The translations under genes were made by a program, and so were the position numbers. Shown here one piece after another: positions 1-64,000 of a stretch of 64,000 nucleotides of DNA. The notes under the pieces are model-generated. The model was not told the origin of the DNA, made no database searches, and saw only the letters and a list, made by a program, of their open reading frames with translations. Origin of the DNA: an uncultured Bacilli bacterium (GTDB lineage: Bacteria > Bacillota_I > Bacilli_A > RF39 > UBA660); NCBI GenBank assembly GCA_910584085.1, contig CAJTZY010000002.1:61043-125042 (forward strand), given 5' to 3'. Positions within the stretch are counted from its first letter, which is position 1. Each line of letters begins with the position of its first letter.

Positions 1-1
1 A

Positions 2-1324
2 AGTGGAGGGTTAGATAATATAATTGAATATATTAATAACTTTAGATTTAGTGATGAAGATATAGAATATTTAAGAAGTTTAGGAAACTTTAGTGAAGAA
101 TTTTTAAGATACTTAAGAGATTTAAGATTTACTGGTGATATATACGCTATACCTGATGGAACACCAGTGTTTCCAAATGAACCAGTAATAACAGTAAAAG
201 CAAATGTAATAGAGGCACAATTACTTGAGACTGCACTCTTAGCTTATTTCAATCATGGCACACTTGTAACAACAGCTTCTAAAAGAATAACAAATGCCGC
301 AAAAGGTAGACCAGTATCTGAATTTGGTCCTAGACGTGCTCCAGGAGCTCCTTCAGCAATTGAGGTAAGTAAATATGCATATATAGGTGGATGTGTTGGT
401 ACAAGTAATGTAATGAGTGGTAAAAAATATGGTATACCTGTAATGGGAACAATGGCACACAGTATGATTTGTGATGATGATAGTGAATATGATGCATTCC
501 TAAATTATGCTGAAAGTAATCCGGATAACTGTGTATTCTTAGTAGATACATTTGATACTTTAAGAAGTGGAATTCCTAATGCAATTCGAGTTATCAAAAA
601 AACTGGTTATAAGTTTAAAGGAATTAGAATTGACAGTGGAAATCTTGTATCACTTTCAAAAAAAGCAAGAATTATGCTAGATGAAGCAGGATTCGCTGAT
701 ACAAAAATATGTGTATCGAATGGTTTAGATGAAAGAAAAGTTATGGATTTACTTAGTCAAGGCGCTCCTATAGATTCATTTGGTATAGGTGATAATATCG
801 CTTCTCCTAAAGAACTTGTAGGTGGAGTTTATAAATTAGTTGCTATAGAAAAAAACGGAGAATTAATACCTAAAATAAAAGTAAGTGAGGATACTATTAA
901 AACTATTAATCCAGGGTATAAAAAGGTATATAGATTTTATGATAAAACTACTGGTTATGCACTTGGTGATGTAATCGCTTTAGCAGAAGAAAAAATACCA
1001 AAAGATAAATATACATTAATCTCACCAACAGATGAATGGAAGATGACAACTATTACTAATTATGAAGTAAGAGAACTACAAGTACCAATATTTAAAGATG
1101 GAAAACAAGTTTATAATGTTCCTACAGTGCGTGTTAGTCGTGATTATTGCTTTAAAGAATTTGAAACTTTATATCCAGAAATTAAAAGATCAGAAAATCC
1201 ACATGGATACTATGTAGATTTAACTAAAAAGTTGTTGAACTTAAAGAAGGAATTAATTTTATCAATTAGAGAACAAATAGATGAAGATTCAAAAAATCCT
1301 GAACTAAGTCTAAGGAGAAAATAA
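2..1324 (+). CDS. pncB: nicotinate phosphoribosyltransferase, 5' end truncated by window edge
   Basis: Open in frame from nt 2 with no stop before the ORF-track ATG at 167. Upstream translation ...FTGDIYAIPDGTPVFPNEP continues the NAPRTase N-domain, and the sequence matches the NAPRTase family along its length. Confidence 0.85.
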   Translation, partial: SGGLDNIIEYINNFRFSDEDIEYLRSLGNFSEEFLRYLRDLRFTGDIYAIPDGTPVFPNEPVITVKANVIEAQLLETALLAYFNHGTLVTTASKRITNAAKGRPVSEFGPRRAPGAPSAIEVSKYAYIGGCVGTSNVMSGKKYGIPVMGTMAHSMICDDDSEYDAFLNYAESNPDNCVFLVDTFDTLRSGIPNAIRVIKKTGYKFKGIRIDSGNLVSLSKKARIMLDEAGFADTKICVSNGLDERKVMDLLSQGAPIDSFGIGDNIASPKELVGGVYKLVAIEKNGELIPKIKVSEDTIKTINPGYKKVYRFYDKTTGYALGDVIALAEEKIPKDKYTLISPTDEWKMTTITNYEVRELQVPIFKDGKQVYNVPTVRVSRDYCFKEFETLYPEIKRSENPHGYYVDLTKKLLNLKKELILSIREQIDEDSKNPELSLRRK

Positions 1325-1326
1325 GC

Positions 1327-1932
1327 ATGATAAGAAAAGAAAAATTAGAAGAATTAAAATCTATTATAGAAAACTTGAAAACAATTGAGGTTATAAAAAG
1401 GGATATAGATCAGGAAGATAAATTTATCCAAAGTGATGCATATTATTTTAAATTAAATAATGGTATAACAATTCCAAGAGAAAAATTAACAAAAGGTAAA
1501 GATAAGAAAGATGGAAGTGCAGCTATTATAATGCCTATTGTTGGAGATGAAGTTTTAACAGTTATAGAACCTAGAGTTTTTACGGAACTTACGGTCGGAA
1601 TAGGATTTCCTGCAGGTTATATTGAAAATGGTGAGAAAGCTCGTGTAGGTGCTTTAAGAGAATTAAAAGAAGAAACAGGATATGCACCATCCGATATGAT
1701 AGAAATGGATTCATTTTACCAAGATGAGGGATGTAGTAGTGCTTTAAACCGTATATATTTAGCTCTAGACTGTAAAAAAGTAAGTGGCCAAAAGCTTGAT
1801 AAAGATGAAGTAGTTAAATATATGTTATTTAAATATGATGAATTATTTGAATTAGAACGCCTTGGATATATAAAAGGTAGTAATTCAAAACTTGCTTTAG
1901 AAAAATCTAAAGTATATATGAAAGGAAGATAA
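1327..1932 (+). CDS. NUDIX hydrolase, likely ADP-ribose pyrophosphatase
   Basis: Nudix box GYIENGEKARVGALRELKEETGY (Gx5Ex7REUxEExGU). Only 2 nt from the pncB stop, in the NAD operon. Confidence 0.8.
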   Translation: MIRKEKLEELKSIIENLKTIEVIKRDIDQEDKFIQSDAYYFKLNNGITIPREKLTKGKDKKDGSAAIIMPIVGDEVLTVIEPRVFTELTVGIGFPAGYIENGEKARVGALRELKEETGYAPSDMIEMDSFYQDEGCSSALNRIYLALDCKKVSGQKLDKDEVVKYMLFKYDELFELERLGYIKGSNSKLALEKSKVYMKGR

Positions 1933-1933
1933 T

Positions 1934-2695
1934 ATGAAAAATTTTAATGCTGAAAAAGAGGCAAATAATGTTATAGAATTTATTAGAGATTACTATAAAA
2001 AAAATAATTTAGGGGGAGCAATTATTGGTATATCTGGTGGTAAAGATTCTGGCGTAGTTGCAGGTCTTTTCGCTAAAGCTTTAGGGCCAGATAATTTAAT
2101 AGGTGTAACACTTCCATGCCACTCTAAAACTGAAGATAAGTGTGATGCTAAACTTGTAAGTGATTATTATGGATTTGAATTAATCAACTTTGATATTACA
2201 AATACATTTGATACATTTAAAGATGAATTAAAAAAATTAGGTGAATACGATGATGAACAAACAAAAAATAGTGATATAAATTTAAAACCAAGACTTAGAA
2301 TGGCAACACTTTATTACTTAGCTGCTTTATATTCTAGTTTAAAAGGAAAAACTTATTTAGTTGCAGGTACAAGTAATAAATGTGAACTATATGTTGGATA
2401 TTTTACAAAAGGTGGAGATTCAGTACATGATATCTCACCAATAGCTGATTTCACAGTTGAAGAAGTAATTAAAATAGGAGAATATTTGGGCGTTCCAGAA
2501 CAAGTTTTATATAAAAAACCAAATGATGGACTTTCTAATCAAACAGATGAAGAAAAGTTGGGTGTTAAATATAGTGAGATAGCAGATTATATGGAAGATG
2601 AAAATTTAGTAGATGAAAATGTAAGAGAAAAAATTAGAAAATTACACAAAAATAATTTACACAAATTTAATATTCCAACTTACAGAAGGGATTAA
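1934..2695 (+). CDS. nadE: NH3-dependent NAD+ synthetase
   Basis: PP-loop SGGxDS (GISGGKDSGVV). Length and overall similarity fit NadE. Confidence 0.9.
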   Translation: MKNFNAEKEANNVIEFIRDYYKKNNLGGAIIGISGGKDSGVVAGLFAKALGPDNLIGVTLPCHSKTEDKCDAKLVSDYYGFELINFDITNTFDTFKDELKKLGEYDDEQTKNSDINLKPRLRMATLYYLAALYSSLKGKTYLVAGTSNKCELYVGYFTKGGDSVHDISPIADFTVEEVIKIGEYLGVPEQVLYKKPNDGLSNQTDEEKLGVKYSEIADYMEDENLVDENVREKIRKLHKNNLHKFNIPTYRRD

Positions 2696-2696
2696 T

Positions 2697-3063
2697 ATGG
2701 TTGAAAATATAGAAATTAAATCAAGAGAATTAAAACAATTATTAATAGATTATTATAAAAATAAAACTAAAAGATGAAAGTGCTAAAATAACTTTTACAA
2801 CTCGCGAAGAACTTGTAGGATTTTATGAAAGTAAGAGTATAGTCACAAGAATAAAATTAAAACAAAATATGAGTTTGGGAAGTCAAGTTATTAGTAAAGA
2901 AAGAGAAATAAATGAAGAAGAACTAAAAGATGTATTAAATGAATTGTTAATGGAAAAGGATTATGAAGTTATAAATTTATTTCTTGATAATGAAAAACAA
3001 TATGTAGGTTACTATGGAGATGTTAGCTATTCTTTTTCTGGAGTAAACTTAGATGTTAAATAA
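2697..3063 (+). pseudogene. small conserved-hypothetical gene split by a +1 frameshift in an A4 run near nt 2769-2777
   Basis: The ATG at 2697 overlaps the nadE stop and reads MVENIEIKSRELKQLLIDYYKNKTKR then stops. The +1 frame continues without a gap: KDESAKITFTTREELVGFYESKSIVTRIKLKQNMSLGSQVISKERE...VNLDVK, the latter part being the track ORF 2869-3063. Deleting one A restores a roughly 121-aa ORF. Confidence 0.45.
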
Positions 3064-3096
3064 AGACAAAAACAAAAAGTAAGATAGGAGTGTAGT

Positions 3097-3678
3097 ATGA
3101 AGATAGGTATATTTGGAGGTTGTTTTAACCCACCACATAAAATGCATAAAAATATTCCACTTGAATTAATCAATAATGAATATTTAGATAAGGTCATTTA
3201 TGTACCAACAGGGGATAGTTATAACAAGAAAGATTTAACTTCTTTTGAAACTAGATATAATATGGTACGTTTAATGATTTCAGATAATAAAAATTTATTA
3301 GTATCAGATATTGGAAATAAATCTTATGGATATACCTATCAAGTACTAGATTACTTTAAGGGTATATATAAACAAGATGATATATATTTTATATGTGGAA
3401 GTGATAATTTAAAATCATTTGATACATGGAAAAATTATGAATATATATTAGAGAATTATAAATTACTTGTTATTAAAAGAAATAATGATAATATAGATCA
3501 TATTATGAAAAAATATGATAAGTATAAGGAAAATATTATTATAAGTAATATAAAAGAAAAGTATTTATCATCTACAATTATTCGTAATAATATTAAAAAT
3601 AATAAAAAAGAAATAGCAAAAAGAGAATTAGATGATAGTGTTTATGAATATATAGAAAGTAAAAATTTATATATTTAG
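3097..3678 (+). CDS. nadD: nicotinate-nucleotide adenylyltransferase
   Basis: N-terminal GGCFNPPHKMH (GxFxPxHxxH nucleotidyltransferase motif). About 190 aa. Confidence 0.85.
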   Translation: MKIGIFGGCFNPPHKMHKNIPLELINNEYLDKVIYVPTGDSYNKKDLTSFETRYNMVRLMISDNKNLLVSDIGNKSYGYTYQVLDYFKGIYKQDDIYFICGSDNLKSFDTWKNYEYILENYKLLVIKRNNDNIDHIMKKYDKYKENIIISNIKEKYLSSTIIRNNIKNNKKEIAKRELDDSVYEYIESKNLYI

Positions 3679-3727
3679 AAAATAGGGGGAATAATTTATG
3701 AATTATAAAGTATTTGAAGGAAATTAA

Positions 3728-4581
3728 GGAAATGTATGGAAATATGTCTTTACTAAAGAAGATATGGTGGCAGAAGCAGTACTATATAAATATGGGAATT
3801 TTTATAAGAGAACTGTAATTTGTTGTAGTGTGATGAGTGGATGTCCTGTTGGATGTAAATTCTGTGGTACAGGTTCTAAGTTTGTTAGAAATCTTACATG
3901 TGAAGAAATAGTTGAACAAATTAATATAGTTTTAAATGATAAAAATTTAATAAATGATATAAATGAAAAATGTGAAAAATTACAATTTATGTTTATGAGT
4001 ATGGGTGAACCTATGCTAAACTGAGATGAGGTTGAAAAAGCAATAGTTGAATTAAATAGAAAGTTTAGTAATGCACAATTACTTTTATCTACTATTGGGT
4101 GTGATAATGATGAAACTTTTTCTAAAATAATTGATTTATCTAAGCGAATAGATAAAATAGGATTACAATTTTCTATTTATAAATCAAATGATGAAGAAAG
4201 AAATGAACTTATACCATTTAAAAAGAAAATGAATTTACAAAACTTAGAGCTGCAGGTATAATATGGTGGAAAGAAACAGGTAGACATCCATTTTTAAATT
4301 ATTGTGTTTATGGAACAAATAACTCAGAAGAAAATTTTATGGAACTAACAAATTTATTCTCACCAGATATATTTAATTTTACATTTAGTGTTGTTTGTTC
4401 ATCTGATGAAAATATGAAAGAAGCTTCATTTAGAAATTTAGAAGTTATTAGAAATTTTCAAAATAAATTTTTAGAAAAGGGATATAATGTAAGAATGTTT
4501 GATCCATCAGGACAAGATGATATAGGTGGTGGATGCGGACAACTTTGGTATGTTCAAAATTGGCTTAAAAAGATGAAGTAG
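3728..4581 (+). pseudogene. decayed RlmN/Cfr-family radical-SAM rRNA methyltransferase, N-terminally truncated with several frameshifts and stops
   Basis: Fragments across three frames: ...AVLYKYGNFYKRTVICCSVMSGCPVGCKFCGTGS (the CxxxCxxC of RlmN/Cfr); ...LLSTIGCDNDETFSKIIDLS; and a C-terminal ...MFDPSGQDDIGGGCGQLWY matching the RlmN/Cfr GxDIxAACGQL end. An intact rlmN lies at 56924-57946. Confidence 0.6.
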
Positions 4582-4595
4582 ATTGGTGAAATTAT

Positions 4596-5162
4596 ATGAG
4601 AGAAAAAATAGCAAATTTTAAAGAAATTATAGAAAGTTACTATAAGAAAACAAATAATAATGATGTAGTATTTGATTTTATGCATATAGTAGTTCATTAT
4701 ACTTATATACATTTAGATAAGCCTATAATAATGTTAAATAAAGATGGAGGCTTTAAGATTGAGAATCGAGATGAAAGGGAATATACTACAGATACTATCT
4801 TTATTCCATTTATAACAAATCCAAAATATTATGAAGAAAACTTTTCGGATGATTTATATCAACAAAAAAGAACGCTATATATACATGATACTATAGATGT
4901 TGGAATAAGTTGTAATTTTAATTATGATGGACTAATTAAAAAAATATATGAAGTAATGCCAAAAGAATGCGAAATAATTAGTGAAAATAAATTAGAAGAA
5001 ATTGCCAGTGAAAATGGTTATGATAGATTTGAATGGAAAATATATGATAAATCTGTTGGACTTCCTGGAGTTGCTTATGGTGGGCCAATGTGGGTTTATG
5101 AAATATATGGTGTGAAGATAAAAGACTATGAATTAAATGAGGATTCAAAAAGATTTAGATAA
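4596..5162 (+). CDS. hypothetical protein
   Basis: 188-aa ORF with an RBS; no recognisable motifs. Confidence 0.5.
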   Translation: MREKIANFKEIIESYYKKTNNNDVVFDFMHIVVHYTYIHLDKPIIMLNKDGGFKIENRDEREYTTDTIFIPFITNPKYYEENFSDDLYQQKRTLYIHDTIDVGISCNFNYDGLIKKIYEVMPKECEIISENKLEEIASENGYDRFEWKIYDKSVGLPGVAYGGPMWVYEIYGVKIKDYELNEDSKRFR

Positions 5163-5175
5163 AAGAAGCTACTAA

Positions 5176-5204
5176 TTGACATTAATGTTTAAAAGCAATA
5201 TAAT
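5176..5204 (+). promoter_or_regulatory. near-consensus sigma-A promoter: TTGACA, 17-nt spacer, TATAAT
   Basis: TTGACA at 5176-5181, an exact 17-nt spacer, TATAAT at 5199-5204. It lies 30 nt upstream of the AAGGAGG RBS and ATG of the 5235 ORF. Confidence 0.7.
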
Positions 5205-5234
5205 AGACATTACGAATTTATTAAGGAGGTTTTT

Positions 5235-5729
5235 ATGGAAAATTGTGAAATATATAAATTTGTAAAAAAAATAATAACGAATGGTGTACAAAAAAATTTA
5301 TCACATAATAAAATTATAGAAGGAATTGATAAATATATTGATTTACTACAGGAACAGGGATTAATAGATAGTGAATATTATAAGTTTATAAAAGTATTTG
5401 AAAGATATCTTGAATTAATTACTGAAAAGAGAATGAGTGTAGATTATGTGTATAATCTTGTTAAAAAGGCAGGTTCTACTGAATTTACTTCAAACAAAAA
5501 TGTTAATATAAGTAATAATACAAGTAACAATACAACTGATAATATAAATACTCGTTCACCAATTATGGGGAGCTGTCCTAGAGAAGCTTCTTTACCTAAT
5601 CCATGTCATAGTTCAAGTTATTCAACTAGTTCATGTCATAGTGACAACTATTCGTCAAATGCCTGTTCAAGAGAAATTCAAAAAACTTATGGTGGATGTT
5701 CTTCTAGCCGTGGTAGTAGTAGATGTTAA
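5235..5729 (+). CDS. Cys/Ser-rich tail protein, candidate radical-SAM substrate (precursor-like)
   Basis: About 85 aa of helical N-domain, then an Asn/Ser/Thr-rich linker (NKNVNISNNTSNNTTDNINT), then the C-terminal tail SPIMGSCPREASLPNPCHSSSYSTSSCHSDNYSSNACSREIQKTYGGCSSSRGSSRC with 6 Cys. Two radical-SAM genes follow immediately. Confidence 0.55.
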   Translation: MENCEIYKFVKKIITNGVQKNLSHNKIIEGIDKYIDLLQEQGLIDSEYYKFIKVFERYLELITEKRMSVDYVYNLVKKAGSTEFTSNKNVNISNNTSNNTTDNINTRSPIMGSCPREASLPNPCHSSSYSTSSCHSDNYSSNACSREIQKTYGGCSSSRGSSRC

Positions 5730-5753
5730 AATATTATAAATGAGGTCTTAATA

Positions 5754-7034
5754 TTGGATAAAATATTTAATAAGGCAGAAAATAGTTTATATGCAAATAC
5801 ATCTTATCCTCTTGATAAAAGTAATTGGGAAGAATATAGGATAAAAGATGATACTTTATTTAAAGATGAATCTGATTTAAGTTTATATATTCATATTCCG
5901 TTTTGTAATAAATTGTGTTCGTTTTGCGAGTACATTAAATTTAAAAAGGAAGATAATGAATATGAGAATAAATATCTTGATATATTAGAAGATGATGTAA
6001 ATAATTTTTTAAATACTAATGCATTTAGATTATATGGATTTGATATAGGAGGAGGAACTCCAACATCACTGAGTTTATATAATTTTAAAAGATTAATGTC
6101 TATAGCCACAAAAATAAATAATATAAAAAATAAAGTTGATGATTATGAACCAAGTATAGAAGCTACATTTGATACTATTGATGAGGAAAAAGTTAAATTA
6201 ATAAAAAATGCTGGTTTTAAAAGAATTTCATTTGGTATTCAAACAACCAATACTAAAATACTTACATGTCAAAATAGAAATGTAGTAACACTTGATAAAA
6301 TGATTTCAGTGTTTAAAATGTTAAGAGAAAATAATATTGAAAAAATAAATGTAGATTTTATGTATGGAATAGTTGGGCAAACATTAGATGATATTAAAAC
6401 ATCACTTGAATGTTTAGAAATTTTAAAGCCTGAGCATGTTACTTTATATGAAATGAGATATAATTTAATTAAAAATAAAACATTTATTTCTAAGGATGAT
6501 TTATTTAATCAATATAATCTTATATACATGAGATTAAAGGAATTAGGATATATAGGAAATTTTGGTAGTAATACATTTAGTAAAAAAAATGGTGACTTAG
6601 GTCTATCCTCATACCTAAGATACCGAATGATAAAAAATATATCATATAAGGGATTCGGCATATCTGCGCAATCTAAATCAAAAATTGGTATAAGTTATAA
6701 TATAGGTAAAAATCATGAAAGTATAGAAGATTGTTTCAAGGAAAATACATTTTATGCAGATGATATATATTTACTTCCAAAAGAAGAATTAGTGGCTAAG
6801 TATGTTATGATTAGTTTATATTATGGTCAATTTGATTTAGATATAATGAGTGAAATATTAGACTGTGATGCATTTAACTATTATAAAAATGAGTTTTATT
6901 ATTTAATTAATAATAATTATATAAAAGTGGATAAAAATAAAGTAAATGTTACACAAAAAGGGTTTAAGTATTATGGCGCTATAGGTTCACTATTTTATTC
7001 TAAAAAAGTAAGAAAATGGTTTATGGGGGATTAA
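5754..7034 (+). CDS. HemN/HemW-like (class C-type) radical SAM enzyme
   Basis: LYIHIPFCNKLCSFCEY (CxxxCxxC in the HemN-type context) plus the FDIGGGTPT motif. TTG start 7 nt after a GAGGT RBS. 426 aa. Confidence 0.7.
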   Translation: MDKIFNKAENSLYANTSYPLDKSNWEEYRIKDDTLFKDESDLSLYIHIPFCNKLCSFCEYIKFKKEDNEYENKYLDILEDDVNNFLNTNAFRLYGFDIGGGTPTSLSLYNFKRLMSIATKINNIKNKVDDYEPSIEATFDTIDEEKVKLIKNAGFKRISFGIQTTNTKILTCQNRNVVTLDKMISVFKMLRENNIEKINVDFMYGIVGQTLDDIKTSLECLEILKPEHVTLYEMRYNLIKNKTFISKDDLFNQYNLIYMRLKELGYIGNFGSNTFSKKNGDLGLSSYLRYRMIKNISYKGFGISAQSKSKIGISYNIGKNHESIEDCFKENTFYADDIYLLPKEELVAKYVMISLYYGQFDLDIMSEILDCDAFNYYKNEFYYLINNNYIKVDKNKVNVTQKGFKYYGAIGSLFYSKKVRKWFMGD

Positions 7035-7035
7035 T

Positions 7036-7938
7036 ATGTATGAAACAATAGAAATATTTGGTCAAAAGGTAGATATACGAAATAATAATTGTACTAGATG
7101 TGGTGAAATTCCTACTAGAACTCCAATGAAATTAAACTTATATATTAAATTAACTGATATGTGTAATGCAAAGTGTGAAATGTGTAGCAATAGAGGAAAT
7201 GAAAAAACAAGTAAATTAGATTTAGAAAAATTAAAAATGGTAGTAAAATACTTGGATAATAGAAATTTAATAAATCGAATCGGAATAACAGGTGGAGAGC
7301 CAATGTTAAATATGAGTAAATTAAATGATTTACTTAATATTATATTTGATGTAAAAAAAGATGCTATGGTTACAATTAATACTAATGGATTTAATATAAA
7401 AAATATTTTATATTTAGATAGTATAGATAAAGTAAATGGTATTCATATAAGTAGACATCATTACGATGATGAAATAAATAATGATTTCTTTGGAATATCA
7501 ACAGTAACTAATAGTGATATTGAATATATGATGAATAAATTAGATAATAAAAAATTGTTAAGATTAAATTGTTTATTAATGAAAAACTATATTAATAATA
7601 TTAAGGAGGTTTCTAATTATTTGGAAACAGCTGCTAACTTAGGTATTTTTAGGGTAGGTTTTGTTTCATTAATGAGGGTAAATGATTTTTCAAAAGAAAA
7701 CTTTATAAATTTTAATGATATATTTAGAGACTTACCATCAAATTACTGTAAGACAGATAAATTAAATGATTTAAATATATGTGAGTGTGAAAATGGTGTT
7801 TACTTATCTAATAATGGAGATATTGTTGAATACTATGCTAGGATGACAAAGGAATTAAACTGTGAGTATGCAAGACAATTTGTCTATACATCAGATAATA
7901 AATTAACAGTTGGTTTTAATAAAAAATCATTAATATAA
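7036..7938 (+). CDS. small radical SAM enzyme (about 300 aa, no evident SPASM domain)
   Basis: LTDMCNAKCEMC (CxxxCxxC) and GITGGEPML. Its start is 1 nt after the preceding stop, which suggests translational coupling. Confidence 0.7.
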   Translation: MYETIEIFGQKVDIRNNNCTRCGEIPTRTPMKLNLYIKLTDMCNAKCEMCSNRGNEKTSKLDLEKLKMVVKYLDNRNLINRIGITGGEPMLNMSKLNDLLNIIFDVKKDAMVTINTNGFNIKNILYLDSIDKVNGIHISRHHYDDEINNDFFGISTVTNSDIEYMMNKLDNKKLLRLNCLLMKNYINNIKEVSNYLETAANLGIFRVGFVSLMRVNDFSKENFINFNDIFRDLPSNYCKTDKLNDLNICECENGVYLSNNGDIVEYYARMTKELNCEYARQFVYTSDNKLTVGFNKKSLI

Positions 7939-8063
7939 GGATAGTGTGAAATATGAAAAGAGTAATAGAAAAATTAAGGGAAATCTATTGCAAAATAATA
8001 AATTTGTAGTATAATATTTGAAATTCAATTGATTTGAATTAAGTATATATAAGGAGGCATACT

Positions 8064-8711
8064 ATGCAAGATAAATTTTTAGAGAGTATAAAAAGAGGGT
8101 TTATAAGTCAAATAGAAGAAATAATTAGTGAATCATCTACAAAAGCTAAAACAGATAATTTAAATGCAATAGATACATTAATATTAATTAATACTAGCAT
8201 TGAAGAATGGATAAAATCAGTAAATGTAAGTTTTAATGTTGATGATGAATTATTAAATGAAGTTGCTAAGCTTAAGATTCCATATGTAACTGCTGCAAAG
8301 AAAGAGGCAGCTCAAAATATTTCAAAAATTATAACAGAATCATCAGGAAATGTGACTGAAGAAATTAGTAATTATATTAACGGTTTAAAAGGTAAAGGAA
8401 TTGATTTAGATAATCAAAAATTAAATATTTCAATGAATAAAACAAATAATGATTCAAATAAAAGTTCTAAGTTAGAAAACGATAAAATAACATCAATGCC
8501 ATTAGTACACACTCATCAAGGATTTGGACTAACGAATTCTGATGATGATTATGATGATTATGATGATACATTATTTGGAAGAAGAACATTTGGAAGAAAT
8601 AGTTATAATGATGAAACGGAATCTAGACAAAAACAAAAGAGAAAAGAACCTGAATATGAGGATTTCTATTCTTGTGGTGGCGGCGGTGGAGGCTGCGAAG
8701 GCGGTAGATAA
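8064..8711 (+). CDS. hypothetical protein with an acidic low-complexity region and a C-terminal CGGGGGGC tail
   Basis: Its own TTGCAA-N16-TATAAT promoter (about 7990-8017) and a strong RBS. The tail ...EYEDFYSCGGGGGGCEGGR uses GC-rich Gly codons that are atypical for this genome. Confidence 0.55.
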   Translation: MQDKFLESIKRGFISQIEEIISESSTKAKTDNLNAIDTLILINTSIEEWIKSVNVSFNVDDELLNEVAKLKIPYVTAAKKEAAQNISKIITESSGNVTEEISNYINGLKGKGIDLDNQKLNISMNKTNNDSNKSSKLENDKITSMPLVHTHQGFGLTNSDDDYDDYDDTLFGRRTFGRNSYNDETESRQKQKRKEPEYEDFYSCGGGGGGCEGGR

Positions 8712-8743
8712 TCGCCTTTTAATTTAAAGGGGGCATATTTATA

Positions 8744-9283
8744 ATGAATGAAAAACTAATTGAAAAATCTATTTATGAATTATTAATAGCGTTAGGAGAA
8801 AATCCAAATAGAGATGGTTTAAAAGAAACACCTAAAAGGGTTGCTAAAATGTATTCTGAAATTTTAAATTATCCAGAATTTAACTATACTGCATTTGAGA
8901 ATAAATATGATGATTTGGTTATTGTAAAGAATATTGAATTTTGTTCAATGTGTGAACATCACTTAATGCCATTTTATGGTGTTGCGCATATAGCATACAT
9001 TCCAAATCATAAAATTATAGGGTTAAGCAAACTTGCAAGAGTTGTTGAGAAACATGCAAGAAGACTACAAGTTCAAGAGAGAATGACAGAAGATATTTTT
9101 AATGACTTAAAGGAAAATCTTAATACTGCAAATATTGCAATTTATATTGAGGCCAAGCATATGTGTATGATTGCCAGAGGCGTAAAAAAGGAACTAACTA
9201 GTACAGTTACTGTAAAATTAGATGGTGAATTTAAAAGTAACAAAAAAAACGATTTTTACTTTCTGATTGGCAAGGGGATTTAA
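8744..9283 (+). CDS. folE: GTP cyclohydrolase I
   Basis: FCSMCEHHLMPFYG...GLSKLARVVE, the FolE zinc-site and active-site signature. 179 aa. Confidence 0.9.
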   Translation: MNEKLIEKSIYELLIALGENPNRDGLKETPKRVAKMYSEILNYPEFNYTAFENKYDDLVIVKNIEFCSMCEHHLMPFYGVAHIAYIPNHKIIGLSKLARVVEKHARRLQVQERMTEDIFNDLKENLNTANIAIYIEAKHMCMIARGVKKELTSTVTVKLDGEFKSNKKNDFYFLIGKGI

Positions 9284-9284
9284 A

Positions 9285-10262
9285 ATGAATTATGAACAAT
9301 ATATGGAAATTGCTTTAAAAGAAGCAGAAAAAGGTGTTCAATTAGGGGAACAACCATATGGGGCTGTATTAGTTGCTGATGGTAAAATTGTTTCTGCCGC
9401 ACACAATGAAGTAATATCATCAAGAAATTATTTAAATCATTCAGAGATAGTAGCAATAAACAAGTATTTAGGGACTATGCAAAGTAAACCAAAAGATTTA
9501 ACTTTGGTTACTACTTGTGAACCTTGTGTAAAGTGCTTTGGAACTGCAATCAAATTAGGTGTAAATAGATTTGTTTATGGCTCAAGTCTAGAAACAGCGA
9601 TTGGTTATGGTTCAAACGACATTAATCTATGTCTTGATGATTTTAAATCAATATATAATATTGAAATTATTGGTGGTGTTCTTAAAGATAAATGTGATAT
9701 GTTGCTAGAACGCTTTTATTTAAGAGATAATATTGTTACATACTCTAGTGGAAATAATGAAGAAATTTTTTGGATGAATAAGGCCTTAGAAATAGGAAAA
9801 AGTGGTATGATTGAAAAAGGAGAATTACCAATAGGTGTTATTTTAGTAGCGGGTAAAAGGATATTAAGTAAGACTTGTACAATGACATATACACTTAATT
9901 CTCCTATTACGCATGGCGATTTTATGGCATTATATGATGCCCAAAGAGAAGTATATTCGGTAAATTGTGAAAGACCCCTAGTTTTATATAGTACACTTGA
10001 ACCGCATTTATTAGGTTTTGGAGCAGCAATAAAATGTAAAGTTGATAAGGTTGTTTTCGGTCTTGAAGCAATACCTGATGGAGGTTCTTGCTATTTACCA
10101 TATATAGTTGGAATTAAGGAAAGAATACCAAAAGTAGTTGGTGGTGTTTTAAGAGAAAATCAATATAAATTGATGAAAGAATTTTTAGCTACACATGATG
10201 AAAATCGCGTTGGATATGCATATGCAAAAAAGCTTGTTAAGTTATATGAAAGTGAGAAATAG
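9285..10262 (+). CDS. tandem cytidine/deoxycytidylate-deaminase-fold protein (active TadA/GuaD-like N-domain plus degenerate second domain)
   Basis: N-domain carries HSE...CEPCVKC (H[AS]E and PCxxC zinc motifs). The C-domain has TLEPH...AAIKC in place of the zinc ligands. Start moved to ATG 9285, which has a GGGGA RBS; the ORF-track start at 9267 lies inside folE. Confidence 0.7.
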   Translation: MNYEQYMEIALKEAEKGVQLGEQPYGAVLVADGKIVSAAHNEVISSRNYLNHSEIVAINKYLGTMQSKPKDLTLVTTCEPCVKCFGTAIKLGVNRFVYGSSLETAIGYGSNDINLCLDDFKSIYNIEIIGGVLKDKCDMLLERFYLRDNIVTYSSGNNEEIFWMNKALEIGKSGMIEKGELPIGVILVAGKRILSKTCTMTYTLNSPITHGDFMALYDAQREVYSVNCERPLVLYSTLEPHLLGFGAAIKCKVDKVVFGLEAIPDGGSCYLPYIVGIKERIPKVVGGVLRENQYKLMKEFLATHDENRVGYAYAKKLVKLYESEK

Positions 10263-10267
10263 GTACT

Positions 10268-10882
10268 ATGGATTTTGATTATTTTTATTCTAAACAGAAA
10301 AATTATTTTGGTGAAGAGCCATCTGATGGACTTGTTGAAATGATAGAGAAATATAATGTAAATATTGGTAGTGCGTTAGATATTGGTGCTGGTGAAGGAA
10401 GAAATTCAATTTATCTTGCAAAGCTTGGTTTTAATGTAACTTCCATAGAGCCAACGAAAGATGGATCTAATAAAATTATAGAAAAATCAAAAAAATTAGG
10501 TTTGAATATTAATGTATTAAACTGTGATTATCTTTCAGAAAGTTTAAATAAGGAATATGATTTTATTATTGCTGGAACCTCTCTTGATCATATGGAGAAG
10601 GAATATCTAGATTTAGCAATAAATAAATTGAAAAATAGTCTAAAGGATAAGGGCGTAGTATATATTGTTGTATTTACTAAGGATGATCCTGGTTATTTAA
10701 AACAATATAATACTGCTAGTGAATGTTCAACATTTATTAATCATTATTTTTCACATAATGAGTTAAAAAATTATTTTAATGATTTTGAAATTCTATTTTA
10801 TAATGAATATATAAAACCAGATAACACACATGGAACGCCACATGTTCATGGTAAAGCAAAATTAATAGCAAGGAAAAAATAA
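10268..10882 (+). CDS. class I SAM-dependent methyltransferase (TehB-like)
   Basis: LDIGAGEGRNSIYLAKLG (motif I). About 200 aa. Confidence 0.7.
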   Translation: MDFDYFYSKQKNYFGEEPSDGLVEMIEKYNVNIGSALDIGAGEGRNSIYLAKLGFNVTSIEPTKDGSNKIIEKSKKLGLNINVLNCDYLSESLNKEYDFIIAGTSLDHMEKEYLDLAINKLKNSLKDKGVVYIVVFTKDDPGYLKQYNTASECSTFINHYFSHNELKNYFNDFEILFYNEYIKPDNTHGTPHVHGKAKLIARKK

Positions 10883-10883
10883 T

Positions 10884-11351
10884 ATGGAATATGAAATATT
10901 GCATCAAAAAATTATAGAATTACTTTCTAAAACTAATTATGTTGTACTTGCAACATCAAGCTTAGATGGAGTAGTATCTGCAAGTAAAATGTGTATGATA
11001 TCTAAGGGAACAACTGTTTATTTTCAAACAAGTTTAGGTTTTGAAAAAACAAAAAATATTATGGAAAATCCTAATGTTGCTATTACAATAAACAATATTT
11101 ATTTTAAAGGACAAGCAGCAATTGTAGGCACTCCATCAAGTAATGAATATTTTGTTAATCAAATGAAAATTAAACATTATAAAACATATGAAAATTATAC
11201 TAATCTCCCTAATCAGATTTTAATTGAAGTTAAACTTACTGAATGTAGATTATGGGGAATATGGAATGGTGAAGAGTCAATAAAAATACTAGATTTAAAT
11301 AATAAACAATTAACTAAAATAAAATGTGATAACTTAAAGGGTGGTTATTAA
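10884..11351 (+). CDS. pyridoxamine-5'-phosphate-oxidase-like FMN-binding protein
   Basis: 155 aa with a PNPOx-like split-barrel pattern (YVVLATSSLDGVVSASKM...). Confidence 0.55.
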   Translation: MEYEILHQKIIELLSKTNYVVLATSSLDGVVSASKMCMISKGTTVYFQTSLGFEKTKNIMENPNVAITINNIYFKGQAAIVGTPSSNEYFVNQMKIKHYKTYENYTNLPNQILIEVKLTECRLWGIWNGEESIKILDLNNKQLTKIKCDNLKGGY

Positions 11352-11378
11352 TTTGAAATTAATAAAGGGGATAATAAT

Positions 11379-11843
11379 ATGAAAAGTGTAATAGAAAAAT
11401 TAAAAGAAAAAAATAAAACAATAAGTACAATGGAATCTTGTACTGGTGGGGGTGTTGCAAATAGTATTACTAATATAGAAGGGGCTAGTGAAGTACTTAA
11501 ATTTAGTGCTGTTACATACTCTAATGAATTTAAAATTAAAATGGGTGTAAGTAGTGATATTATTGATAAATATAGTGTTTATAGTATGGAAACTGCAATG
11601 GAAATGAGCAAAAATATAAGTAAATTTACAGGTTCTAATTATGGAGTAGGTATCACTGGTAAATTAAATAGAGTGGATATTAATAACTTATATGGTAGTG
11701 ATAATACTGTTTATATAAGTATATATGATAGAGATTCTGATAAATTTTATAATAATAAAATAGATGTAGATAAATCAAGCAGAAAAGAAAATAAAGAAAT
11801 AGTAATTAATTTAATTATAGAAAAATTATTAGAAATAGTATAG
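11379..11843 (+). CDS. pncC: CinA C-terminal-domain protein, NMN amidohydrolase (PncC-like)
   Basis: TMESCTGGGVANSIT, the ESCTGG signature of the CinA/PncC deamidase domain. Confidence 0.75.
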   Translation: MKSVIEKLKEKNKTISTMESCTGGGVANSITNIEGASEVLKFSAVTYSNEFKIKMGVSSDIIDKYSVYSMETAMEMSKNISKFTGSNYGVGITGKLNRVDINNLYGSDNTVYISIYDRDSDKFYNNKIDVDKSSRKENKEIVINLIIEKLLEIV

Positions 11844-11852
11844 GAGAATAAT

Positions 11853-13391
11853 ATGGGAAATGAAATGTTGTCACTTAAAAGAATATTAAATAGATATGAA
11901 TACTTGAAAGATAGGAAAATAGGATTTCCTTATATTGGTTCTAGGAGTGATGGTGAGTCATTTTCTAAAGAAGTAAAAAAGGTTGCAGATGGATTTGAAC
12001 TTTATGATAGTTTAATCTCTACTTTAAATAATGATTATACAAGTGAGATAAATTTAACAAGTGGAAATCCTATGAAATATAAACCTTTTCCACCTGCTAT
12101 AAAGCAAATTTATAATGTTTTAAATGGAACAAAACTTAATAAATATCCTTATTCAGAGGGTGATGATAGGGTAAGAATAGAACTTTTAAAATATATTGAA
12201 CAGGAAGGGTTTATAAACACAAATCCATATAAGTATGACGATATAGATGAAAAAGGATTATCAATTCATAATTTAACATTTACTGTTTCAACTTCACATG
12301 CTTTTGGTCTTGTTCTTGATATAATTGCTAGACCACACGATGTTGTACTTATGACTGGTCCAAATTATGGTTTATTTGGATTCAAACCTGAAAGAATAAA
12401 TGCTAAAGTTGAAGTTATTGCTTTAGAAGAAGAGGATAATTATTTAGTAAATCCTAAAAAGTTAGAAAATAGGATAATGGAAATAAATTTAAATCTTGAA
12501 AAAAGTTATAAGGGTAAACTTGATTATACACCTCAAGTTGTTGCATTTGTAAATAGTAATCCTTGTAATCCAACTGGTAAAGTAATGGGTCAAAATGAAA
12601 CAAATATTTTAACTGGAATAGGTAATGTTTGTGCAAAATTAGGTGTATTTGTCATAGATGATTTAGTTTATAGAGATTTAACATATAATAAAGACAATAT
12701 TGCAAAACCAATAGCTACGATAGACGGAATGTTTAAAAATACAATATCTTTATTTGGATTATCAAAAGCATATGGTCTTGCAGGACTTAGAGCAGGATTT
12801 GTGGTTGCTGATGAAGTAATAATAAGAGAAATGATAAATAGGATATTTCAGGAGATAGATGCTGTACCATCTATAATAGGAGAAGCATTAAAAGGGGCTT
12901 TTAACGTCTCTAATAAAAGAAATATAGAATATAATAAATACTTTACCAAATTAAATAAAGAGTATGAATTTAGATATAATATTTTGAAAGCTTTTGTTAA
13001 TGGAATAGATAGTATAAAGAATAGTAGTTTAAGGAATGAAGTTTATAAATATATTAAAAAGAATATATTAGATAAAAAAGACTTATATATTTTAAAAAAT
13101 GGAATAGATAATATAGAAATAAGGAGTTCTTTAGAACCACAATCAGGATTTTTTGCCATAATTGATTTTACTAAAATTAAGGGTAAAAAATATCATGATA
13201 GGGTAATTTTAACAGAAGAAGATTTAATTAAATTTTTCTATAATGAAATAAAACTTAGATTTATAATTGGAAAGTCTATGTTGTGGCCAAATGAGGAGGA
13301 TCTTATTGGAAGAGTTACATTTGCTAAGGAAAGAAAAGATATTATTAAATACTGTTTAGCAATTAATGATGCCTTAAAAAAATTAAATTAA
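11853..13391 (+). CDS. PLP-dependent aminotransferase class I/II with extended termini
   Basis: NPCNPTG and SKAYGLAGLRAGF (lysine-PLP region SKxxxxxGxRxG). 512 aa. Confidence 0.75.
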   Translation: MGNEMLSLKRILNRYEYLKDRKIGFPYIGSRSDGESFSKEVKKVADGFELYDSLISTLNNDYTSEINLTSGNPMKYKPFPPAIKQIYNVLNGTKLNKYPYSEGDDRVRIELLKYIEQEGFINTNPYKYDDIDEKGLSIHNLTFTVSTSHAFGLVLDIIARPHDVVLMTGPNYGLFGFKPERINAKVEVIALEEEDNYLVNPKKLENRIMEINLNLEKSYKGKLDYTPQVVAFVNSNPCNPTGKVMGQNETNILTGIGNVCAKLGVFVIDDLVYRDLTYNKDNIAKPIATIDGMFKNTISLFGLSKAYGLAGLRAGFVVADEVIIREMINRIFQEIDAVPSIIGEALKGAFNVSNKRNIEYNKYFTKLNKEYEFRYNILKAFVNGIDSIKNSSLRNEVYKYIKKNILDKKDLYILKNGIDNIEIRSSLEPQSGFFAIIDFTKIKGKKYHDRVILTEEDLIKFFYNEIKLRFIIGKSMLWPNEEDLIGRVTFAKERKDIIKYCLAINDALKKLN

Positions 13392-13409
13392 AGAAAAGAA
13401 GGTAGTTTT

Positions 13410-14207
13410 ATGATAAAAAATATAAAGTTATTTATAAATAATAATGATGAATCTATTAAAACAGGAAAACTTATAAGAGATAAGTTTATTAAAAATGGAT
13501 TTATGATATCAGATAAAGTATGTGATTTAGCAGTTGCAATAGGTGGAGATGGAGCATTCCTTAGAATGATAAAAAATACTAATTTTAATAGTGATACATA
13601 TTATGTAGGAATTAATTCTGGAACTCTCGGATTTTTACAAGAGGTTAAAGTAGATGAAATAGATAATTTTATAAATGAATTAAAAAATGAAGATTATAAA
13701 ATAGAAGAAATAGGTATACAAGAGACAACTATTAATCATGAAAATAGTTCATCTAAATTTTATTCATTAAATGAAATTTTAATAAGAGATAAAAATTTAA
13801 AAACGGTTAAATTAGATATAAAAATAGATGGCGATTTACTTGAAAAATTTATAGGAGATGGAATACTTATAGCAAGTTCATCTGGTTCAACTGCTCATAA
13901 TTTAAGTTATGGAGGTAGTATCGTTTATAATACTTTTTCATCACTTCAAATAACTCCAATTGGTCCAATAAATTCTAAAGTATATAGATCACTTTTAAAT
14001 TCAGTAATAATACCAGATAAAAAAGTTATCGATATTATACCTGAGTTAGATAAAAAAGATTTACTAGTAACAATAGATGGTGAAAATAATTATTATGATA
14101 ATGTTAGTAGTATTTCTACTAAAATAGATTCAAAAAAGATAAAATGTTTACGATTAAAACACTATAATTTTCCACAAAAGATAAATGAGAAATTGTTAAC
14201 TGATTAA
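13410..14207 (+). CDS. nadK: NAD+ kinase
   Basis: GGDGAFLRM, NSGTLGFL and DGILIASSSGSTAHNLSYGG, the NAD kinase motifs. Confidence 0.9.
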   Translation: MIKNIKLFINNNDESIKTGKLIRDKFIKNGFMISDKVCDLAVAIGGDGAFLRMIKNTNFNSDTYYVGINSGTLGFLQEVKVDEIDNFINELKNEDYKIEEIGIQETTINHENSSSKFYSLNEILIRDKNLKTVKLDIKIDGDLLEKFIGDGILIASSSGSTAHNLSYGGSIVYNTFSSLQITPIGPINSKVYRSLLNSVIIPDKKVIDIIPELDKKDLLVTIDGENNYYDNVSSISTKIDSKKIKCLRLKHYNFPQKINEKLLTD

Positions 14208-14223
14208 ATGTTATAATTAATTT

Positions 14224-14256
14224 GACATTTTTTTTAAATGTGGTATTATAGTATGC
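14224..14256 (+). promoter_or_regulatory. sigma-A promoter with extended -10 (TTGACA ... TGgTATTAT)
   Basis: TTGACA, 16-17-nt spacer, TGGTATTAT, about 25 nt upstream of the J-domain gene start. Confidence 0.55.
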
Positions 14257-14278
14257 AAAAAAAGGGGGGGGAATAGCA

Positions 14279-15607
14279 ATGACGAATGGTACTAGAAATT
14301 TTACTTATGATGGTAAAATGAATTATGAAAGGGCTAAAAAGGAATTAGAATTAAGCGACTCATTTACTGATAATGAATTAAAAAAAGCATATCATAAATT
14401 ATCATATAAGTATCACCCTGATTTAAATGGTATAACTGATGAAGAAAAATACTCTTTTTCTGAACATATGAAAGCAATCAATGATGCTTATAAATATTTA
14501 AAAAATCAAACTATTGAAAAATACAAAGAAGAAAAATTTGAACAGTTTGTTCATTCAATACACTGTCAATCATTAAAAGAAACAATTAAAATTAAATATT
14601 TAGGAAGTAAAGTAGCAAGTTTAATAATTGACTTAAGTACTTCATTTTCAATTGTAAAAAGTAAAGAAGAAGTAGATACTTTAATTAATAAAGCGTATAA
14701 AGATTTTGATGATATACTAGTATCTTTTGTAGATGAATTTTGTGAAAAAAATGGAATAACAAAACAAGATTTAAATATATGCTTTAATTTAACCTTGGAA
14801 TTGAAAAATAGAGATCCAAAACAATTATGTTTCAAATTAGATGATGCATTAAAAAAAATCAAAGAAATTAAAATAGAACAAATTATTCAAGGATATATAG
14901 GATATGCTGGATATGCAGATATTAAGGATAAAATTGATATATTAAAAAACCAAGCAATTAATTCGAAAGATAAAATAAATGAAATATTAAAAAAACTTAA
15001 ATGTAGTATTGATAAAACTTTTGAAAATTACTTTAATAATATTAAATTAAAAGATGAATTATCTAAAACTTATAAATCAGTTAATGGAGAGGAAGTATTA
15101 GGTTCATCAATTTTATCAGATTTAAGTAATATATATATTTCAAAAAGTGCTTTTATTAATGGTAGATCATTTTTTGTACAAAAAGGTAGTAAAATAAATG
15201 GTAAAATATATAGAGTAAATGGTAGTGATGTTTCATTACAAGGTGTTTTTATATATAAAGATTATATTTCATTAGCGGATGCTTTTGTTAATTTTAAAGA
15301 AGAAGACAAAATAACTTTTCATAGATTTTTAGAACATGGACCTATTTATGTAATATATAGTTTCGGTGATAGATATATTTGTTTTGAAGAAGATTCAAAT
15401 GGAGAAATTAGAGTAAAAATATATAGGTCTGATGAATTATCATTAGAAGATAGAAAAAACGAATTCATTAAAGATTTGTATAAAATTCAATATGAAAAAT
15501 ATACTAAAAATAAAATTAAATCTATATCAGAAATATTAAATAAAACTATAGATGAATATGAATTTGAAAATAAATCTATGGGGAAAAGAAAAATTTTAAG
15601 AAGATGA
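14279..15607 (+). CDS. J-domain (DnaJ-like) protein with a large C-terminal extension
   Basis: N-terminal KKAYHKLSYKYHPDLNG (HPD tripeptide). 442 aa. Confidence 0.7.
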   Translation: MTNGTRNFTYDGKMNYERAKKELELSDSFTDNELKKAYHKLSYKYHPDLNGITDEEKYSFSEHMKAINDAYKYLKNQTIEKYKEEKFEQFVHSIHCQSLKETIKIKYLGSKVASLIIDLSTSFSIVKSKEEVDTLINKAYKDFDDILVSFVDEFCEKNGITKQDLNICFNLTLELKNRDPKQLCFKLDDALKKIKEIKIEQIIQGYIGYAGYADIKDKIDILKNQAINSKDKINEILKKLKCSIDKTFENYFNNIKLKDELSKTYKSVNGEEVLGSSILSDLSNIYISKSAFINGRSFFVQKGSKINGKIYRVNGSDVSLQGVFIYKDYISLADAFVNFKEEDKITFHRFLEHGPIYVIYSFGDRYICFEEDSNGEIRVKIYRSDELSLEDRKNEFIKDLYKIQYEKYTKNKIKSISEILNKTIDEYEFENKSMGKRKILRR

Positions 15608-15620
15608 AAAACATTATAAT

Positions 15621-16193
15621 ATGTTGAAATTGGGGGAAAAAATGTTTATGGAAAAAATTATAAGATTAGATAATCCAAGTTATAAAAAAATTGATTATTC
15701 GGATTATGTGGGAGAAACTAAAAAAGAAATTTTAAAGCTAAAAAAGGAAATTATAAAAAAAATACCTAAGGAAAATATAGTAGGGTTATGCTGTACTTCT
15801 GGCTATGCTATGGGATACCTGGAAAATGATAAATCAGAAATACTTGATGAAGTACGTGAATATGTTGTTATAAGTGTCAAAGGTCTTTTAGTTGAAGGAT
15901 TTGCATTAGATAAATGTGCACACGTAGTTAATCAAGAATATCCAACATGCAGTGAGAATAATATATTGTTATTTCTACCACTTATTTGTATCGATAATAT
16001 GAAATATGAACAAAGAAAAAAGTATATTTCTAATTTGGAAAAATTGGGTTATATTGAATTACCACCATTTTTTGCTGAAAAAACAGAAAATGAATTAATA
16101 GAATTATTTGAAAATAATAAGTTCAAATCATTAGAAGAAGAAACACCTGAAAAAGTATCTACTGTTAAAGTTTCAAAAATACATTCTTTATAA
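15621..16193 (+). CDS. hypothetical protein (alternative start at 15642 has the better RBS)
   Basis: ORF with a GGGGGAA RBS before the ATG at 15642. Confidence 0.45.
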   Translation: MLKLGEKMFMEKIIRLDNPSYKKIDYSDYVGETKKEILKLKKEIIKKIPKENIVGLCCTSGYAMGYLENDKSEILDEVREYVVISVKGLLVEGFALDKCAHVVNQEYPTCSENNILLFLPLICIDNMKYEQRKKYISNLEKLGYIELPPFFAEKTENELIELFENNKFKSLEEETPEKVSTVKVSKIHSL

Positions 16194-16442
16194 TAATAAA
16201 ATTGAGAATGGAAAAAATTTTATGTCAAAATTAATTGAAAATACTAAATCTAGTATTAAGAAAAAATAGAGTAATCTATTTTTTTAATTATTGAAAAATA
16301 TAGATAATTTAAGAAATCGCCTTATTTAAAGGTATATTTGTAATATTTCTAGTTTAATTTACTACTAATTTACTACTTTACAAAAAAGAGCTTTGATATG
16401 TTTTGAAATAATTACAAGTTAAATAAAAACAATTAGCGAATA

Positions 16443-16637
16443 CTAATTGCTTTTTTTGTTTGATTTAACCTCTTTAAAATCTATATTCTTTATAGCAAAG
16501 TCTAGGCACTGACTTATGAGTTCATTTCTACTAATATTGATTTTGTTTGCAATTTTATCGAGTTCTTCTACTCTATAATCTTCAATTCTTATAGTAATGA
16601 CAATTTTATCACTTTTAACAGGTTGAAATCTTTTCAT
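16443..16637 (-). CDS. ribbon-helix-helix (CopG/Arc-like) DNA-binding protein
   Basis: MKRFQPVKSDKIVITIRIEDYRVEELDKIANKINISRNELISQCLDFAI, an RHH pattern. AAGGAGAGAGAGG RBS. A hairpin plus T-tract terminator lies at 16420-16450. Confidence 0.6.
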   Translation of the reverse strand: MKRFQPVKSDKIVITIRIEDYRVEELDKIANKINISRNELISQCLDFAIKNIDFKEVKSNKKSN

Positions 16638-16691
16638 TTGTCGCACCTCTCTCTCCTTACATATATATTGTAATCTTTTTATACTAGTAAT

Positions 16692-16708
16692 AATATGTTC
16701 AAAATTTG
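16692..16708. promoter_or_regulatory. perfect palindrome TGTTCAAAATTTGAACA in a divergent promoter region, putative RHH operator
   Basis: 8-bp inverted arms around a central A, sitting between the RHH gene (-) and the 16770 gene (+). Confidence 0.5.
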
Positions 16709-16769
16709 AACACAAATGCATTGCTGTTATCGGTATTTTGTGATAAAATTAGATATAAGGAGTGAGAAA

Positions 16770-17636
16770 ATGAAGTTTTTAGGTATTGAAATAAGCAAAA
16801 AATTGCTTATAGGAATTATTGCAAGTGTAGTTGTCGTAGGTGGTGGAGTTACGACGGGAATTATTTTAATGAATAATAAAGATAATCAGAGGCAAGAAGA
16901 AAAACAAAAAGATACTATATCATTGAAAGACGATTTAAAATTTGAAATCAATAGCGAAGTTAATTTATTATCTTTAGTTAGCGAAGATAACAAAGTAAAA
17001 ATATTAAGTGAAGACGAAACAATAGATACTTCTACTTTAGGCGAAAAAGAAATCACTATCAAATATGAAGTAGAAGAAAAAGAAGAAACAAAAACTTTTA
17101 AAATAACTATTGAAGATACACAAGCCCCTACTATTGAATATCAAAAAGAATTAAGCACAAATGTCGGAAGTAAAATTGATTTATTAAAAGGTGTTAAAGT
17201 TATTGATAATTCAAAAGAAGAAATTAAAGCCACTATTGAGGGCGATTATAATTTTGATAGCGAGGGAACATATAATCTGAAATATGTTGCAGTTGATAGT
17301 AGTAACAACAAGAAAGAAGAAGAATTTATTTTAAAAGTAAATAAACCCACTTGTAATCAAAAAAGTGGTAGTTGGAGTACATCAAAACCAAGTTCATTAT
17401 GTGAATATACTACAAAAAAATTAGTATGGCGTTGGCAATTATACGAAGATATGGACGGCAATTCTAATTGGGTATGGACAATAGATGTTAATTATAATGG
17501 TATGGTAGGAAGTGCCTTACCAAATCAAGTAAATAGTAGTTATGAAGAATATAAATATTTATCTACACAACCAAAAGAAACATACAACGATAACCAAGAA
17601 CACGAAAAATATATAACTGTTTATATTATTAAATAA
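16770..17636 (+). CDS. membrane-anchored protein with two Ig-like (DUF5011-type) repeats
   Basis: N-terminal TM segment IGIIASVVVVGGGVTTGIIL. Two roughly 70-aa repeats (ISLKDD...KITIEDTQAPTIEY / ...KATIEGDYNFDSEGTYNLKYVAVDSSNN). Confidence 0.6.
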   Translation: MKFLGIEISKKLLIGIIASVVVVGGGVTTGIILMNNKDNQRQEEKQKDTISLKDDLKFEINSEVNLLSLVSEDNKVKILSEDETIDTSTLGEKEITIKYEVEEKEETKTFKITIEDTQAPTIEYQKELSTNVGSKIDLLKGVKVIDNSKEEIKATIEGDYNFDSEGTYNLKYVAVDSSNNKKEEEFILKVNKPTCNQKSGSWSTSKPSSLCEYTTKKLVWRWQLYEDMDGNSNWVWTIDVNYNGMVGSALPNQVNSSYEEYKYLSTQPKETYNDNQEHEKYITVYIIK

Positions 17637-17716
17637 GTTAAAACAAGAAGTAGTATTTATAAATGTTTTAATAATAGATACTACTTTTATTTTGCAGAAT
17701 AGAAAGGAAAGTTTTT

Positions 17717-17932
17717 ATGTTAGAAAATATTTTTAAAATTTTAGGTGTTATAGGTTTTATTGCTATTTGCATGATGGCATTTGTTATTCCTAGTAACCCT
17801 TATGAAATTATCCCTAGTTATACTTATATGGGTTTTGATAAGCCTTTATGGCTATGTATTATACTTGGAGGAGGCTTTTTATACTTAATCATTTTGTATA
17901 GCATATATGATTTTATAAATAAGAGAATATGA
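17717..17932 (+). CDS. small membrane protein (2 TM)
   Basis: 71-aa hydrophobic ORF with an RBS. Confidence 0.5.
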   Translation: MLENIFKILGVIGFIAICMMAFVIPSNPYEIIPSYTYMGFDKPLWLCIILGGGFLYLIILYSIYDFINKRI

Positions 17933-18159
17933 AAATTATAGAAAAAGAAGTTAAACAAGAGGAAAATATTTATATATTTTATAATATTATTGAATTGTTA
18001 TATTTGCACTACCGTGATAAATTATCAAAAAAAATTATTACACAGTTATATAAATTATATAAAGAAGCTTTAAAAGAAATTGAAAAAGATTATGTAGATT
18101 TAGACATAATACAATGTGATTTAGTTGAAAAATTAAAATTTGAGGATACTAAAAAATAG
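17929..18159 (+). CDS. hypothetical protein
   Basis: 76-aa ORF overlapping the previous stop. Followed by the hairpin AAAAAATAGTGG...CCACTATTTTTTT (18149-18188). Confidence 0.45.
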   Translation: MKIIEKEVKQEENIYIFYNIIELLYLHYRDKLSKKIITQLYKLYKEALKEIEKDYVDLDIIQCDLVEKLKFEDTKK

Positions 18160-18240
18160 TGGATCATAACAAAGCCCACTATTTTTTTGTTAAATTATTT
18201 ATTTTTCCCCAAAACTTTTATATTTATGCGAAAATTTTTA

Positions 18241-18300
18241 AAAAAATGTCATTTTTTGGAAAAAATTGTCAATTTTTATGAATAGGGTCAAATTTTGTAG
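18241..18300. repeat. three 20-bp phased direct repeats, each centred on a (T)GTCA palindrome (iteron/operator-like)
   Basis: aaaaaATGTCAtttttt / aaaaaTTGTCAattttt / agGGTCAaatttt, with GTCA at 18248, 18268 and 18288, an exact 20-bp period. Units 1 and 2 are themselves 8-bp-arm palindromes. Confidence 0.55.
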
Positions 18301-18441
18301 TGATAATATGTAATGTAAGATAGAAAAAGTCTTACTAAAATGAGAGAAAATATAACGAAAAAGTCATTTAACTTATATTAACCTCTATCCGAACAAAGTA
18401 GGACGTTCTCTCTAGGGTAAGTTAAGTGTTAGAAAGGTAAA

Positions 18442-18774
18442 TTGTGTATGAACGATAATAAGAATATTCCAAAGGTTAAAGATTTAAAATTCGATACTAA
18501 AGCTATGTTTGGTGAAACGTTTGGACTATCCGATATTGACGAAGTTGCAATTTGGAAAGACAATGTTAAAACTAACGAATTTGAATACATATACGATTTA
18601 GTGTGTGTCGATAAGAAAATGAAACATATCTACGTAAAATATCCTCGTAAAATAATGGATACTCCAGAAGATATTGTTCCAGTTGAAGTTAATGATTTAG
18701 AAGTTAGTCCATATGTAAGAGACGGAAGACTATATCTAAACATAAAAGCCTCAAATATTAAATTAATGAAATAA
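18442..18774 (+). CDS. hypothetical protein
   Basis: 110-aa ORF. Confidence 0.45.
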   Translation: MCMNDNKNIPKVKDLKFDTKAMFGETFGLSDIDEVAIWKDNVKTNEFEYIYDLVCVDKKMKHIYVKYPRKIMDTPEDIVPVEVNDLEVSPYVRDGRLYLNIKASNIKLMK

Positions 18775-18833
18775 TAAGAGAGCTTAAATGCTCTCCCCTC
18801 TTAAGAGAGGGAGAATAGGAGAAACAATAAATA

Positions 18834-19325
18834 ATGATAAATAATATAAAGGAGCTTCAAAAAAAAGAAGCTATTAAACGATTACAAATATTAACTGAAA
18901 AATTTGATTTAAAATCAAATATACTAGAAGATTTTAAAAAGGATAAAATAAGTTTATCTATTGAAAAATATCTTACTAGTATAGATAGTAAATCTACATT
19001 TGGAGAAATAGTTAAACTACACGAGCAACATAACAATTCACTAGCTTATTACGGTATTGTATTTAAGGCTTTTGATATGCTTATGTTTGCTATTTTAACA
19101 GTTAGTCCATATATAGAGGACTGGGAAAAAGAAAGAGAACTTTTATATAAATATGATAATTTAATATGTTTAAGTGGATATGCTTACAATTTAGATATTC
19201 CAAATAAATGTACTGAATTTATAAATATGATTATAACAAGTGTAAATGGAGCTTTAACTTTTGAAAATGGAACAGTTAAACTTCCAGTTTTACAAGAAAT
19301 TAAGATATATAAGGAGAATGTTTAA
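18834..19325 (+). CDS. hypothetical protein
   Basis: 163-aa ORF. Preceded by an imperfect hairpin CTCCCCTCTTAAGAGAGGGAG. Confidence 0.45.
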   Translation: MINNIKELQKKEAIKRLQILTEKFDLKSNILEDFKKDKISLSIEKYLTSIDSKSTFGEIVKLHEQHNNSLAYYGIVFKAFDMLMFAILTVSPYIEDWEKERELLYKYDNLICLSGYAYNLDIPNKCTEFINMIITSVNGALTFENGTVKLPVLQEIKIYKENV

Positions 19326-19699
19326 TGATAAAAATAATAAATGAAATAATTGATATTGAAAATATCAAAAATGAAGAAATAAAGTATCTATTTATAGAAG
19401 CTAACAATTATATGAATAGTGATAATGTAGAAAATTATATGAAAGCATTATTAAATTATGACAAAATAATAGCACTTGCTGAAAAAATAGGAGATTATGC
19501 AATATGGCCTAAAGCATATTTTGGCTTATATCTAGTATGGGCTAATTATTGTAAAAAAAGTAAAATGCAAGAAAGAAGTAGCTTATTACTTCATTTCATA
19601 GATTTTGCTACTTCTTATGCTGAAAGCTTTAATCAAAAAGAATTAGCAGATAAAATATGGCAAGTATCCGAAGAGTATATAGAAAAGGAGAAAGAATAA
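19325..19699 (+). CDS. hypothetical protein, paralog of the next ORF
   Basis: ALLNYDKIIALAEKIGDYAIWPKAYFGLYLVWANYC compared with ALSNYNEFLNIGERFKDYSRHHEGYWGMYLTWYNHC in the next gene. Confidence 0.45.
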   Translation: MIKIINEIIDIENIKNEEIKYLFIEANNYMNSDNVENYMKALLNYDKIIALAEKIGDYAIWPKAYFGLYLVWANYCKKSKMQERSSLLLHFIDFATSYAESFNQKELADKIWQVSEEYIEKEKE

Positions 19700-20049
19700 T
19701 GGAAGAAAAATTTGTACCTATTATTGATTTAGGGAAAAAAAGAGAGAGGCTTTTAAAGGAAGCCGAAATTTATAGAAAAAATGGTGAAATAGCAAAAGCA
19801 CTATCAAACTATAATGAATTTTTAAATATTGGAGAGAGATTTAAAGATTATTCTAGACATCACGAGGGATATTGGGGTATGTATCTTACTTGGTATAATC
19901 ATTGCCTATTATGTAAGGACTGGAGTACTTTAGTTGAAGATTTATACAATGTAGCTCTAGTATATGCACCCAGTGAAAAGCAAGAAGAATATAAAAAAAT
20001 TTACGAGAAAAATCTAAAATCTTTTAATCAAGAAATTTCTAATAAGTAA
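19700..20049 (+). CDS. hypothetical protein, paralog of the previous ORF
   Basis: ATG 19700 with a GGAGAAAG RBS. Terminator hairpins AGAGAGATATGTTCTCTCT and TCCCTACCATTAGGGA follow at 20053-20095. Confidence 0.45.
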
Positions 20050-20099
20050 TTAAAGAGAGATATGTTCTCTCTTCCCTACCATTAGGGAAAAAAGGAGTA

Positions 20100-21323
20100 A
20101 TGATTTTAATGATACATAATTTACTGAAAAAAATTAATTATATTAAAAGCTATATCGTTCTATTATATATAATATTTGCTCAATTAATGTGGCATTGTAA
20201 AGAGTACGTTTTAATTGAATTAATGAACGTGAAACAAAACTCTATACTATATTATATTTATGTGTTAAGTCTAGGTGGAGTTCTAACCTTTATTTTACTA
20301 GCAATAATCATAACTTTAAAACCACTTAATTTAAAAAAAGAAAACAATAAAAAAGATACTAAAATTATGTCAGATATAGGAATAAAAAATAAAAATGGAG
20401 AAATACCAGTAAAATATAAAATATTTAAAAGCGATTTTAAAGAAAATGGACTTATAATTAGATTCATAAGCAAGAATATTCCTCAAGCAAAATTCGAAGA
20501 ATATAAACCAAATTTAGAAAGAGCTTACGATATAAATATATATAGATTTAAAGAAATACCAAGTAAACAAAAATATATAGATATATATTGTGTACCTAAA
20601 GAATATGACACCATTAGAGATTTTGTCTTATCAAATGAAGATACATTTAAAAATAATTTCATACACGAATTAGTAATTGGAGGTACAAGAAGTGGTAAAA
20701 CATACTACACTAAAGGCGAAGTCGCTAAAGTAATAATGAATTTAGAAAATATAAATAAAGATGAAAAAATTGAACTTTTTATAGCCGATTTTAAAAATGA
20801 GGATTTTATACAATTTAAAAATTGTACTAATTATTATGGCTATCTTAATGCTGTTGACGGTATAAACAAAGTTTATGACATTATGAATAAAAGAGCCGAA
20901 AGTGGCGAAAATAATTCTAATTATAGTACTATAATTTTACTTATTGACGAATATAGTTCTTTACTTGATTATTTAAGTATAATAAATAAAACTCAAGCAA
21001 ACACTTTAAAAGGTAATGTAGCTAGTTTACTAAAAATGGGAGCTAGTAAAAAAATTAAATTATTAGTCGTAGACCAAGGTGGATATTCGGAAATATTTTC
21101 TGGGGCTAGGCTGAATTTCAAAAGTATAGTGGGTTTTTCTCAATTAAATGAAAGTCATATAAATATGTTTTTTAAAGACTATGATATTAAAGAAATAAAT
21201 TCACAAGGAGAAGCTTATTTATGGGAAGAAGGTAAATCGGAGTTAACTAGATTTAGGGTTATTAAATATAGTGAAGAGGAAGAAAAACTAATTGATAAAA
21301 TTTTAGGGAGTAAGCTATCTTAA
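20100..21323 (+). CDS. FtsK/SpoIIIE/TcpA-like DNA-translocase ATPase (coupling-protein-like)
   Basis: N-terminal TM region. Walker A GGTRSGKT and Walker B LLIDEYSS. In the position of Tn916 orf21. Confidence 0.65.
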   Translation: MILMIHNLLKKINYIKSYIVLLYIIFAQLMWHCKEYVLIELMNVKQNSILYYIYVLSLGGVLTFILLAIIITLKPLNLKKENNKKDTKIMSDIGIKNKNGEIPVKYKIFKSDFKENGLIIRFISKNIPQAKFEEYKPNLERAYDINIYRFKEIPSKQKYIDIYCVPKEYDTIRDFVLSNEDTFKNNFIHELVIGGTRSGKTYYTKGEVAKVIMNLENINKDEKIELFIADFKNEDFIQFKNCTNYYGYLNAVDGINKVYDIMNKRAESGENNSNYSTIILLIDEYSSLLDYLSIINKTQANTLKGNVASLLKMGASKKIKLLVVDQGGYSEIFSGARLNFKSIVGFSQLNESHINMFFKDYDIKEINSQGEAYLWEEGKSELTRFRVIKYSEEEEKLIDKILGSKLS

Positions 21324-21334
21324 TAGCAAGTTAG

Positions 21335-21400
21335 GTTTAATCGTGGCCGTACGGCGACACGAAGTGAGAGCCAGTACGATCCACGAGGCCACCGTAGGTG
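21335..21400. promoter_or_regulatory. GC-rich (about 60%) palindrome cluster, putative oriT / nick site / double-strand origin
   Basis: cgtgGCCGTACGGCgacacg contains the perfect 10-bp palindrome GCCGTACGGC; aGGCCACCgtaGGTGGCt forms a 6-bp stem. The region is embedded in roughly 28% GC DNA between the ATPase and Rep genes, the same position as oriT in Tn916 (orf21/orf20 intergenic). Confidence 0.5.
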
Positions 21401-21450
21401 GCTATTGACTTGACTTATGAAACACAAAAGAAAGTATCATAATTATTTTT

Positions 21451-22356
21451 ATGAAGATAGAAGTATTAAAAAATAACCCTATACGTTTAACAGACGAAAG
21501 CCAAGTTATTTACAAAGAAGCTAATCAAAAAGTGGAAATTAAGCACGTAGCAAAAAATACTGGTGGATATATCCGAAGAATTGACAAAGACCACTATTAT
21601 ACTGTACGTGATGGCGAAGTACATACTTTTAATCATAAAGCAAAGTCTAGAAAAGATACAATTAACTCACTAAAGAGAAGTTTTTCAAAACTTAAAGAAC
21701 TTATTGATATTAACTGTACCGAGCCTAAAAAAGTGCAATTTATTACTTTTACTTTCCGTGAAGTAGTTCGAGATACAAAGGTTGTCTATGATAGTTTTAA
21801 AAAATTTAATTATAGATACAAAAGATATTTAAAAAAACATAATCTACCGAGTGAATATTCCTATATTGTGGTTTTAGAGGCACAGGGGCCGAAACACGGC
21901 TACTGTTGGCACTTGCATTGCTTATACATTTTCAAAAATTGTAAAAAAGCTCCATACGTTCCGAACGAAACGATACAAACTAATATATGGAAGCTCGGAC
22001 ACACAAGTACAAGTTCCTTAAAAGGAATAAAAAGCATATCCAACTATTTAGTATCTTACTTAACCGACGTTTGTCTTGATGAAGAGAATATGAAAAAATT
22101 AAAGGGAAAAAAAGGAGATAAAGCCGTGGTAAAAAATGAGAGGCTTAAGTATTATCCAGTTGGTGTTAGATTATTTCGTACAAGCCGTAATATTGTACGA
22201 GCTAGTATAACAAAAATGACGGAAGCAGAAGCACAAAGAAAGCTAGGAGATAATTCTATTTTAACTTATGAAAAAACTCTACGTATATCTAACTATGAGA
22301 ATACAACTATAAATATTGTAAATTATAGACACTATAATAAAATAAATAAAAAATAA
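21451..22356 (+). CDS. HUH-type rolling-circle Rep/relaxase (Rep_trans-like)
   Basis: HGYCWHLHCLYIF (HUH motif H-L-H) with downstream Tyr candidates. 301 aa. Adjacent to the putative oriT. Confidence 0.6.
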   Translation: MKIEVLKNNPIRLTDESQVIYKEANQKVEIKHVAKNTGGYIRRIDKDHYYTVRDGEVHTFNHKAKSRKDTINSLKRSFSKLKELIDINCTEPKKVQFITFTFREVVRDTKVVYDSFKKFNYRYKRYLKKHNLPSEYSYIVVLEAQGPKHGYCWHLHCLYIFKNCKKAPYVPNETIQTNIWKLGHTSTSSLKGIKSISNYLVSYLTDVCLDEENMKKLKGKKGDKAVVKNERLKYYPVGVRLFRTSRNIVRASITKMTEAEAQRKLGDNSILTYEKTLRISNYENTTINIVNYRHYNKINKK

Positions 22357-22419
22357 ATATTTATTCATTACTGAGGAAAGGAAAAGGTGTCATTTTTAAT
22401 TATAAGGAGATGATGTCTT

Positions 22420-22683
22420 TTGAATAAAGAAGAAACAAAATATATACGTCCTAGTAATCAAGAGTTAAATAAGAATTATAATAGCAGTATTGACGTACCT
22501 ATTTGGGAAAAATACACACTTACTATTGAAGAAGCTTCTAAATACTTCCGTATAGGCGAAAATAAGCTCCGTAAACTTGCAGAAGAAAATATCACGTCAA
22601 ATTGGGTTATTTTAAACGGTAATCGTATCCAAATCAAACGAAAACAGTTTGAAAGCCTAATTGATAAGCAAAACACAATTTAA
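22420..22683 (+). CDS. xis: excisionase, Tn916 Xis-like
   Basis: [31 protein letters not shown]...[13 protein letters not shown] closely matches the Tn916 Xis sequence as recalled. TTG start with a TAAGGAGA RBS. Confidence 0.8.
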
Positions 22684-22761
22684 GTGAAAATGAGCCTAAA
22701 AATGTGTTATAATGAATATGCATATCAAGGCTCTTTCTTAATTGAGAGGAGCTAATAAAAT

Positions 22762-24054
22762 ATGACTAAAAGACGTGATAATAGACAACGTTTATTACAT
22801 AATGGAGAGAGCCAAAGAAAAGACGGAAGATATGCTTTTAAATATATTGATACTTTTGGAAAACCACAATTTATATATTCGTGGCGACTTGTACCAACGG
22901 ATAAGACACCAGTAGGTAAGCGAAATGACTTATCTTTACGAGAAAAAGAAAAGATTTTACAAAGAGATATTGACGACGGAATAGACACGATAGGTAAAAA
23001 AATGACAGTATGTCAATTGTATTCAAAACATACACGACAACGTGGAAATGTTAAGGATAATACTGAAATAGGACGTAATAGACTTATGAAGCTATTAGAA
23101 GAAGATAAGCTCGGTCATTGTGCTATTGAAAAGGTAAATATATCCGATGCAATAGATTTTGTAATTCGTATGAAAGAAAAAGGAATAGCTTATAAAACTA
23201 TAAGTAATGATAAAAGGTCTTTAAAGGCCACTTTTTATACAGCTATACGAAATAATTGTATAAGAACTAACCCTTTTGATTTCCAAATCAGTGAGGTACT
23301 AAAAGACGATACAAAGCCAAAAGTACCACTTACACAAGAACAAGAGGATAGTTTGTTATTATTTATTCAAAGTGATAATGTTTACTATAAATACTATGAC
23401 GATGTTATTCTCCTTTTAGAAACTGGACTACGTATTTCTGAATTTTGTGGACTAACTGAAAAAGACATTGATTTTGAAAACCGACTAATCAATGTAGACC
23501 ACCAACTATTAAGAAACAAGAAGCGAGGCTACTATATTGAAGAGCCTAAAACTGAAAAAGGAAAGCGAAAAATACCTATGAGCGAAAAGGCTTATATAGT
23601 ATTTAAACGTGTAATAGAAAGAAGCAAGAAATATGATAAGTCAATAACTATTGACGGATATAGTGGCTTTATATTTATAAAAAATAATGGTTATCCTAAA
23701 GTATGTTGTGATTATGATAGTGTATTTCGTGGTATAAAGAAGAAGTATAATAAAAAAAGCAATAGTATAGCTCTACCCAATGTTATGACACCTCATACAC
23801 TACGTCATACATTTTGTACGAACTGGGCTAATGCAGGTATGAACCCTCATACTCTACAATACATAATGGGTCATGCAAATATTCTTATTACACTAAGTTA
23901 TTATACACACCCTACCTATATGTCGGCTCAAGCTGAAATGGAGAGAATACGAAAACAACAACAAATTTACTACTCTTGTACTACTTTTGAAAGCGAAAAT
24001 ATAAAAAGTAATAACAATTTATGTGAATATCTTCCACAATTAAAAATGTCTTAA
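22762..24054 (+). CDS. int: tyrosine integrase, Tn916 Int-Tn family
   Basis: N-terminal MTKRRDNRQRLLHNGESQRKDGRYAFKYIDTFGKPQFIYSWRL and C-terminal HTLRHTFCTNWANAGMNPHTLQYIMGHANI...YYTH (R-H-R-Y catalytic region) align along the whole length to Int-Tn as recalled. Confidence 0.9.
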   Translation: MTKRRDNRQRLLHNGESQRKDGRYAFKYIDTFGKPQFIYSWRLVPTDKTPVGKRNDLSLREKEKILQRDIDDGIDTIGKKMTVCQLYSKHTRQRGNVKDNTEIGRNRLMKLLEEDKLGHCAIEKVNISDAIDFVIRMKEKGIAYKTISNDKRSLKATFYTAIRNNCIRTNPFDFQISEVLKDDTKPKVPLTQEQEDSLLLFIQSDNVYYKYYDDVILLLETGLRISEFCGLTEKDIDFENRLINVDHQLLRNKKRGYYIEEPKTEKGKRKIPMSEKAYIVFKRVIERSKKYDKSITIDGYSGFIFIKNNGYPKVCCDYDSVFRGIKKKYNKKSNSIALPNVMTPHTLRHTFCTNWANAGMNPHTLQYIMGHANILITLSYYTHPTYMSAQAEMERIRKQQQIYYSCTTFESENIKSNNNLCEYLPQLKMS

Positions 24055-24196
24055 AACCTTATAAATAAAGGATATAAAGACATTTAAGAATATTTAAAAA
24101 AATAGTTAAAAATTATATATTATTTTCATACTAAAAATAAATAAATTAAAAATTGCTAATAGATTAAAAATAATGTATAATTAGATTGGTGATTGT

Positions 24197-25027
24197 ATGA
24201 ATAATGTATATAAATCAGAAGAAGAATTTTTAAAAAATTACAATTCAGATGATTTTGAAAAATTATCTATGACAGCTGATATATTAATATTTAGTGTATC
24301 TAGTGAAGAAAGTGATAATTACAGGAAGACTGATAAAAAGAAAATGAGTATATTACTTGTAAAGAGAAATAATTATCCTTTTAAGGATAAATGGTGCTTG
24401 CCAGGTGGTTTCGTAGATATAAACGAGGATTTAGATGATGCACCTGTTAGAATACTTAAAAGGGAAACTAATATAGATAATATATATCTTGAACAATTAT
24501 ATACATTTGGTGATACTAAAAGGGATCCACGTATGAGAGTTGTATCTACTTCTTATATTGCTCTTATAGATAAAAATAGATTGGATAAGAATATAAGTGG
24601 TGATTCTTCATGGTTTGATATAGCGCTTTTAGAAGAAAAGGATAATATCGTTGATATAGTTTTAGATAATGGCCGTGAAACAATTAAGTTTACTATAGAG
24701 AAGATATTAAGGGAAAAAACTACTGATAGATATTCATTTAAAGTACTTGAAAATAAATCTTTGGCTTTTGATCATCCTATTGTTATATTATCTGGAATAG
24801 AAAGACTAAAGAATAAAATAGAGTATACTGATATAGTATTTAATATGATGCCAGAGTTATTTACTTTAGGTGAACTTCAACAGGTTTATGAAGTAATTCT
24901 TGGTAAAAAATTATTAGATCCAGCTTTTAGAAGAATAATTGCAAATAAAGTTGAGAAAACTAAGAAAATGAAAACAGGTGGAGGACATCGGCCATCCGCA
25001 CTCTTTAAATATAAAAATAATTTATGA
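24197..25027 (+). CDS. nrtR: NrtR-like regulator: degenerate Nudix domain fused to a C-terminal winged helix
   Basis: GGFVDINEDLDDAPVRILKRETN has Gx5E but lacks the canonical RE spacing. C-terminal ...ELFTLGELQQVYEVILGKKLLDPAFRRII resembles the NrtR wHTH. 276 aa. Confidence 0.6.
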   Translation: MNNVYKSEEEFLKNYNSDDFEKLSMTADILIFSVSSEESDNYRKTDKKKMSILLVKRNNYPFKDKWCLPGGFVDINEDLDDAPVRILKRETNIDNIYLEQLYTFGDTKRDPRMRVVSTSYIALIDKNRLDKNISGDSSWFDIALLEEKDNIVDIVLDNGRETIKFTIEKILREKTTDRYSFKVLENKSLAFDHPIVILSGIERLKNKIEYTDIVFNMMPELFTLGELQQVYEVILGKKLLDPAFRRIIANKVEKTKKMKTGGGHRPSALFKYKNNL

Positions 25028-25061
25028 GAGATTAACTTTTCTTTTGATTGTGGGTGAAAGC

Positions 25062-25541
25062 ATGAAAGTAACACATGAATTTGGCCCCTTTTATGATGAA
25101 CATTCTAAAATATTAATATTAGGTAGTATTCCATCACCAAAATCTAGAGAACTTGGGTTTTATTATATGCACCCTCAAAACAGATTTTGGAGTGTTTTAT
25201 CTCATATATTTGGTGAGGATATTCCAGTTACAATAATAGATAAGAAGAAATTTTTAAAAAGACATAATATTGCTTTATGGGATGTTTTAGAGTCTTGTGA
25301 AATAGAAGGTGCGAGTGATAGTAGTATAAAGGATCCAATACCTAATGATATTGAAAAAATATTAAAATCATCAAAGATAGAAAAAATTTATACAACAGGC
25401 ATGACTGCTTATAAACTTTATAATAAATATATATTTAAAAGTGTAGGAATTGATGCAATTTGTTTACCTTCTACTTCAAGTGCGAACGCTAAAATGAATT
25501 TTGATTCATTAGTTTACGAATATAAAAAAATATTAGATTGA
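25062..25541 (+). CDS. uracil-DNA-glycosylase-superfamily DNA glycosylase (family 6/HDG- or Mug-like)
   Basis: ILILGSIPSPKSRELGFYYMHPQNRFW (G-S-x-P-S motif A). Start moved to ATG 25062, which has a GGGTGA RBS; the ORF-track start at 24978 overlaps the nrtR-like gene. Confidence 0.6.
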   Translation: MKVTHEFGPFYDEHSKILILGSIPSPKSRELGFYYMHPQNRFWSVLSHIFGEDIPVTIIDKKKFLKRHNIALWDVLESCEIEGASDSSIKDPIPNDIEKILKSSKIEKIYTTGMTAYKLYNKYIFKSVGIDAICLPSTSSANAKMNFDSLVYEYKKILD

Positions 25542-25566
25542 ATTCTAATATTTTTAGTATGTTCGC

Positions 25567-25595
25567 TTGTATATCACTTGCACCTATAGTATAAT
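25567..25595 (+). promoter_or_regulatory. promoter of toxin-like ORF copy 1 (TTGTAT, 17 nt, TATAAT); the copy-2 equivalent is at 25954-25982
   Basis: TTGTAT at 25567-72, 17-nt spacer, TATAAT at 25590-95. The same arrangement is offset 387 bp in copy 2. Confidence 0.6.
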
Positions 25596-25656
25596 GTATA
25601 TGGAATATCAGTTGTTGAGTGTCTGCCTTCCAACTTAAATGTTAGGAGGTGATAAG

Positions 25657-25749
25657 ATGAAAAAAAGAATTTTCATTATAAAAATTCTAAGATACATCGC
25701 TATCATTTTACTACTTCTTATCACAATGATAATAGTAATAAAAAAATGA
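25657..25749 (+). CDS. 30-aa hydrophobic peptide, type I toxin-like (copy 1), not in the ORF track
   Basis: AGGAGGTGA RBS 7 nt upstream. MKKRIFIIKILRYIAIILLLLITMIIVIKK: a single TM helix with Lys at both ends. Followed by the hairpins TTAATCTTtgcaAAGATTAA and ACATTCA-N12-TGAATGT plus a T-run. Confidence 0.6.
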   Translation: MKKRIFIIKILRYIAIILLLLITMIIVIKK

Positions 25750-25868
25750 CACTTAATCTTTGCATTAAGATTAAATGTCTGAACAAATTAATTTTTGAGT
25801 AGACATTCAACATTGCAAAACTGAATGTTCCACTTTTTTATTTTATGCAGATTTCTCTTGACATATTC

Positions 25869-25897
25869 ATCTTAACATAATTTGTACTATTTGTCAA
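25869..25897 (-). promoter_or_regulatory. convergent antisense promoter (copy 1): TTGACA, 17 nt, TAAGAT on the minus strand; copy 2 at 26252-26280
   Basis: Minus-strand TTGACA is the reverse complement of 25892-25897; the -10 TAAGAT is the reverse complement of 25869-25874. The predicted antisense transcript of about 120 nt ends at the T-run overlapping the peptide stop codon (around 25742). Confidence 0.5.
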
Positions 25898-26044
25898 ACA
25901 TAATATAAACAAAAAAATATTGGATTGAAGTCTAATATTTTTAGTATGTTCGCTTGTATATCACTTGCACCTATAGTATAATGTATATGGAATATCAGTT
26001 GTTGAGTGTCTACCAAATCTCTTATAGGGAGGAGGTTGATAAAA

Positions 26045-26137
26045 ATGAAAGCTAAGACTTTTATTGTGAAAGTTTTAAAGCTCATTGCTATCATTTTATT
26101 TCTCCTAATCATTATGATAGTAGTAATAAAAAAATGA
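26045..26137 (+). CDS. 30-aa hydrophobic peptide, type I toxin-like (copy 2), not in the ORF track
   Basis: GGGAGGAGG RBS. MKAKTFIVKVLKLIAIILFLLIIMIVVIKK. Same downstream hairpins and T-run as copy 1. Confidence 0.6.
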   Translation: MKAKTFIVKVLKLIAIILFLLIIMIVVIKK

Positions 26138-26366
26138 CACTTAATTCAATATTGAATTAAATGTCTCTTTGATTAATCATGGTAGACATTCAACATTGCA
26201 AAACTGAATGTTCCACTTTTTTATTATATGCAAGTTTTCCTTGACATATTCATCTTAACATAATTTGTACTATTTGTCAAACATAATATGCAAACAAAAA
26301 AATAAGATTTTGCCATAAATTTTTCATATATTTGATAATTATGATATAATAATCCTGGTGATGTTT

Positions 26367-28508
26367 ATGCCAGAGTTACTTGCTCCAGTTGGAAATATGG
26401 AATGTTTAAGAGCAGCAATAAATGCAGGTTGTGATGCAGTTTATATGGCTGGTAGGAATTTTGGTGCTAGAAGTTTTGCTGGTAATTTTTCACATGATGA
26501 GTTAATAACTGCTGTAAATACTTGTCATTTATACGGTGTAAAAGTGTATATAACTGTAAATACACTAATACTTGACACAGAAGTTGATAGATTTATGGAT
26601 TATATCGATTTTATACATAAGATAGGTGTAGATGCCGTTATAATGCAGGACATTGGAATGATAGATTTAGTTAGAAAAACTTATCCTAATTTAGAAATAC
26701 ATGCCTCAACACAGATGCACATTCATAATTTAGAAGGTGTTAAATTATGTGAGAAGCTTGGAATAAAGAGAGTAGTTCTTGCACGTGAAACTCCTATAGA
26801 GCTAGTTAATGAAATAAAAAAGAATACTAATCTAGAAATTGAAATATTTATTCATGGTGCCCTTTGTATGAGTTATTCTGGTGAGTGTTTGATGAGCGCA
26901 CTTATAGGAAATAGAAGTGGAAATCGTGGAACATGTGCCCAAAGTTGTAGACAATCTTATAGTTTAGAAATAGATGGAAAACTTGTAGAAAAGGATAAAT
27001 ATTTACTTAGTACTAAGGATTTAAATACACTAGAAAATATCCATGAATTAATAGATATGGGTATTCATAGTTTAAAAATTGAGGGTAGAATGAAAAGGTC
27101 AGAATATGTGTATTTAGTTACAAGTATATATAGAAGAGCAATTGATAATTATAAAAATTATGGCGAAACTAAAATAACTGATACAGATATTAAAAATATA
27201 AAGAAAATATTTAATAGGCAATTTACTAAAGGGTTTCTATTTAATGAAGAAAATGATTTATATGTAAATACTTATAGACCAAATCATATGGGAATTAATA
27301 TAGGAGAGGTAATAGATTATAAAAATGGAAAAGTTACTATTAAACTTAGTGATGATTTAAATATAAATGATGGAATTAGAATAATAGGGTGTAAGGATTT
27401 TGGTTTTAATGTAACAGTAATGTATAAAAATGGTAACATGATTGAGTTTGCTAGAAAGAGTGATATAGTAACTATACCTATAAAAGAAAAAGTAGATTGT
27501 AAAAGTGAGGTAGTAAAAACTACTGATTTTAGAGAGTTAAAAGATATAGCAGAAAAAATTAGGATTAATAAAAGAATTAATATAAATATTAAATGCGTAC
27601 TTAAAATAGGTGAACCTATAAAATTAATATTAGATGATGGCGTAAATGTTATAGAAGATATTAGTGACTATATTGTAGAGGGCGCTATTAAAAATGAAAC
27701 AACAGCTGATATGGTTTATGAGCAAATCAATAGATTAGGAGATACAATTTATAAACTTGATAATTTTGAGATAATAAAAGATGAGTGCATATTTATTCCA
27801 ATATCTAAGTTAAATGAGTTAAGAAGAAAAGTTATACACACTTTAAATGAAAAAAGAATGTACAAAACAAATTATAAAAAGTCTAATTATGAGATATGTG
27901 TGGATAACTTTAAAAGGGAATGCAAAAAGACTGTACAAATAAGTACTTATGAACAATATTTAAATATTTTAGATAAGTTTGACACAATATATGTGGATAA
28001 CTACTCTTTATTTAATAAATTAGATGACAAAAGGTGTGTATTAAAACTAAATAGAGTAATCGAACATTTAAAAGATTATGATATGAGGCTATTAGTTAGT
28101 GAGCTTGGTAGTGTTTATAAATATAAAGATATAGATACTGATTTCTCACTTAACGTTACTAATTCATATAGTGTTGCTTTTTTGCACAGTATTGGTGTAA
28201 ATAAGGTTACATTATCTTGTGAATTAAATTACAAACAAATAAAAAAATTAGTAAGTGCTTATGAAAATAGATATAATAAGCATCCAAATCTGGAAGTTAT
28301 AGTAGAAGCTAATGTAGAAGCTATGATTTCTAAATATAATATGTTAAAAAAATATAATAAAAAAAGTGGATATTTAATTGATAGATTTGGTAATAAGTAT
28401 AAAATTGTAGTTTGCGATGGACTTATGCACATATATGACTATAAAAGAAGAAAATTAGAAGAAAACTACTTTGAAATAGGCATTAATAATACTCGTATAA
28501 ATTTATAA
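26367..28508 (+). CDS. peptidase U32 family protein (collagenase-like, long form with C-terminal extension)
   Basis: MPELLAPVGNMECLRAAINAGCDAVYMAG and GRMKRSEY, typical of U32. About 714 aa. A hairpin terminator ATAGAGTTAAATCTCTATTTTT follows at 28512-28535. Confidence 0.8.
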   Translation: MPELLAPVGNMECLRAAINAGCDAVYMAGRNFGARSFAGNFSHDELITAVNTCHLYGVKVYITVNTLILDTEVDRFMDYIDFIHKIGVDAVIMQDIGMIDLVRKTYPNLEIHASTQMHIHNLEGVKLCEKLGIKRVVLARETPIELVNEIKKNTNLEIEIFIHGALCMSYSGECLMSALIGNRSGNRGTCAQSCRQSYSLEIDGKLVEKDKYLLSTKDLNTLENIHELIDMGIHSLKIEGRMKRSEYVYLVTSIYRRAIDNYKNYGETKITDTDIKNIKKIFNRQFTKGFLFNEENDLYVNTYRPNHMGINIGEVIDYKNGKVTIKLSDDLNINDGIRIIGCKDFGFNVTVMYKNGNMIEFARKSDIVTIPIKEKVDCKSEVVKTTDFRELKDIAEKIRINKRININIKCVLKIGEPIKLILDDGVNVIEDISDYIVEGAIKNETTADMVYEQINRLGDTIYKLDNFEIIKDECIFIPISKLNELRRKVIHTLNEKRMYKTNYKKSNYEICVDNFKRECKKTVQISTYEQYLNILDKFDTIYVDNYSLFNKLDDKRCVLKLNRVIEHLKDYDMRLLVSELGSVYKYKDIDTDFSLNVTNSYSVAFLHSIGVNKVTLSCELNYKQIKKLVSAYENRYNKHPNLEVIVEANVEAMISKYNMLKKYNKKSGYLIDRFGNKYKIVVCDGLMHIYDYKRRKLEENYFEIGINNTRINL

Positions 28509-28601
28509 GGATAGAGTTAAATCTCTATTTTTCTTAATATGTATTGAATTATAAAAGAATCTAGTGTATTCTTATATCAGTGGATGAAACGTAGGTGAAT
28601 T

Positions 28602-30461
28602 ATGTATTATAAAATAAGTAATGGTAGTGTTACCCTAAATGGAAACACTATATTAGAAGACATTAATTTTTACATAAAGGATAATGATAAAATAGGTATA
28701 GTGGGTAGAAATGGTAGTGGTAAAACTACACTTCTTAAAGCAATAACTGGTGAAATAGAGTTAGAAGATGGGTATTCTGATTTAAAAATAGAAAGTGTTG
28801 GAAGCTATAAATTAGGCTATGTTAAACAACAAATAGAGGATAATCTAAATGTAACAATGCTTGATTTCATAAAAGATGCTTATACTGAGATATTAAATAC
28901 AGAGGAAAAATTAAAAAGAATAGAAGATTTAATGTCTAAAGAATATGCTGAAAAAGAAATAAATAAATATAATTCTTTACTTAGTTATTATGAATTTATT
29001 GGTGGATATACATATAAAAAAGAATATGAAACTGCTATAAAAAAATTTGGGTTTAGTGAGGAAGATAAAAATAAATCTTTAAGTGAATTTTCAGGTGGTG
29101 AGTTAACCAAAATATCACTAATTAAATTACTTTTAAGTAAACCTGATTTACTTATTCTTGATGAGCCTACTAATCATCTTGATATAACGACTATTGAATG
29201 GCTAGAAGAATATTTGAAAAATTATAGTAAAAATATAATTATAGTCAGTCACGATAGGATGTTTTTAGATAATATTTGTAATGTTATATATGATATAGAA
29301 TATGGAACATTAAAAAGATATAGTGGTAATTATACCTATTTTGTTAAGAAAAAAGAGGAAGACTATTTAAAACAAGTAAAAGATTATGAGATGCAACAAA
29401 GTGAAATAAAGAGGTTGCAGATGATTGCAGATAGATTTAGATACAAACCTAGTAAAGCAAAATCCGCAATGTCAAAATTAAAACAAATAGAGAGAATGGT
29501 CAAAATTGATAAACCAGTTAAATCTAATACAAAAACATTTAAAGTTAATTTTAATCCTAAAGTAGATAGTTATAAAGAGGTTTTAAAAGTTAAAAATTTA
29601 TCTATTGGTTATGATAAAGTATTAAGTCAAATGTCCTTTAATGTAGAACGCGGCGATAAATTAGGCATTATTGGTATGAATGGAATAGGTAAAAGTACAT
29701 TACTTAAAACTATTGTTGGAATTAATAAGCCATTAGGTGGTAAATATGTATATGGAGATAGGGTAAATATAGGATATTTTTCTCAAAATTTAGATAATTT
29801 AAATTCTGATAATACGATATATGAAGAAATAGATAAAGAGTTTCCTAGTATGACACCAAACGAAATTAGAAATCTTCTTGGATCATTTGAATTTGGTGGG
29901 GATGATGTATTTAAGAAAATTAGTGACTTATCTGGTGGAGAGAAAGTTAGGGTAAGTTTAGCTAAAATACTAAATAATAAACCTAATGTTTTAATACTAG
30001 ATGAACCTACCAATCATTTAGATATAATAAGTAAAGATACTATAGAAAAACTTTTAATTGATTTTAAGGGAACAGTAATCATGGTAAGCCACGATAGATA
30101 TTTGATAAAAAATGTATGTGATAAATTATTAGTATTTAATGAATCTTCAGTTGATTATTATAATTATGGTTATGAGGAATACTTAAGAGGAAATAATCAA
30201 AATAAAGTAAAAGATAATAATATAGTTAACATAAAAAGTGAAGGAAATATTTCTTATAGAGGAAAAAGTGACACTAAAAAAAATAGAAAAAAAATAGAAA
30301 ATGAAATAGAAAAACTTGAAAATAGAGTACGTCTTTTAAATGATGAATTATTAAAAGAAGAAATATATATGGATATAAATAAATATGCACAAATACAAAA
30401 AGAAATAGAAAAATTAAATGAAGAAATAGAAACAAAAATGGAAGAGTGGTTAGGATACTGA
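28602..30461 (+). CDS. ABC-F family ATPase (Uup/YfmR-like, C-terminal coiled coil)
   Basis: Two ABC cassettes (GRNGSGKTT...LSGGE...LILDEPTNHLD, twice) and no TM domain. Lys/Glu-rich C-terminal coiled coil. Confidence 0.8.
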   Translation: MYYKISNGSVTLNGNTILEDINFYIKDNDKIGIVGRNGSGKTTLLKAITGEIELEDGYSDLKIESVGSYKLGYVKQQIEDNLNVTMLDFIKDAYTEILNTEEKLKRIEDLMSKEYAEKEINKYNSLLSYYEFIGGYTYKKEYETAIKKFGFSEEDKNKSLSEFSGGELTKISLIKLLLSKPDLLILDEPTNHLDITTIEWLEEYLKNYSKNIIIVSHDRMFLDNICNVIYDIEYGTLKRYSGNYTYFVKKKEEDYLKQVKDYEMQQSEIKRLQMIADRFRYKPSKAKSAMSKLKQIERMVKIDKPVKSNTKTFKVNFNPKVDSYKEVLKVKNLSIGYDKVLSQMSFNVERGDKLGIIGMNGIGKSTLLKTIVGINKPLGGKYVYGDRVNIGYFSQNLDNLNSDNTIYEEIDKEFPSMTPNEIRNLLGSFEFGGDDVFKKISDLSGGEKVRVSLAKILNNKPNVLILDEPTNHLDIISKDTIEKLLIDFKGTVIMVSHDRYLIKNVCDKLLVFNESSVDYYNYGYEEYLRGNNQNKVKDNNIVNIKSEGNISYRGKSDTKKNRKKIENEIEKLENRVRLLNDELLKEEIYMDINKYAQIQKEIEKLNEEIETKMEEWLGY

Positions 30462-30551
30462 TAGTTATTGTTAATTAAATTAAGATGTTTTTTGTTATAT
30501 GTGATATAATAAGTTTATAAATATAATATTATTTGGAGTGTGATTATTTTT

Positions 30552-30983
30552 ATGAAAGAATTATTAATTAAATACAAAGAAATAATTAATTATTTAATAT
30601 TTGGCGTTTTAACTACATTAATTAGTTTAATTACTTATTATGCTTTAACTTTTACAATGTTAAATCCAAATTCAAGTATTGAACTACAAATAGCCAATAT
30701 TATTTCATGGTGTGTGGGAGTATTATTTGCATATTTTACAAATAGAAAATTTGTATTTAATAGTAAAAATAATGATAGATTAAAAGAATTTATTACCTTT
30801 ACTGGTGCTAGAGTAACAACATTAATTTTAGATATGTTAATTATGTTTATATTTGTAACTACTCTTAAATTTAACGATAAAATATTTAAGTTAATAAGTC
30901 AAGTACTTGTAGTTATTGGAAATTATATACTAAGTAAGTTAATTGTATTTAAAAGGAGTAATCATGAAAAAAATAATAGATAA
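30552..30983 (+). CDS. GtrA-family small membrane protein (polyprenyl-phosphate-sugar flippase-like)
   Basis: 143 aa with 4 predicted TM segments and the GtrA-like pattern; sits at the head of the GT-C/GT2 genes. Confidence 0.6.
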   Translation: MKELLIKYKEIINYLIFGVLTTLISLITYYALTFTMLNPNSSIELQIANIISWCVGVLFAYFTNRKFVFNSKNNDRLKEFITFTGARVTTLILDMLIMFIFVTTLKFNDKIFKLISQVLVVIGNYILSKLIVFKRSNHEKNNR

Positions 30984-33036
30984 AATAGTAAGTATTGGAT
31001 ATAAAATAATGTTAGTATTTATGATTGTTTGTTTTTCTATATCACTCATAGGTGCGGTATTTTTTTATGTAAATAGAAGCCATAATTATTTGAATCCAGT
31101 GGCACTTATAATTGGCTCTATAATTTATTTACTTTTAATAATTAAACTATATAGATTTATTATAAAACTTAACAGCAGAACAAAAAGAATAGTATTTATA
31201 GTTTTATTAATACTACAGTTTATACTTTTGTTTTTAAGTTCACAGATAATAAGCAGTGTGCCTAAAGTAGACTTAATACATGTTTTAACTGAGATTAATA
31301 ATTTAAATGATAATGGTAAAATATTAAATAATAATTACTTTTCAGTATACCCAAATAATAGATTTTTAGTAATAATTTTATATATAATTCAAAAAATACC
31401 TATAGATAATCATATATTATTTGGAATATTTAGTAGTTTATGTATTACAGTTATGTCACTTTTTACATATAAGACTGTCCTTAGAATATCTGATGATTCA
31501 AAAGCATTATTAAGCTTATTTATATGTGTATTTTCCCCAATATTTTATCTTTATGTATCCTATTATTATACAGATATTTTGATGCTTCCACTAGCTAGTA
31601 TTTTAATTTATTTAATGATTAAAGTTAAAGATAGTGATAATACAAAGACTAATATTATATATGGAATTTTAATTGGTATAATTGCTGTTTTAGGCTATAA
31701 AATAAGAGCCGTATGTATATTTATTTTATTTGCTTATATAATTTATATTTTTATTCAAAAAAGAGGTAGTATTTTTAAAAAACTTACTCCAATATTAATG
31801 GGTTTGATAATATCCCTTGTATGTATTAAATTTATAGATAGTAGTTTTTTTCCACATATAAACAAAAATAAAGAATTTCCTATGACACACTGGATTATGA
31901 TGGGAGTAAATGAAAAGACTAATGGCTATTATAATCACTCTGATTATAAACTAAGTGCAGCAGAAAAAACAGTTGGTGATAGAACTAAACTAAATATAGA
32001 AATTATAAAAGATAGGTTAAGTGATCAAGGTGTACTTAAAACAGGAAAATTATTAATTTCTAAACTTGTAACAGTTTGGGGAAAAGGAGATTATAGTTAT
32101 CAAAAGTATTTAGATTTAGTTAAAGATTATAATATATCCTATAGGTATTTGGTTGAAGATAAAAATATAGTTATTAATTATGTATTACAGTTTTCTAAAA
32201 TTACAATTTTAGTATTATGTATTATTTCTTTTGTTAAATTATATAAAACAAAAAAAATATCATTTATGGCTATTTCAATATTTGGAGCAATTATTTTTTA
32301 TCTAATTTGGGAAGTATGTCCAAGATATGGATTATCATTTCTTCCATGGCTTATACTTTTGTCTTCATATTCATATGACTCCATAAATATAAACTTTAGT
32401 AAATTTAAAATTTATAAGTATATTAAATATTTACTTGTAATACTTACTATTATTTTATTTGGAGTGGGATTTAATAAATATACAAGTGTTGATTTAAAAA
32501 ATAGTATAGTATCAAAATCTACTGCTAATAAGGTTAGATATATTAATTTAAATGAAAATATTATTATTAATCAAGGTTTAAAATTAAATAGCAAATTTAA
32601 TGAGATAAAATTAAAATTTAAAATAAATGAAAGTGATACTAGTGAAGATAGAATATTTAAATTAGAACTAAGGGATGAAAAAAATAATGTAGTATATGAA
32701 AGAGATTTTGCTGTAAATGATATAAAAAATGATAAATATACAACATTTAAGTTAGATAAGTATTATAATAAAGGTAATTACAGTATTAGGCTTAGTTCAA
32801 ATATAAATAGTAAAGTAGATGCATATGTATCATATAAAAAAGAATATGATTACTACCCAAGCGGGGTATTAAAAGTAAATGGAAATATTGAAACTGGGGA
32901 CTTAATGTTTGAAGTAAGTAACCATGAACTTCGTTCAATTTATAGTTATTTTGAATATATAATTATATTTATTTTAACAATAGGAATAGAGTATGTAGTG
33001 TTATTTAGGGGAAAGGAAGAAGTATATGAAAAATAA
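30964..33036 (+). CDS. polytopic GT-C-fold glycosyltransferase (ArnT/PMT/YfhO-like) with a C-terminal extracytoplasmic domain
   Basis: About 12 TM helices over roughly 450 aa, then a soluble domain. AAGGAGT RBS at the ATG at 30964. Overlaps its neighbours. Confidence 0.6.
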   Translation: MKKIIDKIVSIGYKIMLVFMIVCFSISLIGAVFFYVNRSHNYLNPVALIIGSIIYLLLIIKLYRFIIKLNSRTKRIVFIVLLILQFILLFLSSQIISSVPKVDLIHVLTEINNLNDNGKILNNNYFSVYPNNRFLVIILYIIQKIPIDNHILFGIFSSLCITVMSLFTYKTVLRISDDSKALLSLFICVFSPIFYLYVSYYYTDILMLPLASILIYLMIKVKDSDNTKTNIIYGILIGIIAVLGYKIRAVCIFILFAYIIYIFIQKRGSIFKKLTPILMGLIISLVCIKFIDSSFFPHINKNKEFPMTHWIMMGVNEKTNGYYNHSDYKLSAAEKTVGDRTKLNIEIIKDRLSDQGVLKTGKLLISKLVTVWGKGDYSYQKYLDLVKDYNISYRYLVEDKNIVINYVLQFSKITILVLCIISFVKLYKTKKISFMAISIFGAIIFYLIWEVCPRYGLSFLPWLILLSSYSYDSININFSKFKIYKYIKYLLVILTIILFGVGFNKYTSVDLKNSIVSKSTANKVRYINLNENIIINQGLKLNSKFNEIKLKFKINESDTSEDRIFKLELRDEKNNVVYERDFAVNDIKNDKYTTFKLDKYYNKGNYSIRLSSNINSKVDAYVSYKKEYDYYPSGVLKVNGNIETGDLMFEVSNHELRSIYSYFEYIIIFILTIGIEYVVLFRGKEEVYEK

Positions 33037-33976
33037 ACCAATATTAAATTTAGTTATACCATGTTATAACGAAGAAGAGGCCTTACCAATAACTCGTAGT
33101 GAGTTAGATAGAAAGATGAATGAATTAATTGATAATGGACTTATTAGTAAACATAGTAAAGTTGTTTTAGTAAATGATGGTTCTCGTGATAAGACATGGG
33201 AAATTATAGAAAAACTACACAAAGAAAATGATATGTATGTTGGAATCAATTTGTCTAGAAATAGGGGCCATCAAAATGCGCTACTTGCGGGACTTATGTA
33301 TGCTAAGGAGCACTCTCATATAAGTATTAGTATGGATGCAGATCTTCAAGATGATATTAATGTAATGGATGATATGATTAAAAAATATAATGAAGGTGCA
33401 GATATAGTTTACGGTGTACGCAACTCAAGAAAGAAAGATACCTTTTTTAAAAAATTTACTGCCGAGGGATTTTATAAGTTCATGGGTGTTATGGGTGTTG
33501 AAATAGTATTTAACCATGCTGATTGTAGACTTATGAGTAAACGTGCACTTGAGGGACTTAGCGAGTATAATGAAGTAAATTTATTTTTAAGGGGTATAGT
33601 GCCTCAAGTTGGGTATAAAACAGATATTGCTTACTATGAGAGGAATGAGAGAGTTGCAGGTACTTCAAAATATCCATTAAAAAAAATGTTATCATTTGCA
33701 ATAGATGGAATAACATCTTGCAGTATTAAACCACTTAGAATGATTACATCTATAGGCTTTATAATCTTATTATTAAGCTTTATTGTTCTAATTTATTCAT
33801 GTATTATGAAAATAATAGGCAATACAGTATCTGGTTGGACTTTTATAGTTTGTTCAATTTGGCTAATCGGTGCTATTCAAACTTTATGTTTAGGAGTAAT
33901 TGGCGAATATATTGGGAAAATATATAATGAAACAAAGAAGAGACCTAGATACATTATTGAAAGTATATTGGATTAA
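33026..33976 (+). CDS. GT2 polyprenyl-phosphate glycosyltransferase (GtrB/CsbB-like)
   Basis: LVIPCYNEEEALP...VNDGSRDKTWEI...DADLQDD with two C-terminal TM helices. Confidence 0.8.
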   Translation: MKNKPILNLVIPCYNEEEALPITRSELDRKMNELIDNGLISKHSKVVLVNDGSRDKTWEIIEKLHKENDMYVGINLSRNRGHQNALLAGLMYAKEHSHISISMDADLQDDINVMDDMIKKYNEGADIVYGVRNSRKKDTFFKKFTAEGFYKFMGVMGVEIVFNHADCRLMSKRALEGLSEYNEVNLFLRGIVPQVGYKTDIAYYERNERVAGTSKYPLKKMLSFAIDGITSCSIKPLRMITSIGFIILLLSFIVLIYSCIMKIIGNTVSGWTFIVCSIWLIGAIQTLCLGVIGEYIGKIYNETKKRPRYIIESILD

Positions 33977-33987
33977 GTAGAGATTAT

Positions 33988-34911
33988 ATGATACAAGAAG
34001 AATTTGAAATAAAGGATAATGTACTTGTAAAATATCATGAACAAAAAGGAAAAACAAAGGTAGTTATACCAGATGGTGTTATTGAAATAAAGAATGGTGC
34101 ATTCTCTAATTGTATAAATTTAATTGATATAACAATACCAAATAGTGTAAAAGAAATAGGTATGCATTGTTTTTATAACTGTAGTAATTTAAGGAATATA
34201 AAATTACCAGATAAGTTAGAATTTATTTGGAATGGATTATTCCATGGGTGTACAAGTTTAAGTACCATAACACTTCCAAAAAGTGTAACATATATAGGAG
34301 ATCAAGCATTTGACGGTTGTGAAAATTTAACAAGTATAGTAATACCAGATACAGTAACAGATATAAGGGATTTTGCGTTTTGGGATTGTAAAAAACTCGT
34401 AGAGATAACCCTACCAAATAGTATATCAAATATGGGGTGCATGGTATTTGATGGTTGTGAAAATTTAAAAAAGATTAATATATCTTCATATAAGACATTT
34501 TATTTGATTGATCGTAACTTAGATGCAATCGCACTAAATACTATAATAAAAAATAAGCAACAATTTAGTGAAGAAGAGATAACTAAATTTAAAGAATATA
34601 TAATAGAAAATAAAATGTATCTTATAAAGCATATTTTAAAAAATGATGACCTACTAGATTTACTAAACTATATGCTAAATAATATGGGACTAGTTTATAC
34701 TAAGGAAGAAGTAGATTCAATATTAAATGAAGTTATTAATTTGAATGAAGTCAATAATAAAGCAGAAATCACTGGTATGTTCCTTGAATATAAAAAGAGA
34801 AATTTTGGATTTGAAAATCCATTAGATGAATTTGATTTGGGTGAGCTTAATAATGAAGAAATAAACTTGAACAATGATGAAGACGAAAATAAAAAAGGAA
34901 GGTTGATATAA
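33988..34911 (+). CDS. BspA-type leucine-rich-repeat protein (no signal peptide evident)
   Basis: Repeated IPNSVKEIGxxCFxNCxNLxxIxLP units, about 6 of them. Confidence 0.7.
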   Translation: MIQEEFEIKDNVLVKYHEQKGKTKVVIPDGVIEIKNGAFSNCINLIDITIPNSVKEIGMHCFYNCSNLRNIKLPDKLEFIWNGLFHGCTSLSTITLPKSVTYIGDQAFDGCENLTSIVIPDTVTDIRDFAFWDCKKLVEITLPNSISNMGCMVFDGCENLKKINISSYKTFYLIDRNLDAIALNTIIKNKQQFSEEEITKFKEYIIENKMYLIKHILKNDDLLDLLNYMLNNMGLVYTKEEVDSILNEVINLNEVNNKAEITGMFLEYKKRNFGFENPLDEFDLGELNNEEINLNNDEDENKKGRLI

Positions 34912-34913
34912 AA

Positions 34914-35330
34914 ATGAATAGTGAAGTTGAGGTTTTAAGAAAAAAGGATATAAGTAGTTATATAGATTTTATTAAAGATACATTTGAGTATGAGGCTTTA
35001 AGTGAAGTTATAGAAAAACTTATTAGAAAAAATAAGGTATTAATAATCAAAAAAGAAAAAAGAGTAATTGCTTCAGTAACTTTAGAAGAAAGAATAGATT
35101 ATGTTAAGAATCAAAAATATTATTTTTTAAGTTATTTTGGAGTACTTGCAGAATATAGAAGACAGGGGTATGCATCAAAATTATTTGAAAAAGTTGAAGA
35201 GATGGTTCGTGAAAATGGAATCAATTATATCGAACTTACTTCTGGTAACCAAAGAAGAGGTGCACATTACTTCTATAAAAGTAAAGAATTTAAAATAAAA
35301 GATACAACTGTATTTGTAAAATTGTATTAA
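34914..35330 (+). CDS. GNAT family N-acetyltransferase
   Basis: RRQGYASKLFEKVEEMVRENG, the acetyl-CoA-binding motif A region. Confidence 0.7.
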   Translation: MNSEVEVLRKKDISSYIDFIKDTFEYEALSEVIEKLIRKNKVLIIKKEKRVIASVTLEERIDYVKNQKYYFLSYFGVLAEYRRQGYASKLFEKVEEMVRENGINYIELTSGNQRRGAHYFYKSKEFKIKDTTVFVKLY

Positions 35331-35445
35331 AAATTAGTTAAAAATGTGGAATTTTGAAAGAAATTTCATTTTTTTTCATTTTTTTTCCGAAAAAAAAAGG
35401 AAATCGGAAACTTTTGTCGAATAATATAAGTAAGGAGGTGATAAT

Positions 35446-37524
35446 ATAAAAAAATATCCACACGTTGTACAGGACGAAATAAAAGATTGTGGAGTATCAT
35501 GCTTACAGATGATAATTAATTATTATGGTGGGTATGTAAGAAAAAATATTTTACTTGATATGACAAAAACAAGTAAAGATGGAACTACTGCATATCACTT
35601 AAAGGAAACCTTAATTAATTTGGGATTTGAAGCAAAAGGGATAAGTTGCAATTTAGAGGACATTAATCAGGAGAATATAGTTCTTCCTTGTATTGCAAAT
35701 GTTATAATAGATAACTCCTATAAACACTTTATAGTTATATATGAAATAAATTTTAGGAAAAAATATTTAATTATAGGAGATCCTGCAGATAAAATAAAGA
35801 AAATAACATATCAAGAATTCGACAAAATATTTAACAATGTATTAATTACTTGTTACCCTATAAAAACTTTGCCGGTGAGCAAAGATATTTCAATTATACA
35901 ATTCATGTTTCATTCATTAAATCCTTATAAAAAACTTCTATTAAACATCTTTGTTTTATCTATCTTTATAACCATCTTTTCTATACTTACAAGTTTTTAT
36001 ACAGAATATATGATTAATGGGATAAATACATATTCTAAAAATTATCTATTATTAATTTTTTGTATCTTCTTTTCTATATATGCCTTGAAACTTTTATCAG
36101 ATTACTTTAGAAATAAAACATTATCATATATCAATCAAAAACTCGATCTTGTACTTACTTTAGATATTTATAATAAAATTATAAAACTTCCTTATTGCTA
36201 TTACAAAAATAGGACAACCGGTGATGTATTATCTAGAATAAATGATTTAGATAATGTAAGAGAAATGATTAGTAAAGTATCTCTTTCGCTTTTTGTTGAT
36301 TTACCACTTACAATAATATCTTTAATAGTTTTATACTTAATAAATTCTACATTATTTATGATTGGACTAGCTATATTATTTCTATATTTTATAATAATTA
36401 TTTTATTTAGGGGATTATTTAATGATTATATTAAAAAAATACAGACTAAAAAAAGCGAATCTACATCATATATGATAGAGTCTATTAGTGGGTTTGAAAC
36501 AGTAAAAGGTATCCATTTAGAAAATAGTGTTATAGATAAGTTTGAGAAAAAATATGTTAAATTATTAAAAGATATTTTTAATTATCAAAATTTATATTTT
36601 CTTCAAAATTTATTTAAAGAAATAATAAATAATATTGGTTTTATTTTAATTACATTTGTTGGATGTGTTTTAGTTATTGAAGATAAAATTCAAGTTGGGA
36701 CATTATTTACATTTAACGCACTTCTTGTATATTTTTTAGAACCTATAAAAAATATTATTAATTTAGATAATACTATAAAAGAAGCAAAAAATTCCTTAAA
36801 AAGAGTTTTAGATATGGTTACTTATAATAAAGAAGATATCGGAGTAATTAGTGAATTTAAAAATGGGAATATTGACGTGAAAAATTTAGACTTTTCATTT
36901 AATGATAGAGATTATATTTTAAAAAATGTAAATTTATCTATTAATATGGGTTCAAGAGTTATGGTAGTTGGTAAAAGTGGAAGTGGTAAAAGTACATTAT
37001 TTAAAATTTTGATGAAGTACTATAATATTAAAAATAATAGTATATTTATTAATAATGTAGATATAAATGATTATGAAATGCGTGCTATAAAAGATAATAT
37101 TTTATATTTAAGTCAAAATGAGATTTTATTTAATGATACCTTATACAATAATTTAATTTTTGATAATAGTGATTGTTCTAAACTTAATATGGTTTCAGAT
37201 ATGTGTTGTTTGAGAGAAGTTATGGATAGTAATCTTGGATTTAATATGCTTATAGAAGAGAACGGATTTAACTTATCTGGTGGGGAAAAGCAGAGAATCG
37301 TACTTGCTAGAACATTACTTAAGCCTTTTGAAATTTTAATAATTGATGAGGGTCTTAGTCAGGTAGATGTTAGTTTAGAAAGAAAAATATTAAAAAATAT
37401 TTTTAAAAATTTTAGTGATAAAACTATAATTATGATTTCTCATAGGCTAGAAAATTTAGATTTGTTTGATAGTTTAGTTAGAATAGAGAATGGAGTTGTT
37501 AAAGATGTATGCAAAAATGGATAA
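35446..37524 (+). CDS. bacteriocin-type ABC exporter with an N-terminal C39 peptidase domain; start codon uncertain
   Basis: The frame is open from 35434. KYPHVVQDEIKDCGVSCLQMIINYYGG (C39 catalytic Cys region) lies upstream of the first ATG at 35509. TM domain; Walker A GKSGSGKST, LSGGEKQR, Walker B ILIIDE. The only in-frame candidate after the AAGGAGGTGA RBS is ATA at 35446. Confidence 0.75.
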   Translation: MKKYPHVVQDEIKDCGVSCLQMIINYYGGYVRKNILLDMTKTSKDGTTAYHLKETLINLGFEAKGISCNLEDINQENIVLPCIANVIIDNSYKHFIVIYEINFRKKYLIIGDPADKIKKITYQEFDKIFNNVLITCYPIKTLPVSKDISIIQFMFHSLNPYKKLLLNIFVLSIFITIFSILTSFYTEYMINGINTYSKNYLLLIFCIFFSIYALKLLSDYFRNKTLSYINQKLDLVLTLDIYNKIIKLPYCYYKNRTTGDVLSRINDLDNVREMISKVSLSLFVDLPLTIISLIVLYLINSTLFMIGLAILFLYFIIIILFRGLFNDYIKKIQTKKSESTSYMIESISGFETVKGIHLENSVIDKFEKKYVKLLKDIFNYQNLYFLQNLFKEIINNIGFILITFVGCVLVIEDKIQVGTLFTFNALLVYFLEPIKNIINLDNTIKEAKNSLKRVLDMVTYNKEDIGVISEFKNGNIDVKNLDFSFNDRDYILKNVNLSINMGSRVMVVGKSGSGKSTLFKILMKYYNIKNNSIFINNVDINDYEMRAIKDNILYLSQNEILFNDTLYNNLIFDNSDCSKLNMVSDMCCLREVMDSNLGFNMLIEENGFNLSGGEKQRIVLARTLLKPFEILIIDEGLSQVDVSLERKILKNIFKNFSDKTIIMISHRLENLDLFDSLVRIENGVVKDVCKNG

Positions 37525-37942
37525 TTTAGATATTTATAATAATTCGAGAGTAATATTAGAAAAAAATGCTCCTAAATCTATAGTGTCTTGGATTACAATT
37601 CTTTGTATACTATTAATATTATTAATTATTTTCTTTTCTATACCTTTTAATGTTTATAAAAGTTACGGAGGGTATATTAGTGTCTACAATCACAATTCCT
37701 ATTTAAATTTATTTATAACAAAAGGTGATTTTCCAATACATAAAAATAGTAAATTATATATAAAAAATGATAAATACAATTATGAGGTAATTGAAATAGA
37801 GGATGATAAAGTGATATTAAAGGTAAATTTGAAAGATGAAATAAATATTGATAACAATGTAGTACTGGTTAATATATTAAGTAATAGAACTACTGTATTT
37901 GAAATACTGAAAAATAAAATAAAGAAAGGACTAGATATATGA
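37508..37942 (+). CDS. short single-TM accessory protein (bacteriocin-secretion accessory / HlyD-like, truncated form)
   Basis: One N-terminal TM segment (IVSWITILCILLILLIIFF), about 145 aa. Overlaps the ABC gene end and the next ATG. Confidence 0.5.
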   Translation, partial: YAKMDNLDIYNNSRVILEKNAPKSIVSWITILCILLILLIIFFSIPFNVYKSYGGYISVYNHNSYLNLFITKGDFPIHKNSKLYIKNDKYNYEVIEIEDDKVILKVNLKDEINIDNNVVLVNILSNRTTVFEILKNKIKKGLDI

Positions 37943-38079
37943 AGAATTTAACAAATGACGAATTAAAAAATGTAGATGGAGGAGGATTTAAATTAGGAAT
38001 TGGGCTTGGAATCGCTGCAGGTGTAACATTTATAATAGGTTTTATAGATGGTTTAATTAGACCACTTAAGTGTAATTAG
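37939..38079 (+). CDS. double-glycine-leader bacteriocin peptide A (46 aa), not in the ORF track
   Basis: MKNLTNDELKNVDGG | GFKLGIGLGIAAGVTFIIGFIDGLIRPLKCN. The leader fits LxxxELxxVxGG and the core has GxxxG motifs (GIGLG, GIAAG). Its ATG overlaps the upstream stop (ATGA). Confidence 0.7.
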   Translation: MKNLTNDELKNVDGGGFKLGIGLGIAAGVTFIIGFIDGLIRPLKCN

Positions 38080-38087
38080 GAGGGCAT

Positions 38088-38258
38088 ATGAAAGAATTAG
38101 ATAGTAAAGAATTATTAAATATAGATGGAGGGGCCTCTTGGCTTACCGCATCATGGTTAAATGCAGCATCTAGAATTTTATCAACTATTATGGATTTAGG
38201 AAGAAGTTTAGGTACTGCTGTTAGAAGAACTATACATGGTTCAATTTGCCCAGTTTAA
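38088..38258 (+). CDS. double-glycine-leader bacteriocin peptide B (56 aa), not in the ORF track
   Basis: AGGAGGG RBS. MKELDSKELLNIDGG | ASWLTASWLNAASRILSTIMDLGRSLGTAVRRTIHGSICPV. Confidence 0.7.
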   Translation: MKELDSKELLNIDGGASWLTASWLNAASRILSTIMDLGRSLGTAVRRTIHGSICPV

Positions 38259-38406
38259 AAAATATATAATACCTATTATTTTAATAGTTACAATTCCTTT
38301 TTGGCTACCGCTTTTAAACTATATATTTGATTTTATAATTCAAGCAGGAAGAATTACAGGAACTTATGTAAGAGTTATTGGAAGTGGAACCACTTGTACA
38401 TTTTAG
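38236..38406 (+). CDS. 56-aa hydrophobic peptide, putative immunity protein
   Basis: MVQFAQFKKYIIPIILIVTIPFWLPLLNYIFDFIIQAGRITGTYVRVIGSGTTCTF in the +1 frame, overlapping the end of peptide B. Weak RBS. The terminator AGAGAGTTTCTCTCTCTTTTT follows at 38404-38430. Confidence 0.4.
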   Translation: MVQFAQFKKYIIPIILIVTIPFWLPLLNYIFDFIIQAGRITGTYVRVIGSGTTCTF

Positions 38407-38723
38407 AGAGTTTCTCTCTCTTTTTCTTTCTGAATATTAAAAAATTTTCTTGTGAACTAGAAAAAATAATTTAAATATTAAAGTGTAAGTAGGGTAGCGA
38501 CTATCCGAAATTGGTCTATGGAGAAGTAAAGGCTTCTGTGAAGTAGAAAAAGTTATGCAAGGTAAATTTTATTTGTTTCTATATTAAAAAAACTAATATA
38601 ATATATTAAAAACAATAAAAAATGTAATAAATTGTCTAAAAATGATTTAAAACAAAAAGTTTTTCTTGTATAATTTAGATTCTAGTGTTATAATACTGGT
38701 AGATTTGTGAAAGGAGGGATTAT

Positions 38724-38918
38724 ATGTCAAAGGTAGTAGTAAGAAATGGTAATGTTGATGGTGCGTTACGTACTATGAAACAAAAAAATGCAAGAGACGG
38801 CCTCCTAAAAAAAGTTAGAGAAAGACAAGAAGGTTATAAAAAACCGGGAGTTAAACGTAGAGAAAAAAGAGAAGAAGGCATCAAGAATACAAGAAAAAGA
38901 CAAAGAGATAATTATTAG
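38724..38918 (+). CDS. rpsU: 30S ribosomal protein S21
   Basis: Basic 64-aa protein matching the S21 pattern (ALRTMKQK...GVKRREKRE). Own promoter TTGTAT-17-TGtTATAAT at about 38666-38694. Confidence 0.85.
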   Translation: MSKVVVRNGNVDGALRTMKQKNARDGLLKKVRERQEGYKKPGVKRREKREEGIKNTRKRQRDNY

Positions 38919-38957
38919 GAGCTTAAATAAGCTCTTTAATTTTAGAAAGGGAATAAT

Positions 38958-39401
38958 ATGAAAAATAAATTATTAAGTGATTTAACTATAGCTATGAAAA
39001 GCCAAGATAAAGAAACATTAAGTGTTCTTAGAATGGTTAAAGGTGCGATTCAACTAGAGGAGATAAATAATAAACATGAGTTAACTGATGATGAATTCAT
39101 TGGAATAGTTAGCAAACAAATTAAAACTAGAAAAGAATCTATATCAGAATTTGAAAAAGCAAATCGTACTGATCTAATAGAACAAACAAGTAAAGAAATA
39201 GAAATTTTAAATAAGTATATGCCTGAACAATTAAGTGGTGAAGAAATATTAAAAATAATTGAAGAAGCATTTAATATAGTAAATCCTAAATCATCTTCTG
39301 ATATGGGTAAATTAATGGGATATGTAAATCCTTTAGTTAAAGGTAAGGCAGATATGAGTTTTGTAAGTAAGACAATTAAAGAAAGATTAGAAAGTTTATA
39401 G
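38958..39401 (+). CDS. yqeY: GatB/YqeY-domain protein
   Basis: 147 aa in the conserved position after rpsU; YqeY-like pattern. Confidence 0.75.
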   Translation: MKNKLLSDLTIAMKSQDKETLSVLRMVKGAIQLEEINNKHELTDDEFIGIVSKQIKTRKESISEFEKANRTDLIEQTSKEIEILNKYMPEQLSGEEILKIIEEAFNIVNPKSSSDMGKLMGYVNPLVKGKADMSFVSKTIKERLESL

Positions 39402-39491
39402 GAAAAATATTAATTTATTTTTTCTTTTTATTTATAAAAATCTATATTTATTTAACAATTTATGGTATTATAATTACATTGAGGTGATTAA

Positions 39492-40976
39492 ATGAGAACA
39501 CTTTCTGATCAAGAGTTAGTTAGAAGAGAAAAAGCAGAAAATATAAGGAATTTAGGAATAGATCCATTTGGACAGAAATTTGAGAGAAAAGATTATGCGC
39601 GTGATATAAAAGAAAAATATAAAGATATAAATCATGATGCATTTGAAACTATGGATGATACAGCAACAGTTGCAGGTAGAATTATGTTTATTAGAAAAAT
39701 GGGCAAGGCATCATTCTTTTCAATTCAAGATAAAACTGATAAAATACAAATATATATATCTATAAATGATATAGGAGAAGATGACTATTCATTATTTAAA
39801 ACAGCGGACATAGGTGACATAGTTGGAGTTTATGGAAAGATTATGAAAACTCAAACAGGTGAAGTAACTATTAAATGTTTAAAATATACTCATCTTGTTA
39901 AAGCACTTAGACCACTTCCAGAAAAGTTTCATGGACTTACAGATATAGAAGAAAGGTATAGAAGACGATATGTTGACTTAATTATGAATGAAGAATCTCG
40001 TAAAGTTGCATTTATGAGGCCTAAGATAATACGCGCAATTCAAAAATTTTTAGATAAAAAAGGTTTTGTTGAAGTAGAGACACCAATTTTAACAACACTT
40101 TTAACTGGTGCTAGTGCGAGACCATTTACAACACATCACAATACACAAGATCTTGATATGTATCTTCGTATCGCACTTGAACTTAATTTAAAAAGACTAC
40201 TTGTTGGTGGTATGGAAAAAGTTTATGAAATAGGTAGAACTTTTAGAAATGAAGGAATGGATCCACAACACAACCCAGAGTTTACAATGATGGAAGTGTA
40301 TGAAGCATATTCAGACTTAGATGGAATGATGGATTTAACTGAGGAAATGTATCAAACTATTGCTAGGGATGTATGTGGTAAGATGGTATTTAATTACTTA
40401 GGTCATGAGGTAAACTTAGATGGAAAATGGAAAAGAATTAGTATGGTTGATGCAATAAAAGAAAAAACTGGTATTGATTTTAATAAAGAAATGACAGTTG
40501 ATGAGGCACTTTCTTTAGCCTTAGAACATCAAATTGAAGTACAAGAGCATGAGCATACAGTTGGGCATATCATTAATTTATTCTTTGAAAAATATGTTGA
40601 AGAGACTTTAATAGAACCAACATTTCTTTATGGGCATCCAGTAGAAATTAGCCCTTTAACAAAGAGAAATCCAGAGGATCCAAGATTCGTAGATAGATTT
40701 GAATTATTTATATCAGGTCATGAGTGTGCAAATGCATATACAGAATTGAATGACCCAATAGATCAACTTAAAAGATTTGAGGAGCAATTAAAAGAAAAGG
40801 CTCTTGGAAACGATGAAGCAAACGATATAGATATGGATTTTATAGAATCACTTGAATATGGAATGCCTCCAGCAGGCGGTATAGGATATGGAATAGATAG
40901 ATTATGTATGTTATTTACGGAAAGTGAATCTATTCGTGATGTAATATTATTCCCTACAATGAAAGAGAGAAAATAA
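39492..40976 (+). CDS. lysS: lysine--tRNA ligase (class II)
   Basis: 494 aa with an OB-fold N-domain and class II motifs (FRNEG, GGIGYGIDRL). Confidence 0.9.
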   Translation: MRTLSDQELVRREKAENIRNLGIDPFGQKFERKDYARDIKEKYKDINHDAFETMDDTATVAGRIMFIRKMGKASFFSIQDKTDKIQIYISINDIGEDDYSLFKTADIGDIVGVYGKIMKTQTGEVTIKCLKYTHLVKALRPLPEKFHGLTDIEERYRRRYVDLIMNEESRKVAFMRPKIIRAIQKFLDKKGFVEVETPILTTLLTGASARPFTTHHNTQDLDMYLRIALELNLKRLLVGGMEKVYEIGRTFRNEGMDPQHNPEFTMMEVYEAYSDLDGMMDLTEEMYQTIARDVCGKMVFNYLGHEVNLDGKWKRISMVDAIKEKTGIDFNKEMTVDEALSLALEHQIEVQEHEHTVGHIINLFFEKYVEETLIEPTFLYGHPVEISPLTKRNPEDPRFVDRFELFISGHECANAYTELNDPIDQLKRFEEQLKEKALGNDEANDIDMDFIESLEYGMPPAGGIGYGIDRLCMLFTESESIRDVILFPTMKERK

Positions 40977-41510
40977 ATGAATTTATATGTTGTAAGACAT
41001 GGTGAAACTATTTGGAATAGGGAACGCAAAGTACAAGGTATAACAGATATTCCTCTTACTGATGAAGGTAGAGGTGAAGCAAAAGGGTTACAAAAATTAA
41101 TTAGTTCATTAAATATAGATATAGTAATATCGAGTCCTCTCGTGAGAGCACGTGAAACAGCTAAAATACTTGTTGATTCTAAAATTCCCATAAATGTAGA
41201 TGATAGAATAAAAGAAAGAGATTGGGGAATGAATGAGGGTGCAAATATAGATACTGTAGATAAATGGGATTGTTGGGATGTAATTTTAAATACTAAGGTC
41301 CAAAATATAGAGTGTATACAGGATTTTATGTATAGGGTATCTGATTTTATTGAAGATATCAAAATTAAATATAAAGATAAAAATGTACTTGTTGTAACTC
41401 ATAGTGCGGTTAGCCGTGTAATACATTATTTGCTAGGAAATATTCCTGAGGATGCAAATTTATCAAGAATAAATATTCCTAATTTAAGAATAATAGAATA
41501 TAAAATATAG
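40977..41510 (+). CDS. histidine phosphatase family protein (phosphoglycerate-mutase-like, CobC-type)
   Basis: LYVVRHGETIWN (RHG motif) and TH at position 132. Confidence 0.75.
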   Translation: MNLYVVRHGETIWNRERKVQGITDIPLTDEGRGEAKGLQKLISSLNIDIVISSPLVRARETAKILVDSKIPINVDDRIKERDWGMNEGANIDTVDKWDCWDVILNTKVQNIECIQDFMYRVSDFIEDIKIKYKDKNVLVVTHSAVSRVIHYLLGNIPEDANLSRINIPNLRIIEYKI

Positions 41511-41521
41511 AAGGAGAGTTT

Positions 41522-42721
41522 ATGAAAATATTATGTGTAAATGCAGGTAGTTCATCATTAAAATTTCAAGTTTACGAAATGCCTGAAGAAAAAGTTTTAA
41601 TTAGTGGATATATAGAAAAAATAGGACAAGAAGATTGCTTTTGGAATGTAAAGGTAAATGGAGAAAAAATAAAAAGTGAGAAATACTTAAAAAATCATGG
41701 AGAAGCAGCAGAGATTTTAATAGAAGAATTATTAAAAAATAATATAGTTGAAGATTTAGCTGAAATAAAAGCAGTAGGGCATAGAGTATTACATGGTGGT
41801 GAAAAATATTCCGATTCTGTATTAATTACAAATGAGGTAATTAAAGATATAGAAGATTTAACTAAATTAGGACCACTTCATCATCCAGGTAATTTAGCTG
41901 GTATAAGAGCTATGATGAAAGCATTTAAGGATGTACCACAAGTCGCTGTATTTGATACTGCCTTTCATCAGACAATGCCAAGTCAAAATTATATTTACCC
42001 AGTACCATATGAATGGTATAAAAAATATGGAGTTCGTAAATATGGATTTCATGGAACAAGTCATAAATATATAACTGCTGAAATGAAAAAAAGATTAAAT
42101 AAAGATGATGTTAATTTAATAATATGCCATGTTGGTAGCGGAGCTAGTATTGCTTGTATAAAGGATGGTAAGTGTTACGACACAACGATGGGACTTACGC
42201 CTTTGGATGGACTTATGATGGGAACTCGTTCAGGATCTATAGATCCATCAATAATTGAATACGTAATGCAAGAATCAGGAATGTCTATAAATGAAGTTAC
42301 AAACGAATTAAATAAAAAGAGTGGATTTTTTGGAATGTGTGGCTTTGCAGATTGTAGAGATGTTGAAAAACTTGCAAGTGAAGACAATGAAAATGCTACC
42401 CTTGCAATTGAAATGTATACAGATAGAATAGTTAAATATATAGCAAGTTATTATATGGAATTACAAGGTAAAGTGGATTCTATAGTATTTACTGCAGGAG
42501 TGCTTGAAAATGGATCTTATATGAGAAAATTAATTATTGATAAACTTGCTCCACTAGGTATTACTTTAAATGAAGAAATGAATGATAAAATAGCAAGTTT
42601 TAAAGAGATACATGAGGGAATCATAAGTGATCCATATTCAAAAATAAATGTTATGGTACTTCCAACAGATGAAGAAATTATGATTGTAAAAGATACATTT
42701 AATATAGCGATAAATAATTAA
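41522..42721 (+). CDS. ackA: acetate/propionate kinase family
   Basis: MKILCVNAGSSSLKFQVY. 399 aa, ASKHA fold. A terminator AAACCGGGTGACCGGTTTTT follows at 42728-42748. Confidence 0.8.
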   Translation: MKILCVNAGSSSLKFQVYEMPEEKVLISGYIEKIGQEDCFWNVKVNGEKIKSEKYLKNHGEAAEILIEELLKNNIVEDLAEIKAVGHRVLHGGEKYSDSVLITNEVIKDIEDLTKLGPLHHPGNLAGIRAMMKAFKDVPQVAVFDTAFHQTMPSQNYIYPVPYEWYKKYGVRKYGFHGTSHKYITAEMKKRLNKDDVNLIICHVGSGASIACIKDGKCYDTTMGLTPLDGLMMGTRSGSIDPSIIEYVMQESGMSINEVTNELNKKSGFFGMCGFADCRDVEKLASEDNENATLAIEMYTDRIVKYIASYYMELQGKVDSIVFTAGVLENGSYMRKLIIDKLAPLGITLNEEMNDKIASFKEIHEGIISDPYSKINVMVLPTDEEIMIVKDTFNIAINN

Positions 42722-42859
42722 TAGGACAAAACCGGGTGACCGGTTTTTATGTTTATGGTAAAAAATTTAGGTTCATAATTAGTAATTTTATAAATTGATT
42801 AATATTTGTAACACAACTATAAAAAAATAGTGTATAATTATATTGATAGTAGGTGAGTC

Positions 42860-43822
42860 ATGAAAATATATAATCAAATTTACAAGCAAATTAAAAAGTA
42901 CAATAAAATAGTAATTGCAAGGCATATTGGGCCAGATCCTGATGCTTTAGGAAGTACCTTAGGGTTAAAGGAAGCTATTTTAAATACATTTCCTAAAAAA
43001 CAAGTATATGTAGTGGGAGCTCCAGCTTCTAGGCATAAGTATTTAGGTGAATTAGATAGATTTACAGATGATATGTATGAAAATTCATTACTCATTGTGC
43101 TTGATACTCCAAATATTAAGAGAATCGATGGTGTAGATATAAGTAAATTTGAAGTAAGAATAAAAATAGATCACCATCCATTTATAGAAAAATTTGCAGA
43201 TATAGAATGGGTAGATGATACAGCTAGTAGTGCCTCACAATTAGTTATAGAATTAATTAAAAATACAAAACTTAAAGCAAATAAGTTATGTGCCGAGAAA
43301 CTTTATATAGGTATTATTGGAGATACCAATAGATTTTTACACAGTTATACAACACCTAAAACATTTGAACTTGTTGCCTACATTATAAAGAAAACTGGAA
43401 TTAATTTTACAGATCTTTATGAAAATATGTATTTAAGATCTATTCATGATTTAAAATTTCAATGTTATGTAATAAATAATTTAACAATTACAGATAACGG
43501 ATTTGGGTATATAAAATTAAATCAAGACATATTAGACGAGTTTGGAATAGACTCATCTACTGCTACTAATGTGGTAAATGAATTAACGTTTATAGAAGGG
43601 ATGTATTCATGGGCTATATTTGCCTATGATAAAATTAATAATAATATAAGGGGTTCTATAAGGTCTAGAGGACCAATTGTAAATACGATTGCTTCAAATT
43701 ATAATGGCGGTGGACATGCACTCGCATCAGGAGTTAGAGTAGAAAATTTTGATGTAATTGATAATTTAATAAATGACTTGGATAGTGTGTGCAAAAAATA
43801 TAAAAATGAAAATAATTTATAG
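42860..43822 (+). CDS. nrnA: DHH-family phosphoesterase, NrnA-like nanoRNase / pAp phosphatase
   Basis: DHH region and the DHHA1 GGGH motif (NYNGGGHALASG). Confidence 0.8.
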   Translation: MKIYNQIYKQIKKYNKIVIARHIGPDPDALGSTLGLKEAILNTFPKKQVYVVGAPASRHKYLGELDRFTDDMYENSLLIVLDTPNIKRIDGVDISKFEVRIKIDHHPFIEKFADIEWVDDTASSASQLVIELIKNTKLKANKLCAEKLYIGIIGDTNRFLHSYTTPKTFELVAYIIKKTGINFTDLYENMYLRSIHDLKFQCYVINNLTITDNGFGYIKLNQDILDEFGIDSSTATNVVNELTFIEGMYSWAIFAYDKINNNIRGSIRSRGPIVNTIASNYNGGGHALASGVRVENFDVIDNLINDLDSVCKKYKNENNL

Positions 43823-43830
43823 GTGATTAT

Positions 43831-45306
43831 ATGAATAAAAAGGGTTTTACTTTAATAGAACTATTAGGTGTTATTATAATACTTTCATTAATTATGATAT
43901 TTGCTGTTCCTAAAATTTCTGATTCAGTAAAAAATCAAACTCAAAAGACTGATAAATTAACCGAAGATATTATATATAAAGCTACAAATTTATATATTGA
44001 AGATAATAAAGATGAGTATAGAAATAAAAATGGTGCAATTTATTGTATTTCATTAAATGAGTTATCTAAACTAGAATATTTAAGCAATACAGTTAATAAT
44101 GATATTATAAACACAAAAACTGTTAAAGTTATTAGTAAGAAAAATTTTAACTATGAATTAGTAGATAATGATAAATGTGTAGAAAATTTTCCACCACTTG
44201 AACCTAATTTACATAATAATAGTTTAATTCCTGTAGTATATAAAAATGAAAATTGGGTGGTAGTTGATAAGACAGACAAAAGTTGGTATGACTATGAAAA
44301 TCAAGAATGGGCAAATGCTGTAATACTAAAAAGTGGAGTAAATAAAAATATTGGAGATACTATAGATGTATCAAATGAGGTCCAGGGAATGTTTGTATGG
44401 ATACCAAGATACGAATATAAAATAGAGGGTACTTATGGAACACACTTAGATGGTACAGTTGGAACGCAGTCACTTCCGGGAGAGATAAAGGTTAACTTTA
44501 TAGGTACATCTAAGACTCAATCAAGTGATGGTTACATAATTCATCCAGCATTTACATTTGGAGATGAAATACTATCTGGAATATGGGTAGGTAAATTTGA
44601 AACAACTGGAACGGCTGAAAGTCCAACAATACTTCCAAGTGTAACATCACTTAGAAATCAAAATATAAGTACGCAGTTTGCAACTGCACAAAAATTTAAT
44701 CAGTATCTGTCAAATGGAGATAGCCATATGTCTAAAAATAGTGAATGGGGAGCTGTTGCATACCTATCACAGAGTATTTATGGAAAATATGGTAATCCAA
44801 ATTATACTGGTGAAGAAAAGGAAGTAGCAATCAACAATTGTTCTAGTTATATAACAGGTGTCGGCGGAGACACTGTAAGTGCAGAAGCATCAGCAGATAC
44901 ATGTGGGACGAATACATATGAAACCGAAAAAGGACAATCAGCTAGTACAACTGGAAATATAACTGGTGTATATGATATGAGTGGGGGAGCTTATGAAAGG
45001 GTAATGGGAGTATATAATAGACTTTTAAAAGATAGTGGTTTTGTAGAACTTCCAGAACCAAAGTATTACAACAATTATTTAACAGATAATATACAAATAG
45101 CATGCGATGGGAAACCTTGTTATGGATGTGCTTTATCTGAAACAAGCAAATGGTATAATGATTATTCAACATTTTTAGTAACTAACTATCCATGGATTAA
45201 TAGAAGTGGATGCACAACAGATACTAAAAATGCTGGAATATTTATGTATCATTATAATAGCGGGGCAGGATATAATAGAGACTCATTCCGTATTGTAATT
45301 TCTTAA
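43831..45306 (+). CDS. type IV pilin-like protein with prepilin N-terminus and a large C-terminal domain
   Basis: MNKKG|FTLIELLGVIIILSLIMIF: cleavage after Gly, Glu at +5, hydrophobic helix. 491 aa. A terminator GAAACACTTATGTGTTTC follows at 45325-45345. Confidence 0.7.
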   Translation: MNKKGFTLIELLGVIIILSLIMIFAVPKISDSVKNQTQKTDKLTEDIIYKATNLYIEDNKDEYRNKNGAIYCISLNELSKLEYLSNTVNNDIINTKTVKVISKKNFNYELVDNDKCVENFPPLEPNLHNNSLIPVVYKNENWVVVDKTDKSWYDYENQEWANAVILKSGVNKNIGDTIDVSNEVQGMFVWIPRYEYKIEGTYGTHLDGTVGTQSLPGEIKVNFIGTSKTQSSDGYIIHPAFTFGDEILSGIWVGKFETTGTAESPTILPSVTSLRNQNISTQFATAQKFNQYLSNGDSHMSKNSEWGAVAYLSQSIYGKYGNPNYTGEEKEVAINNCSSYITGVGGDTVSAEASADTCGTNTYETEKGQSASTTGNITGVYDMSGGAYERVMGVYNRLLKDSGFVELPEPKYYNNYLTDNIQIACDGKPCYGCALSETSKWYNDYSTFLVTNYPWINRSGCTTDTKNAGIFMYHYNSGAGYNRDSFRIVIS

Positions 45307-45396
45307 GAATTTATTAAATTTGAAACACTTATGTGTTTCTTTTCTTTATTTATAGATTTAATAAAATAAATATGATAAAATATTAATGGTGATACG

Positions 45397-46572
45397 ATGA
45401 AAAAGAGTATTAGGGAAATAGATTTAAATAATAAAAAAGTAATAATAAGAGTAGATTTTAATGTACCTATAAAAGATGGAATAATACTTGATGATAATAG
45501 AATAATTGCAAGTTTAAAAACAATAAACTATGCAATAAAAAATGGTGCAAAAGTAATACTTATGAGTCACTTAGGTAGAATTAAAGAAGAAAAGGATAAA
45601 GATAAAAATACTTTAAAACCTGTTTCTATAAGACTTAGTGTGCTTTTAGGAAAACCTGTTTTATTTATAAATAAAACTAGAGGGGAAGAATTAGAAAACG
45701 CTATTAACAACTTAAAAAGTGGAGAGGTTCTTTTAATGGAAAATACTAGATTCGAAGATTTGGAAGGTAAAAAAGAATCCCTAAATGATAGTGAACTTGG
45801 TAGGTATTGGGCATCTTTAGGAGATATATTTATTAATGATGCATTTGGGACAAGCCATAGGTCTCATGCATCTAATGTAGGAATATCAAAATTTTTGCCA
45901 AGTGGGATGGGTTTTTTAATAGAAGAGGAATTAAGTAATTTTGATGTACTTGAAAATCCTAAAAGACCTTATACGGTAATACTTGGTGGGGCTAAAGTAA
46001 AAGACAAAATAGGCGTTATAGAAAATTTAGCAAAAAAATGTGATTATTTATTAATAGGTGGGGGAATGGCTTATACTTTTTTAAGTTCCTTAGGATATAA
46101 TGTAGGTGCTTCACTTTTGGATAAAAATTCAATAGAATTTTGTAAAAACATGTTAGAACAGTATAAAGATAAAATAGTATTACCAGTTGATTCCACTACT
46201 TCAAAAGTATTAGATGGAGATATTGAACTTAAAAATAATGATGAGTTTAAGGATGATGATATAGGACTTGATATAGGAAGTAATACTATAGATAAGTTTA
46301 AAGAAATTTTAAAAAAATCAGAAACTATAGTATGGAATGGCCCTTTGGGATATTTTGAACTTGAAAAGTATTCAGATGGTACTAAACAAATTTTGGATAC
46401 ACTTTCTAAAGAAAAAAAGATTGTAATTATAGGCGGGGGAGATACTGCAAGTGCAGCTATTAACTTTGGCTATAAAGATAAATTTACACATATTTCAACA
46501 GGAGGAGGAGCATCTTTAGAACTTCTAGAAGGTAAAACTTTACCTGGAATAGATGTTATAGATGATAAATGA
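45397..46572 (+). CDS. pgk: phosphoglycerate kinase
   Basis: 391 aa with PGK signatures (RVDFNVP..., GGGDTA...GGGAS). Confidence 0.9.
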   Translation: MKKSIREIDLNNKKVIIRVDFNVPIKDGIILDDNRIIASLKTINYAIKNGAKVILMSHLGRIKEEKDKDKNTLKPVSIRLSVLLGKPVLFINKTRGEELENAINNLKSGEVLLMENTRFEDLEGKKESLNDSELGRYWASLGDIFINDAFGTSHRSHASNVGISKFLPSGMGFLIEEELSNFDVLENPKRPYTVILGGAKVKDKIGVIENLAKKCDYLLIGGGMAYTFLSSLGYNVGASLLDKNSIEFCKNMLEQYKDKIVLPVDSTTSKVLDGDIELKNNDEFKDDDIGLDIGSNTIDKFKEILKKSETIVWNGPLGYFELEKYSDGTKQILDTLSKEKKIVIIGGGDTASAAINFGYKDKFTHISTGGGASLELLEGKTLPGIDVIDDK

Positions 46573-47572
46573 TATGAAAAAGAAGTTAAATATAGTTATA
46601 CTAGTAGCTATAACAGGTTTAGTATTATATTTTTCACTTAGAAATGATTTTAGTGCTATAGTAAATCAAATATTTAATATGAATATATGGTTTCTTCTTA
46701 TAGCCTTTATTTTCTTAATTTTATTTTGGATATTTAGAAGTTATCCTATGTATTCTTTTTGCAAAAAGATAAATAAAGATTTTAAATATGGCCAGGCAAT
46801 GCAGCTTACCCTTAGAACACAGTTTTTTAATGCAGTAACGCCTTTTGCAACAGGGGGACAACCATATCAAATATATTATTTAAAAAAGTGTGGTATAGAT
46901 TATGCAAGTTCTACTGGAGTTGTACTGGAAAATTTTATTGTTTATCAAATAGCTTTAGTAATTCTTGGATTAATATCCTTAGTAACTAATCAAGTATTAC
47001 ATATATTTAATCGTGTTTATTTACTTCAGAAACTTATCGCACTAGGTTTTGTAATAAATACATTAGTAATAGTTTTAATGTTTGTTTTAGCTTTTTCAAC
47101 TAAAATAAATAGATTTTTAATAAACTTAGGAATAAATATTTTGACAAAATTTCATATAGTAAAAAATAGGCAAGAGAAACAGGAAGAATGGGATAAAAAT
47201 ATAAATAAGTTTCATGCAAGTGTGATGTCACTGTTAAAAGATAAAAAAACTTTTATATTTAATATTATTTATAATTTTATAGCTTTATGTTGTCTATATT
47301 TAATACCTTTATTAGTTATATATGCGATGGGAGAATTTAATGCATTTTCACCCGGTATTTCAGTTGTTACAAGTGCATATATAATGATTATTGGTTCATT
47401 TGTGCCAATTCCTGGTGGGACTGGAGGTCTCGAATATGGATTTATCGCATTTTATGGAAATTTTGTTACAGGAAGTAAATTATCTGCTATGATGCTAGTT
47501 TGGAGATTTATTACGTATTATTTTGGCATGATAGTTGGTGCAATCGCACTTAATATAAAGAAGGTGAAATAA
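46562..47572 (+). CDS. polytopic membrane protein, lysylphosphatidylglycerol-synthase-TM / flippase-like (UPF0104)
   Basis: About 8 TM helices. Overlaps the pgk end and abuts the GT4 start. Confidence 0.55.
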   Translation: MINDMKKKLNIVILVAITGLVLYFSLRNDFSAIVNQIFNMNIWFLLIAFIFLILFWIFRSYPMYSFCKKINKDFKYGQAMQLTLRTQFFNAVTPFATGGQPYQIYYLKKCGIDYASSTGVVLENFIVYQIALVILGLISLVTNQVLHIFNRVYLLQKLIALGFVINTLVIVLMFVLAFSTKINRFLINLGINILTKFHIVKNRQEKQEEWDKNINKFHASVMSLLKDKKTFIFNIIYNFIALCCLYLIPLLVIYAMGEFNAFSPGISVVTSAYIMIIGSFVPIPGGTGGLEYGFIAFYGNFVTGSKLSAMMLVWRFITYYFGMIVGAIALNIKKVK

Positions 47573-48813
47573 TGAGAATAGGTATATTTACAGATACATA
47601 TCCTCCTTTTATAAATGGGGTATCAACAAGCATAAAAATGCTTGAAAATGCATTAAGGAAAAAGGGCCACAAAGTATTTATTGTAACTGTTAATCCAGAG
47701 GATATGTCATATCACTTCGATGATAATGGAAGAATTATAAGGATACCAGGTATACCAACCGGAATATATGATTATAGACTTACAACTTTTTATCCAATAA
47801 GAGCAGTAAAAAGAATAAAGAAGTGGAATTTGGATGTTATTCATACCCATACAGAGTTTGGAATAGGTACATTTGCTCGTGTAATAGGTAAACAATTTGA
47901 TATACCTGTTGTACATACATATCACACAATGTATGAGGATTACGTTCATTATATTACTAAAGGATATTTTGATGGACCAAGTAAAAAAATAGTTGAATAT
48001 TTAACAAAGTTTTATTGTGATAAAACAATTGAAGAACTAATAGTTCCAACTAAAAAAACTTATGATTTATTTAAGGAAAAATATAAGTATGATAGAAATG
48101 TTCATATAATTCCTACTGGAATAGAAATAGAAAGATTCTATAAAGAGAATATAAAAACTGATATGTTAGATATTTTGAGAAAAAAATTAAATATAAAAAC
48201 TGATGATATAGTAGTTTTATTTGTTGGTAGAATAGCCTCTGAAAAAAGTGTAGATTTTTTAATAAATAATCAAAAAGATTTAGTTAAAAAGAATAAAAAA
48301 TGTAAATTACTTATTGTAGGAGATGGACCAGATTTAGAAAAATATAAAAAATTAGCTATTAAAAACAAAATAGAGGAAAATGTTATATTTACTGGTAAAG
48401 TCCCATGGGATGAGGTACCACTTTATTATAATTTGTCTAATATATTTGTAACCGCATCTCATACAGAAACACAAGGTTTAACTGTAATAGAGGCTATGGC
48501 ATCTACACTTCCTGTAGTCGCACTTGATGATGAGAGTTTCAGAAACACAGTTGTAGATGAACTTACTGGTTATTTATTTAAAAATAAAAAAGAGTATTTA
48601 AATAGAATGTTGAAATTAATAGAATGTGAATCCTTAAGAGTAAAAATGGGAAATCAGGCAAGGATTAATTCAGAAACTTATTCATCAAAATATTTTGCTG
48701 AAAGAGTATTGGAAGTATATAGATTATCTTTAAAAGGTAAGGAAAGAGGTAAAAATAAATCTTATATTTCTAGAGTAAAAAATACTATTACAAGAGGATT
48801 ACATGGCAAATAA
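47572..48813 (+). CDS. GT4 glycosyltransferase (diacylglycerol glycosyltransferase-like)
   Basis: MRIGIFTDTYPPFINGVS... and the E-x7-E region; GT-B fold, family 4 pattern. Confidence 0.75.
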   Translation: MRIGIFTDTYPPFINGVSTSIKMLENALRKKGHKVFIVTVNPEDMSYHFDDNGRIIRIPGIPTGIYDYRLTTFYPIRAVKRIKKWNLDVIHTHTEFGIGTFARVIGKQFDIPVVHTYHTMYEDYVHYITKGYFDGPSKKIVEYLTKFYCDKTIEELIVPTKKTYDLFKEKYKYDRNVHIIPTGIEIERFYKENIKTDMLDILRKKLNIKTDDIVVLFVGRIASEKSVDFLINNQKDLVKKNKKCKLLIVGDGPDLEKYKKLAIKNKIEENVIFTGKVPWDEVPLYYNLSNIFVTASHTETQGLTVIEAMASTLPVVALDDESFRNTVVDELTGYLFKNKKEYLNRMLKLIECESLRVKMGNQARINSETYSSKYFAERVLEVYRLSLKGKERGKNKSYISRVKNTITRGLHGK

Positions 48814-49516
48814 ACTAATAGTTGGCAATATAAAAATGAATATGAAGTTTGAAGAACTTTCTAGTTACCTTGCCTTTTTTAAAAATATTAATTCAAAAAA
48901 TCTTATTATATGTCCAAGTTATATATACATACCATACTTTTTAAAATATAATTTTGAAGTAGGAAGTCAGAATGTATGTGCATATAATGATGGAACTTAT
49001 ACAGGTGAGGTATCTGCTAGTCAGTTATATTCACTTGGGGTTAGATATACTATAGTTGGACATAGTGAGCGTAAACTTAAATTAAATGAATCTGATTTGG
49101 ATATAAATAAAAAAGTAATAAGTTCAATAAATTCTAAATTAAATGTTATTTTATGTATTGGAGAACCATTAGAAGAAATGGATATATTAGAAAAAAATAA
49201 AATATTAAAAAATCAAATTGTAAATGCTTTAATTAACGTAGATGATTTAAATAACGTGATAATAGCCTATGAACCTGTATGGTCTGTTGGAACAAATAGA
49301 TTACCAGATAATGTAGAAATAGAAAGGACTATAAAATATATAAAACAATTAGTTTTTGATATGTATAATCAAAATACTCGTGTAATATATGGTGGCAGTA
49401 TTAATGAAAAAAACATATTGAAACTAAATGATATAGATGTATTAGATGGATTTTTAATAGGTTCAGCTAGTGTAGATCCATCTAAATTTATACAAATAAT
49501 TAATGAAGTAATGTGA
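48803..49516 (+). CDS. tpiA: triosephosphate isomerase (divergent)
   Basis: Catalytic residues conserved: GNIKMN (Lys), GHSERK (His) and AYEPVWSVGTN (Glu). 237 aa. Confidence 0.75.
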   Translation: MANKLIVGNIKMNMKFEELSSYLAFFKNINSKNLIICPSYIYIPYFLKYNFEVGSQNVCAYNDGTYTGEVSASQLYSLGVRYTIVGHSERKLKLNESDLDINKKVISSINSKLNVILCIGEPLEEMDILEKNKILKNQIVNALINVDDLNNVIIAYEPVWSVGTNRLPDNVEIERTIKYIKQLVFDMYNQNTRVIYGGSINEKNILKLNDIDVLDGFLIGSASVDPSKFIQIINEVM

Positions 49517-49535
49517 GTTTCAAAAATTGATAATA

Positions 49536-49542
49536 TTCGACA
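49536..49542. promoter_or_regulatory. perfect Spo0A box (TTCGACA = reverse complement of TGTCGAA) upstream of spo0A
   Basis: Exact 0A-box heptamer about 90 nt upstream of the spo0A ATG. A TGTCATA-like half follows 8 nt later. Confidence 0.45.
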
Positions 49543-49629
49543 AAGTATGACAAAACTAGATAAAATAATCTCTAGAAGCTTTAAGCAGTATGTAGTATAA
49601 TCTAAATAGAATAGAAAAGGGAGATAATT

Positions 49630-50388
49630 ATGAACAAAATAAAAGTTCTTATGATAGACGATAACATACAATTAATTGAGGCAGTAAAGGAGTATTTTGA
49701 AAGTAGTAAAATGATTGAAATATCATCAACAGCAAATGATGGAATAGATGGATTTTCTAAGATTCAAAGTGAAACATATGATGTAATAATTTTAGATCTT
49801 ATAATGCCTAAAAAGGATGGATTATATGTTCTTGAAGAAATGAAAAAGAAAAATATGGAAAAAAGAGTAATAGTTACAACTAGTTATAATGCACAAGAAA
49901 TAATTAGAGAAGTATCTGATTATGGAGTTAATTATTATATATTAAAACCATTTGATTTTGATGATTTAGAAAAGAGAATATTAGATTTATGTAATAGAAA
50001 GACAACAAGAAAAAATTTAGATCTTCATTATAATAATCTTCAAATTGCTATTACTAAAATTTTACATGAATTAGGAATACCATCTCATATAAAGGGTTAT
50101 CAATATATAAGAGAAGGTGTAAGTTTAATATTTGATAATCCAGAGATGATAGGTGGAATAACTAAAGAGTTATATCCAGAACTTGCAAATAAATTTGATA
50201 CAACTGTATCAAGAGTAGAAAGAGCTATAAGACATGCTATAGAAGTTAGCTGGAATAGAGGTAATTGGGATTTAATGGAGGAAATATTTGGCAATAGTGT
50301 AGATATTGATAGAGCAAAACCAACTAATTCTGAATTTATAGTAACAGTGGCTGATAAACTTAGATTAGATTATCACAAAGTAGGATAG
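49630..50388 (+). CDS. spo0A: stage 0 sporulation protein A
   Basis: Receiver domain with the phospho-acceptor D in ILDLIMP. C-domain IAITKILHELGIPSHIKGYQYIREGV...SRVERAIRHAIEVSWNRGN...KPTNSEFI, the Spo0A_C signature. A terminator at 50386-50420 follows. Confidence 0.85.
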   Translation: MNKIKVLMIDDNIQLIEAVKEYFESSKMIEISSTANDGIDGFSKIQSETYDVIILDLIMPKKDGLYVLEEMKKKNMEKRVIVTTSYNAQEIIREVSDYGVNYYILKPFDFDDLEKRILDLCNRKTTRKNLDLHYNNLQIAITKILHELGIPSHIKGYQYIREGVSLIFDNPEMIGGITKELYPELANKFDTTVSRVERAIRHAIEVSWNRGNWDLMEEIFGNSVDIDRAKPTNSEFIVTVADKLRLDYHKVG

Positions 50389-50419
50389 TGAATAAGTCAC
50401 TATTTTATTTTTAATTTTT

Positions 50420-50448
50420 TTCTAAACCTTGACCCAATTCTAAACTTA
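50420..50448 (+). promoter_or_regulatory. sigma-A promoter TTGACC, 17 nt, TATAAT for the PFOR gene
   Basis: TTGACC at 50420-25, 17-nt spacer, TATAAT at 50443-48. Confidence 0.6.
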
Positions 50449-50482
50449 ATATATAATTAAAATATAAAGAAAAGGTGATGTT

Positions 50483-53400
50483 ATGAAACTAATAAAAACT
50501 ATGGATGCTAATGAAGCATGTGCTAGAACATCTTATATGTTTACAGAACTTGCTGGTATTTATCCAATTACTCCCTCAAGCCCCATGGCAGAACATATGG
50601 ATGAATGGAGTAGTAATACGTTAAATATATTTAATGACAAAGTAAAAGTAGTAGAAATGCAAAGTGAAGCAGGTGCTAGTGGATTTGTACATGGTGCTCT
50701 TCAGAACGGTGTGCTTAGTACAACATTCACGGCTAGCCAAGGGTTACTTTTAATGATTCCAAATATGTATAAAATGGCTGGAGAAATGTTGCCATGTGTC
50801 ATGCACGTTGCAGCACGCAGTTTATCTACTCATGCATTAAGTATATTTGGAGATCATCAAGATATATACGCTGCTCGTATGACTGGTTTTTGTATGTTAG
50901 CTTCTTCTTCAGTACAGGACGCATCATTTTTAAGTGGTGTTGCTCATTTAAGTGCAATAGAAGCAAGTTTACCTTTTATGCACTTTTTTGATGGATTTAG
51001 AACAAGTCATGAAATTCAAAAAATTGAAACGTTAGAACTTGAAGATTATAAAAAATTAGTAAATGTGGAAGCACTCAATAAATTTAGAAGTAAAGCTTTA
51101 AATCCAAGAAAACCTGATACACGTGGTGTAGCTGAAAACGATGACATATATTTTCAAGCAACAGAGGTTAGAAATAAGTTTTATGATGAGATACCCGATA
51201 TAGTAAATAGTTATATGGAAAAAATAAATGAAATGGCAGGAACTAGTTATAAGCCATTTGAGTTTTATGGAAGTAAAAATGCTAGTAAAGTAATAGTAGC
51301 TATGGGCTCTGTTTGTGAAACTATAAAAGAAGTAATTGATTCATTAGATAGTGATGTTGGACTTATAGAAGTACATCTATATAGGCCATTTAGTGCGAAG
51401 TATTTACTAAATGTACTTCCTAGTTCCGTTAAAAAAATAGCAGTACTTGATAGAACTAAAGAATTTGGATCATCTGGTGAACCATTATATTTAGATATAT
51501 TATCTGCACTTAAAGATAAAGATATTGAAATTGTTGGTGGAAGATATGGATTATCTAGTAAAAATACAACACCTAAAGATATAAAAGCAGTATATGATAT
51601 GTTAGATAATCCAAAAAATAATTTTACTATAGGGATAACAGACGATGTAACTAATTTAAGTTTAGACACTACTGATTTTGATATTAAAACGAGTAAAGAA
51701 ATACTTATATACGGATATGGTTCTGATGGTATGGTAAGTGCTTCTAAATCTATAATAAAATTAGTTGGTGATAATACTTCAAAATATGTTCAAGGATACT
51801 TTGAATATGACTCTAAAAAATCTGGTGGTGTAACAAAATCACATTTAAGAATAAGTGATAAAAAAATAAGATCTACATATTATGTAGAAAATCCTGATAT
51901 AGTAGTAGTATCTAAGGATAGTTATTTTAATGAATTTGAGATATTAAATAAAATTGATAAAAATTCTATAATGATTATAAATACTAGTAAGAGTGAAAGT
52001 GAATTATTAGATAGTTTTTCACCTAAATTAAGAGATTTATTATCTAGTAGTAATACTAAAATATATACTCTAAATGCCTATGATATCGCACAAAAGCGAG
52101 GACTTGGAAGTAAGATAAGTATGATTATGGAATGTGCTATTTTATATATTACAAATTTAGTAGATTATAATTTTTCTAAGCAAGAACTTATTAAATATAT
52201 TAAAGATAAATTTAGTAAAAAGGGTGATGAGATAGTAAATGCTAATATATCTGCTCTTGATATTACTGAATCTAATATAAAAGAAATAAAGTTAAATAAT
52301 AGTGATAGAAAAGAGAAAAAGCAAAATTTTGGTTTATATGAATCTATGTTTAATAGACTTGGAAATAGTTTACCTACATCGGCCTTTTTAACAATGCCAG
52401 GTGGTATATTTAAATCTGGAACTAGTAAATTAGAAGGAAAAGCAACAAGTGAGTTAGTACCACATTATATAAATGAAAATTGTATAAATTGTAATAATTG
52501 TGCGTATGTATGCCCTCATTCAGTAATAAGACCTTATTTATTATCTATTGATGAATATAATAGTGCTCCAGATTATGTAAAAACAAGATGTGTTAAGGCA
52601 ATAGGGATGGAAGATTATTACTTTGTAATAGGAATCTCCATAAAGAATTGTACAGGTTGTGGCCTTTGCATTAAAGCTTGTCCTGGAAAGAAAGGAAATA
52701 AAGCTTTAACCTTTAAATCACTTAGTGACGAAATTAAAGATAGAGAACAAGAAGTATTTGATTATTTAGATAATAATATAACTGATAAAAAGAAATTTAA
52801 TGAACTTACGGTAAAGGGAATTGGATTTAAAAAGCCAAAATTTGAATATTGTGGCGCATGTGCAGGATGTGGTGAAACAGCATATATAAGAATACTTACC
52901 CAACTTTTTGGAGATAACCTGGTAGTAGCAAATGCAACTGGATGCTCATCAATATATGGTGGATCCGCACCATCTACTCCATATAGTATTCCATGGGCAA
53001 GTTCACTATTTGAGGACAATGCTGAGTATGGATATGGTATGCTTATTTCAAATAATTTGATTAGAAATAGAATTAAAAATATTATGGAAAGTAATATGAA
53101 TAATTCAAATAAAGAGTTATTTAATGAATGGTTAAATAATTATGATGATTATGAAAAAACATTTAATGTTTATAATAGTTTAAATGATGATATACCACAA
53201 GAGTTAAAAGATTTAAAAGAATATATCCCATCAAGAAATTACTGGTGTATTGGCGGTGATGGCTGGGCATATGATATTGGATATGGAGGAATTGACCATA
53301 TACTAGCAAGTGGGGATAATATAAATATATTAGTACTTGATACAGAAGTTTATTCAAATACTGGTGGGCAATCTAGTAAATCTAGTAAAATAGGTTCTAT

Positions 53401-53872
53401 TGCATCCTTTGCAACATCTGGTAAAAAAATTAATAAAAAGGATTTAGCTCGTTTAGCTCTTTCTTATAAAAATGTATATGTTGCCCAAATCTCACTTGGT
53501 GCGAATATGATGCAAGTAATTAAGACACTTAAAGAGGCAAATGATTATCCAGGACCTTCAATAGTAATTGCTTATGCACCTTGTATATCACATGGTATAA
53601 AGGGAGGTATGTCAAATAGCGTTAATATGGAAAAAATGGCTGTAGATTGTGGATATTTTCCTACATTTAGAAGAGATCCAATAAAGGGATTTACACTAGA
53701 TAGTAAAAAAGTAGATTTTGATAAATATGAAGAATTTTTAAACCTTCAAACTAGATATTCAATGTTAAATAAAGTAAATAAAGAAAATTCAAAGGAACTA
53801 TTAGAACAAAATAAACAAGATGCAATAGAAAGATATGAATATTATAGTAGTTTACAAAGAGTTGACAATTAG
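50483..53872 (+). CDS. nifJ: pyruvate:ferredoxin (flavodoxin) oxidoreductase
   Basis: 1129-aa single polypeptide with two ferredoxin-type CxxCxxCxxxCP motifs and a TPP-binding domain (GDGW...). Confidence 0.9.
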   Translation: MKLIKTMDANEACARTSYMFTELAGIYPITPSSPMAEHMDEWSSNTLNIFNDKVKVVEMQSEAGASGFVHGALQNGVLSTTFTASQGLLLMIPNMYKMAGEMLPCVMHVAARSLSTHALSIFGDHQDIYAARMTGFCMLASSSVQDASFLSGVAHLSAIEASLPFMHFFDGFRTSHEIQKIETLELEDYKKLVNVEALNKFRSKALNPRKPDTRGVAENDDIYFQATEVRNKFYDEIPDIVNSYMEKINEMAGTSYKPFEFYGSKNASKVIVAMGSVCETIKEVIDSLDSDVGLIEVHLYRPFSAKYLLNVLPSSVKKIAVLDRTKEFGSSGEPLYLDILSALKDKDIEIVGGRYGLSSKNTTPKDIKAVYDMLDNPKNNFTIGITDDVTNLSLDTTDFDIKTSKEILIYGYGSDGMVSASKSIIKLVGDNTSKYVQGYFEYDSKKSGGVTKSHLRISDKKIRSTYYVENPDIVVVSKDSYFNEFEILNKIDKNSIMIINTSKSESELLDSFSPKLRDLLSSSNTKIYTLNAYDIAQKRGLGSKISMIMECAILYITNLVDYNFSKQELIKYIKDKFSKKGDEIVNANISALDITESNIKEIKLNNSDRKEKKQNFGLYESMFNRLGNSLPTSAFLTMPGGIFKSGTSKLEGKATSELVPHYINENCINCNNCAYVCPHSVIRPYLLSIDEYNSAPDYVKTRCVKAIGMEDYYFVIGISIKNCTGCGLCIKACPGKKGNKALTFKSLSDEIKDREQEVFDYLDNNITDKKKFNELTVKGIGFKKPKFEYCGACAGCGETAYIRILTQLFGDNLVVANATGCSSIYGGSAPSTPYSIPWASSLFEDNAEYGYGMLISNNLIRNRIKNIMESNMNNSNKELFNEWLNNYDDYEKTFNVYNSLNDDIPQELKDLKEYIPSRNYWCIGGDGWAYDIGYGGIDHILASGDNINILVLDTEVYSNTGGQSSKSSKIGSIASFATSGKKINKKDLARLALSYKNVYVAQISLGANMMQVIKTLKEANDYPGPSIVIAYAPCISHGIKGGMSNSVNMEKMAVDCGYFPTFRRDPIKGFTLDSKKVDFDKYEEFLNLQTRYSMLNKVNKENSKELLEQNKQDAIERYEYYSSLQRVDN

Positions 53873-53928
53873 TCAACTCTTTTTCTTGGATAAATATTTA
53901 TATTTATGGTACAATAAAATTGGTGATA

Positions 53929-54080
53929 GTATGAAGATAGATAAATTTAAATTTAGAGATGAAGAAGTTAATTTGGCAATATTTGATGATGATGAAATAG
54001 AAACAAATGAAGTACTAGAAGAAGAGTTAGATAAGACTATTAATATAAGTGAATTAATTGAAGGTGAAAAACATGAATAA
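53929..54080 (+). CDS. small acidic hypothetical protein (50 aa)
   Basis: MKIDKFKFRDEEVNLAIFDDDEIETNEVLEEELDKTINISELIEGEKHE with an RBS. The ORF-track start at 53835 looks too early. Confidence 0.4.
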
Positions 54081-55476
54081 TTATGAATTGATGCAAGTGT
54101 TTTTAGATATTGTTAAAGAGCTTTCAATTTCAAATCCACTAAATAAAATAGCAGAAAATACTATCTATTCCATTCTTATGGGATTTAATATAAGAGCAGA
54201 ACAATATCCATATCAAGACGTAACTGATATTTGGGATAGTGTTATAAAATACTATGATAATAATCAAAATATAAAAGTATATATACCAGAAAAAATGCAA
54301 AAATTCTTAGTATTAAGTAATGGTTCACTTAAAGGAAATGAGATAAAATTATATATTCCTCTTGATAAAAAGCATTTAGAGAAGGGATCTAAAGAAATAT
54401 TCAATTTTATATCTGGAAAAAATATTCCCCATCAATCTAAAATAGCAGGTAAAGTAAGAAATGATAATATAGTAATTAGAGTAAATACATTAGATGATGC
54501 AAAAGAAATAATAAATTTTGTAAATAGTAATGATTATATAAAGGAAGGGTTACTTAAACCAAATCCATTTTTGCCAAGTATTTATGGAGTAGGTGTAACT
54601 ATGGATAATAATTATTCATATAATTCAATTTTATCTAATTTAATCTACTCTTTCATACATGAATTAAAAGATAAAAATAGATTAGATCTATTTACAGTAG
54701 ATAATTTAAATATGTATATAAAAGGTAAAATAGATTTTGTAGATGATTTAGATTTAAAGGATATATTTACATTGCTTTCAAAAGTTATGGCTAAAGATTT
54801 TAAATTTGAAGATTTCTCTAGTTTTGCTAATATGAAAGTATTAGATAAATATGACAGTAATAGAAATAGAATAACTGATAGCAAATTTTATTTTGAAAGA
54901 GCAGTCGAACTTACTAATAAAAGCTATCCTAAAAAAGTAAGACAGGCTATAGAAGCCTATATAGACGGTAATGCAAAGGGTTTTACAAATAAAGATGATG
55001 TACGTTTTAGTTTAATGAAATATGTTGATTCTAGAAATGTAGTTAATATAATGAGATCTAAGTTAATAGAGCATAATAAGCCAGTTCCAACAGATATTCA
55101 TGCTTTAATAGATAGTTATGTTAATGTTTTGGAAAATAAAGAACTAAAAAGTAATATAAACTATATAATAGTATATAATTCAATAAAGTTTGCATATGTA
55201 GATACATTAAATAAATATGGATATGAACAAGTAAGTGGAGCTTTAAAATCACTTATATTAAGTGGTGATACTAAAAATTTCACTGATGATAATGGTTATA
55301 GAACAGAATTACAAAGAGTATTAAAATCTGTAGATTATAGAGAAATAAAAAAAATAGTATTAAGCGAGATAGATTTAGACAATTTAGATGTTAATGATAT
55401 AGATGAGATAGTAAATAGATTTAGTCAAAAAATGGTAAATGAATTATCAGTGAATGAAAATAATATAACAATGTAA
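54073..55476 (+). CDS. hypothetical protein (about 467 aa)
   Basis: ATG 54073 with an AGGTGA RBS; the alternative TTG at 54058 also possible. No recognisable motifs. A bidirectional terminator AAAAAGTTAGAAATCTAACTTTTTT follows at 55477-55503. Confidence 0.5.
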   Translation: MNNYELMQVFLDIVKELSISNPLNKIAENTIYSILMGFNIRAEQYPYQDVTDIWDSVIKYYDNNQNIKVYIPEKMQKFLVLSNGSLKGNEIKLYIPLDKKHLEKGSKEIFNFISGKNIPHQSKIAGKVRNDNIVIRVNTLDDAKEIINFVNSNDYIKEGLLKPNPFLPSIYGVGVTMDNNYSYNSILSNLIYSFIHELKDKNRLDLFTVDNLNMYIKGKIDFVDDLDLKDIFTLLSKVMAKDFKFEDFSSFANMKVLDKYDSNRNRITDSKFYFERAVELTNKSYPKKVRQAIEAYIDGNAKGFTNKDDVRFSLMKYVDSRNVVNIMRSKLIEHNKPVPTDIHALIDSYVNVLENKELKSNINYIIVYNSIKFAYVDTLNKYGYEQVSGALKSLILSGDTKNFTDDNGYRTELQRVLKSVDYREIKKIVLSEIDLDNLDVNDIDEIVNRFSQKMVNELSVNENNITM

Positions 55477-55524
55477 AAAAGTTAGAAATCTAACTTTTTT
55501 GATTATATTAAGATAAATAAAAAT

Positions 55525-56430
55525 TTAATTGATTAATTCTTCTATTTCGTTATTACTAAGTTTTGTTGCTTCTAAAATTATATTTTTATCTAATCCCATT
55601 TTTAACATATTTTTAGCAATTTCAAGTTCCTTTTCTTTAGCACCTTCAATTTTGCCTTCAGCAATTCCTTCAGCTTTGCCCTCGGCCCTACCTTCAGCCA
55701 TGGCCTTAATTTTAGCTCCATCAATTTGTGTTCTTCTAATTTTCTCTGCTTCTACTTCTGCATCGTATAATCCCATTATTTCTTCATCATTACTTAACTC
55801 TTCTAATCTTTTAGACACTTTTTTCATAATCTTATCATCTCCTGCAATAGTTCTTGCAAATTCTTTTGTTTCTGCCATTAATAGTAAACAGTATCTTTCG
55901 AATTTACTTAAACTTTTTACAGACTTATTATAGCACGTATCATGGATATATGCTAGATTAACATGATATTTTATTTCACTTTCCTTAAGTATTTCATTTG
56001 TTGTATCCTCCTTATATACAAATTTATATATCTCTTGATTATTTTCAAAATAATAAAAATCATTAAAATTTATTTGTATAATTTTTCCACTTTCTAAATA
56101 ACTTTTACCTCTTTTATAAAGATTATCAGATAATCTATAAAAGTAAGCATTACTTTTATCAAATACTCCGTCATAATATTCTTTATTTAGTTCTATATTT
56201 ATATATTTATTCCCAATACTTACTATAATATCACTTCTCATATTTTTATCATTTTTATTATTTATAATATATTCTGAGTTTTCTATTTTCATATTTTCTA
56301 ATTCACTTACAGATATACCTGTAATACAACTGATTAAATCTTTTAAGTAATCCTCATTATTTGGGTCTAACATTATTCCTTTGAACATACAGTCATATAC
56401 TCCAAGTAGTAGTTTTTCATCATCTTTCAT
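55525..56430 (-). CDS. Rpn-family recombination-promoting nuclease / putative transposase (YhgA-like)
   Basis: PD-(D/E)xK-like N-region. C-terminal AEGRAEGKAEGIAEGKIEG repeats and a tail NMLKMGLDKNIILEATKLSNNEIEEL typical of Rpn/DUF4351. Start set at the internal Met, which has a GGAGGA RBS. Confidence 0.65.
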   Translation of the reverse strand: MKDDEKLLLGVYDCMFKGIMLDPNNEDYLKDLISCITGISVSELENMKIENSEYIINNKNDKNMRSDIIVSIGNKYINIELNKEYYDGVFDKSNAYFYRLSDNLYKRGKSYLESGKIIQINFNDFYYFENNQEIYKFVYKEDTTNEILKESEIKYHVNLAYIHDTCYNKSVKSLSKFERYCLLLMAETKEFARTIAGDDKIMKKVSKRLEELSNDEEIMGLYDAEVEAEKIRRTQIDGAKIKAMAEGRAEGKAEGIAEGKIEGAKEKELEIAKNMLKMGLDKNIILEATKLSNNEIEELIN

Positions 56431-56923
56431 ATTATTCCTCCAATCATTAGTACCCCTTTTTATTCTAAATTTAGTGATTTTCCTATATATATTATACGAG
56501 AAAACTTTCCCATTTCCTTTTTTATTTTGTAAGAAGTTAAAAAAATTCAATGTAAATTTAAAAGAACAATATCCTATATTTATTAGATTTTAAATTTTAT
56601 ATTCAAGGAACGAAAACATTAGTGGCTTATTATGAATTTATATCAGATGTAAATCTAGAGATGGTGTTTATGATGAAAAATATGTTACAGTACTTGGGCA
56701 GTATATATTGAGACTATAGGTGTATTACCTTCTATAACTAGTGAGTAATCATGAATTTATATAAAACTTTAACAATTGAATAATAAAAATAGCTATAATA
56801 TTACCTTTATTATTAGTGGTTAGATCTTTGTATATTTACTATTACCCTCTTATTTATTAAGTTTTTTAAATAATATTCTATTATTTTTTTTAAGAGTTTG
56901 ATATAATTAATATAGGTGTAGAT

Positions 56924-57946
56924 ATGAGAAATATATATGGAATAACATTTGAAGAATTGGAAAAATATTTTTTAGATAAAAATGACAAAAAGTTTAAAGC
57001 AGTTCAAGTATTTGACTGGGTATATAAAAAAAGAATTAATAGTTTTGATGAAATGAGAAATATATCAAAGGATACTATTAATGATATGATGAATAATTTT
57101 TATTTTCAAAAACTAGAAATAATTAGGAAACAAGAAGATATTGATGTTGCTAAATACTTATTTAAACTAAGTGATAATGAGTTAGTTGAGGCTGTTGTTA
57201 TGTATCATGATTATGGAACTAGTATATGTATTTCAACACAAGTTGGGTGCAACATTGGATGCAAATTTTGTGAAAGTGGTAGACTAAAAAAAGTAAGAAA
57301 CCTTGAAGTATATGAAATGGTATCTCAAATACTTATGGTCGAGGAAGATATAGATAAAAGATTATCTCATATAGTTTTAATGGGAATTGGAGAACCATTT
57401 GATAATTATGATAATGTTATTAAATTTATAGATATTGTAAATTCTGGTAAAGGAATTGATATAGGAAGTCGTCATATAACAGTGTCTACATGTGGAATTG
57501 TACCAAAAATAATAGAATTTTCGAATTATGATAAACAAGTAAATTTGGCAATTAGTTTGCACGCACCTACTAATGAAATTAGAGATAAAATTATGAATAT
57601 TAATAAGGTATATAAAATAGAGGATATAATAGAATCTATAAAATATTATATTTCTAAAACAAATAGAAGGGTAACTTTTGAATATATAATGTTAGACGGT
57701 ATTAATGACAGTAGTGAATGTGCGGTATCTTTAAGTAAACTACTTAAAGGAATAAATTGCTATGTAAATATAATACCTTATAATGAAACTAGTCATATAG
57801 AATATAAAAAAAGTAATAAAGAAAAACTTATGAATTTTTATGATATATTAAAAAAGAATAATATTGGAGTTACAATAAGAAGAGAGTTTGGCAGTAAGGT
57901 TAATGCTGCATGTGGACAGTTACGTTCACACTATGAGGAGGAATAA
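56924..57946 (+). CDS. rlmN: dual-specificity 23S rRNA/tRNA adenine-C2 methyltransferase
   Basis: STQVGCNIGCKFCESG (radical SAM motif) and C-terminal NAACGQL. 340 aa. Confidence 0.9.
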   Translation: MRNIYGITFEELEKYFLDKNDKKFKAVQVFDWVYKKRINSFDEMRNISKDTINDMMNNFYFQKLEIIRKQEDIDVAKYLFKLSDNELVEAVVMYHDYGTSICISTQVGCNIGCKFCESGRLKKVRNLEVYEMVSQILMVEEDIDKRLSHIVLMGIGEPFDNYDNVIKFIDIVNSGKGIDIGSRHITVSTCGIVPKIIEFSNYDKQVNLAISLHAPTNEIRDKIMNINKVYKIEDIIESIKYYISKTNRRVTFEYIMLDGINDSSECAVSLSKLLKGINCYVNIIPYNETSHIEYKKSNKEKLMNFYDILKKNNIGVTIRREFGSKVNAACGQLRSHYEEE

Positions 57947-57947
57947 T

Positions 57948-58691
57948 ATGAATTATTATTATATAACTGATCCTGGAAAAATAAGAGAAAGAAATGAAGA
58001 TAGTGTATGTATTTGTGAAAATGCATCAGGTGAGATTTTACTTATAGTTGCTGATGGTATGGGAGGACATAAAGATGGTGAGGTAGCGTCTTCTATCGCA
58101 CTTCAACTTATTTGTGAAAGGTTTAAGAGTATTAGTAGTGTTGGAAATAGAGAAGATGCGATTAATTGGATTCAAAGTACTGTAAGTGAAGCAAATATGG
58201 CCATATTTAAATATGTTGCAGATCATCCAGAAAGTCAAGGGATGGGAACTACAGTAGTTCTATCAATTCTTACTCCATCATTTTTACTTATAGGAAATAT
58301 TGGAGATTCATCTGGTTATATCTATAAAAATAATAAAATGCATAAAATAACTGTGGATCATACATTAGTTAATTTACTTGTAAAAAGTGGAGAATTAACA
58401 GAGGAAGAAGCTAAAAATCATCCTAAAAAAAATGTACTTATGAAGGCACTTGGCTCAAGTACAAATGTTGAGATGGATATATTTAATGTTGAACTAAATA
58501 TAGATGGAATATTCTTATGTAGTGATGGACTTACAAATATGTTAGATGATACACAAATTGCTAAAGTATTAGGTGAAGAAAGTTCACTAAGGCAAAAATT
58601 AGAAAAATTAATATTTAAAGCTAATAATCGTGGAGGTAATGATAATATATCAATTGCTTGTTTAATTAAGGAGGAATCACATGATAACTAA
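57948..58691 (+). CDS. stp: PP2C-family Ser/Thr phosphatase
   Basis: DGMGGH and the PPM motifs. Start at ATG 57948 with a GGAGGAA RBS. Confidence 0.85.
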   Translation: MNYYYITDPGKIRERNEDSVCICENASGEILLIVADGMGGHKDGEVASSIALQLICERFKSISSVGNREDAINWIQSTVSEANMAIFKYVADHPESQGMGTTVVLSILTPSFLLIGNIGDSSGYIYKNNKMHKITVDHTLVNLLVKSGELTEEEAKNHPKKNVLMKALGSSTNVEMDIFNVELNIDGIFLCSDGLTNMLDDTQIAKVLGEESSLRQKLEKLIFKANNRGGNDNISIACLIKEESHDN

Positions 58692-60438
58692 GGGAGAACT
58701 TATTGACAATCGTTATAAAATTATCAAATCTATTGGTGAAGGTGGAATGGCCAATGTTTACCTAGCATGGGACACTATACTTGAAAGAGAAGTAGCGGTA
58801 AAAGTTTTAAGGGGTGATTTATCGGGTGATGAAAAGTTTGTAAGAAGATTTCAAAGAGAGGCGAATTCTGCAAGTTCATTAAGACACCCAAATATAGTTG
58901 AAATGTATGATGTTGGCGAAGATAATGGCAAATATTTTATCGTTATGGAATATGTTGATGGTAAAACATTAAAAAATTTAATAAAAAAACGTGGTCCACT
59001 TAATTTAACTGAGTCTATTGATATTATGTTACAACTTTCAAGTGGAATAGCATGCGCCCATGATAGCTATATAATTCATAGAGATATTAAACCGCAGAAT
59101 GTACTTATTTTGGAAGATGGAAGAGTTAAAATTACTGATTTTGGTATTGCTATGGCACTTAATAGTAACGAACTTACTCAAACTAATTCTGTTATGGGGT
59201 CTGTTCACTATTTACCACCAGAACAGGCAAGTGGAAGCGGTTCTACTATAAAAAGTGATATATATTCACTTGGTATTTTAATGTATGAACTTTTAACAGG
59301 CAAGGTACCTTTTAAAGGTGATAATGCAGTTGAAATTGCAATAAAACATATGAAGGATCCAATTCCAAGTGTATGTGAGTTTAACTCATCAATACCTCAA
59401 AGTGTTGAAAATATTGTTTTAAAAGCATGCGCGAAAAATCCAAAAAATAGATATGAATCAGTATCCCTAATGTATCAGGATTTAAAAACTTGTTTAGATG
59501 AAACAAGAAAGGATGAAGCAAGATTAGTATACAAATATCCAGAACACAATGTTGAAGATACAAAAACTATTTCTAAATTAGAGTCAAGAGAAATAAAAAA
59601 TAAGTCTTTAGGTGACGAAGATAATACTTTTGTTGATAAGGCAGATAAAAGAATAAACATCGCTTTAATAATTGTTGGGGTAGTATGTGTTAGTATAGTG
59701 TTTATAGGACTTTTATTTATATTGATATTTAGTGCAGATAAGACAAAAGATGTTTATGTACCAAATAATTTAACAGGATTGTCCGAAAAAGAAGCATGTG
59801 CAAAAATAGAAAAGCAAGGTTTAATATGTTCTGTAAGATATACATATGAAGAAGAGTATGACAATGATTATGTTATAAAGGTAAGTCCAAAGTCCTCATC
59901 TAAAATAAAACAAGGAAATACAGTAACCATAACTGTTTCAACTTTTGATGAAACTATTGAAGTAGATGATTATACTGGTGAGGCATTAGATGTTATAAAG
60001 GCAGAACTTGAGGAAGAAGGTATAAGGGTAGTTGCAACTCCTAAAAAGGTTTCATCGGAAGAAGAAATAGAGGAAAAAGCTATTATTTCTCAAAGCGTTG
60101 AGAAAGGTAAAAGGTTATCTAAAAATAGTGGAATTATTGAACTTACTTATGCTACCCTTATAACAGTTTATCCTGATTTTACAGATGGAACTTATAATAG
60201 AGATTTAATACAACAATTCTGTGATGATAATAAGATTACTTGTATTTTTAAAGAAGAAGAAGATAATAATTTTAAAGAGGGAGCAATAATATTACAATCA
60301 AGAGATGTTGGTGATGAAGTTAGAGTAAATACATCTATTACCATTACTATTGCTAAAAATAAAAAAATTGAGATTCCTGTTGAACCAGAAAATTCGAATA
60401 GTGAAGATAATAAAGATAATGAACAAATAGAAGGATAA
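58681..60438 (+). CDS. prkC: Ser/Thr protein kinase with PASTA repeats
   Basis: Hanks kinase motifs (GEGGMANVY, HRDIKPQN, DFGIA), a TM segment, and PASTA-like C-terminal repeats. Confidence 0.9.
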   Translation: MITKGELIDNRYKIIKSIGEGGMANVYLAWDTILEREVAVKVLRGDLSGDEKFVRRFQREANSASSLRHPNIVEMYDVGEDNGKYFIVMEYVDGKTLKNLIKKRGPLNLTESIDIMLQLSSGIACAHDSYIIHRDIKPQNVLILEDGRVKITDFGIAMALNSNELTQTNSVMGSVHYLPPEQASGSGSTIKSDIYSLGILMYELLTGKVPFKGDNAVEIAIKHMKDPIPSVCEFNSSIPQSVENIVLKACAKNPKNRYESVSLMYQDLKTCLDETRKDEARLVYKYPEHNVEDTKTISKLESREIKNKSLGDEDNTFVDKADKRINIALIIVGVVCVSIVFIGLLFILIFSADKTKDVYVPNNLTGLSEKEACAKIEKQGLICSVRYTYEEEYDNDYVIKVSPKSSSKIKQGNTVTITVSTFDETIEVDDYTGEALDVIKAELEEEGIRVVATPKKVSSEEEIEEKAIISQSVEKGKRLSKNSGIIELTYATLITVYPDFTDGTYNRDLIQQFCDDNKITCIFKEEEDNNFKEGAIILQSRDVGDEVRVNTSITITIAKNKKIEIPVEPENSNSEDNKDNEQIEG

Positions 60439-60442
60439 GTTA

Positions 60443-61273
60443 ATGGTTGGAAAAATAATTAAACAGATAAGTAATGATTATACTGTAAAAGTGGATAATA
60501 ATTTATATGTGTGTAAAGCGAGAGGTAAATTTCGTAATTTATGTATAACACCTCTTGTTGGTGATAATGTAGAAATTGATGAAAAAAATAATTATATATT
60601 AAACATATTAGAAAGAAAAAATGAATTAGTTAGACCTAGTATATCTAATATAGATCAAGCAGTTATTGTCACAAGTGTAAAAATACCGGATTTTTCGTCT
60701 AATTTACTTGATAAGTTACTTAATATAATAGAATTTAATAATATTAAGCCAATTATATGTTTTACAAAGTTAGATTTATTAAATACAGATGAATTAAAGT
60801 ATATTGAGGTTATACAAAAATATTACAAAAAAATAGGCTATGAGGTCTATAATAATGCAGATTCTTCTTTAAAAGAAATATTTAAAAATAAAATAACAGT
60901 ATTTGCAGGGCAAAGTGGAGCTGGGAAAAGTTCCTTACTTAATAGATTAGATAGTAATTTAAATCTTGAAATAGGTGAGGTGTCTATTGCTTTGGGTAGG
61001 GGAAGACATACTACAAGGCATACTGAATTAATAGAGGTCCTAGGAGGTTTGATAGCTGATACACCAGGTTTTTCTGCACTTGACTTTAAAGATATGAAAA
61101 ATACTGATATTAGGGATAATTTTATAGAATTTAATTATTATAAAAGTGCTTGTGAATATAAAGATTGTATGCATGTTAATGAAACAAAATGTGGTGTTAA
61201 AGAAAATGTAAAAAATAAAAATATATTAAAAAGTAGATATGATAATTATTTAAAATTTATAGAAAAAAGGTGA
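60443..61273 (+). CDS. rsgA: ribosome small-subunit-dependent GTPase A
   Basis: Circularly permuted GTPase with GQSGAGKSSLLN and a C-terminal zinc-finger region with Cys/His. Confidence 0.85.
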   Translation: MVGKIIKQISNDYTVKVDNNLYVCKARGKFRNLCITPLVGDNVEIDEKNNYILNILERKNELVRPSISNIDQAVIVTSVKIPDFSSNLLDKLLNIIEFNNIKPIICFTKLDLLNTDELKYIEVIQKYYKKIGYEVYNNADSSLKEIFKNKITVFAGQSGAGKSSLLNRLDSNLNLEIGEVSIALGRGRHTTRHTELIEVLGGLIADTPGFSALDFKDMKNTDIRDNFIEFNYYKSACEYKDCMHVNETKCGVKENVKNKNILKSRYDNYLKFIEKR

Positions 61274-61276
61274 ATT

Positions 61277-61906
61277 ATGAAGATTGCGGCATCTTTCTTA
61301 GATATAAAAGAGCCTAAATTCAGAGAAGTTACAAAACTAAGTAATTTAGATGTTGATTATTTACATTTAGATGTTATGGATGGAATATTTGTAGAAAATA
61401 AAACTTATAGTTATGATGAGTTTAGGGAAATAGTTAAATATACAACAAAACCTAAAGATATACATTTAATGGTAAGTAATGTAAAAAAATATATAGATGA
61501 GTTTTCTAAGTTTAATCCCGAATTTATAACATTTCATCTAGAAGCAGTTGATGAAGTTAATGGTGTTATAAGGTATATTCATGAAAAAGGTATTAAAGCT
61601 GGAATATCGATTAAACCGTCTACTGATATTATAGAAATAATTAATTATTTGGATTGTGTTGATTTAGTACTTGTCATGAGCGTTGAACCTGGTCGTGGTG
61701 GGCAAAGTTTTATTCCCGACAGTGTAAAGAAAATTGAACAACTATATAATATAAGAAGTCAACAAAATTATCAGTTTTTAATAGAAGTTGATGGCGGAAT
61801 AAACGATGAGACTATTAAGAAATGTGATAAGGCTGATATATGTGTTGTAGGTAGTTATATAACTAAACAAGATTATAGTGAAGCAATAAAAAAATTAAGA
61901 GATTAA
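61277..61906 (+). CDS. rpe: ribulose-phosphate 3-epimerase
   Basis: HLDVMDG and VMSVEPGRGGQSF motifs. Confidence 0.9.
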   Translation: MKIAASFLDIKEPKFREVTKLSNLDVDYLHLDVMDGIFVENKTYSYDEFREIVKYTTKPKDIHLMVSNVKKYIDEFSKFNPEFITFHLEAVDEVNGVIRYIHEKGIKAGISIKPSTDIIEIINYLDCVDLVLVMSVEPGRGGQSFIPDSVKKIEQLYNIRSQQNYQFLIEVDGGINDETIKKCDKADICVVGSYITKQDYSEAIKKLRD

Positions 61907-61962
61907 AATTTTATTAAAAATATATCATTTTTAATAAAAATAGTGTATATTAGTTAAAAGGA

Positions 61963-62391
61963 GTGAGTGTTATGGATTTTATAAAGAGTAATAAAAAATG
62001 GATTGGTATAGGTGCATGTATAGTTGCCTTACTTGGAACATTTTTTAACTTTGTTACTGCTAAAGTGCTTTTTATGTCTAAATCAGTTACATATTTTAGT
62101 ACAAATGATGGAAAGATTGCTGTAGTTGCTATAATAGTTTCTGCTGTATTGATTTATTTAAAAAAGGAAAAGGTTTCATTAATTACTTTAGTAGGTAGTT
62201 TAGGGCTTACCATTTATGATGGAATAGATGGAATACAAAAGTTAAAAGAAGCAGCTAGTGTTTATGGAACTGCATCATTATCTATTGGTTTTTATATAAT
62301 TGTAATAGGCCTTGCTATAGCAATTGCCATTCAATTTATAAAAAGCGATAAAACTTCTAATAAAAAACAAGAAGTAAGTAGTAATCAATAA
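61963..62391 (+). CDS. hypothetical membrane protein
   Basis: 142 aa with 3-4 TM helices. Confidence 0.45.
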   Translation: MSVMDFIKSNKKWIGIGACIVALLGTFFNFVTAKVLFMSKSVTYFSTNDGKIAVVAIIVSAVLIYLKKEKVSLITLVGSLGLTIYDGIDGIQKLKEAASVYGTASLSIGFYIIVIGLAIAIAIQFIKSDKTSNKKQEVSSNQ

Positions 62392-62514
62392 AATAAAAAA
62401 AGTATATTATATAAATTTAGGTAATAAAATAATATATTATCTTTTTTTATTTGCCTAAAATCTTGCTAAAAAATTAATTTTATTATATACTATATAGGTA
62501 CTGGAGGAAGATTT

Positions 62515-63777
62515 ATGGAAAAAAATAAAAATTTAAAAGAAATAGTTATAAAAGTAGAAGGAGAAAAGTGGGAACAAGCATTAGATAAGGCATTTAAAAA
62601 AGCAAATGCTAAGGCTAAAATAGATGGATTTAGACCAGGTAAAGCACCTAAGGATATATTTTTAAAACATTATGGTATTGAATCTTTATTTATGGATGCT
62701 TCAGAATATTGTGTGGAAGATGCATATAGCAAGATGCTAGAAGAAAATAAAGATTTAGAAATAGCTGCACAGCCTATGTTAGATATTAGATCAATTGATA
62801 AAGATTATATTGAGTATGTATTTACACTAACATTAAAGCCAGAAGTTAAATTAGGTAAATATACAGGGTTAAATGTAAAAAAAGATGTTGTTAAAGTAAC
62901 TAAGAAGGAAATAGAAGAAGCTATTGACCATATGAGAGAACATTATAAAGAAAATGTCATTAAAGATGGTGCTGTAGAAAATGGTAATATTGCTATAATA
63001 GATTTTGAAGGATTTAAGGATGGAGTAGCTTTTGAAGGTGGAAAAGGTGAAAATTATTCACTTGAAATAGGTTCAAATACTTTTATTCCAGGTTTCGAGG
63101 AACAAATTATTGGTATGAAAGTTGGAGATGAAAAGGATATTAACGTTACTTTCCCAGAAGATTATCATGTTGAAGATTTGAAGGGATCACCTGTTGTATT
63201 TAAAGTAAAAGTAAATGAAGTAAAAGAAGTTAAAATACCAGAAATAGATAAAGAATTTTTTGAAGATTTAGGTATGGAAGGTATTGATACTAAAGAGGCT
63301 TTAGAAAATCAAGTAAAAGAAAATATAACTGCTAGTAAAGAAGCAAAGGCAGAGGATAAATATATAAATGATTTACTTTCTGAAATTTCTAAGAATACTG
63401 AAATTGATATACCAGATACAATGATTAATGATGAAACTGATAGAATGGTTAATGAATTTGCTGAACATATTAGAATGCAAGGCATTTCTATAGAACAATT
63501 TTATCAATATACGAATTCAAGTAAAGAAGCTCTAAAAGAGCAATATAAAGAAGAAGCTTTGAAAAGAATCAAGTATAGATTAATTATAGAACAAATTATA
63601 AAAACAGAAAAAATAAGTGTAACAGATAAAGAAGTGGACGAAAAAATAGACGAACTTGCTAAAAAATATAATATGACTAAGGAAGAAGTAAAGAAACAAT
63701 ATGGCGAAAATATAGATTATATTAAATATGATTTAGAAGTTCAAAAGGCATTTGATATTATTAAAGGTGATAAATAA
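62515..63777 (+). CDS. tig: trigger factor
   Basis: N-terminal ribosome-binding GFRPGKAPK motif; PPIase middle domain. Confidence 0.9.
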   Translation: MEKNKNLKEIVIKVEGEKWEQALDKAFKKANAKAKIDGFRPGKAPKDIFLKHYGIESLFMDASEYCVEDAYSKMLEENKDLEIAAQPMLDIRSIDKDYIEYVFTLTLKPEVKLGKYTGLNVKKDVVKVTKKEIEEAIDHMREHYKENVIKDGAVENGNIAIIDFEGFKDGVAFEGGKGENYSLEIGSNTFIPGFEEQIIGMKVGDEKDINVTFPEDYHVEDLKGSPVVFKVKVNEVKEVKIPEIDKEFFEDLGMEGIDTKEALENQVKENITASKEAKAEDKYINDLLSEISKNTEIDIPDTMINDETDRMVNEFAEHIRMQGISIEQFYQYTNSSKEALKEQYKEEALKRIKYRLIIEQIIKTEKISVTDKEVDEKIDELAKKYNMTKEEVKKQYGENIDYIKYDLEVQKAFDIIKGDK

Positions 63778-63835
63778 TCATCTTTTTTTCTTGCTTTATA
63801 ATATTAATTAATATATAATTTAAATAGGTGGTTTT

Positions 63836-64000
63836 ATGGAACAAATAGTAGAATTATTAAAGAGTAATAATTACCAAATATCTAAAGAATTATTATTTAA
63901 TTATAAGAGGTTAAATATCACAGATAGTGAGTTGATTATAATAATTTATTTAATAAATCAGTGTAGTAATATTTATAATCCTAAACAGATAAGTAATGAT
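63836..64000 (+). CDS. hypothetical protein, 3' end truncated by window edge
   Basis: ATG at 63836 and an open frame to the window end. Not ClpP-like. Confidence 0.3.
   Translation, partial: MEQIVELLKSNNYQISKELLFNYKRLNITDSELIIIIYLINQCSNIYNPKQISND

What the first reader, a model, noticed from the sequence alone, without database searches (positions are those of the whole stretch)
35431..38432. Class IIb-like two-peptide bacteriocin locus whose structural and immunity genes are below the ORF-caller threshold
Downstream of the C39-ABC exporter and a short accessory gene lie two ORFs with textbook double-glycine leaders (MKNLTNDELKNVDGG / MKELDSKELLNIDGG). The cores are 31 and 41 aa, GxxxG-rich and amphipathic, and the ORFs are translationally coupled (ATGA overlap; AGGAGGG RBS). 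A 56-aa hydrophobic ORF overlaps the end of peptide B in the +1 frame and is followed by a strong terminator, which makes it a plausible immunity gene. No HK/RR/pheromone genes are present, so regulation is unclear. A T8/T8/A9 homopolymer-rich region lies upstream of the ABC gene.
Basis: seen in the sequence. Interest (0 to 1): 0.6.

Follow-up and report, generated by a model that had tools for sequence, protein, structure and literature searches.

The report
Two-peptide bacteriocin operon with mimic protein
An uncultured gut bacterium carries a compact five-gene operon that looks like a two-peptide antimicrobial (bacteriocin) system, and its presumed self-protection gene is unexpectedly a membrane-anchored copy of one of the two toxin peptides.

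Summary
Window 35446-38421 holds one tightly packed operon. It encodes a C39-peptidase ABC exporter, a 145-aa accessory protein, two double-glycine-leader peptides (A 46 aa, B 56 aa) and an overlapping 56-aa ORF3, followed by a short terminator.

The same cassette sits upstream of rpsU in dozens of uncultured gut Bacilli MAGs and metagenome contigs. It diverges in step with housekeeping genes and is under purifying selection (ω 0.24-0.41). In an S21-seeded sample, 21 of 30 rpsU loci carry it.

Peptide A passes the NCBIfam class IIb (lactobin A/cerein 7B) cutoff. B and ORF3 are unannotated families.

- **ORF3 is a paralogue of peptide B.** The local alignment score is 48 against 17.7±3.3 for shuffles, and hhalign gives E 5e-7. 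A basic N-terminus plus a transmembrane helix replaces the leader.
- **The exporter starts on ATA.** Relatives have ATT, ATC or ATG at the same site. Public gene calls begin at an internal ATG and cut off the catalytic cysteine.

Best reading: a class IIb-like bacteriocin in which ORF3 is a B-mimicking immunity protein. Function is untested. Five lineages keep A and B without ORF3. I found no regulator within about 12 kb.

The parts
35369..35398 (+). Homopolymer block T8 / T8 / A9 between the upstream GNAT acetyltransferase gene and the operon. It probably comprises the terminator tail of the upstream gene plus an A/T-tract promoter-upstream region.
   Evidence: Read directly in the sequence. 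An equivalent hairpin+T8 / T-run / A-run / AAAGGAAAT block is conserved in 13 lineages. The run lengths are identical in the near-identical strains L002 and L003, so there is no sign of phase variation. The function is inferred.
35434..35438 (+). Shine-Dalgarno GGAGG of the ABC gene, placed directly after the in-frame stop TAA at 35431-33.
   Evidence: GGAGGTGAT is conserved in all lineages, with 7 nt between it and the start site.
35446..37524 (+). Peptidase-containing ABC exporter (C39 peptidase + 6-TM domain + ATPase), 692 aa, starting on ATA.
   Evidence: Pfam PF03412, PF00664 and PF00005. It aligns from residue 2 to residue 11 of PCAT1 (4ry2), E 1e-109, and to ComA at 1e-92. The catalytic Cys (DCG) lies upstream of the first ATG, and no ATG/GTG/TTG follows the stop. 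The homologous codon is ATG in 4 lineages, ATA in 8, ATT in 6, ATC in 1 and ACG in 1.
37505..37942 (+). Accessory protein, 145 aa: an N-terminal helix, one TM helix and a small beta-domain. It overlaps the end of the ABC gene by 20 nt, and its TGA stop overlaps the ATG of peptide A (ATGA).
   Evidence: 313 homologous clusters, all 132-150 aa and unannotated. The AF2 model has pLDDT 81.7, with a TM helix at 24-45 and beta strands across 48-129. There are no significant PDB fold matches. It gives only a weak hit to the Mycoplasma MAG1140 family (16 bits against a cutoff of 35).
37939..38079 (+). Peptide A precursor, 46 aa: a 15-aa GG leader (37939-37983) plus a 31-aa hydrophobic, GxxxG-rich core ending in IDGLIRPLKCN.
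   Evidence: TIGR03949 32.3 bits (cutoff 21.5) and TIGR01847 17.1 bits (cutoff 15.7). Invariant residues across 21 lineages are G20, F31, I33, G34, D37, G38, R41, P42 and C45. Omega is 0.24.
38078..38084 (+). AGGAGGG ribosome-binding site of peptide B, overlapping the TAG stop of peptide A.
   Evidence: It is conserved as TAGGAGG(G/A) in the relatives.
38088..38258 (+). Peptide B precursor, 56 aa: a 15-aa GG leader (38088-38132) plus a 41-aa amphipathic cationic core containing the motif LGRSLGTAVRR....G..C.
   Evidence: Only the leader matches known families. The first search found just 5 clusters, but B is present in all cassette loci. Invariant core residues are G38, G42 and C54. muH is 0.69. 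Omega is 0.31.
38236..38406 (+). ORF3, 56 aa: a basic N-terminus (KK), a TM helix, and a C-terminal half paralogous to peptide B (AGRITGTYVR....G..C). Its start overlaps the end of B by 23 nt. It is the candidate immunity protein.
   Evidence: The frame is open in all close relatives, with indels in whole codons. The family has 48 clusters, and the exhaustive search found 29 representatives at 50% clustering. Omega is 0.41 in the non-overlapping part. Against the B core it scores 48 versus 17.7±3.3 for shuffles, 0 of 20000. hhalign gives 92% probability and E 5.4e-7. AF2 predicts a single helix at 3-49.
38405..38430 (+). Operon terminator: the hairpin AGAGAG-TTT-CTCTCT, which begins inside the ORF3 stop codon, followed by a T-rich run.
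   Evidence: -7 kcal/mol. The equivalent GAGAG...CTCTC hairpin follows the ORF3 stop in all compared loci.

Best explanation
Window 35446-38421 is a single five-gene operon for a class IIb-like, unmodified two-peptide bacteriocin in an uncultured, AT-rich gut Bacilli bacterium. Steps marked 'shown' rest on the sequence analysis here. Steps marked 'inferred' do not.

1. Shown: the genes are packed for coupled translation. ABC and accessory overlap by 20 nt, accessory and A share ATGA, the stop of A lies inside the RBS of B, and the ORF3 start lies 13-29 nt inside the end of B in every lineage.
2. Inferred from homology to PCAT1 and ComA: the C39 domain of the ABC exporter cuts the 15-residue leaders after Gly-Gly and exports a 31-aa hydrophobic peptide A and a 41-aa amphipathic cationic peptide B. 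The small single-TM accessory protein assists.
3. Inferred from the class IIb model: A and B pair through their invariant GxxxG motifs (A G34xxxG38, B G38xxxG42) to form a membrane-permeabilising helix-helix unit in target cells, probably docking on a conserved membrane protein. The single invariant Cys near each C-terminus either forms an A-B disulfide or acts as a free thiol.
4. ORF3 is shown to be a paralogue of B in which a basic N-terminus and a transmembrane helix replace the leader and amphipathic N-half. It keeps B's GRxxGT..R....G..C tail. I infer that it sits N-in/C-out in the producer's membrane as a permanently inserted, non-toxic B mimic. It would pair with incoming A, or occupy B's site on the receptor, and so give immunity. 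Coupling its translation to B would match its dose to toxin output.
5. Shown: the exporter initiates on a near-cognate AUA codon behind a perfect SD. I speculate that this keeps exporter levels low or ties them to initiation-factor status, which may stand in for the missing quorum-sensing regulators.
For: - Domain content and full-length match to PCAT1 and ComA.
- GG leaders. A is above the TIGR03949 and TIGR01847 cutoffs.
- The leaders weakly match CtA, the substrate of PCAT1.
- Invariant GxxxG and Cys in A and B across 21-22 lineages.
- Physicochemistry typical of class IIb peptides.
- Operon packing and a conserved terminator.
- The cassette is conserved in more than 40 contigs, with purifying selection on A, B and ORF3.
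- B/ORF3 homology, with negative controls A versus ORF3 and AbpIM versus Abp118 alpha and beta.
- ORF3 has the size, position and predicted single helix of proven small class IIb immunity proteins: CbnZ 42 aa (N-in/C-out), BrcI 53, EnkIaz 52, AbpIM 55 (PMC6957408).
- The class IIb definition and GxxxG model come from PMC2850506.
- ATA/ATT/ATC/ATG alternate at one fixed start site.
Against: - There are no functional data. The B and ORF3 cores have no characterised homologue.
- ORF3 is absent in L018, L040, L041, L047 and L048, which keep A and B. It cannot be the only or an indispensable immunity factor.
- The ORF3 Cys is not invariant.
- The cassette is vertically inherited at one chromosomal site and evolves under purifying rather than diversifying selection. 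It is absent from plasmids and viral contigs. All of this is atypical for antagonistic peptides.
- No regulator lies nearby.
- The accessory protein is unrelated to LcnD/HlyD-type accessory proteins.
- The ABC protein scores below the curated TIGR01193 cutoff (424 against 524).
- The ORF3 topology is only predicted.
Confidence: 0.5

Rival explanations
1. The cassette is not a weapon but a conserved, self-directed export system. On this reading A, B and ORF3 are small membrane or envelope proteins of the producer, for example subunits of one membrane complex. A and B reach the outer leaflet through the C39 exporter, and ORF3 inserts from inside.
For: The cassette sits at a fixed locus upstream of rpsU and co-diverges with S21 and YqeY down to about 71% S21 identity. 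Omega is 0.24-0.41 with near-invariant C-termini. There are no regulators or mobile-element links. B and ORF3 are paralogues, as expected for subunits of one assembly.
Against: About one third of the S21-defined relatives lack the cassette at this site, so it is dispensable. The architecture matches class IIb loci point for point. A belongs to a bacteriocin family. I know of no precedent for housekeeping membrane subunits exported through GG leaders.
Confidence: 0.2
2. ORF3 is not the immunity protein. It may be a third toxin or helper subunit. It may instead be a Sec-exported precursor cleaved after ..IIQA to release a 19-aa B-tail-like peptide (GRITGTYVRVIGSGTTCTF) that acts as a modulator or signal. 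Immunity would then come from the accessory protein or from an unlinked gene.
For: ORF3 is missing in five lineages that retain A and B. IIQA|G fits the -3/-1 rule in the window sequence. The class IIb review notes that accessory proteins may contribute to immunity (PMC2850506).
Against: The -1 residue is L, Y, I or V in many family members, so signal-peptidase cleavage is not conserved. The stretch that would be discarded (WLPLLNYIFDFII) is the best conserved part and aligns with the B core. The position, size and single TM helix match proven small immunity proteins.
Confidence: 0.15
3. A and/or B are secreted signalling peptides (pheromones) for a regulator encoded elsewhere.
For: GG leaders are shared with ComC/BlpC-type pheromones. 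Weak leader-only hits to ComC, BlpC and EntF models appear. No regulator is needed in cis.
Against: No HK or RR lies within about 12 kb. The cores are long, hydrophobic or amphipathic, GxxxG-bearing and paired, unlike 17-27-aa pheromones. All pheromone-model hits cover only the leader.
Confidence: 0.05
4. The locus is decaying. The exporter has lost its start codon, so the peptides are no longer processed.
For: No ATG/GTG/TTG lies upstream of the catalytic Cys in the window. In L040 the A and B C-termini are degenerate.
Against: The 21 upstream codons are conserved at the protein level with synonymous changes. A perfect SD is kept 7 nt before ATA/ATT in 14 or more lineages, and the same site is ATG in four. 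The ABC protein is full length, with an intact catalytic triad and intact Walker motifs. All genes are under purifying selection.
Confidence: 0.05

Closest known systems
Class IIb two-peptide bacteriocin operons, e.g. lactococcin G (lagA-lagB-lagC-lagD-lagE) and carnobacteriocin XY with CbnZ
   Same: Two adjacent GG-leader peptide genes. GxxxG motifs in both cationic 30-40-aa cores. A dedicated C39 ABC exporter plus an accessory gene in the same operon. A small membrane protein gene directly after the second peptide. ORF3 resembles CbnZ, BrcI and AbpIM in size (42-55 aa) and in its single-TM design (PMC2850506, PMC6957408).
   Different: The gene order runs exporter first. The accessory protein is 145 aa and unrelated to LcnD/HlyD-type proteins. 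The immunity-like protein is a paralogue of the second peptide, which is not seen in the ABP-118 control. One invariant Cys lies near each C-terminus. The locus is chromosomal, syntenic and vertically inherited across a deep clade. There is no three-component regulatory module. The exporter has a non-AUG start.
NCBIfam TIGR03949, class IIb bacteriocin, lactobin A/cerein 7B family
   Same: Peptide A scores 32.3 bits (cutoff 21.5) over leader plus Gly-rich core. The L028 orthologue scores 26.4.
   Different: The score comes from the leader and the Gly-rich N-half. The invariant C-terminal IDGxxRPLKC[NR] has no counterpart in the model. The most distant orthologue (L030) falls just below the cutoff at 21.2. 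Peptide B does not belong (17.0 bits, leader only).
PCAT1 of Clostridium thermocellum (PDB 4ry2) and ComA of Streptococcus
   Same: Full-length homology: E 1e-109 to PCAT1 and 1e-92 to ComA. The C39 Cys/His/Asp residues and the ABC motifs are present.
   Different: PCAT1 works without an accessory protein on a 90-aa cargo of unknown function. Here the cargo is two short peptides and a dedicated mini-accessory protein is present.
Mycoplasma Mbov_0121-family peptidase ABC transporter with MAG1140-family protein (NCBIfam NF045998 / NF045999)
   Same: A C39-ABC exporter is paired with a protein of about 126-145 aa. The weak full-length match of the accessory protein to MAG1140 is reproducible (E about 0.01). 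The hosts are Mollicutes-like Bacilli.
   Different: Both scores are far below the cutoffs (304 against 500, and 16 against 35). No literature on these families is in the held library. The relationship is unproven.

Membership tests
Class IIb (two-peptide) bacteriocins, as defined in PMC2850506 | Two different peptide genes next to each other in one operon | tested here: met
   A is at 37939-38079 and B at 38088-38258, 8 nt apart, with no terminator between them. The pairing is conserved in all cassette loci.
Class IIb (two-peptide) bacteriocins | Double-glycine leader of 15-30 residues on both preforms | tested here: met
   Both have 15-residue leaders ending in GG. For A, TIGR01847 gives 17.1 bits against a cutoff of 15.7. 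The B leader aligns to positions 2-16 of TIGR03949. GG is invariant.
Class IIb (two-peptide) bacteriocins | Dedicated ABC transporter with a leader-cleaving C39 peptidase domain | tested here: met
   PF03412 1e-31 plus ABC_membrane plus ABC_tran. PCAT1 E 1e-109. The catalytic Cys is present only if translation starts at ATA 35446.
Class IIb (two-peptide) bacteriocins | GxxxG (or AxxxA/SxxxS) helix-helix motifs in both peptides | tested here: met
   The A core has 4 GxxxG and the B core has 1. One motif in each is invariant across lineages.
Class IIb (two-peptide) bacteriocins | Immunity gene in the same operon | tested here: inconclusive
   ORF3 has the right position, size and single TM helix. 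It has no homology to any known immunity protein and is lost in five lineages.
Class IIb (two-peptide) bacteriocins | [quoted passage not shown] | not testable with these tools
   Requires synthetic peptides and indicator strains.
NCBIfam TIGR03949 (lactobin A/cerein 7B class IIb family) | Score at or above the curated cutoff of 21.5 bits | tested here: met
   Peptide A 32.3 bits. L028 orthologue 26.4 and L030 orthologue 21.2. Peptide B 17.0 bits, not met.
Pfam PF10439 Bacteriocin_IIc | Score at or above the gathering cutoff of 27.1 bits | tested here: not met
   A 21.6 bits and B 16.3 bits.
NCBIfam TIGR01193 (peptide cleavage/export ABC transporter) | Score at or above the curated cutoff of 523.85 bits | tested here: not met
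   424.2 bits over the full length. This is the best-matching model and the architecture is the same, but the score is below the cutoff.
Mycoplasma NF045998 / NF045999 pair (Mbov_0121 ABC + MAG1140) | Scores at or above the curated cutoffs (500 and 35 bits) | tested here: not met
   ABC 304.3 bits and accessory 16.2 bits. L028 accessory 16.1 bits.
Small single-TM class IIb immunity proteins (CbnZ type, PMC6957408) | One TM domain, N-terminus inside and C-terminus outside, encoded just after the structural genes, and conferring resistance when expressed | tested here: inconclusive
   Position is met. One long helix at 3-49, a hydrophobic stretch at 12-30 and the basic N-terminus fit N-in/C-out by the positive-inside rule. 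Topology and protection have not been tested. This group has no shared sequence family.

The most novel reading that the evidence does not exclude
Immunity by subunit mimicry. The producer protects itself with a membrane-anchored, leaderless paralogue of toxin peptide B. The paralogue keeps B's GxxxG/Arg/Cys interaction surface and acts as a dominant-negative partner for peptide A, or as a competitor at the receptor. It would be the first class IIb immunity protein with a readable mechanism, and the first shown to derive from its own toxin. The whole system would also be a domesticated, vertically inherited trait of a Mollicutes-like gut Bacilli clade, tuned by a non-AUG start on the exporter instead of quorum sensing.
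Probability: 0.3. Interest if true: 0.7.

Novelty: new variant of a known kind. Interest (0 to 1): 0.55.

Why it matters
[quoted passage not shown] An immunity-like protein that is visibly a tethered copy of one toxin subunit gives a concrete, mutable hypothesis: the GxxxG, Arg and Cys positions are shared between B and ORF3.

The locus also defines three unannotated protein families (peptide B, ORF3 and the 145-aa accessory protein). They are widespread in uncultured gut Bacilli of rabbits, ruminants and humans.

It shows that automated annotation systematically truncates the exporter by 21 codons, which removes the catalytic cysteine. The cause is an ATA/ATT start. This is relevant to any genome-mining pipeline that scores C39 domains.

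If the peptides are active, they are short, unmodified and easy to synthesise.

Tried and rejected
- **Rfam.** The whole window at gathering thresholds and 38380-38760 at E≤1 gave nothing. The conserved-looking intergenic stretch 38470-38575 folds no better than shuffles (z -0.6), so I dropped it.
- **tRNA scan.** None found.
- **Exact look-up of the 150-aa accessory ORF.** It failed because the real start is 37505 (145 aa).
- **BLASTP of B against ORF3.** No hit. The similarity shows only in Smith-Waterman scores against shuffles and in profile comparison.
- **Mobile-element origin.** No relatives on viral contigs, and no peptide A match on plasmids.
- **Programmed frameshift fusing B to ORF3.** Rejected. 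The overlap length varies from 13 to 29 nt, no slippery site is conserved, and ORF3 has its own conserved ATG.
- **S-glycosylation of the C-terminal Cys by the upstream GT2.** Rejected. The GT2/PMT_2/GtrA genes are of the membrane polyprenol type and are not linked to the cassette in other lineages.
- **Phase variation at the homopolymers.** No length variation among near-identical strains.
- **Literature.** No paper in the held library contains the peptide motifs, MAG1140 or Mbov_0121. None describes bacteriocin-derived decoy immunity. The IIBacFinder atlas has no held supplements to check.

Full report
**1. What is in the sequence**

On the + strand lie an ABC-transporter ORF (35509..37524) and a short ORF (37490/37505..37942). 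Three small ORFs follow:
- Peptide A, 37939..38079, 46 aa: MKNLTNDELKNVDGG-GFKLGIGLGIAAGVTFIIGFIDGLIRPLKCN.
- Peptide B, 38088..38258, 56 aa: MKELDSKELLNIDGG-ASWLTASWLNAASRILSTIMDLGRSLGTAVRRTIHGSICPV.
- ORF3, 38236..38406, 56 aa: MVQFAQFKKYIIPIILIVTIPFWLPLLNYIFDFIIQAGRITGTYVRVIGSGTTCTF.

ORF3 overlaps the end of B by 23 nt in the +1 frame. A hairpin plus T-run follows at 38405..38421. The T8/T8/A9 block lies at 35369-35398.

The genes are tightly packed. ABC and accessory overlap by 20 nt. The accessory TGA overlaps the ATG of A (ATGA). The TAG of A sits inside the AGGAGGG ribosome-binding site of B.

- The ATGA overlap joins the accessory gene to A, not A to B.
- The terminator is modest (6-bp stem, -7 kcal/mol, z -0.9 against shuffles), although it is conserved in position.
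- The ABC start is mis-placed (section 5).

**2. Family assignments**

The ABC protein has Peptidase_C39, ABC_membrane and ABC_tran domains. Its best NCBIfam model is TIGR01193, the peptide cleavage/export ABC transporter, at 424 bits, below the curated cutoff of 524. Its closest solved relatives are PCAT1 (E 1e-109, full length) and ComA (1e-92).

Peptide A passes the curated cutoffs of TIGR03949 (class IIb, lactobin A/cerein 7B; 32.3 against 21.5 bits) and of the GG-leader model TIGR01847. It misses Pfam Bacteriocin_IIc (21.6 against 27.1).

For peptide B, only the leader matches anything. ORF3 and the accessory protein match no Pfam family. The accessory protein gives a weak but reproducible full-length hit to the Mycoplasma MAG1140 family (16 bits, cutoff 35). 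The ABC protein likewise hits the partner Mycoplasma model NF045998 below its cutoff.

Rfam finds nothing in the window.

**3. The cassette is a conserved unit in an uncultured gut clade**

Homologues of B, ORF3 and the accessory protein come only from metagenomes and MAGs. Source labels include 'Bacilli bacterium', 'Firmicutes bacterium' and 'uncultured Tenericutes bacterium UMGS872'. Samples come from rabbit, roe deer, rumen and Hadza and other human guts. The window is identical to NCBI MAG GCA_949841305.1 over the locus.

In every locus reached through a cassette protein, the order is ABC, accessory (141-145 aa), A (44-50 aa), B (53-58 aa), usually ORF3 (44-60 aa, always starting 13-29 nt inside the end of B), then a terminator, rpsU and yqeY. 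Occasionally an unrelated gene is inserted before rpsU.

Identity to the window proteins falls in step with the housekeeping neighbours:

| Protein | Identity range |
|---|---|
| S21 | 100→71% |
| YqeY | 99→59% |
| Peptide A | 98→59% |
| Peptide B | 100→43% |
| ABC | 98→47% |
| ORF3 | 96→28% |
| Accessory | 96→26% |

The unit is therefore old and inherited vertically.

Pooled Nei-Gojobori estimates over seven independent pairs give ω = 0.24 (A), 0.31 (B, non-overlapping part), 0.41 (ORF3, non-overlapping part), 0.45 (accessory) and 0.08 (S21). All three small ORFs are real genes under purifying selection. dS is partly saturated, so these values are approximate.

All of those loci were found through the cassette itself. 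To remove that bias, I searched metagenome contigs with S21. Thirty loci had S21 at 75% identity or more and at least 600 nt upstream. Of these, 21 carry the cassette upstream of rpsU and 9 do not (for example L035 has infC-rplT-Fic-rpsU). After collapsing near-identical contigs, the fraction is roughly two thirds of lineages. The cassette is widespread but dispensable.

It has no relatives on viral contigs, and peptide A has no match on plasmids.

**4. ORF3 is a paralogue of peptide B**

The C-terminal half of ORF3 (…WLPLLNYIFDFIIQAGRITGTYVRVIGSGTTC..) aligns without gaps to the B core (…WLNAASRILSTIMDLGRSLGTAVRRTIHGSIC..). The BLOSUM62 score is 48, against 17.7±3.3 for 20,000 shuffles, none of which reaches 48. 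The similarity holds for cognate pairs from five lineages (p≤3e-4) and fades in the most diverged.

Profile-profile comparison of 22 B sequences with 49 ORF3 sequences gives 92% probability and E 5.4e-7 over 29 columns. The A-family control gives E 0.51.

The positions invariant in ORF3 (G38, R39, G42, R46) coincide with B's invariant G38xxxG42 and near-invariant R46. The conserved Cys lies at the same distance from the motif in both.

ORF3 replaces B's leader and amphipathic N-half with a basic N-terminus (K/N-K-K) and a hydrophobic stretch (Kyte-Doolittle 2.0 over residues 12-30). AlphaFold predicts one continuous helix at 3-49 (pLDDT 80).

The exhaustive profile search found 29 cluster representatives, all 49-88 aa with the same design.

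As a control, I tested whether small class IIb immunity proteins generally resemble their toxins. I took ABP-118 from pMP118. AbpIM (55 aa) shows no similarity to Abp118α or β (scores 14 and 15 against shuffles of 13-17).

**5. The exporter starts on a non-AUG codon**

The C39 catalytic cysteine (…QDEIKDCGVSC…) lies upstream of the first ATG. Between the in-frame stop (35431-33) and that ATG there is no ATG, GTG or TTG. A perfect GGAGG sits 7 nt before ATA 35446.

Across lineages this exact codon varies: ATA (8 lineages), ATT (6), ATC (1), ACG (1) and ATG (4: L018, L020, L023, L025). The SD and the next codons (KKYP) are conserved throughout.

With this start, the protein aligns from residue 2 to residue 11 of PCAT1. 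Public gene calls (671 aa) start 21 codons too late and lose the catalytic Cys.

**6. How it most likely works**

Shown:
- It is one operon with coupled translation.
- The C39-ABC exporter is intact.
- There are two GG-leader precursors, each with an invariant GxxxG motif and a single invariant Cys.
- A B-derived single-helix membrane protein has its start embedded in the end of B.

Inferred from the class IIb model (PMC2850506) and from PCAT1/ComA:
- The leaders are removed after GG during export.
- Hydrophobic A (+2, four GxxxG) and amphipathic B (+3, muH 0.69) pair through GxxxG in target membranes and permeabilise them.
- The near-invariant tail of A (IDGxxRPLKC[NR]) suggests a conserved docking partner.

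ORF3 fits the size, position and single-TM design of proven small class IIb immunity proteins: CbnZ 42 aa (N-in/C-out), BrcI 53, EnkIaz 52 and AbpIM 55 (PMC6957408). Because it preserves B's interaction motif, the most economical mechanism is mimicry. A permanently inserted, non-toxic B look-alike would capture A or occupy B's site on the receptor. Reviews describe the mechanism of class IIb immunity as unknown (PMC8538875).

The non-AUG start probably keeps exporter levels low. Whether it provides regulation in place of the absent HK/RR/pheromone module is speculation.

From my own knowledge, lactococcin B is a single-Cys bacteriocin whose activity depends on the reduced thiol. A free-thiol role for the Cys is therefore as plausible as an A-B disulfide.

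**7. Evidence against, and rival readings**

- There are no functional data.
- ORF3 is missing in L018, L040, L041, L047 and L048, although A and B persist. The ORF3 Cys is not invariant.
- Vertical inheritance and purifying selection are unusual for antagonistic peptides. They leave room for a non-antagonistic role, such as an exported membrane or envelope module.
- ORF3 could be a third subunit or a Sec-cleaved precursor. However, the putative cleavage site is not conserved, and the 'signal' part is the best conserved region that aligns to B.
- A pheromone role is unlikely, given the core length, hydrophobicity, pairing and lack of a kinase.
- Pseudogenisation of the exporter is contradicted by the conserved SD and AUH start and by purifying selection.

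**8. Novelty and verdict**

The architecture is that of a known kind, the class IIb operon, and peptide A falls in a known NCBIfam family. New here:
- The B family, the ORF3 family and the 145-aa accessory family. None is in Pfam or NCBIfam, and none of their motifs appear in the held literature.
- The toxin-derived immunity-like paralogue.
- The conserved non-AUG exporter start.
- The clade-wide syntenic conservation.

I rate it a new variant of a known kind, of moderate interest. The interest would rise if mimicry immunity were confirmed.

Noticed in passing
window 35431-35511; same site in L005, L011, L013-L018, L020-L026, L029, L037, L041, L056: The ABC exporter gene has no canonical start upstream of its catalytic Cys. 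A fixed codon 7 nt after GGAGG is ATA, ATT, ATC or ACG in most lineages and ATG in four. Public gene calls start 21 codons too late and delete the catalytic cysteine.
   Followed up: yes
window 38422-38723; L004, L005, L010, L011, L016, L021, L034, L046: The gap between the operon terminator and rpsU is an insertion hot spot. Different lineages carry a YhcG/DUF1016 nuclease gene, a 126-aa ORF, a 232-aa ORF or 2-3 kb inserts there. The window has about 300 nt with no Rfam match and no significant fold.
   Followed up: partly
L027 (CAVEJT010000023.1) versus L026: A contig titled 'Bacteroidaceae bacterium' carries a cassette almost identical to that of a Hadza 'Bacilli' MAG. The contig is probably mis-binned.
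   Followed up: no
window 22762-24054: A Tn916-type integrase (Phage_integrase + Integrase_DNA) lies about 11 kb upstream, which suggests an integrated element nearby. I saw no link to the cassette.
   Followed up: no
window 30540-34911: A GtrA-like flippase, a 697-aa PMT_2/CHIM-type glycosyltransferase, a GT2 polyprenol glycosyltransferase and an LRR_5 protein form a surface-glycosylation-type cluster just upstream. This cluster is not linked to the cassette in other lineages.
   Followed up: partly
proteins P0182, P0183, P0185, P0188, P0191, P0194: A 49-aa subfamily of ORF3-like proteins (…FIMQLGRIVGTIIRIIMNL) lacks the C-terminal Cys. I could not look up its genomic context.
   Followed up: no
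L040 3057-3373: In one lineage, A (…FIDGFVNTLAID) and B (…KLIHGILY) have lost the conserved C-terminal RPLKC and Cys motifs, and ORF3 is absent. The cassette may be decaying there.
   Followed up: partly
window 43831-45306: A 491-aa protein with a prepilin-type N-terminal methylation motif (N_methyl) lies downstream of the DHH-family gene.
   Followed up: no
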